DNA of 64,000 nucleotides from Eledone cirrhosa (Eukaryota), in the NCBI GenBank assembly GCA_964016885.1, contig OZ024746.1, positions 55,304,001 to 55,368,000 on the forward strand, in the 5' to 3' direction. How positions within the stretch are numbered: the first letter of the stretch is position 1; each line of letters starts with the position of its first letter. The translations under genes were made by a program, and so were the position numbers. Shown here in pieces: positions 1-64,000 of the stretch. The notes under the pieces were generated by a model. The model saw only the letters and a list, made by a program, of their open reading frames with translations. It had not been told where the DNA came from and did no database searches.

Positions 1-80
1 TAAGATAAATAACTAGTAATGCACTGGGGTAATTGCTGGCCTTGTGCAAAAATCAGAAACAATTACTATTATCATTATTA

Positions 81-275
81 AGGTTGGTGGTGGATTAGCA
101 GTATCGGTAGAGCGTCGGATACTATGTTTCGCAGCATAGAGTTGCGGCCCTTTACATTCTGAGTTCAAAACCCGCCGAGGTTAGGTTTGCTTTCAGCCAT
201 ACGGGGTCGATATAATAAAGTACCAGTCACGCACTGATGTCGATTTAATCCTATTTCCTCTCTCCCAAATTATTA
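81..275 (+). mobile_element. tRNA-derived SINE (Meta-domain / octopus OK-type); another 3' tail at 1-70
   Basis: B-box-like GAGTTCAAAACCC followed by TTGCTTTCAGCCATACGGGGTCGATATAATAAAGTACCAG central domain; many related copies in the window. Confidence 0.8.
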
Positions 276-600
276 TTATTGAAGAATGGGAGAATGAGTT
301 CCCGTTAGCCAAGCAGAGTTTCAATATTCATTTATTCTGGCTAAGTGGTGAATCTCCAGATGAACAAGGCTCGCTACTAAGCCCATACATTTAAAATGTA
401 TGGGCCACCGTAGATTTTTTTTTGTTCAGTTGTGGTCACCACCCTATAATGGAGAAGCCCTTCTAAAAGAGGCACCTTCACTATAGAGTTGAGCATATAT
501 GTTAAGTGTATGAAATTTAATACAAACTAAATAAGCACTCTTGCACTAGAGTGGGCACGTTTTCTTTGCATTTTATCTAACGATGTCCTGCACACACAAA

Positions 601-933
601 CATGTGGCATAGTCGTTACAGATTTGGGCTTACAATTGAGAGGTTGTGAGTTCGATTCTCGAACCGGGTGATGCGTTGTGTCCTTGAGCAAGACACTTTA
701 GTTCACGTTGCTCCAGTTTAATCAGCTGTAGAAATGAGTTGCGATGTCACTGGTGCCAAGCTGTATCGGTCATTGTCTTTCCCTTGGACAACAACGGTGG
801 CGTGAAGAGGAGAGACTGGTATGCATGGGCGACTGTTGGTCTTTCACAAAACAAATCTTGCTCAGGCTTGTGCCTCGGAGGGAAAACTTCTTGGTGCAAA
901 ACCATGGTCATTCGTGACAGTGTGGGGCCTTCA
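601..933 (+). mobile_element. tRNA-derived CORE-type SINE (octopus OR-like)
   Basis: A/B boxes (TGGCATAGTCG...GAGTTCGATTCT), CORE-like GTGTCCTTGAGCAAGACACTTTA...GTTGCTCCAG, ends at a microsatellite. Confidence 0.75.
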
Positions 934-966
934 TAGAGAGAGAGAAAGATATATATATAGAGAGAC

Positions 967-1031
<65 letters not shown>

Positions 1032-1040
1032 AACACACAC

Positions 1041-1071
<31 letters not shown>

Positions 1072-2269
1072 TCGTATTTTCGTGTTTGTTCATGTATGTC
1101 TGATTTAATGTCGCATTAACTAGCTTTTCGACAAACAGAAAGATCTTTAAAATGAGTGGGAGACTTGTAAAATATATATCATGGGGTCGATATGACGGAC
1201 TAAAACTTTTCAAGTTGATGCACAATGATGGCAGTTGTATAGCGATTGAAACCAGTAAAAACAAAGATATATGTTACCACTTAGTAGCTCTATTTGGGGT
1301 AGTAGTATATTTCGGAAAGTCAGAACGCGCAGAATCACAAACGATCTATTATCACCCCTGATTTATTGGTATTTTCTTAAATGCAAGGCGATTGTTTTCT
1401 ACAATAGTTCAGCATGCCCTGATGCCAACAGCTTAAATAATTTCACTAAACACATTGGTCGATGTAAAAAGAAATTCATTTTGACACCCAATAACAAACA
1501 TAATTGTTTGAAGCCAACGAGGGAATGTTTACGTGTTGACACGATCTGCTAAAAGTAATTGCCCAATCTTCCTCAAATTAAACGCTCACCATAAGTGAGA
1601 TGGAGCAGGCTTTCATATATTTTTGCTGTTCGGTTAACGTTGGCCATTCAAGGCAGCATGGCTGATTGTATTAAGAAGTTCACTCTACAATCGTATGGTA
1701 ACGGGATCAAACTCATTGTCTGGCTACTTAGCACGTTCTATTCACAAAAGTCAATCGGCGATTCAAGAGCCATGCAATGGAATCGAACTTAAACCCCCAT
1801 GATTACGAAACAAAATAGTTTAAATAAGATTGTCTGTATAACATATGAGATGTCATGGTTATACCACCAATCCACCAGATTTGATCTGGGGTTAATAAAA
1901 AATAAACAAAGACGACTGCAACAGTTGAATTCAGAGCCACACTCAGTTTCCAATGCCTGCCTAACTATGCCACCCGATGGCAATGTTTCGGCAGCCCTAA
2001 GATTACATTCGTTTTGAAACCTCTACAATGGAAACACTTGCACCATGAGCCGTCAACACACCTCGTTACTTATTACGATACTGATTCCGATAGCTATCTG
2101 TAAGAGTGAGCTCCGCTAGAATTAAAAGCTTTTCCAGCGCAACTCCTCACCTTCGTCAATGTGCCTCCCGGAATTCCATAGCGTCTTCTGCTTAAATCAT
2201 AATTGGAAGTTTAATAGCAACGTTAATCTTAAATTATATTCTTTTTAACAAGAATCATTGTCTCTGTTT

Positions 2270-2425
2270 CAGTGGACTTAGGATGGTTGACTGTTTAAGA
2301 GACTCGTTTCATAATCATAGCGTTCCAGGTTCAATCTCCCTGCGTGGTGTCTTGAGCAATTTAGGCTACCTATGTCTTGTTAGTAAAATTCGGTGAGAAG
2401 AATTCGTATGGAATCCTGTCAGATA
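2270..2425 (+). mobile_element. degenerate tRNA-derived SINE
   Basis: GGTTCAATCTCCCTGCGTGGTGTCTTGAGCAA resembles B box plus CORE. Confidence 0.5.
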
Positions 2426-3136
2426 GACTGTATAATTTATTCAAATTGCCGGCTTTGTCACACAACCAGGGTATTATTAAAATATGTTATGCCAAGGATG
2501 GAATATAATATATTTGAAAGCCCTCTATCATTAAATCCCCTCAGAAAATACAAATAAAGACAATAACCACTGAGACATATTTCCTAGGCTTCGGGAGATT
2601 CAAATGTATGAAAGATTCTGCAGTTTTCAAACAGGGAATGTAAATGTAATAGGTAAGTTGTCTGTCCTTCTATAGATTCTGATAATCCATAAAACAATGG
2701 TACATAATAATCCAAAGGCTGGATTTTCGGTGACGTGACGATTGCATTAATAATGAAAGAATGAAATTAGCTGTTCACACAAACAATTAAATAATTAATT
2801 TTTAAACATTAAATCCATATCCTTTAAATTAGGTGACGAGATGGCTGTTATAATTTCACAGAAATATATTTGCATGTGTGTATAATGAAGTTATGTGAAT
2901 TTCATAATTGTACGTGTATGTGCACGTATAATGTGTATGGGAAGTTTTATGTCTTTACCTCAATGATTGCATATTTTACATTCATGTGTGTGTGTGAAAA
3001 GCTTTATAATTTAAGTGTGTTATTTTTAAATAGAAACTATTGCCAAATCAAACCGAAATAATATTTTGATAATTAAAATTATTGGAAATTATACACGCGC
3101 AGATAATTACACAGGCACACGTACAAACAAACAAAC

Positions 3137-3138
<2 letters not shown>

Positions 3139-3201
<63 letters not shown>

Positions 3202-3251
3202 ACATACGCATGTGTTTATATATATATATATATATATATATATTTACACAA

Positions 3252-3291
<40 letters not shown>

Positions 3292-3339
3292 ACAAACACA
3301 CACACATATATATATATATATATTTACACAAACACACAA

Positions 3340-3373
<34 letters not shown>

Positions 3374-3389
3374 TTACACAAACTCACGA

Positions 3390-3470
<81 letters not shown>

Positions 3471-3482
3471 TGTGTGTGCGCG
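3139..3482. repeat. compound (CA)n/(TA)n microsatellite with repeated TTTACACAAACACACA unit
   Basis: direct reading. Confidence 0.95.
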
Positions 3483-4196
3483 TCTGTGAGTGTTTTACAT
3501 TTATCATTCTTCATATTTAATCTTTCAAAATATCAATATTGTTGTGTCTATGCACACAGTAACACACAGACGGACACACACATACACATGTATATACTGA
3601 CAATTTGAAAGATTAGAAAATATAATATGAAAAAGACACGAAAACAAAGTAAATGAATAACGTATTACTGTAATTGTTGTTTTTCTTGTGCTTGTTGCTC
3701 TTGTTTCAAATAGAAGCGTCGGCATTAAAGCTGTGAAGTTTTTAGATAGACAGTGAATGTAGGAATTATAGGAGTTTATCAAAGAATTGCAGTCAACACC
3801 AACATCAATGAGATGATAGAATTATAAAAGACTCTTAATACAATTGTTTGATGGTTTGTTTGTCAATCTTAATCAAACATGAGTATTATTTTATCAAAAT
3901 GTGCAGTCAATACAGATATTGCTGTAACTTTAGAAACAATAAATGGTGATAACGTTAAAATAAATAAAATAATCAAATAAAGTAACATAATATATTAAGG
4001 ACTGAAACAATTCGATATTTTAAAATTCTATTGATATATTTTCTTCTTGTTCGTCATCGTTGCTAGTAATGTTTGTGGATGTATTAGTGCCATTAATGTG
4101 ATTGTTTCTCTAGTTTTCATATTTATATTGCGTGATTTTTACTGCATAAAATATGGCTCTGCTCTCTCTCTCTCTATACATATATATATATATATA

Positions 4197-4330
<134 letters not shown>

Positions 4331-4421
4331 TGCGTGTGTGTGCGAATGCGTTGAGGTTGTTTAGTTTAGGTGGGTTTTTTTCGGCCGCAGGCTTCTCTCT
4401 CTGTCTGTCTCTTTCTCACTC

Positions 4422-4463
<42 letters not shown>

Positions 4464-5481
4464 TCTCCCTATCTCCCCCTCTCTCTCTCTGTATGCGTGT
4501 GTGTGTGCCTTGAGGATGTGCAGAGTATAGTTTAGTTTTGGTGTCTATTTTTCGGGTTCTGGCTTCTGATGTATTGAATGTACTTTATGTATAATGTGTG
4601 CTGACTGAGCCTAACGCTGTTATTTTATATATCGTGTATAAATTATCCTGAAGTTCTATAGTTAGGTGTTTTACTACAATAACTTTATTCGAACTTTATT
4701 TTTAATGTGACTTACAACATGAGCTACATGTTATAATGCGACACAAAATGCATATATGTGATAAATCACTGTCTTATTTGTGTATATAATTTCTTAATGT
4801 TGCGAAAAATTGTATTTTTTGAGATTCTCTAATAGGTCAGCACTGGCAGTTTGAACATTACTGAGCTACATAACGTCATCTACTTTACATAAAATATAAT
4901 CTGACTGAGCCTAATGGTGATATTCTGTTTCTATATGCGTATATCTTGAGATTATATACATAAGCATGTATCTGCAATCTCTTTATATCGTTCTCTATTG
5001 TACTTAATATGTTTTTTTTACTGCACATATCATAGCACTTCTATTATTGTGTGCCTTGGGCATGTGCATAATTATGCTTAGTTTTGCTGACTATTTTTCT
5101 ATGGTGTTTTTATAATGTATTGAATGTAAAAGACAGAATGTGTGCTGAGTGCACCAATATTTTTATTTTATATATTATCTGTAGATGCGTGATTTCTGCA
5201 GTTATATAAAATGTTTTGTTTATATCTATTCATATCTTTGTAATTTTTACATAATGTATATGTAGACTGTTTAGTCATGTTATATTGTTTATGTTCTCTA
5301 GATCCGTGAAACGTGGGTTTATGATGCATGTATGGACTCGTGACTATTGATACTGTCGAAGGGAACTGTATTTAAGTATAGCGTTTCTCTGATATTTGAA
5401 ATCTGGCGGAGTATATATCCTCTCGTGGTCTGAACACAACCGATTTCTTCCATATATATATATATATATATATACATATAT

Positions 5482-5718
5482 ATTTATTAAAATAACAGAT
5501 TAAAGTTTAAGCAAAGAATCGCTGCTTTCACCCTTAACGGGATCTTCTGAAGATTAGTTTCAGAAGATCCCGTTAAGGGTGAAAGCAGAGATTCTTTGCT
5601 TAACTTTTAATCTGTTATTTTAATAAATATTTGCTCTACTGTTCATATATATTTGATATATGGTTATCCTTATCGAGCCCTCTATGGATTTTAGTCTTCA
5701 AATTTATTATTATTACTA
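5482..5718 (+). mobile_element. minimal fold-back PLE family A insertion (inverted short end + end with tail)
   Basis: 5482-5551 is the reverse complement of 5559-5630; both match the 3' end of the PLE at 52430-52596; flanked by (TA)n. Confidence 0.85.
5556..5605 (+). ncRNA. hammerhead-like motif, family A (CAGAAGA core); inverted copy at 5504-5551
   Basis: AGTTT-CAGAAGA-TCCCgttaaGGGT-GAAA-GCA...TGC-TT-AACT. Confidence 0.6.
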
Positions 5719-5795
5719 TATATATATATATATATATATATAGTAATAATAATTACGAAGATCAAAATGCAAAGAAGGCTCGATAAGCATTGCTT

Positions 5796-5893
<98 letters not shown>

Positions 5894-5931
5894 ATGTGTG
5901 TGTGTGTGTGGTGAGTGTGTGTGTGTGTGTG

Positions 5932-6002
<71 letters not shown>

Positions 6003-6005
<3 letters not shown>

Positions 6006-6376
6006 TAAAAGGTAAACAGAAATAACAACACAATCGGTACAGTATATGGAAGGTATATGGAAGGTACAGTATATGGAACGCTTGATATAGCAGGAAGAGG
6101 GTCTTAAAGTTTCGGACGCTAGTCTTTCATGAGAAGAAAGAATGAGAAATAAAATAGATTGAGGGGACGGGAGGGAGGGAATTGGAAAAAATGTCTTTAG
6201 ATAAAAATAACAGGTCCATTCGTGTTGACATCTCTTGGGAAACTGTCGCTGCTGACGTTTTGTGTATGATTTGTTTTTTTTAGAAAAGTGGATGATGGAG
6301 CGCGTCTACCTGAAATGAAAAAAAACGTTTTTTAAAAGAGCTATACATGAACACGTGCGTAAGCATGTGTGTGTGT

Positions 6377-6413
<37 letters not shown>

Positions 6414-6424
6414 TGGGTGTATGG

Positions 6425-6474
<50 letters not shown>

Positions 6475-7055
6475 GGGAGGGTGTGTGTTGTTATAGGTTC
6501 GTACGAAGCTAAGAAGAAATGTGTGGGTATATGTGAGTAAAAGAGTGTGTGTGCATGTAAGTACGAAGCTATGAGCAAAAGTATGTTAATATAAGGGTGT
6601 GTACCGGCATGTATTAGTAGTAAGAGATGCTGCTAATGATCAAGAGAAAGCGATAGGAATCTCTGGGTGTGATCATGGATGGTGTATTAGAGAATTTGGG
6701 GAGGTGAGTTGAGTCCAAGTGGGGTATAGGACCTAAGCCGTTGAATCAGAATTTGTTTAGTCCTGGGGCGCGAGGCCTGTGATCCATGACCCGTAAAAGG
6801 ACAGCCAGGACTGAAACATGTACGGAACAATGACCAGGAGAACAGAAATGACGAGTGGAATGAGTATCCAAACCGAGTCTGATGTCCCTCAAATGTTCGG
6901 CAAAACAGTCCATCATACGGCGTCCCGTTTGTCCGATATATAAAGAACCATAAAGGGAACACCGGAGGGCATAGACAGCGTGGCTGGATGAGCAGGTGAA
7001 GGAATGGCGGATACGGAAAAACCCTCTAAGAGTGGTGAGGGTGGAATAATAAAAG
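6003..7055 (-). mobile_element. PLE 3' fragment (Neptune/Poseidon-like GIY-YIG at about 6687-7040 plus 3' UTR)
   Basis: minus strand reads FRIRHSFTCSSSHAVYALRCSLYGSLYIGQTGRRMMDCFAEHLRDIR...HFCSPGH, then frameshift, ...ILIQRLRSYTPLGLN; degenerate HHR (CTCATGA...GAAAC) near 6105-6135. Confidence 0.8.
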
Positions 7056-7198
7056 AGTATATATAAACCCGTAGCGCAAATATTTTCAATTAGTACAGAC
7101 TAAAATGGTCGCTGCTTTCACCCTATTACGGGATCTATACAGAGCGTGAGAGAGAGGGAGAGAGAGGGAGAGAGAGGGAGAGAGAGGGAGAGAGAGAA

Positions 7199-7285
<87 letters not shown>

Positions 7286-7755
7286 TGCGATAAGATAAGG
7301 ATATATAGAGAAAGAATCGAATGTAGTAATGTAATGTTTATGTCGAACATAAACGTTTCAAAGCCTCCGTCGTGATTTGAACTCAATATACAACGATTAT
7401 TACAAAGTACTCTTTGAGACGATCTGGCAACTCTAATGATTGGCTACCTCTGAAATGTTTAACTTAGGCATTTGTCTGTATGCTTTTATATTATGCTGTA
7501 CTATACATTTTATATTTCATGTTAGTTTCAATTATTTTATTCCGGCCATGCTGAAACACCACCTTGCTTTAAGTGGTCATATAGACACCATGGTTGTTTT
7601 TACTAAGACTGTTACTTATTTCAGCATTCGCTTTTGGTAGGTTACGGGACATAAAAAGATACACCACATTCACACAATCAAGCGCACACAAACACACATA
7701 TATGTATATGTACATATATACATATATATGATTAAATATATATATATTATTATTA

Positions 7756-7818
<63 letters not shown>

Positions 7819-8263
7819 TATACATTTATATATCATATGTATATAGGAGAGAAAATGAGTGTGTGTGTGTGTGTGTGTGTGTGCAAGTGTATGTATGCAT
7901 ATGTGTTTGTGTTCGTATGTGTGTGTGTGCGTGTCCGAGCTATATATGTGTAAATATCTTTCTATATATATAATTCTGAAATACCAACCAAAGATCCAGT
8001 CAATAGGAAATCTAACGGTCGGGTTTAATTCACTGTTCTATTTGAGAAAATATCAATCTGAAAGAATTCAGAGCTAACGGAAGTGCTTGCCATTCCTACA
8101 TTATCTCGTCTTTTACTGCCGCGCTCATCACTATGGTGAGTATTTTGGTATTCACACATCCACGCGAAAACTATGTATGTATGCATGTGTCCACGTATAT
8201 ATATGTATGTAAATATGTATGTGTATGTGTGTGTGTGTGTGTGTATATGTATTTATATAAAAT

Positions 8264-8306
<43 letters not shown>

Positions 8307-8475
8307 GTACACATACATGTATATATGCGTATATTGGAACATGCAGACAGATAGAAAGGCAGACATTGATATTTGGATAAGTTCAACTATTGCATATCTA
8401 CACACGTACGCACAGACGCCGACACACACACACACATATGTGTATATATATATATGTGTGTGTATATATATATAC

Positions 8476-8581
<106 letters not shown>

Positions 8582-8904
8582 CGATGTTTCATCATGTATG
8601 TATATAGTTAGAAAATGCAATGACTTCCGAAATTTCACCGACTGCTTCTTATGTCTGGCAGACGTCAGAAAATAATTTGCTGAATCTTTGACGGTGTTGG
8701 TAGACATCTTCCCAGAAAACATACATTATACTCTGCTCACATATTGATAATGATTGACTCTTTCATGTACACTCTCCCTACTCACCCACGAAACAACCAC
8801 GTCAGTATACATATTAGTTTGACTCCATGATAATAATAAAAAAAAGAAAAGGACATAGAATATCTATGTCTCATGCTGGGAGCATGCATTTAAGTCGTGA
8901 TCTG

Positions 8905-8936
<32 letters not shown>

Positions 8937-8980
8937 ATGTATGTGTGTGTGTGTGTATTTGTGTGTTGAAGAGATCTGGT

Positions 8981-9142
8981 GCCCGACGGCTGAACACTAA
9001 GCGTCTCGACAGTTAATTCCAGACTGGAATTAGCTGTCGAAACGTCAATTGTTTCACCTTATGGATCTTCAGTACGATCTGAAGATCTGCTTAGGTGAAA
9101 ATATTGTTCTCTGTATGGTGAACTAACTGTTGTGTTACTACT
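8981..9142. mobile_element. two adjacent mini fold-backs: family B-like (8981-9045) and family C (9047-9142)
   Basis: CGACAGTTAATTCCAG/CTGGAATTAGCTGTCG inverted pair; inverted pair of CTGAAGA-TCC..GGT-GAAA cores. Confidence 0.65.
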
Positions 9143-9145
9143 TAT

Positions 9146-9237
<92 letters not shown>

Positions 9238-9239
9238 GC

Positions 9240-9288
<49 letters not shown>

Positions 9289-9338
9289 CTTTTCTGAGTC
9301 CAACCATTTTCGTTGCTGTGGTAATGCGGCCTATCTGC

Positions 9339-9383
<45 letters not shown>

Positions 9384-9595
9384 GTACATACATACTACTT
9401 GTGTGTGTATATATATATATATGTGCATAGTATAATAATTTATTCTTATATTATTATACTCTGCTCTACGCGGGCATCGATTGCTTACCCGGCATACCAC
9501 CTACGGACGCAATTGTCTTGCACCTATGCACCTATACACACACACACACACACACACGCCCCCCCCCCACATATATATGAAATTACATGTGTGTT

Positions 9596-10237
9596 AGTAC
9601 ACCATGTGCGTGTGGATATGGATGTCTGACGGGATTATCCTTTTCTTTTACAAATAATAGCTCACGGTTTCGATACCACCTATTAACCCATTAACTCCCT
9701 TTGTTCGTATGCACCAAGCACTCTCTAAGCTCTTATTTGATATTTGGTATATATATATACATATATATATATATATAACTTAGATGCACCACCAGAATTG
9801 TAATTTATCTGCGCTGAATTTTCACGGATATATATATATATATATATATATAGTGCTAGAACACTGGAAGATAATATCCGTAGTGGTAGAGCACTCAGTC
9901 CATGGAACGAGTTAGGGGGAAGTAGTTACACAACAGTTAGTTCACCATACCGAGAACAATTGTTTTACCTTAGCGGATCCTCGGCTCGTAATGGATATGG
10001 TTATACAGAACCGTATAACCATGCCCATGATATATATATATATCAAATATCAAATAAGACCTTAGAGAGTGCTTGGTGCATACGAACAATGGGAGATAAT
10101 GGGTTAATACGTGGTACCGTAACCATGAGCTATTATTTGTAAAAGAAAAGGATAACCCCGTCAGACATCCATATCCACACGCACATGGTGTACTGTCAGC
10201 GCAGATAAAGTACAATTCTGGTGGTGCCTCTAAGTTA
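9596..10237. repeat. inverted repeat pair (9596-9750 / 10038-10193; 9776-9817 / 10196-10237) enclosing a family C end
   Basis: diverged reverse-complement match read directly. Confidence 0.75.
9852..9990 (-). mobile_element. family C PLE-type 3' end with degenerate HHR and tail
   Basis: minus strand TACGAG-CCGAGGA-TCCgctaaGGT-AAAAC-AATT-GTT-CTCGGTA; tail shared with 48800-48940. Confidence 0.65.
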
Positions 10238-10728
10238 TGATAATCTCAAACATGAGATTAGCCAAATTATGTTTTAATTCTATTTCCATGGCTTCTGCCA
10301 CAGAGAGGTTTCAATGGACAGCGCCCAAGGAATACGCAGCCGCGCGTTGCACTATACACCTATGGTGCTTGAAGTCCATGTTGTTGTATTTCAATGTCCA
10401 AATTAAGTCAGCCAGTCTAATGGAGTTTCTCGGAATATTCATTCCTTTACCCCTTTACCCATCACCCCTGCATTCTTGTATTGCTTTATTGCTTACTTCA
10501 AACAATGTGTCAGTGGACGTAAGGCAGACGGGTCGTCACGCATGGATACGTAAGACAGTTTGACCGGGATGGCGATAATAGCCACTAAGTTATAGGAAGC
10601 CCCCTACTGTGATATGACCGAAAACAAGCCAAGGATGACACACCACTATGACAGAATTTACAATGGCATATAAGAAGTAATTGGGATAATATTCAAACAC
10701 TTTCAGACGCTAGTCTACATGTTAAAAC

Positions 10729-10816
10729 ATATCTGAGGAGCTGTCGATTCAGGATTCGGGTTCGATCATTAATAGATCGTTCCTCGAGCTGATCGACAGT
10801 GAAACATGTGTAATAT
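10729..10816 (+). ncRNA. type I hammerhead ribozyme with long stem II
   Basis: ATAT-CTGAGGA-GCTGTCGAT...ATCGACAGT-GAAAC-ATGT-GTA-ATAT; GUA triplet. Confidence 0.7.
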
Positions 10817-10974
10817 CTAATTAAATGTGTATATAATGCAACACTACTTCGTTGTTCCCTTATATATTAATATTATTGATACGGTGCTACCCAAGAGCGT
10901 CGAATGCTCATTCAGCATATCGGCTATGGACGCAACTAACATGCACATTAGTACCAATATATATCTAAAAGTCT

Positions 10975-11164
10975 AAAGTCTCTCTTAAGCCAGAAGACTC
11001 ATTTGGCCGGGGCATATCCCGGTTTGATGGCGTGAAGTGATTGAGAGTACATGACTCCCCTCTGGGCAGGACGCCAGTCTATCGCAGGGTTAAACCCAGA
11101 AATCGAATCTACGTAATTATGATCGTAATCGCCAACACTCTTACCACTAGACCAGGTGCCTCCA

Positions 11165-11165
<1 letters not shown>
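10975..11165 (-). mobile_element. internally deleted tRNA-derived SINE
   Basis: minus strand GTGGAGGCACCTGGTCTAGTGGTAAG head and CCCTGCGATAGACTGGCGTCC tail. Confidence 0.6.
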
Positions 11166-11232
<67 letters not shown>

Positions 11233-11248
11233 TATATACAGTATATAC

Positions 11249-11768
<520 letters not shown>

Positions 11769-12024
11769 AATAAAAAGTATAGAAAATATTGTAGCAAAAA
11801 GCCAACAGTATTCCATAATATATAAGTGACTATAGCGTCAAAATGGGAAAAAATAGTAAACGTAAGATGTGGGAAAAATAATTCAAACTCAACTCAAAAT
11901 GAATCAGGATATAGATTCATCCAACAGAATTTAGTGAAATCCAGGGAAAAATCAATAGAGCCTTAACTCATGATAAAATAAAGTATAAAATACTCATTCT
12001 TCAATTTGGAAACAACTTCAAATG

Positions 12025-12102
12025 CTCTGTATAGTCTTGAAGACTATTTCACGAAAACTTTCAGTGGAGATGGTCATGGTTGGAATCCGATCCTCAGCAG
12101 AG
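12025..12102 (-). ncRNA. type I hammerhead ribozyme, family E copy 1
   Basis: CTCTG-CTGAGGA-TCGGA...TTCGT-GAAAT-AGTCTtcaAGACT-ATA-CAGAG. Confidence 0.75.
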
Positions 12103-12660
12103 TTCAACTCGATAACCAAAATTTCTCACTGATTAATATGCCAAAAAGTGAATTAAAAGCAGGCTATTACCATTATGCGTGATTATGAATAATAAAACGC
12201 ACATGTAGAAAGACAGGGCTGGTGACGTCAGAATGAGACGAATGTTTGTTTACAAGAAACAACAGTCAAAAACATTCCGAAAAAAACTCTACAATAAGGA
12301 GTTCAGCAAAAAGCAATATTATCGCGGTTTTTTAATAGAAAAATACCGGGATTAGTCACAAATAATTTAAGCACTCTAGGAAAGAAATCCGAGTATAAAT
12401 ATATAAATGAAAGGTATAGAAAATATTGTAGCAAGAAGCCAACATTATTCCATAATATATAAGTGACTATAGCGTCAAAATGGGAAAAATAGTTAACGTA
12501 AGATGTGGGAAAAATAATTCAAACTCAACTCAAAATGAATCAGGATATAGATTCATCCAACAGAATTTAGTGAAATCCAGGGAAAAATCAATAGAGCCTT
12601 AACTTATGATAAAATAAAGTATAAAATACTCATTCTTCAATTTGGAAACAACTTCAAATG

Positions 12661-12738
12661 CTCTGTATAGTCTTGAAGACTATTTCACGAAAACTTTCAG
12701 TGGAGATGGTCATGGTTGGAATTCGATCCTCAGCAGAG
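12661..12738 (-). ncRNA. type I hammerhead ribozyme, family E copy 2
   Basis: as copy 1 with CGAA/TTCG stem II. Confidence 0.78.
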
Positions 12739-13297
12739 TTCAACTCGATAACCAAAATTTCTCACTGATTAATATGCCAAAAAGTGAATTAAAAGCAGGC
12801 TATTACCATCATGCGTGATTATGAAAAATAAAACGCACATGTAGAAAGACAGGGCTGGTGACGTCAGAATGAGACGAATGTTTGTTTACAAGAAACAACA
12901 GTCAAAAACATTCCGAAAAAAACTCTACAATAAGGAGTTCAGCAAAAAGCAATATTATCGCGGTTTTTTAATAGAAAAATACCGGGATTAGTCACAAATA
13001 ATTTAAGCACTCTAGGAAAGAAATCCGAGTATAAATATATGAATGAAAGGTATAGAAAATATTGTAGCAAAAAGCCAACATTATTCCATAATATATAAGT
13101 GACTATAGCGTCAAAATGGGAAAAATAGTTAACGTAAGATGTGGGAAAAATAATTCAAACTCAACTCAAAAAAGAATCAGGATATAGATTCATCCAACAG
13201 AATTTAGTGAAATCCAGGGAAAAATCAATAGAGCCTTAACTCATGATAAAATAAAGTTTAAAATACTCATCCTTCAATTTGGAAAAAACTTCAAATG

Positions 13298-13375
13298 CTC
13301 TGTATTGTCTTGAAGACTATGTCACGAAAACTTTCAGTGGAGACGGTCACGGTTGGAATTCGATCCTAAGCAGAG
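13298..13375 (-). ncRNA. mutated hammerhead, family E copy 3
   Basis: core changed to CTTAGGA and GACA. Confidence 0.55.
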
Positions 13376-13415
13376 CTCAACTCGATAACCAAAATGTCTC
13401 ACTGATATATATATA

Positions 13416-13724
13416 TTAGGATTGGTGCTCCGAAATAGCGATGTATACATGAATCTATGTATATTTGGCAGTACACCGTATGTTCAATTATGACTATGTC
13501 ACTTACTTCTAGAAGGGAGAAAAGCTAACAGTCTGTTTCACGCTGGTTGACGATCATCAGAGCGACGCACCCCATGCTTGCTCCGAAAATCATAGAAGCT
13601 TGATTTTTATAGAATTCCAGTAATAATCAGGAGCTGATTATACAGAGCGATTGCCGGTCCAGCGTGAAACAGACTGTTAGCTACTTTCTCTTCTTTCGCC
13701 GAAAAGAAGTAAGTGACATGGTCA
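13416..13724 (-). mobile_element. family I fold-back insertion with HHR at 13524-13563
   Basis: minus strand GCT-CTGATGA-TCGtcaaccagCGT-GAAAC-AGACT-GTT-AGC; inverted arm 13659-13724; flanks homologous to 57358-58245. Confidence 0.7.
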
Positions 13725-13749
13725 CTACTTTACACCAACAGATCACATG

Positions 13750-13822
13750 GGTGATGAGTTGGTATAAATGGTAGCACAATGGTCCGGATAACCAAAGATG
13801 TGGGTTCGACTCCCATGTACCT
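13750..13822 (+). other. tRNA-like head (pseudo-tRNA or SINE head)
   Basis: ATGGTAGCA A box and TGGGTTCGACTCCCA T arm; non-canonical anticodon loop. Confidence 0.45.
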
Positions 13823-13998
13823 CAATACTCATCTTTTTCCATTCCTCCGAGGGTTCTTAACCCCACTATCAGTCTAAATAATTTATTTAATTTCTTTAGT
13901 CAAAATACGCCGATAGCTTACATTTCTAATAATTTCAAACCCACTCGCTGTTTCGAAAATAATCTTACTTGATAATATATATATATAGTTCTCTCTCT

Positions 13999-14057
<59 letters not shown>

Positions 14058-14649
14058 AAGATACACACATACCAACATATATACGTATGTCTTCAGCTAT
14101 GCATAATAATACCACAAATTCACATATCACAAAGCATATGATGAATTGGCAATAACATGGGCTTTGCAAAGACTAGCATCAATTGTTTAACGAATTATTA
14201 TTGAATTTGTGAAGACACGGCTTAATTCTTCGGGAGTTCGGCAGCCCAATGCGTCCCACAGCAAGAATTAGCTGTACCCGTAATACAAAGGACAACATTG
14301 GCATTCACTTTTTCATGCGAAATCATGAACATTACATTTCTATAATGCGCAGCCACTTGCTCGTTAGTTTCTTGATCATGCTATTATATTGATCAAACAA
14401 CAGGAGAACTCGCCCTGAGAACTGAGGGCGGTTCAACAGCATTATTGAATTTAAATTTATATTTAATGATGTTGGAATAGCTTTCATCCTCATTGTTAAA
14501 GAATTAGTATATGCCACCTGAGTCTTTTAATGCAATTCTCTTCTGTATAAAACGTTTATATACTCATTTTTCTTGTCATGATATCTGTATTGTTTTTACG
14601 TAAATTAATTTTTTGTGTCTGCATTATGTATGCGAGTGTTTGTCTACGA

Positions 14650-15120
14650 ACGTATGTATGCATGTATGTATGTATCCATCTATATATGTAAGTATATATG
14701 TGTGTATGTATGTGTGTAAAAATGTATGTGTGTAGTTATGTATGTATGTATATATGTACGTACGTATATGTCTCTCTATGTATGTATATACGTACGTACG
14801 TATATGTTTCTCTATATACGTACGTATTTGTCTCTCTATGTATATATGTACGTATTTGTCTCTCTATGTATGTATATACGTACGTACGTATATGTCTCTC
14901 TATGTTTGCATATATGTACGTACGTATGTCTCTCTATGTATGTATGTATGTATATACGTATATGTCTATCTATGTATGTATATATGTACGTATATGTCTC
15001 TCTATGTAAGTATATATATGTACGTATATGTCTCTCTATGTATGTATATATGTACGTACGTATGTCTCTCTATGTATGTATATATGTACGTACGTATGTC
15101 TCTCTATGTATGTATAATGT
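14650..15120. repeat. minisatellite of about 30 bp (TATGTCTCTCTATGTATGTATATATGTACGTACG-like)
   Basis: direct reading. Confidence 0.9.
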
Positions 15121-16336
15121 ATGGAGATGCCTATGGAATTAAAAGCTTGGCACTGGATGTTTATTAATATTATTCTGGTGTGTTTATTTCATAAGAATCG
15201 TTTGAAGAAGATATTTTCTCTCTAATAAGAAATATTAAGTTCCGAAGAAAAGTTTGCAATAGTTTCCAAAGTAATCTACATGTGAACCCATATGTTATCA
15301 GAAATTCTGAACATATTTACCACCAGTCAGATACGACTAAGTATCTTAACTCGCTAAACCGTGATTACTTCCGCAGATTTCTGCCATCGTAATATACGGT
15401 GTCATAGAAATCGAACCCTGGCATAGGTCATTTCTTTTTCAGGCCCGAACACCACATATCCCTTTCAGAGAAAGGGAGAGCAAAATAGAAAACGAACGAA
15501 TAAACTCCAGTATCTTACTTGTTCTGTATTTATAGATCTGAAAATGGGGAAAAGAAGAGTAGAACTGGGTGGGATTTGAATACAGAGCGCAGAGATTCGG
15601 AACAAATACCGAAAAGCATGTTATTAAATTCTGTCGCTTCGCCGTTTCTGAACACAATGTGCCCAGTAGAAATCAATGTATAGTTATTTCCCTTTAATTT
15701 CACCCCACCTTATCTTGTTACCTCACCCTCTGTCCTGCAATCCTACAATTCCCTCTCCTTTGTCGCAACTGCTTCCTACTACCACACCCCATACTCCCAT
15801 TCTCTCTCAGAGATTCGATCAAGCTAATTTGTTCAGGAAATATGATCAAACTCTTAAATAATTTATTTTTCTTCACCGAGGAAAATCTCAGCAGATGCTA
15901 AATTTATTTAATTATTGAAACATAGAATGGTGACTGGGTGTGTTTGATGGAATATAGTGGTGTTGTTGTGTTGTGTGGTGTGATGTTATGTGATGTGATG
16001 TGGTATGGTGTGGTTTGGAGTAGTGTTGTGAATGTAGTGGCGGTCGAATATACTTGCATTGGTTAGATGTGCAGGGTATTAAGTAGATGAGGGGTGATGA
16101 GAAATAGTAAGAGGAGATATTTCGTGATAGGTGATGGGAGAGGCTTAACAAGATATTTTCTAGAGGAGAGGTGGGCGGTAGAACGGTGGTAGTGATAAAA
16201 CTGGTTGGAAACAGAAGTAATAAGGCATAACGTTTTTAGAATGTATGTATATGAATGGTTTAATATCTATATAGCAATTTCTTTAACTATTTAGTTTTCT
16301 CTCTCTTAGGCCCTTATAAATATATATATACATATA

Positions 16337-16525
16337 TAAAAGAAAACTTTTCGCACTACATGGCTGAATACAATAAATGTAATCTGAGTTTTTCGAATAT
16401 TAATAATAACATTCGATTCGTTCGCAATTACTCAAAGAAGCCTCAATGTTATAGCCATGTCAGTACAATGAACCCTTCATTCGTGGTGTTGTGTTGCCAT
16501 GTACTGATGAAAGGTGATACTACAA

Positions 16526-16530
<5 letters not shown>
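16337..16530 (-). mobile_element. family G 3' end with inverted partial HHR core at 16501-16530
   Basis: homologous to 33998-34204 and 34491-34668. Confidence 0.7.
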
Positions 16531-17900
<1,370 letters not shown>

Positions 17901-18081
17901 GTTCCTTTATTATATATATATATATACATACGTTTTTAAATATATATATATATACATATGTTTATATATATATATATATATATGTATATGCACATGTTTA
18001 TATATATATATATATATATACATATATTTATATATATATATATATATATAAGCCCGCGCTCACACACAAACACACACACAC

Positions 18082-19362
18082 GTAGGGCCTACATAGGGTT
18101 AACCGCCAATAGATTCAAGCAGCGTCTTTACATGCATATCCATTCTTTTCGTTATCCTCTAAGAAGGAATATGACGTCACTTTCTGCTTATATCTGGAGT
18201 CTAAAAGACAACCACACCCAATATAAGTTACACTGGGAGATCCTAGCGTGGGCTAGATCGTATAACGGAAATAAAAGACCATGTGACCTCTGCGCCGCTG
18301 AGGCCCTGGAAATACTCTACGCCACAGACCACATCTTAAACAAAAAATCTGAGGCAATTTCGGCTTGTAAACATAAATTGCACAACACTTTCCTGTATTA
18401 CAGCCCCACGTTATACCCTAACGGATAGTACGATCTATACGTGGATTTTTTACGTCTCGATGTGGGAGCTAAGTATACCTTTACTTATTTGCATAGGTAA
18501 GTATATATTATCCGTATGTTTTGTGAAGGTACGTATACCTTCTCGTACGTATATTTATTTGTTATGGCGTATAATTGTTTTAATATATTCTGGTACATAT
18601 GGTTCGGCTATGTGTATACGGGAGTTTTGCGTCTGTGTGAGTATGCAAGTTCGTACGTATGTAGGGCGTGTGTATATGTGTACTTCATGTTTTGGTTGAC
18701 TTACGTTTCCGAACATTCGTGTATTTACATGTAGGTATGTGTGTGCGCTTCTTATATACGTATTTATTTATTTATATACGTTTATATAATTATTTATTTA
18801 TTTGTATACACGCTTACACACACACACACATTTATATGTGCGTGGTTTTGTTTACCCATGGTAAGTTTTTGCGTATGCTTGTGTATGTACATTTCTGTTT
18901 GCGTGTATGCATTTATTTATTTCTATTACTTCTGTATTGTATTATTTACTTTGTTCTTAACTCTGTAGCGGAGATTCATTCGGTCTCCTAGTTAGAATTT
19001 AGTCTACGATTTCTGCTATACCATTTACGTGGTTTTGTCTTTGCGTGCTATTGTTCTCCACGGTCCACATATGACGTATTATCTTCGTTTTTTTCGTTCA
19101 TCGCCAGAGAACGTTTCCACGAACCAAAGTATCGTCTTCCTGTCTTCCTCCGGTTGCAACGTTTTTTGAAATATCCAGTTCTGCGTTTACATATTGACTT
19201 TGTTAGTTTCAGAAGATCCCGTTAAGGGTGAAAGCAGCGATTCTTTGCTTAAACTTTAATCTGTTATTTTAATAAATATTTGCTCTACGGTTCTTATATA
19301 TTTGATATATATTTATCCTTATCGAGCCCTCTCTGGATTTTAGACTTCAAATTTATTATTAT

Positions 19363-19367
<5 letters not shown>
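18082..19367 (+). mobile_element. 5'-truncated PLE family A copy (GIY-YIG C-terminus 18082-18428, 3' UTR, HHR 19205-19255)
   Basis: AYIGLTANRFKQRLYMH...CDLCAAE...LNKKSE; near-identical to 51160-52596. Confidence 0.9.
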
Positions 19368-19429
<62 letters not shown>

Positions 19430-19433
<4 letters not shown>

Positions 19434-20210
19434 CACCAGGCTGTTGCCATTTTACGTCTGTAAGTATAGATTTAATATTTAATATTTAATAATATTTAAT
19501 ATTTAATATTAGATCGATACACGCGGACTATATGTACTTGAATTAAGGTATTTCTATCTGGCTAAAAAATTATTGTCATTTTGCAAAAAAACACATTAGT
19601 GTTGATCATATTTTTTTTAATTGTACTGTAATGCTCAGAAGTATTTTCTTAGAGCTTAATAATTGTATTTGACTACTAAATTGAAATAAATCTGCTCCTT
19701 CGGTAGAGCTGAATTCATAATCCCATATATACGGCTGTTATTTCTAGCACCATGGATATGAGCCAGAATGCTGAGAAGGTCGTGTGCAAAAGCACATGTA
19801 TTAGGCCTGCGACAGATCAGTCTTAAGAGTATTATCTTAGGAGAAGTAACTATAATTTCTGGGTGCCTATTGAAAATCACAGAAAATTGATTACTTCACT
19901 AATAATTATTTTATAAATAGTTGTTCCGTAATTAATTAATTATTTCATTAGTATACCATCCCTTGTGAAACAGGTTTATGTTTTGAAGTTCCGACCGATC
20001 TGCTGAAAAGGTTTGAATTTTGAAATGTAAACTTGTCTTGGCACCAGGCAGTTGCCATTTTACGTCTGTAAGTATAGATTTAATATTTAATATTATCTAG
20101 ATCGATACAGGCGGACTATATGTACTTGAATTAAGGTATTTCTATCTGGCTAACAAATTATTGTCATTTTGCAAAAATAACACATTAGTGTTGGTCATAT
20201 TTTTTAAATT

Positions 20211-20216
<6 letters not shown>
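19430..20216 (+). mobile_element. family J non-coding element, about 608 bp unit x 1.3 (terminal direct repeats 19433-19627 / 20041-20216)
   Basis: direct repeat read from sequence; flanked by (TA)n. Confidence 0.85.
19862..20045 (+). ncRNA. large variant hammerhead (U3-A8 core, 22-bp stem III, GUC)
   Basis: GGTGCCTA-TTGAAAA-[about 90 nt]-GAA-ACAGGTTTATGTTTTGAAGTTC/GAATTTTGAAATGTAAACTTGT-C-TTGGCACC; stem II register ambiguous. Confidence 0.65.
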
Positions 20217-20278
<62 letters not shown>

Positions 20279-20333
20279 TACATATATATATATATATATA
20301 TAGATACATATATATATATATATATATATATAG

Positions 20334-20369
<36 letters not shown>

Positions 20370-20467
20370 GCCCGCGCTCACACACAAATACACATTATAT
20401 TTAATATAATAAACATTATTTACTACTTATCTATCCATCTATATATATAAATATAAGTATATACATA

Positions 20468-20589
<122 letters not shown>

Positions 20590-20682
20590 TGCGTGTGAGT
20601 GTATAAATATCTGTATAAATGCACTGATCGAACGGACGCAATGACCGCATGGATGCTGTTATTATTGTTTATAATTGCTTTC

Positions 20683-20930
<248 letters not shown>

Positions 20931-21021
20931 TATATATATATATATGTGTGTGTGTGTTTGTTTTTGTGTGTGTGTATGCATGTATATGTCTACATACATA
21001 TTTATATTTATATATGTAATA

Positions 21022-21083
<62 letters not shown>

Positions 21084-21405
21084 GGCATAATTTACCTATT
21101 TATATTAGGTCCAATAACGCTCTCATAACTCCCTGTAGTACGAAAGTGAACATCGCATCGAATATTTCCGGGGATGATGTGCAACTGGGTTTCTATATTA
21201 AGCAAACCCATCTTTCATTATGGAAATTGCATTTCCCACGAGTGAGCAGTTAAACAACATATATTCCTTTGTTCATTCGTCCTATGTGTTTCGCTTCCTA
21301 CCTGTTCAAATTTGCCATTTATCTATTAGTACTATAATACTGCCGGCTCATTATTTAATTATACCTCTCTCTCTCTCTCTTTCGCTCTCTCTCTCTCTTT
21401 TTCTG

Positions 21406-21439
<34 letters not shown>

Positions 21440-21442
<3 letters not shown>

Positions 21443-21656
21443 CAGAAAAAAAGCGAATCAGTGTTGTGACGAATGGAATTTATTGGATATATTACAATCG
21501 TAATAAATATTACTATCATTGTAATATGTCCAAAAAATTCCATTCGTCGCAACACTGATTCCCTTTTTTTCTGTTATATCATACTCATCTCTATGAGAGC
21601 ATCGAGTGCTCATACGGCCTACCGCATACTGATGCTTTAAGCATCCAACACCAATT
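21440..21656 (+). mobile_element. small fold-back element with tail, no HHR core retained
   Basis: 21442-21503 inverted to 21511-21575; flanked by (TA)n. Confidence 0.6.
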
Positions 21657-21664
21657 ATATATAT

Positions 21665-21697
<33 letters not shown>

Positions 21698-21936
21698 ATA
21701 TATTTAGAAACACACAGATACATGCGGACACACACATATATACATGAATGCATCCGCACCCAACTGTGAGTTAAGGGTGCCAACTTCACCGATGTTGCTC
21801 AATGAATGACTGGGACAGACCAATTCAGTTGAAGTAGACTGAACCAGTATCAGAGTTAAAAATACATTATGAAGAGAGAAGAAACATTTAGATATAATTA
21901 GTAATAAAATGTATCATACCTAAACTGCTCCTAAAT

Positions 21937-22026
21937 TCCTCGACTACGTAGTTTCGTGGCATAAACAAAAACAATATATCATAAAGACATGGAGTCCCTG
22001 CGAGGTCTGCCGACTTATCAAGAGGA
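21937..22026 (-). ncRNA. type I hammerhead, U3-A8 variant, family F
   Basis: reverse complement of 22673-22762. Confidence 0.75.
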
Positions 22027-22672
22027 TACCTCATTTTACTAGTCTCAAGAACGCGTCTACACGACGTGAGAAAGAATCCCAAAAGGCGGAGGGGGAGATA
22101 GTCACGCGATATAACGGTCGAGAAACAGAGCTAAGCCTCTTATAACCACGAAAAAAATACCACAGAGGCGGAGGGGGTATTCATATCGAGGCCGCAGAAG
22201 AGGTGGTGAAGAAGGCGAGAAGTATGAGTAATGGAAGCTTTCCAGTTGTCCCCACACTTCAAAGATTGCTCGACCAGAGGGAGTTATTAACAATATATTT
22301 AGAAACACACAGATACATGCGGACACACACATATATACATGAATGCATCCGCACCCAACTGTGAGTTAAGGGTGTGTCCGCATGTATCTGTGTGTTTCTA
22401 AATATATTGTTAATAACTCCCTCTGGTCGAGCAATCTTTGAAGTGTGGGGACAACTGGAAAGCTTCCATTACTCATACTTCTCGCCTTCTTCACCACCTC
22501 TTCTGCGGCCTCGATATGAATACCCCCTCCACCTCTGTGGTATTTTTTCGTGGTTATAAGAGGCTTAGCTCTGTTTCTCGACCGTTATATCGCGTGACTA
22601 TCTCCCCCTCCGCCTTTTGGGATTCTTTCTCACGTCGTGTAGACGCGTTCTTGAGACTAGTAAAATGAGGTA

Positions 22673-22762
22673 TCCTCTTGATAAGTCGGCAGACCTCGCA
22701 GGGACTCTAGGTCTTTATGATATATTGTTTTTGTTTATGCCACGAAACTACGTAGTCGAGGA
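22673..22762 (+). ncRNA. type I hammerhead, U3-A8 variant, family F
   Basis: TCCTC-TTGATAA-GTcGGCA...TGCCAC-GAAAC-TACGTA-GTC-GAGGA. Confidence 0.78.
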
Positions 22763-23267
22763 ATTTAGGAGCAGTTTAGGTATGATACATGTTATTACTA
22801 ATTATATCTAAATGTTTCTTCTCTCTTCATAATGTATTTTTAACTCTGATACTGGTTCAGTCTAGTTCAACTGAATTGGTCTGTCCCAGTCATTCATTGA
22901 GCAACATCGGTGAAGTTGGCACCCTTAACTCACAGTTGGGTGCGGATGCATTCATGTATATATGTGTGTGTCCGCATGTATCTGTGTGTTTCTAAATATA
23001 TTGTTAATAACTCCCTCTGGTCGAGCAATCTTTGAAGTGTGGGGACAACTGGAAAGCTTCCATTACTCATACTTCTCGCCTTCTTCACCACCTCTTCTGC
23101 GGCCTCGATATGAATACCCCCTCCGCCTCTGTGGTATTTTTTTCGTGGTTATAAGAGGCTTAGCTCTGTTTCTCGACCGGTATATCGCGTGACTATCTCC
23201 CCCTCCGCCTTTTGGGATTCTTTCTCACGTCGTGTAGACGCGTTCTTGAGACTAGTAAAATGAGGTA

Positions 23268-23357
23268 TCCTCTTGATAAGTCGGCAGACCTCGCAAGGAC
23301 TCTATGTCTTTATGATATATTGTTTTTGTTTATGCCACGAAACTACGTAGTCGAGGA
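23268..23357 (+). ncRNA. type I hammerhead, U3-A8 variant, family F
   Basis: same motif 595 bp downstream. Confidence 0.78.
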
Positions 23358-23451
23358 ATTTAGGAGCAGTTTAGGTATGATACATTTTATTACTAATTAT
23401 ATCTAAATGTTTCTTCTCTCTTCATAATATATATATATATATATATATATA

Positions 23452-25345
23452 ATGGAAAATTTGAACAGGAACAAAACAGAGAGGCAGTACAACGAATGTT
23501 TATTAATTTCACGCTCTGGAGAGTGGGGTGGTGGTGGGGAACGACGTTTCGGGCATAAGCCCTTCCTCAGGTGAGAAGTATGTGGGAAGAGAGTTCAAAG
23601 GGTGTGTATGGGAGTGGTGGAGAGACATAGAGCGAAAAGGGGGTGGGAGGAAACGGTACGAATGAAATTAAAAATAAAAATAAAAATAAAGCATGATCAA
23701 AATAAAATGAAATGAAATAAAAATAAATATAAAAGCATGATCAAAATAAACTGAAATTAAAAAGGGGTAAAACAGGTGGTGGAAGGGTGTGGGGTGTGTA
23801 TGGGTGGTCGCGGGTGGAGTGGGGGAGGGAGACGGGGTGTCCGAGCGGGGAGGGCTGAAGGTGGTGCGTGTGTGTGTAGGTGTACGTGTGTGTGTCTGTA
23901 TGTGAAAGCAAGGGTTGGGGGAAGAACGGGGTTGCATTTTCAGGAAGAGGTGTGTGTGGGGTGGGGTGTAGTTCTGAGTGTATGTACGTGTGTCGATAGA
24001 GGGGTTGGGGGGAGAGGAATCCGGAGCTGAAGGTGTAAATATGTGGTTGAAAGCACGTGTGTGTGGGGTTTAAGCGTGTTGTGGGTGTAGTTGGCGTGTG
24101 GGACAAACACGTTTTTTGGGTGTGTGTGTGGGTGAGTTATATAGGTGATTCCGTAAGAGGATGTTGTTGAAATGTTGGTAAACTCCTATGATGTTAGTAG
24201 ATTCCACGGGGGTCAAGTTCCACATACGAGTATTCCATGAAGAGATGGTCGGAAGAGGAGAGATGTGGGGTGCGCGCGCAACAGGAAGTGGTCAAGGCGG
24301 TGGGAGTGCTGTGTATCTGTTTGTGCTGGGAGGTGGTCAGAGGGCATAGCAGCAGTCGGGTGGATTGGTAAAGGGGCGAGGATGGGTAGGTGTGAAAGTT
24401 GGAATGTGGAGGGTGTGTGTGTGTATTAGTAGAGATGTTAGTGGGATGAGTGAGTGTGGAGAAAGGGTGTGGGTGGAGCGGGGAGAGAAGGATGTGGGGG
24501 TTGATGGAGGATGTGTGGTGTACTGGTGTTTGTGTAGTTTGATGAAGGGGATGCTAGTGGGTGTTAGTATACAGGAGGTGGGGAAAGGGTTGAATGCAGG
24601 TGTGAGTGGGGGTTAGTGGTGGTAGGGTGTGTAGAGTTGGTGGTGTACGAGGGTGTGTGGATACGTGTGCGTGGGGTTGGGGGGGTCAGGGGGTGTTAGT
24701 GATGTTAGTTGCGGGGTGGTGGGATGGAGGTGTGTGGGTGAGGGTTAGTGGTGGTAGTAGGGTGTGTGTTTAGTGTGAGCGCGTGTATATATGTGCCGGT
24801 ATAAGGAGGGGGGAGGAGAATAAGGGAGGGATGTTAGTATGTTAGTTGGGGAAGGATGGTCGAATGAGGGGTGGAGTGGAGGTGTTAGTATTGTTAGTTG
24901 TGGGGTGGGCGGTGAAAAGGAGGGATGTGTTAGTGGTGTTAGTGGGGGATATATGTGGGGGGAGGGGGGTCGAAGGCTAAAGGAATAAGGGTGGGGAGTT
25001 CAGGCCGGGGGGAGTGTGGGTCTGTAAGATGAAGATGGTTCTTTGTTCGACTCTGAGTAGATTGGCGGGTGTTCCGTGGCATTGGAAGGTTTGAGGCGAT
25101 GAGTGCATATGACTATTCGTAAAATTTGAGTATTCTCAGCGAGAAAGGTAGTCCTGTACAGATGGATACTATTGACATAGCAAAGTATTTTTCCGTGAGT
25201 GTGTGTGTGGGGGGGGGGGTAAGAAAAGCCACAATTCGCATGGAGAGTGTAAGAAAGAAAGTTAAAGTTATGAGATTAGAAATGAGAGGTTTAAGAGAAA
25301 CGAAGAGGAGGAGAGGAGGAAAATGGAGACGAAAGTGACGGAGCA
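23452..25345 (-). mobile_element. putative decayed or internally deleted PLE with C-rich sense strand
   Basis: 3' end has a minimal HHR plus AATAAA; strong G/C skew; inverted fragment 25410-25490 matches 25085-25155; protein similarity weak. Confidence 0.5.
23541..23572 (-). ncRNA. minimal PLE-type hammerhead
   Basis: AC-CTGAGGA-AGGGCttatGCCC-GAAAC-GTC-GT; loopless ACGT stem III. Confidence 0.7.
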
Positions 25346-26499
25346 AGAATTTCCGTTCTATTTGTTGTTATATATTAACCCCACAAAAAATGCAAATAGT
25401 ATCAAGTTGTTCATGGCTACCTTTCACGCTGGCAATACTCAACTTTTATGAATATTCATATACACGCATACACTCATCGTTTCAAACCTTTTTAATTAAT
25501 ATTTTATACATTACACGAGCCAGGTCAGACTTTCTACACCGAAACGTTAGGTTGCAAGAGACAGGTAACTCTTTATATCTTTATTTTCAACCCCTTTTCA
25601 ACCTCTCTTTCTCACACTATCTATTATTGTGTCTCCCGTTTTCGCCTCCCCTTGTTGTTTTTACCGCTGTTACCTCTTCTTACTGCTGATGTTATTCTCG
25701 TTCGAATAGCAAACATACGCTATCTTTGTCTCTCCCGCCATTGGCTCCCTTCATTTTTGCCACTGCTGCTACTGTTATTTCTGCCTACTGTGCAGCTGCT
25801 CCATTTCGAACAGCAAACCGATCGCGGTTTGAGGTACCCCATTGTTCTCTAATTCCCCTTTTCTGGCGTTTGAACAACAGTAATTTGATACCTGTTGCGC
25901 GTCAATAGTTCTGGACATAATCTTGATTGTAGTTCAAATCTGGAAAGAAGACCAGCCCTCATTTACAATGTACTCAATCTTAACTATAATAAAGGAAGAT
26001 CTGCGGGTTTGCGTCCAGAATATATTTTTTTACCCCGTTTGTAAAATAAGTTGGATTACTTTGAATAAATAATTGTTTCTACTTTTGGCACAAGGCCAGC
26101 AAATACCCAGTGTATTAGTGGTACTTTACTGGTACTTTGAATAAATAATGAATGAATATTACATAATTGATGTGCTAAATTTCGTGGCTGTTGACTAAAA
26201 ATATTTTATAGCTTAATCTTTAAAATTCACTTCTTTAAAATTAACAAATGTCAACACTTCCGGTTAGCGACGGAAATATATTATAACACTTATATTCGCA
26301 TATATTTCCGTCGCTAATTTTCTCCTAATGCAGTTTATATATGAGGTCGACTTTTTTTTTATATATCATGGATCATTGATTACAGAAGACAGTGTAACAT
26401 AGGCTTTGTTCAATTTCTGTGTATATTGTCAATTACGATTTTATTTGATGTATCATATTTACATGCATATATATTTGTGTATAATATCAATATACACAC

Positions 26500-28612
26500 T
26501 ACACAATCTAGCAGAAAACCACACGTGGGGTGGTTTTTCTGCTAGTATATATAATACCGATATAAATACCATAAGTGAAACCGGACTCCCAGGTATGTTC
26601 AACATCTAAGTAGGAGAATGGTACCCAGTCTTCTGGTTCGGAAAATGTTGGTATAATCATCAGATCTGATATTGCCAAATCACTAACATCATTCCCAAAT
26701 GGTTTCAATCATCATATCACGACCCTGTCTCTAGATTGAGACAACAGCACCTATGTTACACTGGTGAGTTGTTACATCCCAACTCTCTACTCATCGGAGC
26801 AGGATATATAATCATTTTATGATCAACTTCACACAGTAGTTCCCACAGCTCCTTACAAGCATATGCTCATATGATGAAATATTTCAATGCTAGAGTTGGT
26901 AATTGCTATGAAACATAGCATGACATCCTTGTGGTTTATAGCATGGGAGCTATGAAACCAAATTGACTTAGGGTGCTTTCACTTTGTTGGGAATTTGATC
27001 TTAGTAATACTGATAGCTTTTTTAAACAGCCTCCAATGCATAAGACAACATGTACGCATCCTAGATCCAAGGATCGGCACATGATGAACTATGACAACTC
27101 ACATAGTATTCTAATGACAAGCTTTTTAGCGTCTCCCTTCTCTACATTGCAGGCGAGGAACCTTTCCGTATTATTCTCAACAGAATTACATCCAGACTTG
27201 TGGATATTTTCTAACCTGAAAATCGACGTAGTTTCTGCACAGGGCGGGGTAAATTGACATTACTACCCCCCCTCCCTGCCAGTTTGGAGAGTATGTTGGC
27301 GAAATGAACCACGACCTGTTTATGGTTTTCTCTATTTGACGAAATATTATGAAACCCTCAATCACAAAACTCTTTTGAAAAGCCTCAAAAAGCTTGATAT
27401 CAAAGACAATAGGCTGAATATCATCATGTTTTATCATAAGACCATGAAAGCATCAACTATGTCAAATGGTGAGTTCTCTAATAACTTTGGTGTGACAAAC
27501 CGTACGAAGTAGAATAATGTCATCGCTCCTGTTCCCTGGATTGTAATTCTCTCTAATGCATTTGACGAAATGGTAGACATTTGGTGACTTAGGCACTGGT
27601 GTTAGATATGCATTCCGTACATCATGTTGGATTTGCAACCATCAGCCATTTAGGGTAAATGATTCATACGAACGAGTATTACCCCTGATTTACTGTTTGT
27701 GATGATGCTTCACTTGTTGCAATATCCCTCAAAGATGTCCAAGTATTGATTGACCACTTGTAGCTTGTCTAACACGTTTGACTTAACAATCAGCATTTGA
27801 AAAACAGAAATGGTGCATCAAACGAAGGCCAACCCCAAGGGCAAGATATTAAACAGGGACAGCCTTGGCATGGGCTTCTCCATGTTCCTATCAACAATCT
27901 ACTGTATGCGAACATTTTTACTTAATCTGGCAGAAGTTGAACCCTTCTGACGCCTTTGCAGACTACATCATCGTCTATGGCATATCGGAGGTGCATCATG
28001 AAAAATGAAGTTGAAGTCTGTCATGCAGTGGTACTGACAAGTCTTTTATGCGGCTCGGAGACATGGGCAATACATCGCACCCACATTGTTAATCTTCCAC
28101 AACTTCTTTCCTTGCTTTATCTTTAGGTGTGCACTTTCTGACAGAGACCCCAACGACGATCTGTTGACGAAGTGCAAAATCAGTAGGATTTACTCAGATC
28201 TGGTGCATTCTCAATTTAGATGGAATGGCAATGTCCTACGGATGACTGAGGACTTAAAACCCAAGGTACCGTTAAAGAGTCAACCTCATAATGGTACGCG
28301 TTATGTAGACAGACAATTACTCAGATATAAAGATACATGGATATACAATCTTAAATCTGTGAAAATACGTCTTACTTCGTTTGAAAACCTAGCTTTTGAA
28401 CGTGGTAAAAAGTGAAATCGTCCATGAAATAATGATTAAGTTTGGAAAATTTCATCTGATCTACTTTCGTGATCTAAAGTGTAACACAAAGATTCGATCG
28501 CAGTTCCTATACTGCACCGCTCAAAACCCTATTGTCTGCACTAAATGTGACATAATCCGTACATCAACAACTGAACTGAAGTGTCAGTTAAGGCATAACT
28601 ATATACCATGAA
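26500..28612 (+). pseudogene. heavily decayed RTE-type LINE (APE endonuclease, RT and C-terminal fragments, internal deletion)
   Basis: ISETGLPG, TLVSCYIPT, FNARVG, LLCGSETW, QFRWNGNVLRM, RQLLRYKD motifs across broken frames. Confidence 0.75.
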
Positions 28613-28886
28613 CTGATATAACAGTTAAACCCTCATATGTTGAAATACGACAGGAGACACCATTTTATATTCGAAAAGCTCCTACTTAAAAAGCGAAAGA
28701 TCCGAATGAATAGAAAACTCGATACATACTAATTAATTATTAATCTATAGTGTTTATTTAATTTTATTCGTTCAGCTAAACAATGATTCAAACAAGATGT
28801 ACATTAATACAGACAAAGCAAACGCACAAACATTTTTCGGTGTGCATACATAAACACATATATATATATATGTGTATATATATATA

Positions 28887-28925
<39 letters not shown>

Positions 28926-28940
28926 GTCTGTGTGTGTGTG

Positions 28941-29004
<64 letters not shown>

Positions 29005-29927
29005 ATACATACATGTGTGTGTTTATATAGAAATATATAAATTATTTTAGTATTTAATCTTCATCTTCATAGCTTATGTGCTCAGAGAATCAACAATTCT
29101 TCACACAACAATATAACATGTTTTGCAATGAAGAAAATGAGAGGATTTTCGATAGATTCGCCCCCAAAACTTAATTAACATAGGAGCCACGTTTGATGTT
29201 CTTAAAACGTTGATTTTCAAACGATCAAATTAGAATCTCTGTTGGTATTATAACTGTTTTTATATTAATTAACTAAAAGCTAAGCACCAGTCTATTTCCT
29301 TTAAGTGCAAACGAACAATCTGTTACGTCTAAAAATATTTCCTCCAAGCAACCAAATTAATTAGGCTAAACGAATAAAAATCGATAAATCTAAATCCCGC
29401 AAGAAATTAAATTCTAACCTGTACATAGTGAGTGTGTACACACATACACACAGACATACGCACATACACACACATATACACATACGCGCCCAGACACACA
29501 ATCATCCCAATCACATCCCACCAATACACATATATATATATATATATATATATATTAATGTGTTCTATGATTATGTGTGCATATATGTTTTTATCTTATG
29601 CTTGACTTTTCTTCTCTGATTGAGTGTATCTGCGCGTGTGAGTATACACGTGCGCCGGTATGTATATACGTCGGTTAGTGTCTGTATGGGTGTATAGTTG
29701 AACTTATATGTATGCGTATTTGATAACGATGCGTATTTTCACGTGTTTATCTAGTCGAGGTTGATAGTATGCGTTTGTGTGCGTATGGACTTACTTCTGT
29801 ATGCGTGAGTGTGTTTGTGTGAAAGTTTTTAAATTTGTATTGCTTCGTCGATTGTAAGGTTGTATTGATGTTTGTAAATACACACACACACACTGTGCTA
29901 CATGTATATATATATGCTATATGTATA

Positions 29928-30088
<161 letters not shown>

Positions 30089-30326
30089 ATATATATATAT
30101 ATATATACATATGCACACGCACATTCTATATTTGTATGTATTTAATTTATGTTGATGTTTGTTTAAATGTTTCATTGATTTTATGAGAAGGTGTGTATCT
30201 GCGTATGCTTATGTAAGTGTTTCTATGTATGCATTAACACACAGACATATAACATAATGCATATGCAAATATATTCGTCTGTATTTATCTATTTATCGAT
30301 CTATATTGATATTTGTATAATCTATA

Positions 30327-31530
<1,204 letters not shown>

Positions 31531-32661
31531 TTTGCTCTGCCTTTATGTGTGTGTGGAGAGTAACTCCAATAACTTATATGGTGAAAATACATAAAATACA
31601 ATATGAAATTATGGATAATAATAACGATAAGAATACTTAATGCTGCAGTTTAATCCAGATTAGTTGTCATAAAGCAACTATAATGGACAATATCATGGAG
31701 TTATTTGGACGATCATCGCATGTCACAACGCATTTATTCCATGTCACCCCTCGCTGATAAATATACAGATCAATATAACATCCAACAAACAGTGATATAA
31801 CGTATAAGGGAATATATTGTTGATAACATCGCACTATCAAATAAAGAAAGATCAAAGGTAACAATCCTCACATCGGTCCAAGGAAATTTTTTCCATTGGC
31901 CTTTCCAGTGCTGTTAGCATTTGCCGGTCACACATCTAGACATGAAGAAGATGGATTTCAAATCAGAATAAGCAAAGCATGATCAGATATGTTTATGTAG
32001 CCACCGTCCAGCTATTTAGAGATACCGTCAATCCAACACCACTGAACTGGAATGTTATTGTTCAAAACGAAAGTATGGAAAGCAGGGCTGGCCTCGGCAT
32101 GGTTTAAAGTTAGAGTGGAGCAGCATTATCACAAATGTAACAAAGATCTGCAAAGCCTTCAGTTATACTCGGGCGCCAGTATGAAGCGACGTAAACATTC
32201 CTATGGTTTATTAAACCTGTGAATTATGGACGGAGTACCAAACGTTTATTTTTCCCCAGACAGGTAGTCTTCGCTAGGTTAATACGCACCATTCACTTTG
32301 TCCTGGCTATTCATGTATGTTAGGTGGTTCCTGGCTTTTGTTAGGATGAAGATTGTCAATGTTTATTTGATCACCAATTTTCGTGAAGTATTAATTTGTT
32401 TCAATGCTACTTAATTTTCAACAAATATCTCGAAGCATTTTACCCGATGCTCCTATGAATGTGCTATAATACCTGCCTTTCAATTATAGGCACAGGGTCA
32501 TAGAACTTTGTTGAAGAGAAAATCGATTAAACCAAGAGTAATATTATACCGGTAACTAAATTTAACTAATAAACAAATGAGACATTTTTTCCCGATGCTT
32601 TAACGACTTTGACGACCATGATAATAATAACGGGGCTTATATAGACAAAAGGCCATCACTT

Positions 32662-32812
32662 TTAGGGCAGGAGAAGGTCTATTAACTCGACCCCAGTGCT
32701 TGACTGGTACTTTATTTTATGGACCCCATAAGGATGAAAGACAAAGGTAACCTTGGTTGGATTTGAACTCAGATTATAAAGGGTCGTAATTCTATGCTGC
32801 GGCCCTGTATGA
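32662..32812 (-). mobile_element. Meta-type SINE
   Basis: reverse complement of GAGTTCAAATCC...TTTCATCCTTATGGGGTCCATAAAATAAAGTACCAG. Confidence 0.75.
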
Positions 32813-33019
32813 GCACTATTATACCGGTAACTAAATGTAACAAATAAACTCAATGAGACATTTGTTCCCGATACTTTAACGATTCAGAGTCTAAATTTTA
32901 GACGACAATAATAATGAGACCACCAATAATATCAACGAAGCTATAACAATAACAAGCACCAACTTAGTTATGATGAGGTAGTTAACGAAGATGATGATGA
33001 TAATATTAATACAGCAATA

Positions 33020-33031
33020 TCAACAACAACA

Positions 33032-33103
<72 letters not shown>

Positions 33104-33105
33104 GC
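33020..33105. repeat. (CAA)n/(CTA)n trinucleotide microsatellite
   Basis: direct reading. Confidence 0.95.
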
Positions 33106-33243
33106 TGGGGCTGCTGCAGCTAATGATTGATGATGTTGCTGCTATTGTTAATGCGGCTGCTGCTATGTCCTGCAAGTAATATAGGCGCATTCAACATTTT
33201 ATTAAAAGGGAGTAACTAGTCCATTCATTATTTAATTTAGTGA

Positions 33244-33430
33244 GGGCGGTGGATTGGCAATATCGGTAGAGGGCTGGACGCCATGCTTTGCAGCATAGAG
33301 TTACAGCCCTTTATGATCTAACCCGCCGAGGTTAACTTTGTCTTTCATCCTTACGGGGTTGATAAAATAAAATTCCAGTAATGCACTGGGATAATTGCCT
33401 GCCTTGTGCCAAATATAGAAACAATTATTT
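33244..33430 (+). mobile_element. Meta-type SINE
   Basis: GGCGGTGGATTGGCA head, TTTCATCCTTACGGGGTTGATAAAATAAA core. Confidence 0.8.
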
Positions 33431-33946
33431 AGTTTAGTAACCCTATGCTAATTTAATAGTCAGATTTCTATGACTTCAATGACTATGTTGACGTTCTACG
33501 TCTCTTTATCGCTTCAATGACATTCTAGACCCAGCATGGTTTTCTTCTGTCAATTGAATAAGCACCTGGTTAATAAACCAACCGATGTTAGATTAGTTAC
33601 ATACCAAATACTAAACAGATCTACCACTCAACTGCTTATAATTTCTATTTCTATGAATCCTCTTTATATCTTAATCCCTTTAACACAAACCCCTTCTCGA
33701 ACTGTCTCATTCATTCCCTCCCATTACATCCACTTAATATTTCATCTCATTTCTATATTAAACGTTGTATTATTTAGTCATGGAATAACTTACACTAACT
33801 TTCATTGGCAGTATATTCCTCTCACACTCATTTTCGTTTTCCCCCATTATTCTCTCCAACCCCATTCTCTCTCTCTCTCTGTAAATAAATATATATTATT
33901 AATAAATATGAATTAATATCAACGCTTTTTGTAAACCTTGTATACA

Positions 33947-33997
<51 letters not shown>

Positions 33998-33999
<2 letters not shown>

Positions 34000-34668
34000 C
34001 AAAGAAAATGTCGCTCTACATGGCTGAATACAATACATGTAATCTGAGTTTTCGAATATTAATAATAACATTCGATTCGTTTGCAATTATGCAAATAAGC
34101 CTCAATTTGATAGCCATGTCAGTAGAATGAACACTTAATTCTTGCTCTTATGTTGGCATGCGAACAGAACTGCAGACACTAATATTTCTGGGTATCAGCA
34201 GTACTGTTCGCATGCCAACATAAGAGCAAGAATGAAGTGTTCATTCTACTGACATGGCTATCAAATTTAGGCTTATTTGCATAATTCCAAACGAATCGAA
34301 TGTTATTATTAATATTCGAAAAACTAGCCGGTCTGCTGATATGCTAATGTGGCTGATCAGTGGACCTGCTAATATGCAGATCTGACTGATCAGCCAGTCT
34401 GCTAATATGCAAATCGGACCGATCAATCACTGTGTATTTTTGAAAATAGCATATATTTTCACTAGCTCTGACAGTTTGGCAGGTGACTAGGGAGCTGTAC
34501 TGATGAAGGGTGATACCCAGAAACATTAATGTATTCAGATTCTGTTCGCATGCCAACACAAGAGGGTTCATTGTACTGACATGGCTATAACATTGTGGCT
34601 TCTTGGCATAATTGCAAACAAACCGAATGTTATTATTAATATTCGAAAAACTCAGATTACATTTATTA
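33998..34668. mobile_element. family G cluster: fold-back 33998-34325, three 33-bp repeats 34326-34424, plus copy 34491-34668
   Basis: inverted and direct matches read from sequence. Confidence 0.75.
34495..34538 (+). ncRNA. type I hammerhead, family G
   Basis: CTGTA-CTGATGA-AGGGtgataCCCA-GAAAC-ATTAAT-GTA-TTCAG. Confidence 0.72.
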
Positions 34669-35574
34669 TATATATATATATATATATATAATTATAAGTT
34701 TGAAGAACAGTTAGACACAATATACCCAATTCTTTTCCTCCTTAGTCTGCAGAAATCAACTAGATAAATAATCATTTAAACTTAGTTTAAATGATTAATG
34801 AGCTAAGTTTAAAATGTAACTTACAATGTAAGTTTAAAAATAATAGGTAAATGTCACAGACTTTCCTCTGTGATGAACAGTCAGATAAAATTTACCTAGT
34901 CTTTCCTCTTAGTCCATATAAATTAACTGAACAAATAATCAATTAAACGGAGCTAAGTCTAAAATGTAAGTTTGAAAAAAGGAGAAAAAAAGATGCAGAT
35001 AAACTTTACCAAAGTTCTTCTAGTCGCGACTATCGCTAGTTTCACTGGTACTTTGTGGATATAAGTAATCCTGGTATTATCTATGGGGCTTCGAGCTTTT
35101 CAAGAGACTCCCTCAGTTAGGACTAACATATCTAAAGTGATCGCCGCCAGTAACGAAAGGGCATTGAGTGCGTTGGAGATTTATATTGTAAAAAGGAGCT
35201 TCAAACAGAACGGTGACAACCAATCCTAAATCAATCTACATATCAAAATAACTGCTTAATATACCCTACACTTTCACAGGTTAACACAGTGTCTCTGGCA
35301 GTTAAACGTTCATAGACGTTTATATTTCACCAGCGATTTTGCATCGGATAACAAATAAGTATTCTACTTTTCACATCTTCTATAGCACAGAAACAGATGT
35401 TTTACGGAAGCAGTGTAAATAACAAGAACAGAAATACAGTCGAATCAGTTTATAGGAGTTTTCGTTATTGTCATTATTCTCGAGGCTCGTGGCAGCCCTG
35501 AAATGGCTATAAGAATTGTTGTTGTTTTAGGGTTAGGAAATAAAAACACCATACACATACGCAGACAAACACGT

Positions 35575-35860
<286 letters not shown>

Positions 35861-36997
35861 ATATATATATATATATATAAGAAAATAATAAACGGTTAAT
35901 GCCTGTCCCACCATTTAAATGGGCCATATAACTGCTGCTTCCGCCCATTGACCTTAGTGGACTGGAGCAATATCAACTTCAGTTTTTTGCTCCAAGAGAA
36001 AACCAATCGCCTGGTCTGCAGGTCAAACCCACGACCACATTCGTAAGGCCGTCACCCTATTTTCTTGGCCTAAGTAGTTTTAGCTGGTCTTGTTCTCTAG
36101 AGTGTTTATATATATATACACCCATACATGTATGTATAAAACCCACACCTATGTAGGTTTAACTGGCTTTGTTTACTAGTGTGTTTATATATGTACACAC
36201 ATATGTATGTATGTATGTATGTATAAAAAAATACACCTACGTAGGTTTAACTGGCCTTTTTTTTCTAGGGTGTCAATATATACAACTAAATCTGGTGTTA
36301 ACTTTGTCTTTCATCATTTCCAGGTTGATAATTAAATTACTACTAATGGTGGCTTCGATACTTCCTCTATATATTTTACTATTCCTCTCTCTATTTCTCT
36401 GGAAAAAGTCGGCTGGAGATTGGCCTAGCTTATGTTTAAATTTGTGAGACAAGTTCTATGTAACTATGGTGCCTCTGATAGTCCATTTCATGTCAGATTA
36501 CCTATTACTACATTATTTATCATGTCTGTCCTTCTTTTCTTAAGAAATTACTTAGGGAATTAATTAAGATTTAGTTGTTATTTCTAGCAGGTAGTTTGTG
36601 CACGTTAAGGATTAAGGATTCTCTGAAATGTGCCGTGTATATGTGATATAAGTTAAGTGGATGTCTAACACATATAATTTAGTTAAGCAAACTAATTTGA
36701 AATTAATTAAATTTATATTCTAAAAGAAGAGAGCTAACATTGACGTGTCAGGATAGTGAAGGGAGACAACTCCCAGGTGAGTGGATAAAGTATTGTGATA
36801 AGAAGTTTCTCCAAGCAATCAGGTTATATAAATTGAAGTCGATTTATTATATAATTGGGAAAAATTTCTTAAATATTTGTGCATCCGTTTTCCTATTTAC
36901 AGAGAATTCACCTTGATAAGACAGAGTATAAATAGACTCATATAGATTGCCATCGTTTACAATTACAAACGATTGGCAATGTATGCAAGTCATAAGC

Positions 36998-37195
36998 GCC
37001 GTAGATTGGCAGTATCGGTAAAGCGTTTGATAAAATGCTTTGCGGTATTCACTAAAGCCTGTGCTCGAACCTCATCGAGGTCGTTTCTGCCTTCCATCCT
37101 TTCTTGGTCTATAAAATAACGTACCAGTTAAGTTCTGCGGTCGATATAATTGGTTTGATCTTTACTCCAAATTATTGTGCTAATTTTAGAAACAA
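36998..37195 (+). mobile_element. degenerate Meta-type SINE
   Basis: GATTGGCAGTATCGGTA head, GCCTTCCATCCTTTC...AAAATAACGTACCAG. Confidence 0.65.
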
Positions 37196-37640
37196 TACAG
37201 TTAAAATATACACCGAAACACCCTGTCATTTGATTCAGTGATTTCCAGCGTAGATGTATTAACAAGAGCCTACAAAAACATAGTTGCGTCCTAATCGGAG
37301 GGCAAGTTGTTCCTGTGGGACACTAGCATCTGCTCACACCAGCCTCCGCTCACCACCTATATATTCTACATGTTAGGTATTGACCGATCTCACTTAGCAC
37401 CATTACGGTTGCAAATTAATTTGTATCAGTAGAATGAACTGGAGCGACATGAAATAAAATGACTTGTTCAAAGAATCAACGCGCCGCTCAGTCCGGGAAT
37501 TGGACTCAAATGCATCCGATTTCGAGCTACTATAGCGTTAAAGGAAGAAAAAAGTTCACCTATAATAATATTAACGATTAATGGTAGCATTAACACACTG
37601 CAATTCAGAATCAATGGGTATATTGAACAATAGACAACAT

Positions 37641-37828
37641 AGATTGGCAGTATCAGAGAGTCAGGCGCCATGCTTTGCAGCATAGAGTTACGTCCCTTTT
37701 CAGTCTGAGTTCAAATCCCGCCGAGGTTCACTTTGCCTTTCATCCTTACACGGGGTCGATAAAATAAACACCAGTAATGTACTGGGATAATTGTTGGCCT
37801 TGTTCCAAATATAGAAACACTTATTATA
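37641..37828 (+). mobile_element. Meta-type SINE
   Basis: GAGTTCAAATCCCGCCGAGG...GCCTTTCATCC...GGGGTCGATAAAATAAA. Confidence 0.8.
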
Positions 37829-37896
37829 TGTAATAAACATACATATGTATTCTCTCCGAGTATTTGCTTTTGTAATTAAGGTTTATGCTATATGTA

Positions 37897-38232
37897 CTGT
37901 ATACCTGTATTAATACTAATGACAATAGAGCAGTCATATAATGGAATTGGAATATTCTAACTTTTACTTTCTATCTTCTGACATCTCAGTGGATTTTGGT
38001 ATCATCTCTAGACATTGGCAAACATTTTTGTATGAAATAAACATACAGGGATTTCTGCTATGAGTATATGCCGTTGTGATTAAGGCATGTTACATTGTTT
38101 GATGTATACCTGTATTAATACTAATGAATATAGTGCAGTTTCATACTGGAATCAGAATATTATAAATTCTACTTTCTATCTTTTAAGATCTCAGTGAATG
38201 TTGGTATCAATTCCAGACTTTGACAAACATTC
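37897..38232. repeat. diverged tandem duplication, period about 205 bp
   Basis: TGTATACCTGTATTAATACTAATGA at 37898 and 38103 with about 130 bp of continued similarity. Confidence 0.7.
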
Positions 38233-39091
38233 ACAGAACAAAAATAAATATCATAGCGATAATAACATGATCGACAGAATGTTGAAGGAAATTACGTAAA
38301 CATCAAGTTCAATAGACAATAACAACAGCAATAATAACAATACAATAACAAAAACAACACCAACAACTTCCATACACAACAGTGATAGCAAATCTCATAC
38401 GAAATAATAACTACTATAAGAGAAAACATAACCTAGACTTAGAAAAAAATAGCTAATAGAATCCCAATAGAATATGACAGATGTACATATAAAATAACAA
38501 CAAATTTTAGTGCACAGCAGTAATTTATATACAAAATTACAATTACTTCCGAGCATAACAACAACAACAGCAGCAACAGCACCAATATAGAATATGAATT
38601 TCTATACCAAACAAAAACCACAATAACAATACTGATTCACAACTTGCATGCACAGCCACAACAAAAACACAATACATAGTAATATTTTCTATACACAACA
38701 TTAACATATTTTATACACAAAAACCACATCGTCAACAACAAGAACAACTGCAACAAGTGCAACATTAATACACGAAACACAAAGGACATTAACACGTATT
38801 ACAACATTACCAAGAAGAACAGATAATAACGAAAAAAAATAACTATCTGAATATATTTATAAGATAGTAAAATGAATGAAAAATTTAAGATATAAATGTG
38901 AAGTAAAGGATGTTGGTATTGACTATGGTGTTGATATGATGAAAGTGGTGTTCTTTGTTTTTTTGTTAGTGTTGGCAGTGTTGGTGGTGAAGGGTGTGGT
39001 CATTGTGGTGATGATGATGATAATGGTGTTGAGTCGGATTCGATAGTAATCGGTCGTCTCTACATTTTCCTGATACTCTCTCACGCCCCCC

Positions 39092-39184
<93 letters not shown>

Positions 39185-39213
39185 ACCCTACCATTAATTG
39201 GTGAATTTATCTG

Positions 39214-39279
<66 letters not shown>

Positions 39280-39471
39280 TAAATCCACCAATTAATGGTA
39301 GGGTCCAAGCCGTATGAACAACTAAATGTAATCCGTATGTAGAATATGTCGTGAAGCAAAGTTTAAAATACAAAATTTCAACGATATAATTCATTGGAAG
39401 CAGAGTCAAAATAATACAAATAGTGAAAACAATGAAATTAAACAAAATACGGGTAATTCATAGTAAAACTC

Positions 39472-39599
39472 ATTATTTTACGATCGTTTCTTGGGGGTAG
39501 TTCTCCGTATGTACATTCTATTAGTGATCTACGTAAAATATATTATCAAAGTAAAAAAATATACACACGTCTTCCCTACCAGCCGTCTTCAGAAATAAT
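39472..39599 (-). ncRNA. type I hammerhead with about 100-nt stem II, family D (mutated mirror copy 39831-39965, plus strand)
   Basis: ATTATTT-CTGAAGA-CGGctGGTAG...CGTGTGTATATT/AATGTACATACG...CTACCCCC-AA-GAAAC-GATC-GTA-AAATAAT. Confidence 0.72.
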
Positions 39600-39787
39600 T
39601 GTTTCTACTTTTGACACAAGGCCAGCAATTACCCAGTACATTACTGGTACTTCATTTTATCAATCCCGTAAGGATGAAAGGCATAGTTAACCTCGGCGGG
39701 ATTTGAACTCAGATCATAAAGGGCCGTAACTCTATGCTGCAAAGCATGGCGTCCGCCCCTCTACCGATACTGCTAATAAACCGCCCT
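39600..39787 (-). mobile_element. full-length Meta-type SINE with AGAAATAAT target-site duplication
   Basis: AGAAATAAT at 39591-39599 and 39792-39800. Confidence 0.85.
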
Positions 39788-40028
39788 TCTTAGAAATAAT
39801 GAGTTTTCTTTATTATAATAAACAAAACTCATTATTTCTGACGATGGCGGGTAGGGAAGACGTATGTATATTTTCTTACTTTGATAATTTGTAATATATT
39901 TTACATAGATCACTAATAGAATGTACATACGGAGAACTACCCCCCATAACCGATCGTAAAATAATGTGTTTTACTATGAATTACCCGTATTTTGTTTAAT
40001 TTCATTGTTTTCACAATGTATATTATAT

Positions 40029-40115
<87 letters not shown>

Positions 40116-40117
40116 TA

Positions 40118-40175
<58 letters not shown>

Positions 40176-40245
40176 GGAGAGCAAGAGACTTGATATATAT
40201 ATATATATATATTTCGTTATTGGCAACATGACTCTCCCAAAGTAT

Positions 40246-40302
<57 letters not shown>

Positions 40303-40346
40303 CCAAGGCTCTGATACCATCAACACTATACACACAGAACTGACTA

Positions 40347-40402
40347 ACTGCCTGATGAGGTAATAGTCATTCAATGGCTATCGTCGAAATATATATAGCA
40401 GT
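40347..40402 (+). ncRNA. type I hammerhead, family N
   Basis: ACTGC-CTGATGA-GGtaATAGTCAT..ATGGCTATcgTC-GAAAT-ATAT-ATA-GCAGT then AATAAA. Confidence 0.78.
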
Positions 40403-40473
40403 AAATAAAGGATTATGAGTTCATGCAATTGACGTATGTTTCGTCACTATATATATATATAGGAACGAGTAGG

Positions 40474-40569
40474 ACCCCGACGGCTGAGCACAAGCCGTTT
40501 CGACGGCTAATTCTGGACTAAATGAACATTTTTATACTGGTATTTGAATAGCCGAGCTTCTCAAGGGGT
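40474..40569 (-). ncRNA. type I hammerhead, U3-A8 variant, family B
   Basis: ACCCC-TTGAGAA-GctCGGCTATTC...GAATTAGCCGtC-GAAAC-GGCTtgtgctcAGCC-GTC-GGGGT. Confidence 0.78.
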
Positions 40570-41640
40570 AATCCATATATGGTCAAAGTGATTATCACAG
40601 GGATTGGTCAAAATATTGTAGTTGAGACATAATAATTCTATGATGGCAATTTGTGGAGAGAATGGGTAGCTAAACCTGCCAGTAGGAGAAAGAGGGAGAG
40701 GGGGTGGAGGAGACCCATTAATGCGTTGATAGTGCCGGCTACAGCTGGGCGTGAGGTCAAAGAAGATACTAGGGAGGGGGAGGGGGAGGACGTCGAAAGA
40801 GTAAGTAGAACAATAAGGCGTAAATATATAGAAAAATACTGAGAGTGTTAAAAAGCAATTAAATGTAAAAAGGAAATAAACAATTTCTGGTTACTACGAC
40901 ATAAGTCTCTCACTATTGCTAGGCTAAAAAAATATACTAGGTGGGACGGAATTAAAATGAAACCCTTTTAAGAGGTATAAATAATAAACCGAGTATATCT
41001 TACGGTGACGGGTCAACAAGTGAGGGGCCAAAATACTAAAGAAACTACCACGAAATAATAAAAGTTTCTACCCCAGGCACAAGGCCAGCAACCACCCAGT
41101 GCAAAAAAGTAAACTAATACGAAATAATAATTCAGAGTCCCGAAAAAGAATACTAATACTATCTCTAAGCGTGCCGCCACGATACAAATGTTCTAGTGAA
41201 AGCTACATAAAAGCTCGTACGAAGTAAAAGTAAAAATTTGATACGGAAAATTAATTCAGACCCCCCACCCCCCCAAAAAAAATACTGATAAACGACAAAC
41301 TAAAGCAAAGATACCACTAAGAAATATAGCAAGCACGGAAAAGGGGCAGCGGTCGGATAAGAGGGCAAGTATCCGGGGTCTAACACATCTGCTATAAAAA
41401 GCGGATTTGGCCAAATCTATCATAGAATAGGGGAAGGGGGTGGGTGTACTGAGGCTACAAGAGACCGAGGGGCTGCCTCGGGTGGGCGAGAAAAAGACGA
41501 CGACAAAGAAAGATAACTGGGGTGGAAGGACTAGGGAGGGATGGGGGAGGGAAGGAAATATAGAGGAAGCGATAAAATGATATAAAAGAAGATCTTACGT
41601 CTCCCTTAGCAAGCAGGGTTACCCATTACAAAAGGAAATA

Positions 41641-42356
41641 TCCTACTGTCCAGCTCCCATTAGCGGAACCAGCAGGCAACACCGCCGCTCACGCAATGTA
41701 ACATGGTTCAATCCTCCCCACAACGCCGAGGTGACAACTCCTATCGGGAAAATATTCTTTAGGCTCATTGAAAAACACTTCCCACTACAACACCGCTACC
41801 ACAACATAATTAACAAAAATACCATCAAACTCTCTTACAGCACTACACCAAACTTTGCACAAAACATCGTCTCCTCCAACAACAAAAAACTCAACCCCTA
41901 TGGAAGAAATAACCTAAATAGCAGTGCAGAGCCGACCAGGAGGTGCAACTGTCCTGATGGATCCATTTTCCCCCTCGACAACAGATGCAGAGATCGTAAT
42001 GTGATCTACCAGTGCAACTTGAGGACGGACACCTCCAACAAAGCTTATACAGGATTAACGGCATGTGACTTCAAGACCCGGCTATACCAACACAGACATA
42101 CCTTCCAAAACCCGTCCCACTACACTTTCGGGCCACATATGGGACCTCGAGTATAACAACATTACCTATGATCTCACTTGGAGATTACTGTCCAGAGCCA
42201 ACTCTTACACGGGAGGAAACTTTACATATGTTGTTTTCGACGGACCAACTCCTAAACAAGAAAGATGAACTGGTTACTGCATGTAAACACAGATTGCGTA
42301 GGACTTACCTCGCCCTCAAACCCCATAATGACCCGGAGGGTAGACTAGGGCTATAA
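41641..42356 (+). pseudogene. PLE linker plus GIY-YIG endonuclease (frameshifted)
   Basis: RSRNVTWFNPPH, KHFP, IKLSYS, CNC, NVIYQC, AYTGLTACDFKTRLYQH, LLNKKDELVTACKH. Confidence 0.9.
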
Positions 42357-43346
42357 CACCCCACTTGCCGATTTTGTAATGGGTAACCCCTGCTTGCTAA
42401 GGGAGACGTAAGATCTTCGTTTATATCTTTTTATCGCTTCCTCTATATTTCCTTCTTCCCCATCCCTCCCTAGTCCTTCCACCCCAGTTCTCTTTCTTTG
42501 TCGTCGGCTTGTTCTCGCCCACCCGAGGCAGCCCCTCGGTCCCTTGTAGCCTCAGTACCCCCACCGCTTCCCCTATTCTCTGATAGATTTGGCCGAATCC
42601 GCTTTTTATAGTAGATGTGTTAGACCCCGGATACTTGCCCTCTTATCCGACCGCTGCCCCTTTTCCGTGCTTTCTATATTTCTTAGTGGTATCTTTGCTT
42701 AATTTGTCGTTTATCAGTATTTATTTTTTTTTTTTGGTGGGGGGTGGGGGGTATTCTGAATTAATTTTCCGTATCAAACTCTGAATTATTATTTCGTATT
42801 AGTTTACTTTTTTTGCACTGGGTGGTTGCTGGCCTTGTGCCTGGGGTAGAAACTTTTATTATTTCGTGGTAGTTTCTTTAGTATTTTGGCCCCTCACTTG
42901 TTGACCCGTCACCGTAAGATATACTCGGTTTATTATTTATACCTCTTAAAAGGGTCTCATTTTAATTCCGTCCCACCTACTATATCTTTTTAGTCTAGCA
43001 ATAGTGAGAGACTTAGGTCGTAGTAACCAGAAATTGTTTATTTCCTTTTTACATTTAATTGCTTTTTAACACTCAGTATTTTTCTATATATTTACCCCTT
43101 ATTGTTCTACTTACTATTTCGACGTCCTCCCCCTCCCCCTCCCTAGTATCTTCTTTGACCTCGCGCCCAGCTGTAGCCGGCACTATCAACGCATGAATGG
43201 GTCTCCTCCAGCCCCTTACCCTCTTTCTCCTACTGGCAGGTTTAGCTACCCCTTCCCTCCACAAATTGCCATCATAGAATTATTATGTCTCAACTACAAT
43301 CTTTTGACCAATCCCTATGACAATCACTTTGACCATATATGGAATT

Positions 43347-43442
43347 ACCCCTTGAGAAGCTCGGCTATTCAAATACCAGGTTAAACCTTTTCATTTAGTC
43401 CAGAATTAGCCGTTGAAACGGCTTGTGCTCAGCCGTCGGGGT
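43347..43442 (+). ncRNA. type I hammerhead, U3-A8 variant, family B 3' arm
   Basis: as 40474-40569 with C11.1 changed to T. Confidence 0.72.
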
Positions 43443-43533
43443 CCTACTCGTTCCTATTACCCACTCTACTACCCTAAGTATTGAGTACTTTGGTGCGTTA
43501 TGGTCCACCTGGTTCCTTACCTCATTTCTCCCG

Positions 43534-43631
<98 letters not shown>

Positions 43632-43917
43632 GTGTGTATATACACACATACAAAGTAAGTGTAGGTAAAGATGTCTGCATGTCAACAAGTGGACTGTTCT
43701 ATGAAAATAGATATTGAATACGTACAATAGCCGTCTGGAGTAAATTATAGTTGTCAGGAGAGCAATTACTAACGACAAGATTTTAATTACAATAATAAAG
43801 CATCGCAAATATATAGGTCGTTTGTGTGACATCTTATTACATATTCCTCTTGACTGCCATTGTTTTTCCACTTTTTTTATATTTTACTTACAAGACCTAT
43901 GCAATTCATTACATATA

Positions 43918-43990
<73 letters not shown>

Positions 43991-44128
43991 GTATATATGT
44001 ACATATATATATATATGTGTGTGTGTGAGTGTGTTTGTGTGTGTGTGTGTATGCATGTGTGTGTGTTTGTGTGTGTTTATATATATTTATGTATATATCT
44101 TTAGGAGTGGCGTATGTATATGTATATA

Positions 44129-44170
<42 letters not shown>

Positions 44171-44208
44171 AATAGACACACAAACGCACACAAAAATATA
44201 TGTATATA

Positions 44209-44278
<70 letters not shown>

Positions 44279-44560
44279 TGAGAGCTAATATGCTACTTAT
44301 TGTAAAGAAAACATACATTGTTGATTAAACGTTAATTATTTCCTATTATTTGATCACTTACGATTAAGCAATATGTAAATAAAACGGAAATTCTAATTTT
44401 AAATGTTTAAACTCAAAAGTTTTAATTAACACAGTGCAATTACTGACTGTAATAAAATAACCACAATGTGTCACTTCATTTATGTATAATTAAAGAAATA
44501 CTGTTTTAATATTAGTTTGTGATATTCCATTTTAGAATAACTAAATTTCCATGTGACACT

Positions 44561-44645
44561 TTAACCTTTTAGCATTTAAACTGGCCATATCCGGCTAGAA
44601 TTCTCTCACTTCTTTCTGTTCAAACTGGTTGTATCTGGCTGCTCC
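44561..44645 (+). mobile_element. possible terminus of a non-autonomous DNA transposon
   Basis: TTAACCTTTTAGCATTTAAACTGGCCATATCCGGC resembles a common octopus repeat end; partner end not found. Confidence 0.35.
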
Positions 44646-46070
44646 TACTGATGTTAAGGTATTGTACTCAAAATAAATAACATCAAAATCTCTTAGATTC
44701 GATATTATGAGAGATAAGTATGTAAGCTAAAGCTTTTACCGTGAAAATATGATAGTAAATATAGAGTAATGTAAATGCAAAAAAGTTGAGCTAGCACTTC
44801 AACGTACATCAACTTCTCACAAGTACACACCCAATTCTCCCATTTTAAGTTTGGACAGCTAGGGTATCTATTTTTTAACAATTCTTGCCTTGACTACAGT
44901 AAGAATATTACTCAGCCTACATTTTCCAACATATCGCCCACTTTCAATTACAACTAGTTCCATGACAGGTCATAAAAATCATACAACACTCTCCCTCACT
45001 TTAGATATTTCCATAAAATGACTGCATGGCAATTGTGTTCAGTGTTTTATTTATTGATTGCAAGAAATTATTTCATATTTACGTTAATTTCACAAGCGTG
45101 TATAAAGCTCTGATGCATCAAGGTAGATGTAGATCTCTGAGATCTACATCTAAAAAGTCTGTCTAGCTTGTACTTAATCGTAATACCAGCCCTCTACGAT
45201 GCATATCTTGAGAGTAATTATTGCTTATAATATTGTATATAATTAAATGAGTTCAAGATATTATGAATTTGTTGTGCAGGTGTAGTTTTCTGTTAAACCC
45301 CGTATTAGCACTGATGAATTTTAGCGTGAAGCTCTCTGGCCTTGGAGGTTCAAGTGTGTTTTGACTTGATGACACTAGGACTACCTTATGTAATGTACAT
45401 ATTTTAAATGAAGCTGGGGTGCGATGTGACTAAGAATTAATGGTATTTCTTGCAATTCAATCGACAGTTTAAGACGCACCCATTAGCTAATTCACTATAG
45501 AGGCTTTCACATTGGATCATTGTTGCTTAGGGACTTGAATTGCTTACACGTCAGATTATCCAAGTTATAAATTTTGTTGGCTAAAATCACATTCTTCCGG
45601 TGATAATGATGGACAGCGCATGGCACAAACCTCAAAACACATTATATCCAATAGAAACCTAATCTATTCTTGCAGACAAGCAGAATTGTTTAGAATTACA
45701 AATACCAAGTTTCCCATTCTCTACACCATTTCTTACCCACCTATATTTATGGGTTAAACCCATGAAATGCCGTTATCGAATATAAAACTATGTATCAATC
45801 TAGTCATCTTAGTAACAAATAGCATAATAGTCAGCCACAGAATGACTTCAATTGTATAGTTAAGTCTGTATAATTTATTGCCTTTTGCAGCTCACTCCAT
45901 CATGATGTTTAGCGACTAAGTATTTCTATAGCAATTATCTGGATGGCATTGTTATCTGTGCAGTACCTTGTGTACGTATATACAAATACGCGCGCACGCA
46001 TGCACACACATATACACACCAACACACACACACATGTATACCTTACGTATATGCTTAGCTCTGTCTCTCT

Positions 46071-46696
<626 letters not shown>

Positions 46697-46790
46697 AACG
46701 CTGATGGTCACTTTGCATTATAAAGTCAATTTATACATACACACATACGCATTCACATATAAACACGCCCACAAACATACATATACAAAC

Positions 46791-46860
<70 letters not shown>

Positions 46861-47351
46861 ACTCGCGCGCACGTATGTGCGTGTGTGTGTGTAGGTACGT
46901 GTATATAGATAAATACACAAACATAAATATATACACAACGCTTCGAGAATAATATAATCTTCGTGGCATTTACTAAGACAGGTGCAGGCTATCACTGTTC
47001 TTAGAATGAATACAGAACACTCGAATTTCAATACGGTTATCTTAACTTAGATAAATAGCAAAAGGAAAAGTTATCGTAGTCTAATGAATGATGCTGACTA
47101 CCTTTAGTGTAATGTCGGATAAGTCTGACACAAACAAATGAGACAATACAGACTGGAAGACAATAACACTTTTCAAGAAATCTGACATTAACGGTGATTT
47201 TCAAAATCTAACCAACACATTTTATCTTTAGTGCAATGTATAATATAATACACTGTGTATATGCTATATACACGAACATGTACACATACATACATAATAA
47301 TTACACACACATACGTATACGCACACACACACAGGCACACACACATGAACC

Positions 47352-47446
<95 letters not shown>

Positions 47447-47470
47447 GGAGAGATAGTGCTTGAGAGAGAG

Positions 47471-47528
<58 letters not shown>

Positions 47529-48560
47529 GGCAGCCTAACTGATGTACTTTCTTGTAGCTAACAGTACATAGTTGTTGAGCTGCCATATATTTAGTTGAAC
47601 ATCGAGAATTTTCCTCCCTGAAACGACTGTAAAACCATTGATTGATCAACAATTTCCACCTTGACTAAGACTTTCAGATTTTACTGTTATAGGTCTTAAT
47701 GAGAAAATGCTAGTGTTATATCCTCTTTCCTATATATATATATATATATATATATAGGAAAGAGGATATATATATATATATACTTAGGGTAAATATTGAT
47801 GCAATTCAATTCAAGCACTCAACGTACTTTTTCCACATAGGAGTGACGGACTAAATATCGAATAAGTAAATGCGAAGTAGTTTCAGATGTTCAAGTCAAT
47901 TGATGTTTTGTTCCATGTGATAGAAATTATGACTGTGTACCAGATTGAATACTGCCTTGAATACTGTAGTTTACCCTCCGTTCTAATGTATCGTTCAATA
48001 TGTGGTTAGTGTAACTGTGACATTGGAACCCCTCTCAGAACTTCTTACTTAAACATCTCTCTCCATATTATTTACCCACTTCAATCTATATGTTTTTTTA
48101 ATCACCTCAATCCGGATTCTCAATTTTTATTTCCAACTCTCACTCATAACATCCAATGTAAAACCATGATACCTAGAATTAAGTATATTTTCTCTTGGGA
48201 GTTGATGGTCAGTCGTACTGTCCATGCTTGGTGTGAGGTAGTATTGTGACCTAAAACTAACACTCTCCCATCCCCTCTGGCTTTCGGCTGACTGCCACAG
48301 ACAGGACGGGTAGCAGTAAACTATGGTACAGGCATAAATAGGTCATTGTTTGGCTGAGAGTGTGAACTGACTAAGCGAATTTCGTTGAAATCTGCTGTAG
48401 CTAATGGTCAACTTCCTTCGGACATGCGCCTGCGCAGACCAGTGGGGATTAATTGGTACTCACAGGGGAACGGATGAAGAACCCAAAAGCACACACTTCG
48501 TCCGTTCCCATGTCGATTCAACTTGGATTGCCTCGGAAACATAACCTTATTATGTAACAA

Positions 48561-48634
48561 GCTGTCTGATGATGTTACGACACTCGCACACAGAACAGTG
48601 TGGCCAGTGTCGTCATTGAAATATATATCACAGC
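48561..48634 (+). ncRNA. type I hammerhead with long stem II
   Basis: GCTGT-CTGATGA-TGttACGACACT..CACAC/GTGTG..AGTGTCGTCATT-GAAAT-ATAT-ATC-ACAGC. Confidence 0.75.
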
Positions 48635-48694
48635 ATTATTATTAAAGGACTTGAACATCTGAAACTACTTCAATTTTACTTATTATATATATAT

Positions 48695-48768
<74 letters not shown>

Positions 48769-48797
48769 ATATATATAAGTATATATATATATATATA

Positions 48798-48938
48798 TCA
48801 GCCTGATCTGATGATCTGTTAGGTGAAGCAATTGACTTCGGAATTGGTTAACTAACTGTTGTACAAACACTTCTACCTAACTTGTCCCATGGACTGAGTG
48901 CTCTACTACTGCGGATAAGACTCACCATGTTCTACCAC

Positions 48939-48940
<2 letters not shown>
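48798..48940 (+). mobile_element. diverged family C 3' end with degenerate HHR
   Basis: CTGATGA-TCTgttAGGT-GAAGCAATTG; tail homologous to 9852-9945. Confidence 0.6.
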
Positions 48941-48971
<31 letters not shown>

Positions 48972-48972
48972 C

Positions 48973-49048
<76 letters not shown>

Positions 49049-49738
49049 ATGTGTGTGTGTTATTAAAAGTAGAGGATCTACAGCGAACACAACTGCTTCG
49101 ACTTGTTTCATTCTCTAGCCTTCGGTAGGAATATTTCTTGAAATTAAGGCGAATTTCGTGAAATTTTCCAGACGAGGTGTAGAAGTCGTAACTACCCGAA
49201 ATGGCTGTGCTGGCGGTATATTCTCCACTTTTACTAATATAACAACCACTAAGCATCATACCTTATATCAAGTGCCTCTTTGATTTGTTGTGTTCTCGGT
49301 GCTATTTCCACACTATATCAATATATTTATATATACATATGTGTTTGTATGTATGTGTGTGTGTGTGTGTGTGGGTGGGTGTGTGTGTATGTGTGTGTGT
49401 ATGTGTGTGTGTGTGTGTGTGTGTCTGTGTGTGTGTGTGTGTGCGTGTAAGTGTAAATATATATGTATATATAGAGAGAGAGATAGATAGATAGATTGAT
49501 AGATATAACTCCTAACACTAACTCACCCCCTCTCTACATCTCTATCCTTACATAAGTGAAAAATACATCACAAAACGTTTACTGTTTTAAGAAGCGTTAT
49601 CGCGATTATTTGTTCTAACTATTATTTCTTTCTCACAGCACTCTATAAATCATTTGTTTTAACTGACCACTAGATACTCCCCTAATCCCAAGTTACATAA
49701 CGCTACTAGGGACTATGCGCAACTTCAACGTCTACACA

Positions 49739-49790
<52 letters not shown>

Positions 49791-49859
49791 TATGAAAATA
49801 ACAGATTAAAGTTTAAGCAAAGAATCGCTGCTGTCACCCTTAACGGGATCTTCTGATCT

Positions 49860-51509
49860 GATCTCAACATCCTGGATCGGACCGAACCTCTGGACCCTAT
49901 TTCTCCCCACTTTACCCTGAAGGATCACAAATCCAATTTTCCGAACAACCCCTCTATTCGGCTTATTAACCCTACGAAGTTCGATTTAGGTAGACTTAGT
50001 AAAACGATTCTTGATAGAATTATACCTGAAATTAGAAGTTTGGCCCCTCTTGCACTGTTGAACAATTCTTTCGCGGTGATTGATTGGTTCAACGGCATAT
50101 GCAACAAGGAACATTGCCGTTTTATCCAATTCGACATCAACAATTACTACTCCTCCATCACTTTACCACTTCTCCTTAGAGCTATCAATTTCGCTAAAAC
50201 ACTCACAGTGGTTAAGGATTTCGAAGTTGATGTCATCCTCAATGCCCGAAAGTCGGTGATTAATTTCGACGACTCTATTTGGATTAAAAAATCCAATAGT
50301 ACCCCATTCGACGTGAGTATGGGCGCCAGTGTCTCTGCGGAGGTTACTGATCTTATTGGCCTTTTCCTTCTTTTCTCTATCAAGGACGAATTCCCCTACG
50401 CGGGCGGTGATTTGTACCGTGACGATGGTCTTTTGATCATGACTAAGTGCGGACCTCGTGCTTGCGACAGGTTCAGAAAAGAACTCACAGCCTTCTTTAA
50501 AGGCTTCAACCTCTCTATACAGGTTGACGCCAATCTCTGGTCGTTAATTACCTCGACGTTACCTTCAATTTATTGAATGGGTTGTATTACCCCTATAGAA
50601 AACCGAATGATACGCTTAATTACATAAGTAAGCATTCCAACCATCCTGCCAGCATAACCAAAAACCTAGTAAGAAACATTTCGTTGAGGCTTTCCCGTCT
50701 TTCCACCAACGTGCGTATTTTCAACGACCATTCCACTTATTACAATGAAGCTCTTGCTTGAAGTGGATTTGTCGATAAGGTAGCATATACAGAGTACGAA
50801 AATAGACCTAGAAGGAATAGATCCCGTCGCATGTGTTGGTATAACCCACCATATAATATGGAGGTGGCCACACCATTAGCTAGATCTTTCTTTCCCTTAT
50901 TACGAAGCATTTTCCCCCTACACATAAATATAGTAACATTTTTAATAGAAATACTATTAACATTTCTTACTCTAGGACTCCTAACCTTGCTCTTAACATC
51001 ACAGCTTCAAATTTAGCTAAACTACCTAGCCGTAGGAACACGTGCAACCCTGTAGTTAATACTAACTGTAATTGTCGGAATCGGGCTGATTGCGCCCTAT
51101 CCGGGAAATGCCTCTCTAGTAACATTGTCTACAAATGTAAGGTTGTAACACCCACGTCCCGTAGGGCCTACATAGGGTTAACCGCCAATAGTTTCAAGCA
51201 GCGTCTTTACATGCATACCCATTCTTTTCGTTACCCTCTAAGAAGAAATATGACGTCACTTTCAGCTTATATCTGGAGGCTAAAAGACAACCACACCCAA
51301 TATAAGTTACACTGGGAGATCCTAACTAGGGCTAGATCGTATAACGGAAATAAAAGACCGTGTGACCTCTGCGCCGCTGAGGCCCTGGAAATACTCTACG
51401 CCACAGACCACATCTTAAACAATAAATATGAGGCAATTTCGGCTTGTAAACATAAAATTGCACAAAACTTTCCTATATTACAGCCCCACGTTATACCCTA
51501 ACGGATAGT
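49860..51509 (+). pseudogene. PLE reverse transcriptase plus GIY-YIG endonuclease (about 3 frameshifts, 1 stop)
   Basis: TLKDHKSNFPNNPSIRLINP, QFDINNYYSSI, FDVSMGA, LYRDDGL, NYLDVT, YRKPN, SNHP, WYNPPY, CNCR..C..C, NIVYKC, YIGLT. Confidence 0.93.
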
Positions 51510-52433
51510 ACGATCTATACGTGGATATTTTACGTCTTGATGTGGGAGATAAGTATATGTTTTGTTTATTCCTTTACTTATTTGCATAGGTAAGTATATA
51601 TTAAGCGTATGTTTTGTGAAGGTACGTATACCTTATCGTACGTATATTTTATTGTTATGGTAATAATTTTATATATTCTGGTACATAGGGTTTGGCTATG
51701 TGTATACGGGAGTTTTGCGTCTGTGTGAGTATGCAGGTTTGTACGTATGGTGGGTGTGTGTATATGTGTACTTCTTGTTTTAGTTGACTTACGTCTCCGA
51801 ACATTCGTGTTTTTATATGTAGGTATGTGTGTGCGCTTGTTATATACGTATTTATGTATTTATATACGTTTATATAATTATTTATTTATTTGTATACACG
51901 CATACATACACACACATATTTATATGTGCGTGGTTTTGTATACCTATGGTAAGGTTTTGCGTATGCTTGTGTATGTATGTATTTGTTTGCGTGTATGTAT
52001 TTATTTATTTCTATTATTTCTGTATTGTATTTATTTACTTTGTTCTTAACTCTGTGCGGAGATTCATTTGGTCTCCTAATTAGAATTTTAGTCTACGACT
52101 TCTGCTATACCATTTACGTGGTTTTGTCTTTGCGTGCTATTGTTCTCTACGCTCCACATATGACGTATTATCTTCGTATTTTCATTCATTGCCAGACGAC
52201 GTCTCTATGCACCACCTAAGAGAACATTAGGCTACGACCTCTTTTATACCATAAACGTGGTTCTGTCTTTGCGCGTAATTGTTTTTCACCACTCCTTTTA
52301 ATGACGTATTATTCGTTTTTTCCCATTATTTACCAGCGAACGTTTCCACGAACTAAAGTATCGTCGTCCTGTCTTCCTCCGGTTGCAACGTTTTTTGAAA
52401 TATCCACTTCTGCGTTTACAGATTGACTTTGTT

Positions 52434-52484
52434 AGCTTCAGAAGATCCCGTTCAGGGTGAAAGCAGCGATTCTTTGCTTAAACT
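52434..52484 (+). ncRNA. hammerhead-like motif, family A
   Basis: CAGAAGA core, CCC/GGG stem II, GCA/TGC stem III, distal stem I CAGATTGA/TTAATCTG. Confidence 0.6.
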
Positions 52485-52591
52485 TTAATCTGTTATTTTA
52501 ATAAATATTTGCTCTACGGTTCTTATATATTTGATATATATCTATCCTTATCGAGCCCTCTTTGGATTTTAGTCTTCAAATTTATTATTAT

Positions 52592-52695
<104 letters not shown>

Positions 52696-52934
52696 AGAGA
52701 GAGATTCATAGATAGATAGGTAATATGAATTTAGATGGAAACAACTTTAGACGCATCATTCCTTACTATGTCAATCTTGTCGACGACAGAACTTCTCTAT
52801 ATCAATATTTGCAAATGAAATCCTTATCACAGCTAACTGTAAATGACATAATTGTTGTGCGTACGATATACAAATAGGACATATTAAGGGGGACAAAACA
52901 ATCGAAGATATTTAACAAGTGTATCAATCCAATG

Positions 52935-53150
52935 TAGGCGCGTGGCTGAGTGGTTACAGAATTATATTCGCAATCGTGAGGTAGTGAGTTCAATTCCAGG
53001 ACCGGACGATGCGTTTGTCCTTGGGCAAGACACTTTATTTCACGTTGCTCCTTCTACCTGGAGTTGCGACCGATAGAGTGTATTAGCAATTAGAAAGACC
53101 AATTGAAACATTTTTTCCTCGGTCCGATTTGACGAAAGTCGATCGACTGT
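52935..53150 (+). mobile_element. tRNA-derived CORE-type SINE
   Basis: GGCGCGTGGCTGAGTGGTTA...GTCCTTGGGCAAGACACTTTATTTCACGTTGCTCC. Confidence 0.75.
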
Positions 53151-53899
53151 TGAACAATCCAATACAAGAATAATGATATTTACATTCCAAATGCCTGGAC
53201 CGAAGGGTTTCGATACCTTCAGGATGCATGACATCTGGATATATCACGGGTACTGTTTGAGTGCGGATGGTTTACATTGCTGAGTGTGCGATGTATTGCA
53301 TTTTATGTTGTGTGTGTGCGTGTATTTCGGCTTTGTGTGAGCTTTTTGGGGAAGTATTTCTAATAGGAGCGCCTGTGTGTGTCATTTAGGTCTGTGTAAG
53401 TTTGTTTCTGTTCTTTGCGTATTCGTTTCCGTATGTGAATTTGTATTTGTTTGAATAGGTTTGTGTGGACTATTAGTATATATATTTGTGTTTGTGTATT
53501 GAGGTGTGCGTGTATAAGCATGTGTGTCTATTTTTATCTGTGTAGGGGAGATTTTCTAACAAAGGTGAAGAAATATTCAAAGCCCATATTCTGGCGTTTC
53601 CATTGTTCGATTTTCAAAATTGAGTGTGGAAGGATAGTATTCCACTGATGGAAACGTGCTTTTTAGAAAGATCATCATTTGTTAGGAATCTACGTTCGTG
53701 ATTAATATATTTTCCTAAAAATTCAAATCATACATTGAGTGGATATTTTATAACGCACACACATATACAGGCATATACACACATATATATACATATATAT
53801 ATATATAGATATAGATATATGTGTGTGTGTGTGAGTATGAGTGTTAGTCTGTGAGTGTGTGTGTGTGTGTGTGTGTATGCAAGTGGTGGACGAACTATC

Positions 53900-54990
53900 A
53901 ATTCTAGAGTCGGATCCGGTCATGACCGATCGTACCATGAGATGATCTATTGCGAGCCAGGTCTCGTGTATAAAAAATATATTGTCAGGAAATATGCTGT
54001 CGATCATATCTGTGTCGTGAAGTGCTTTCATGATACAGGACACTGCAATAACTCTGATTAAGAATGCCATGTCTCTCAGACTTGTTTACAATAGTTTGAC
54101 CACCTAAAGGCATCTTATAAGAATGTCCCAAAATGTGCTTTGTTGTGCGCTGGACACGGATGAACCTTCAGAAGATACTTCGCTTTCCTTTCTGCAACCA
54201 TGCAAACACAGATACACATTTGCCCCTATCCCGGTCATGATGCTTGCACACATGGCATTGTTTTCCTCTATCTTAACAAAACTCAACTCGCCTGGTTGAT
54301 GATGACGAGTTTGTCATTGACACCAACTCCTTTTATCTTATGGAGAAGAGCTGATGTTGGTTCATTACTGCATAAATAAGTTCCTGTAATTCGTACATTA
54401 TATTGGTTTCATGCTTTCCATTATTCTTGAAAATGACCCCGAGATACTTGAAATTATCCATATACTTCAATGAAAGTCCGCACACATACAGAGTACATTG
54501 CACATGCCCTCAGATAATTTTACTGTTTTCCCAGTGCTCATTTTCATTCGTGCTATGTAACACTCAAGCTATCCAGTGCATGTCATAGATCACTTTTCAA
54601 TGAGTTAAATAGTACCACGTCACTGGCAAATACTAGCCGACTGATTCTACACCCACAGGTTGTGATCCCACTTCCAACCTGACTGCGCAAGTCACATCTC
54701 TTCGTGAAGTTCATGAACAAGCGAGGTTAAGCAAATTTGGTGGATTTCGACGCCCAACCTCAAAGCTTTAGCACCATTTATCTGAAAGCAAATACTGCAG
54801 CATTCGGAAGAGACTAGAAAACAATAAGAAGCTGTCCATCGATCCCATGTTCCTACAGAATCCTCCCCTTTTACGGTCCTCGATGAAAGCATACGCCATT
54901 TGACACTAATCGAAGACATGTACTTTCTAATTATTTGATCAGTCTTCCACCAATAAAAATCTACACACAAACACAGACTCAATTCTGTGA
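53900..54990 (-). pseudogene. very decayed LINE RT fragment
   Basis: minus strand LVFASDVVL (about 54610-54637) and DNFKYLGVIF (about 54430-54460). Confidence 0.45.
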
Positions 54991-55652
54991 TCATAGACAG
55001 TCACTCAAGGGTATCGTGTTGTATGTACCATTAAACATGACACCAAACGGATACGAAGCGAACTTCTAATAAGTTTCATAGTATCATTTTTGGTAAAAAA
55101 TTATACACAATTAATCACATATATTTCATATTGTTCGATTTTATTTAGACATACATGTTTTATTCCAGTGTTTCATTTTTTTCTTCTAACTTCAGTTTAG
55201 CGTTACATATACTGTTACCAGCCGATATTTTGTGTTTGACGTTTTATTTTTTATACATAAATAACAACAAAAACATCATCATTATTAGTCTCTTATTTTG
55301 CTGAATATATTTAGAAGAGATGAATTATTTTCATTTGTAATCTGTTTCAATACCGATGGATAGAAAAAGTCAGCTACTGCAGAGCAATGGCGTATTATAT
55401 CGGATATAGCCACTGAGAAGCATGTAGAAAATGTATTTATCACGCTGAACTAGCTTTCCGCTGTTAATAATGGAAAAGTTATAAATATTATCCTTTTAAC
55501 AGTATGCATTTGTGAAGTGTCTCACATCACTTCCTGCTATTTTAAGTACAGATTTTCCAACGAGTTTTTGCACTATATAACAGACATGGAACAAAACGGA
55601 TTTCTGTCCATTTCCATCCATAAATACATTGTTTATACATACACACACACGT

Positions 55653-56632
<980 letters not shown>

Positions 56633-57047
56633 AGTCTTTGTCATGAAATCTTACCTTTCATTTATATTTTCTAATATTTTAACAACGCGGCTGCTTCATT
56701 TACTTTGTTCTGTTTTATTATTGTTTAAGTTAGTTGTTCGGATGCTGTAATTTGATTCGTAGCAGCTATCAATCATGCGTAATCACATAGGAAGATTAAG
56801 TATGGCTGAACATTTTTGAATTCTCTCTCATTCACAGGATGTCAAGCGCTCAGGAATAGTTTCAAGTCTTTCATTATCCGTCTTGGTTGTTTGCCAAGGA
56901 ACCAGCTTATGTTCACCACTTAGACAGATTCGGCACAAAATGTCTGCTGTAGGATGTAGTAATTCATCATTCAATTGAAGGATTATGTAATTTTTTTATA
57001 TTTACCATATAGTAACTACAACACTTAAAAGCATATATCTATATGCC

Positions 57048-57081
<34 letters not shown>

Positions 57082-57083
<2 letters not shown>

Positions 57084-57246
57084 ACGAAGGAAATGTTGTA
57101 AGGAACCAGATAGACCATAACGCACCAAAGTACTCAATACTTAGGGTAGTAGAGTGGGTAATAGGAACAAGTATGAACCCGACGGCAGAGCTCAAGGCGT
57201 TTCGACGGCTACTTGAGCTCTGCCGTCGGGGTCATACTTGTTCCTA
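57082..57246 (-). mobile_element. minimal family B fold-back (tail + end, inverted short end)
   Basis: 57082-57211 matches 43407-43536 reversed; 57212-57246 inverted. Confidence 0.85.
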
Positions 57247-57357
57247 TATATATATGTATATATAAGTATGTATATATGTATGTATGTATATATGTATACA
57301 TATACGTATGTATATATAAATGTATATATTTATATACGTATGTATGTACGTATATAA

Positions 57358-58245
57358 TTTAGAATTGGTGCTCTGAAATAGCTATATCTATATGAGAGTA
57401 TATATAGTGTATTTTGGAATACACTCTATGCTTAATTTAAAGCATTTCGAAGACCTTATGATATTGTCTTAGAGTAGTGATTGTCTCACTGGCTTTAATT
57501 TTTAGCAAACAGGGGTGATAAAGACAACAGAGCCATGTTTCGCATTTGTTGATGCTTATCAAGGCTAACTACTCCCCCTGTTTGCCGAAAATCATGGATG
57601 TTTGATTCTTATAGAATTCTAGTAAATAATCAGGAACTGATTATACAGAGCGGTTGCCGGTCAAGCAGAAATTGAAAATTAGAATTGGTGCTCTGAAATA
57701 GCTATATATATATATGAATGTATATATAGTGTATTTTGCAATACACTGTATGCTTAATTAAAAGCATTTCGAAGACCTTATGCTATTGTTTTAGAGTGGC
57801 TTTGTCGGCTTTATCTCCCCTGTTTGCTGAAAATTAAAGTAAGTGAGACTATCACTCTTCTAAAGCAATAGCATAAGGACTTCGAAATGCTTTTAATAAA
57901 GCATGCAGTGTATAGCTAAATGCACTATATATACATTCATATATATATAGCTATTTCAGAGCACCAATTCTAATTTTCAATTTCTGCTTGACCGGCAACC
58001 GCTCTGTATAATCAGTCCCTGATTATTTACTAGAATTCTATAAGAATCAAACATCCATGATTTTCGGCAAACAGTGGGAGTAGTTAGCCTTGATAAGCAT
58101 CAACAAATGCGAAACATGGCTCTGTTGTCTTTATCACCCCTGTTTGCTAAAAATTAAAGCCAGTGAGACATAGCATAAGGTCTTCGAAATGCTTTTAATT
58201 AAGCATACAGTGTATTGCAAAATACACTATATATACATTCATATA
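57358..58245. mobile_element. family I-related non-coding element: 320 bp unit, minus arm 57358-57798 and plus arm 57801-58245
   Basis: AGAATTGGTGCTCTGAAATAG at 57361 and 57681; arms are reverse complements. Confidence 0.85.
58086..58133 (+). ncRNA. hammerhead, U3-A8 variant, stem I 3' strand deleted (mirror copy 57519-57566)
   Basis: AGCC-TTGATAA-GCATcaacaaATGC-GAAACA...TGTC; the intact GTC-GGCT junction survives at about 57804-57810. Confidence 0.6.
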
Positions 58246-58274
58246 TATATATGTATATATATATATATATGTAT

Positions 58275-58823
58275 GTTCACTATGTCGGGTCATTCTTGAG
58301 TACTACTGGTAACATGTAACCCAGTACAACCTGTCGCATATTCGAGTCGTCGGTGACTAAACCGGCAATCCCACCAAGTTTACTTGGTGAGGAGGGTGAT
58401 CTTGGACACCCTACAGGACAAAAAGCAAAACCTAACAAAGGGCGGAAGAACTCATAAGAGTCAACGGCCATCCACAAGTGTGTAAATATGTATATACACA
58501 TGTACCCCGCGGTTAAACCACTGGGAGTGAAGGACCCCTAGCCTTTGTCAAGGCATTCTTCTAGGAGAAGGCAACGCAGGAAACTGGGATAACTCCGTTA
58601 TAAAACCTGCGGCTCAATAGTTACCGAAGATGTGGATATATTCTTCTTTTCGGGTTATAGCTACTGTCGCTCAGAGAGTGGGATTGGCTCAGTGCACAGT
58701 ATTTCCTCACTTTAAACAATATCTTCACTCACAGGCATTGCACGATAGAATTAATTAATAATCATTAATAATAGTTTATCGTGCAATGACCATACTCGAT
58801 AACGAGGCGGCAGCCATCATCAT
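58275..58823 (+). mobile_element. RTE-derived non-autonomous SINE-like element
   Basis: CTTCTAGGAGAAGG RTE 5'UTR-like motif, terminal hairpin, (CAT)n tail. Confidence 0.5.
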
Positions 58824-59125
58824 ATTTATATATATGTATATATATATATATTTTTATATACATGTATATATATATGTATATATATGTATATATATATATA
58901 AGTATATATATGTATATATATATATATATACTTATCTATGGTTCTGCTAGCCACCCGACTCCCGGGAATGAATATGACCGCAGCTAGTAAACAAGGACCC
59001 ACACCCCACCCTCCCGCACCAAAATTAGACTTATCGTCCCCTACTTTTGCTCTTTACTCTCTTTACTCTTTGTTCTTGAATGTTTGGTTGGTAGAGTCCA
59101 TAACACCAATCAAACCCGTTTTATA

Positions 59126-59170
59126 GCTCTGACGAATCCTACGGTTACGTAAGGAAGAAACATTGTAAGC
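59126..59170 (+). ncRNA. type I hammerhead
   Basis: GCT-CTGACGA-ATCCTACGgttaCGTaAGGAA-GAAAC-ATT-GTA-AGC then AATAAA. Confidence 0.72.
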
Positions 59171-59215
59171 CAATAAAAATATGTTGATGTTGTAGACGCT
59201 CTTGTGTTCTTTTTC

Positions 59216-59417
<202 letters not shown>

Positions 59418-59460
59418 TTATACATATGTCACATTATATATATATTATATTATATATAAA

Positions 59461-59650
59461 GGGCGGTGGATTGGCAGTATCGGTAGAGGGTCGGACGCCA
59501 TGCTTTCCAGCATAGTTACGTCCCTTTACGATCTGAGTTCAAATCCCGCCGAGGTTGACTTTGCCTTTCATCCTTATGGGGTGGATAAAATAAAGTACCA
59601 GTAATGCACTGGGTAATTGCTGGCCTTGTGCCTAAAGTAGAAACAATTAT
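59461..59650 (+). mobile_element. full-length Meta-type SINE
   Basis: GGGCGGTGGATTGGCAG head, B box, GCCTTTCATCC core, tail. Confidence 0.85.
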
Positions 59651-59668
59651 ATATATATTATATATATT

Positions 59669-59702
<34 letters not shown>

Positions 59703-60102
59703 ATTTGCATTAAGATTTTGAAGAACATTGCTTTTAATGTTAATATTATTGTTTTTGTTGTATTTGATATCTTGCCACCACTAAACATATTAAGTGGTAG
59801 GAGATTTTCGACATAATGAAGAAGTGTTTCTATTCGTCTTGAAGTAGGTAACATCATTATTGCAACGGTAGAGAGATTACAAATCAAATCAACTTGATCG
59901 TTATATTTAGAATCAGCTGGAGCAAATTCAATTGTTGGAATAATAAAGTTATCTGATGAGAAAGCGTGGCAAACAAGGCCACATGGAATTCCATGTCTTG
60001 TATTATTATATCTTGCATCACGTCATCCATAATGTTATGCAAACAAAATATGTGCCGATTCAAAAACAACCCACCCCCAAAACACACATGTACACATACC
60101 AG

Positions 60103-60136
<34 letters not shown>

Positions 60137-60160
60137 AATGCAAATATATATATATATATC

Positions 60161-60575
60161 TTAATAAAAGGAATTCCAACTTTGTCTAATTTACGCGTTT
60201 TATTTACAATCCTTTAAAATATATAATGGTATTAGAATGAAATAGTGGGGTAGAATATTAAATGTTAAGTGTTAATTGAAAAAGTACTTTCATGCTTTCG
60301 CAATCTACAGGTTCACATTCTGTGGTGACAGTCAAGTTTGCAATTTTCACAGTTGAAAATTGCACACTTGACTGTCACCACAGAATATGAACCTGAAGAT
60401 TGCGAAAGCATGAAAGTACTTGTTCAATAACACTTAACATTTAATATCTAGCCTATTATTTCATTCTAATACGATTATATATTTTAAAGGATTGTAAATA
60501 AAACGAGTAAATCAGACAAATTTGGATTTCCTTATATTAATATAATCTTCTATACACAATCATACACACCCGTAT
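60161..60575 (+). mobile_element. family K fold-back (arms 60161-60349 / 60354-60540, tail about 35 bp)
   Basis: inverted repeat with 4-bp spacer, (TA)n flanks. Confidence 0.85.
60388..60426 (+). ncRNA. minimal type I hammerhead, family K (mutated mirror copy 60277-60315)
   Basis: TGAAC-CTGAAGA-TTGCgaaaGCAT-GAAA-GTAC-TT-GTTCA. Confidence 0.8.
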
Positions 60576-60599
60576 ATATTTATTTATATATATACATAA

Positions 60600-60675
<76 letters not shown>

Positions 60676-60676
60676 T

Positions 60677-60767
<91 letters not shown>

Positions 60768-60770
<3 letters not shown>

Positions 60771-60871
60771 GAGTTTCCCCCCAAAAAAGTATACACACTT
60801 CAACAGCATTCTAATGAATATTACCTGTACAGTTAATCAAAGTTTCTATACACTTTTTGGGACACCCTGTA
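60768..60871. mobile_element. short Tc1/mariner-type MITE
   Basis: imperfect TIRs (CAGAGTTTCCCCCCAAAAAAGTATA / reverse complement CAGGGTGTCCCAAAAAGTGTATA) in TA context. Confidence 0.5.
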
Positions 60872-60935
60872 AATATATATATATATATATATATTGGCAA
60901 AAAGTGTGAGGTTATATCAGGAGTAATTAGGTCCA

Positions 60936-61060
60936 TAAACAATTACCAAACCATACTCGAGGACGCTGTGTCTACCTGGCGGATTTTCAACCTCCTGCTG
61001 CTTGCTGAAAACCCCCCAGGTGAAACGCGCTTCCTCGAGTATAGTTTGCTAATTCGTTGT
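60936..61060. mobile_element. small fold-back with two degenerate hammerhead copies
   Basis: ATACTCGAGGA/TCCTCGAGTAT; reconstructed GAG-TTGAAAA-TCCgccaGGT-GAAAC-GC-GTC-CTC. Confidence 0.45.
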
Positions 61061-61180
61061 GTAACTAACTCTATATATGTGTTTATGCACATATATGAAT
61101 CTATCTATATATCTGTCTGTCTGCTGTCTCTCTCCCTCTCTCTCTCTCGCATTCTCTCTCTCTCCCTCTCTCTTTCTTTC

Positions 61181-61246
<66 letters not shown>

Positions 61247-61479
61247 CCTGTCTCTCTCTCTCCCTCACGCACTCACACACACACACACTCGCTCATATAT
61301 ATCAACTAAGTATAGGGTTTTAGTCGCTGGTGATCATTGTTATATAAAAATTTAGTAAAAAATACGACTTTAGTGAATTCACGTCTGTTATTCATAATTG
61401 TTTCAGATCGTTGTTTGTTTCGTGGGAGGAATGTATCATAGTTTAGAATGACCTTTATAGTTATACGCTTCTTTGTGAT

Positions 61480-61975
61480 GGCCATGATCAACCAAGAAGT
61501 GGTCGACGTTCATCTAACGAAGCTGATCCCCACGTGACAGCACCTGATCTGTCAGAAGATTTGCGTCAGCCCGATGACCCTGTTCATACTTTCGAGGACA
61601 TTGGAAAAATCAGCAAATTTTATGTATTGGCTCCACATAAACTAACCGACTTTCACCACCGACGCTGCATGAATGTCTGCATGATATTATTGTCCAACAT
61701 ATGCCGATAAGATTGGCTGAATAAATTGCTTACTGCAGAGGAAAAATTATGTTTGTACATGAACATAATACACAGAAAAGCTGAACAGACAAGGGTACAA
61801 CTGCACATATTTAGGGAAAGTCAGAGTCGCATCAAAGGAAGCTCAATATTTGTATCTGGTAGGATGTAATGGGCGTGATTAACTGGGAAATACTGGAATG
61901 CAACGCAATTATTCAATCAACGCTCAATTTTACTGTCAACAACTGCAACGTGTGGCCGACGCAATTGCATATCTA
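61480..61975 (+). pseudogene. mariner transposase fragment
   Basis: GKISKFYVLAPHKLT (WVPHEL-like), LLTAEEKLCLYMN (TGDEKW-like), ICIW*DVMGVINWEIL, FYCQQLQRV. Confidence 0.75.
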
Positions 61976-62093
61976 GAAACATCTTGAAGCAGGTGAACGA
62001 GAATAACGGTAATGATATTGGTTGATTTATATGACTTTTACTATAATATTTAGTTGAATATCGTTGTTAATATAAGTTGTGCGGGGAATTTGA

Positions 62094-62139
<46 letters not shown>

Positions 62140-62294
62140 TTTCTGAATATGTTTAGCAAGATTCTTTATCTGAAAACGTGTGTTGAAACCGATATTGTTA
62201 TACTTTGGGAGAGACATGTTGCCGATAAAAAACACACGCACCAGTTGCTTTCACTCCAAATTATTATAAATTAAATTATAAATATAAAAAAATT

Positions 62295-64000
62295 ATAAAT
62301 TTCCGGTTGGTTGGTTGGTTCCACAACTGGACGGTTGTTCATATATTGTCAAAGTTCTTTCGTCACACATTATGTGACCTCTTCAGTGACTGGGGATTAT
62401 TTTCTTTGTTTTGTGCCTCTCCTTTGTTCTGTCCTACGCCATCTTGTTTTTGTGTGTGTTGTGTGCTTAGATTGCGCATGTGTTACATCCGGGTGTCTGT
62501 GTGTGTTTTTATTTGTTTATTTATTTGTTTATTTACATGTTACTAGTTAGTTGTTTGTTCTATGTGTGTGTGTTTTCATTTTGTCCTTAATTGTAAGTTG
62601 TGATGTTGCTATTCCATTCAATATTTTCTATTTAATTTTGGTTGGAATTCATTTACGTTTATTGCCTCTGTGATTTGTCTAAGCATTGCATCTTTTCTGT
62701 GTGTAGATTTTATTTTTATTTCTATGTTCTCTAATTAGCCCTTATATTCTATTTTAGCATGTTGGTGGAGTACTGATGATTCTTTTCTATCTTGAATCTC
62801 TCGCCAGTGTTCATTTATTCGTTCTCCTATACTACGAGCTGTCTCACATATGTACACTATATTCTTATCTTTACATTGTCTTTCGGTACATATTATGCTA
62901 TATACTATGTTTCTAGATGCAGTTAATATGGGGGCTTAGTTTACAGATAATGCATTTATTATCTATACTGATTGCGGATTTATTACGGGTGATGAGAAAC
63001 GTGTCCCGCATGGGCAACCCAAAAAAACTAGAGAGAAACATACAACACTTCATCCACCGTATGCAGTTTTCTGGTTACAATCAGAGAGATAAATCAGAGT
63101 ATATAGAGGAGCCAGAACTAAATGGGAAAAAATGATAAATAATGATACAAATGGGACTTGCCCCTTGCATAGGAGCAAATTTTGGAATAGAATAGAAAGA
63201 ACTAGGAATAAGGTTAACAGAATAAACTCATGGTATGATAGCAATAAATACCAGAGTGTAATGTGCATCAATACAACCCCTAGTTGTGAACTAGCTTACA
63301 CATTTAGAAGGGCCCTAGATAAACTTAAACTAAATATTAAGATGGTAGAAATACCAGGTACCTCCATAAAAACACTTATTAGTAATACATACTCTTTTCA
63401 AAGACCTCCCTGCATAGACAAAAAATGCATAATCTGTAAGCTGCAAAACTAGAAACATAGTATATAGCATAAGATGTACCGAAGGACAATGTAAAGATAA
63501 GAATATAGTGTACATAGGTGAGACAGCTCGTAGTATAGGAGAACGAATAAATGAACACTGGCGAGAGCTTCAAGATATAACAGAATCATCAGTACTCCAC
63601 CAACATGCTAAAATATAACATAATGGCTAATTAGAGAACCTAGAAATAAAAATAAAATCTACACACAGAAAAGACGCAATGCTTAGACAAATCACAGAGG
63701 CAATAAATATAAATGAACACCAACCAAAATTAAATAGAAAACATGAATGGAATAGCAACATCACAACTTACAATTAAGGACAAAATGAAAACACATACAC
63801 ATAGAACAAACAACTAACTAGTAACATGTAAATAAATAAATAAATAAACAAATAAAAACACGCACAGACACCCGGATGTAACACATGCGCAATCTAAGCA
63901 CACAACACCCACAAAAACAAGATGGCGTAGGACAGAACAAAGGAGAGGCACAAAACAAAGAAAACAATCCCCAGTCACTGAAGAGGTCAAATAATGTGTG
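62295..64000 (+). mobile_element. PLE family L: inverted arm 62295-62916, RT-thumb/linker/GIY-YIG pseudogene about 62937-63777, 3' arm running off the window
   Basis: RMQFSGY, CxxxxCxxC, NIVYSIRC, YIGETARSIGERINEH, EAININEHQPKLNRKHEW; 62364-62916 is the reverse complement of 63449-64000. Confidence 0.88.
62348..62390 (-). ncRNA. type I hammerhead, family L (plus copy begins 63974, cut by window edge)
   Basis: GTCA-CTGAAGA-gGTCACAtaatgTGTGAC-GAAA-GAAC-TT-TGAC. Confidence 0.72.

What the first reader, a model, noticed from the sequence alone, without database searches (positions are those of the whole stretch)
19430..20216. Insertion begins at its own predicted ribozyme cleavage site; giant G-U-rich hammerhead
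Seen: the predicted cut is after GUC 20035-20037, leaving TTGGCACCAGG. The element's 5' boundary at 19430 reads TTAGCACCAGG, within about 2 nt of the same position one unit (608 nt) upstream. Stem III has 22 contiguous pairs including 6 G-U, which only pair on this strand. The core is U3-A8. Inference: the genomic copy preserves a ribozyme-cut RNA 5' end, while the cDNA started about 180 nt past an uncut or religated second site.
Basis: partly seen in the sequence, partly recalled or inferred. Interest (0 to 1): 0.85.

Follow-up and report, generated by a model that had tools for sequence, protein, structure and literature searches.

The report
Retrozyme copies begin at ribozyme cut
This is one copy of a small non-coding jumping repeat that carries an oversized hammerhead self-cutting RNA motif; long copies across the genome start at the motif's predicted cut point far more often than chance, likely a DNA record of cut RNA being copied back by a Penelope-type transposon enzyme.

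Summary
Observation confirmed, with corrections. 19430-20216 is a 1.3-unit copy of a ~591-nt non-coding repeat (family J; 182 exact matches of one 24-mer genome-wide) inside a (TA)n run. The type I hammerhead is supported by covariation across subfamilies: U3-A8/C3-G8, three stem I pairs, two stem II pairs. Rfam misses it. Elsewhere it is 1 of 11, and 0 of 17 in sister families K/M, so the effect is partial. 3' ends fall at two fixed internal sites, and the two arms of inverted insertions use different sites (36 of 38; 20 of 20), the Penelope 'tail' signature. Verdict: a non-LTR retrozyme likely mobilised by a Hydra-type Penelope-like element, with a new large hammerhead variant. Cleavage and expression are untested; the active fold is predicted unfavourable in naked RNA.

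The parts
19430..20216 (+). Whole family J insertion: one full unit plus a partial second unit, between (TA)n runs
19430..20037 (+). Unit 1, cut site to cut site (608 nt here, ~591 nt in the family; ~20-nt local duplication near 19487-19507); 5' boundary within 0-3 nt of the predicted cut
20038..20216 (+). Partial second unit, ending at priming site A (unit position ~177-184), the commonest 3' end of the family
19862..19869 (+). Hammerhead stem I, 5' strand (pairs with 20038-20045; this copy has a private U.U at pair 1.2)
19870..19876 (+). Core U3-U4-G5-A6-A7-A8-A9; the 3-8 pair covaries U-A / C-G among subfamilies
19877..19966 (+). Stem II (19877-19879 with 19964-19966: U.U, C-G, A-U) closing an ~84-nt structured loop (about 30-45 nt in K/M)
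19967..19970 (+). G12-A13-A14-A15.1, invariant in the 14 aligned variants
19970..20036 (+). Stem III (19970-19991 with 20015-20036), 22 pairs here, 23-nt loop
20035..20038 (+). GUC triplet; predicted cut between 20037 and 20038
   Evidence: prediction from the hammerhead consensus; not assayed
19633..19655 (+). GCTC...GAGC motif just 3' of priming site A, kept in K/M and at the same place in the neighbouring Penelope-like element; candidate protein-binding hairpin (inferred)
19694..19709 (+). Second GCTC...GAGC motif (with a C(UUCG)G loop in J1) just 3' of priming site B (unit position ~243)
19366..19429 (.). (TA)n target, left part
20217..20556 (.). (TA)n target, right part
18069..19365 (+). 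Context, not part of J: 5'-truncated copy of a Hydra-type Penelope-like element whose 3' (TA)n run J entered; candidate source of the mobilising protein (inferred)

Best explanation
The element is a copy of a ~591-nt protein-less repeat with one type I hammerhead per unit (a non-LTR retrozyme), likely copied into (TA)n runs by the reverse transcriptase-endonuclease of a Penelope-like element, and its 5' end likely marks the end of an RNA that had been cut by the upstream hammerhead. Shown in DNA: tandem units, (TA)n targets, two fixed 3' ends ~180 and ~243 nt past a cut site, inverted arms that use one site each, near-complete read-through of the first cut site, and a sharp excess of 5' ends at the next one. 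Inferred: tandem copies are transcribed; the protein binds the two GCUC...GAGC hairpins, nicks both strands of a TA run and primes internally at sites A and B; it favours RNA whose nearest hammerhead is intact (uncut or religated). Where the template is a circle or an uncut multimer the enzyme passes every site; where it is a linear, partly cut multimer (about 1 in 5 of long J templates) the enzyme runs off at the 5'-OH end and the copy begins at the cut. The window copy is such a case, primed at site A.
For: Covariation: 93.9% of 474 cells paired, 8 pairs with changes on both sides, against 17-50% paired and 0-2 such pairs when partners are slid 1-3 columns; C3-G8/U3-A8 switches even within J (53 and 58 exact matches). 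5' ends: 7 of 105 at unit positions 1-4, 1.06 expected, P 1.2e-4; 6 of 21 at second/third arrival vs 1 of 79 at first (Fisher P 2.8e-4), 0.17-0.34 expected, P 3e-8 to 1.6e-6. The stops occur in both J subfamilies, with different flanks and with both A- and B-primed arms, so they are tied to position, not length. None keeps C17: the nearest upstream end on C1-C3 is 9 nt before the cut; one junction is blunt at +1 (L063). Penelope anatomy: 35 of 63 regions have an inverted arm; arms pair A with B in 36 of 38 classifiable J pairs (18.9 expected, P 2.5e-9) and 20 of 20 K/M pairs. PMC11167929 shows internal priming at two sites, both strands extended, and uncut RNA as the main substrate for a Penelope-like protein in vitro. 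A Hydra-type element with the same two-end design and GCTC...GAGC motif after site A is abundant here.
Against: K/M relatives show 0 stops in 17 second arrivals (vs J 6 of 20, P 0.02), and of 5 of 116 K matches lacking C17, 3 are point mutants and 2 are one duplicated event. In 34 further J loci, 0 of 4 second arrivals stop; outside C1-C3 my hand count is 1 of 11 with the window left out. Several stops have 1-8 nt of microhomology, so their exact base is uncertain (L028 is explained by stem I self-complementarity alone). Other hotspots: positions 77-83 (5 vs 0.4) and 242-245 (5 vs 0.6). The split by arrival number was made after seeing the data. The active fold is predicted 7.4-8.4 kcal/mol above the ensemble in J because a slipped stem II captures G12. 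PMC11167929 found no RNA reads ending at its hammerhead cut and no need for cleavage in vitro. No sequence match between J and an autonomous element was found, so the partner is not identified.
Confidence: 0.68

Rival explanations
1. Nicked-circle model: the template is a cut monomer whose two ends stay side by side in the folded hammerhead product. The enzyme jumps the nick once, goes round, and falls off at the 5' end on its second arrival. The 5' end is still ribozyme-made, but there is no uncut or religated second site.
For: Explains the first/second asymmetry (1 of 79 vs 6 of 21) without a preference for uncut RNA. Two K copies have a 21-nt deletion across the junction and one J copy jumps from +1 to position ~455.
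Against: Nearly all read-through junctions are exact, with no added bases. One copy stops only at its third arrival (L094). K, predicted to fold better, should give more nicked circles yet shows no stops.
Confidence: 0.15
2. The excess is a joining artefact: the cut product begins with UA and stem I is self-complementary to an upstream part of the unit, so TA microhomology with the target or fold-back between arms fixes junctions there without any cleavage.
For: The TA-rich spot at ~80 is also a hotspot, and TA after C/G is mildly enriched overall (23 vs 13.7 expected at 23 sites). L028 and L250 have stem I microhomology, L064 joins seamlessly to (TA)n. K1 begins with CAG and has no stops.
Against: It predicts the same rate at first and later arrivals (1 of 79 vs 6 of 21). 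L063 is blunt and L049 has an extra T. The excess holds without L028 (P 2.8e-5). M-type copies mostly begin with UA too and show 0 of 8.
Confidence: 0.12
3. Reverse transcriptase stalls at the foot of the long stem III, whose 3' strand ends one base before the cut, so no cleavage is involved.
For: Stem III is the most stable local helix and abuts the site.
Against: The enzyme passes the same helix at 78 of 79 first arrivals and in K/M; a stall at the helix foot would be expected to keep C17, which no stop does.
Confidence: 0.05

Closest known systems
Animal non-LTR retrozymes (PMC7229834; bioRxiv 10.64898/2026.07.22.740005)
   Same: Protein-less tandem units, one type I hammerhead per unit, low GC, no LTR hallmarks seen, co-occurring Penelope-like elements; unit length inside the 51-972 bp range of the preprint; U.U at the base of helix II as in axolotl HHR_Amex2.
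   Different: Helix III of ~20 pairs and a 30-84-nt loop II instead of the 1-2-pair helix III typical of animals; mostly 1-3 unit dispersed copies; strict two-site 3' ends. The parts of those papers that I read give no analysis of 5' ends against the cut site. Circular RNA is shown there, untested here.
Penelope-like elements: Poseidon of Anolis (PMC11167929) and the Hydra clade (PMC8557442)
   Same: Partial tandems, inverted 5'-truncated arm, tail at one end between two internal priming sites, (TA)n targets (Hydra), hammerhead upstream of the priming sites.
   Different: No ORF; tail ~60 nt (J) or ~80 nt (K/M) rather than 30-40; no sequence match to an autonomous element found.
Hammerhead variants with U3-A8, U10.1-U11.1 or large helix III (PMC4209133, PMC3088659)
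   Same: Each feature is already described: U3-A8 in Schistosoma PLE motifs, U.U at 10.1-11.1, large helix III in fungal and protist PLE ribozymes.
   Different: Their combination, with a U4C subfamily and a very large loop II, in what is likely an animal genome; not found by any Rfam model.
R2 retrotransposon with its HDV-like ribozyme (PMC3774820, abstract only)
   Same: Ribozyme cleavage sets the 5' junction of inserted copies, and junctions made at the cut are variable with chance microhomology.
   Different: Different ribozyme class and element; in R2 the cut defines the full-length end, here only about a fifth of long copies.

Membership tests
Type I hammerhead ribozyme | Core YUGANRA...GAAA...NUH with a 3-8 base pair | tested here: met
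   U3-A8 in J1/K, C3-G8 in J2/M, 14 of 14 paired; J2 has U4C
Type I hammerhead ribozyme | Three helices round the core, stem I open, supported by covariation | tested here: met
   Stem I 3 pairs, stem II 2 pairs, stem III 2 pairs with changes on both sides and 7 with one-sided changes
Type I hammerhead ribozyme | G10.1-C11.1 pair | tested here: not met
   U.U in J (4 of 14 rows), G-C in K/M; U.U is a described natural variant (PMC3088659 section 8)
Type I hammerhead ribozyme | Match to an Rfam hammerhead model | tested here: not met
   No hit at gathering score in the window; none among 59 matches at E<=5 in 4 loci; likely due to the large loops
Type I hammerhead ribozyme | Self-cleavage after C17 | not testable with these tools
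   Indirect only: excess of 5' ends; predicted unfavourable fold
Non-LTR retrozyme | Tandem non-coding units with a type I hammerhead in each | tested here: met
   Dimers, trimers and a five-junction array; no frame of 150 aa or more overlaps the element
Non-LTR retrozyme | Expressed as linear and circular unit-length RNA | not testable with these tools
   No RNA holder listed
Penelope-type mobilisation | Partial tandem plus inverted 5'-truncated arm | tested here: met
   35 of 63 regions on C1-C3 hold both strands
Penelope-type mobilisation | Tail at one end between two internal priming sites | tested here: met
   36 of 38 and 20 of 20 inverted pairs use site A on one arm and B on the other
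Penelope-type mobilisation | Microsatellite target shared with an autonomous element in the genome | tested here: met
   (TA)n at most 3' ends; RT plus GIY-YIG-like element ending in (TA)n at 49857-52595
Non-autonomous derivative of a specific PLE | Sequence homology to the terminal repeat of an autonomous family | tested here: inconclusive
   No blastn match to the PLE copies in the window; only a 4+4-nt motif and its position are shared; the genome's other PLE families were not surveyed
Autonomous Penelope-like element | RT and GIY-YIG ORF | tested here: not met
   No ORF in the unit

The most novel reading that the evidence does not exclude
The insertion ends of this family are a genomic record of the whole Penelope reaction on a parasite RNA: a protein dimer primes the two DNA strands from two different fixed hairpin sites of the RNA, takes only RNA whose nearest hammerhead is intact, and runs off at an upstream hammerhead cut. 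That would be in vivo evidence that hammerhead-cut RNA serves as template in Penelope-driven retrotransposition and that animal retrozymes use Penelope proteins, in a size class of hammerhead that standard descriptors miss.
Probability: 0.5. Interest if true: 0.72.

Novelty: new variant of a known kind. Interest (0 to 1): 0.56.

Why it matters
PMC8557442 calls hammerhead function in these elements 'still unclear', PMC11167929 found cleavage dispensable in vitro and no RNA ends at the cut, and PMC7229834 and the 2026 preprint propose but do not show mechanistically that Penelope proteins move animal retrozymes. Here two counts that anyone can repeat on an assembly bear on both questions: 5' ends at the cut by arrival number, and A/B pairing of inverted arms. 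J against K/M is a natural comparison of sister ribozymes with and without the 10.1-11.1 pair. It also shows that a whole set of large hammerheads (several hundred exact motif matches) is invisible to Rfam.

Tried and rejected
Rfam: no hammerhead hit. Sequencing runs: no RNA holder listed, which is no evidence on expression; contigs of 4 runs of unknown kind showed the 591-nt head-to-tail joint and no informative ends. Idea that stop copies have a mutated downstream hammerhead: 8 of 9 vs 58 of 90 with a change at a critical position, P 0.26, and confounded by subfamily differences; not supported. Idea that A-primed arms stop at site B after one lap (a sign of a circle): 8 of 31 vs 1 of 19, P 0.13; inconclusive. 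Idea that weak folding predicts stops: J is 7.4-8.4 kcal/mol from the active fold and K 2.1-3.6, but M2 is 7.9 and M-type copies show 0 of 8 stops; not established. Search for what follows the neighbouring PLE's site B found only (TA)n flanks (8 matches). Pfam and PDB sequence searches did not name the PLE frames; the assignment rests on Atlas look-alikes and motifs in PMC8557442 section 11. Earlier scan notes: none for this genome. Paper searches gave no paper that counts PLE or retrozyme 5' ends against the hammerhead cut; the library lacks most subscription papers, I read no supplements, and Lünse 2017 and Arkhipova 2017 (recalled, not seen) may bear on this.

Full report
Observation. The element lies between (TA)n runs, has no other copy in the window and no Rfam hit.

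The family. The window lies in a 3.0-Gb assembly. The 24 bases after the cut match exactly 182 times. I held 82 distinct J regions at first and 34 more later. The unit is ~591 nt and the family junction is GTC|TAGGCACC, which gives a perfect stem I. So the window copy has private changes at both junction copies and in stem III, where the family has a U.U (21 pairs, 5 G-U). Two J subfamilies exist: core TTGAAAA (53 exact matches) and CCGAAGA or CTGAAGA (58). A chance neighbour of one copy led to sister families K (116 matches of its 24-mer, which includes some M copies) and M (canonical CTGANGA core; 205 matches of a degenerate pattern, of which 2 of the 30 loci seen were unrelated).

Is the hammerhead real? 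On 14 variants chosen as one common form per subfamily plus the window, the hand-drawn structure has 93.9% of cells paired and 8 pairs with changes on both sides: the 3-8 pair, three in stem I, two in stem II, two in stem III; seven more stem III pairs change on one side only. Sliding partners by 1-3 columns gives 17-50% paired. The rows are related and the structure was drawn from them, so the shuffle counts are not probabilities, but the changes fall where a hammerhead allows them (N7 varies; G5, A6, A9, GAAA and GUC do not). Stem II is settled: G-C at 10.1-11.1 in K/M, U.U in J. U3-A8 and U.U at 10.1-11.1 are described natural variants (PMC4209133 parts 1-2, PMC3088659 passages and section 8), and a large helix III is known from fungal and protist PLEs. 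Against strong activity: the active fold is predicted 7.4-8.4 kcal/mol above the ensemble in J, 2.1-3.6 in K, 1.5-7.9 in M (no tertiary contacts in that model).

Genome-wide, 8 of 182 matches lack C17; 7 are true 5' boundaries (one is the window), 1 is a point change. For an unselected set I took all listed matches on contigs C1-C3: 63 regions, 105 5' ends, after dropping 3 regions without the exact 24-mer, 1 K segment and 2 segments split only by a homopolymer, and correcting one misaligned end by hand. Seven ends lie at unit positions 1-4 against 1.06 expected (P 1.2e-4), but positions 77-83 and 242-245 are also hot. An independent motif count gives 6 of 20. Replication is weaker: 0 of 4 second arrivals in the 34 later loci, and 1 of 11 by hand count for all core-anchored loci outside C1-C3 without the window; pooled 7 of 32, P 1.6e-8 to 1.6e-6. 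K/M: 0 of 17 at second arrival; 4 of 97 first arrivals flagged, two of them one duplicated event.

The 3' ends. In J on C1-C3, 50 of 105 segments end at 163-185, 30 at 233-243, 9 at 208-225 and 16 elsewhere; K/M end at the matching two places. Each main site lies just 5' of a GCTC...GAGC motif. Of 44 head-to-head J insertions, 38 have both outer ends in class A or B, and 36 of these are A on one arm, B on the other (18.9 expected); in K/M 20 of 20, two of which are duplicates. This is the Penelope 'tail at one end' (PMC8557442, passages and section 11), which PMC11167929 (parts 1-3 of 4) traced to two internal priming sites, with both strands extended, a predicted protein dimer, and unprocessed RNA as the main substrate.

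Candidate partner. The window holds an RT frame (49857-50576) and a GIY-YIG-like frame (50884-51501) with the CxCX5C, CxxC and CxH motifs given for the Hydra clade. A truncated copy (18069-19365) lies directly left of J. This family also has two 3' ends, 87 nt apart, with GCTC...GAGC right after the first. There is no alignable homology to J, so partnership is inferred.

Mechanism. Independent cutting at every site is rejected by the first/second asymmetry. The simplest reading is that the Penelope protein primes downstream of an intact hammerhead and copies until the RNA ends; a minority of J templates are linear with a ribozyme-made 5' end, the rest are circles or uncut multimers. The nicked-circle model shares the cut-end claim; the microhomology and stall models do not, and fit the asymmetry poorly. 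Why K/M lack the spike is unexplained.

Known and new. It works like, and meets the DNA-level criteria of, an animal non-LTR retrozyme (PMC7229834 parts 2-4 of 6; bioRxiv 10.64898/2026.07.22.740005 parts 1-3 of 5). A ribozyme cut that sets a 5' junction is known for R2 (PMC3774820, abstract). New here: the large hammerhead variant and the two counts. My eight paper searches found no such count, but the library is partial and I read no supplements. That the host is an animal is inferred, not shown.

Noticed in passing
window 49786-52595 (+), copies at 18069-19365, 5480-5717, 35714-35860: Hydra-type Penelope-like element (RT and GIY-YIG-like frames, broken by frame changes) with two alternative 3' ends 87 nt apart and inverted arms that use the shorter end; very common in the flanks of the fetched loci.
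   Followed up: partly
window 19205-19256 (+): Hammerhead-like motif in that element's 3' part with core CAGAAGA (A at position 4), U.U at the base of stem II and a poor triplet; not tested for covariation.
   Followed up: no
window 17086-17130 (+) and around 13560 (-): Two further type I hammerhead candidates with canonical CTGATGA cores found by a simple descriptor; the first has a minimal palindromic stem III typical of PLE motifs.
   Followed up: no
window 18052-18070 and 20371-20389: The same 19-nt stretch after a TA run flanks the truncated PLE plus J on both sides: likely the PLE's target duplication, with J entering its TA run later.
   Followed up: no
window 13753-13824 (+): tRNA-like sequence just above the Rfam threshold (30.3 bits); possibly a pseudogene or SINE head.
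   Followed up: no
family J, unit positions 229-246 and 173-191: 5' ends are also enriched at the two priming sites: short B-primed arms often stop near site A, and A-primed arms near site B after one lap (8 of 31 vs 1 of 19, not significant). Could mean two enzymes on one RNA.
   Followed up: partly
L115, L133: Two K copies lack 21 nt across the cut site, joined at a short repeat.
   Followed up: no
L107 (G000:C1714): Array with five J junctions on an unplaced contig, a possible source of multimeric RNA.
   Followed up: no
window 30590-31649 (-), 41581-42156 (+): Fragments of a LINE-type RT (Pfam RVT_1) and of a second PLE-like endonuclease frame.
   Followed up: no
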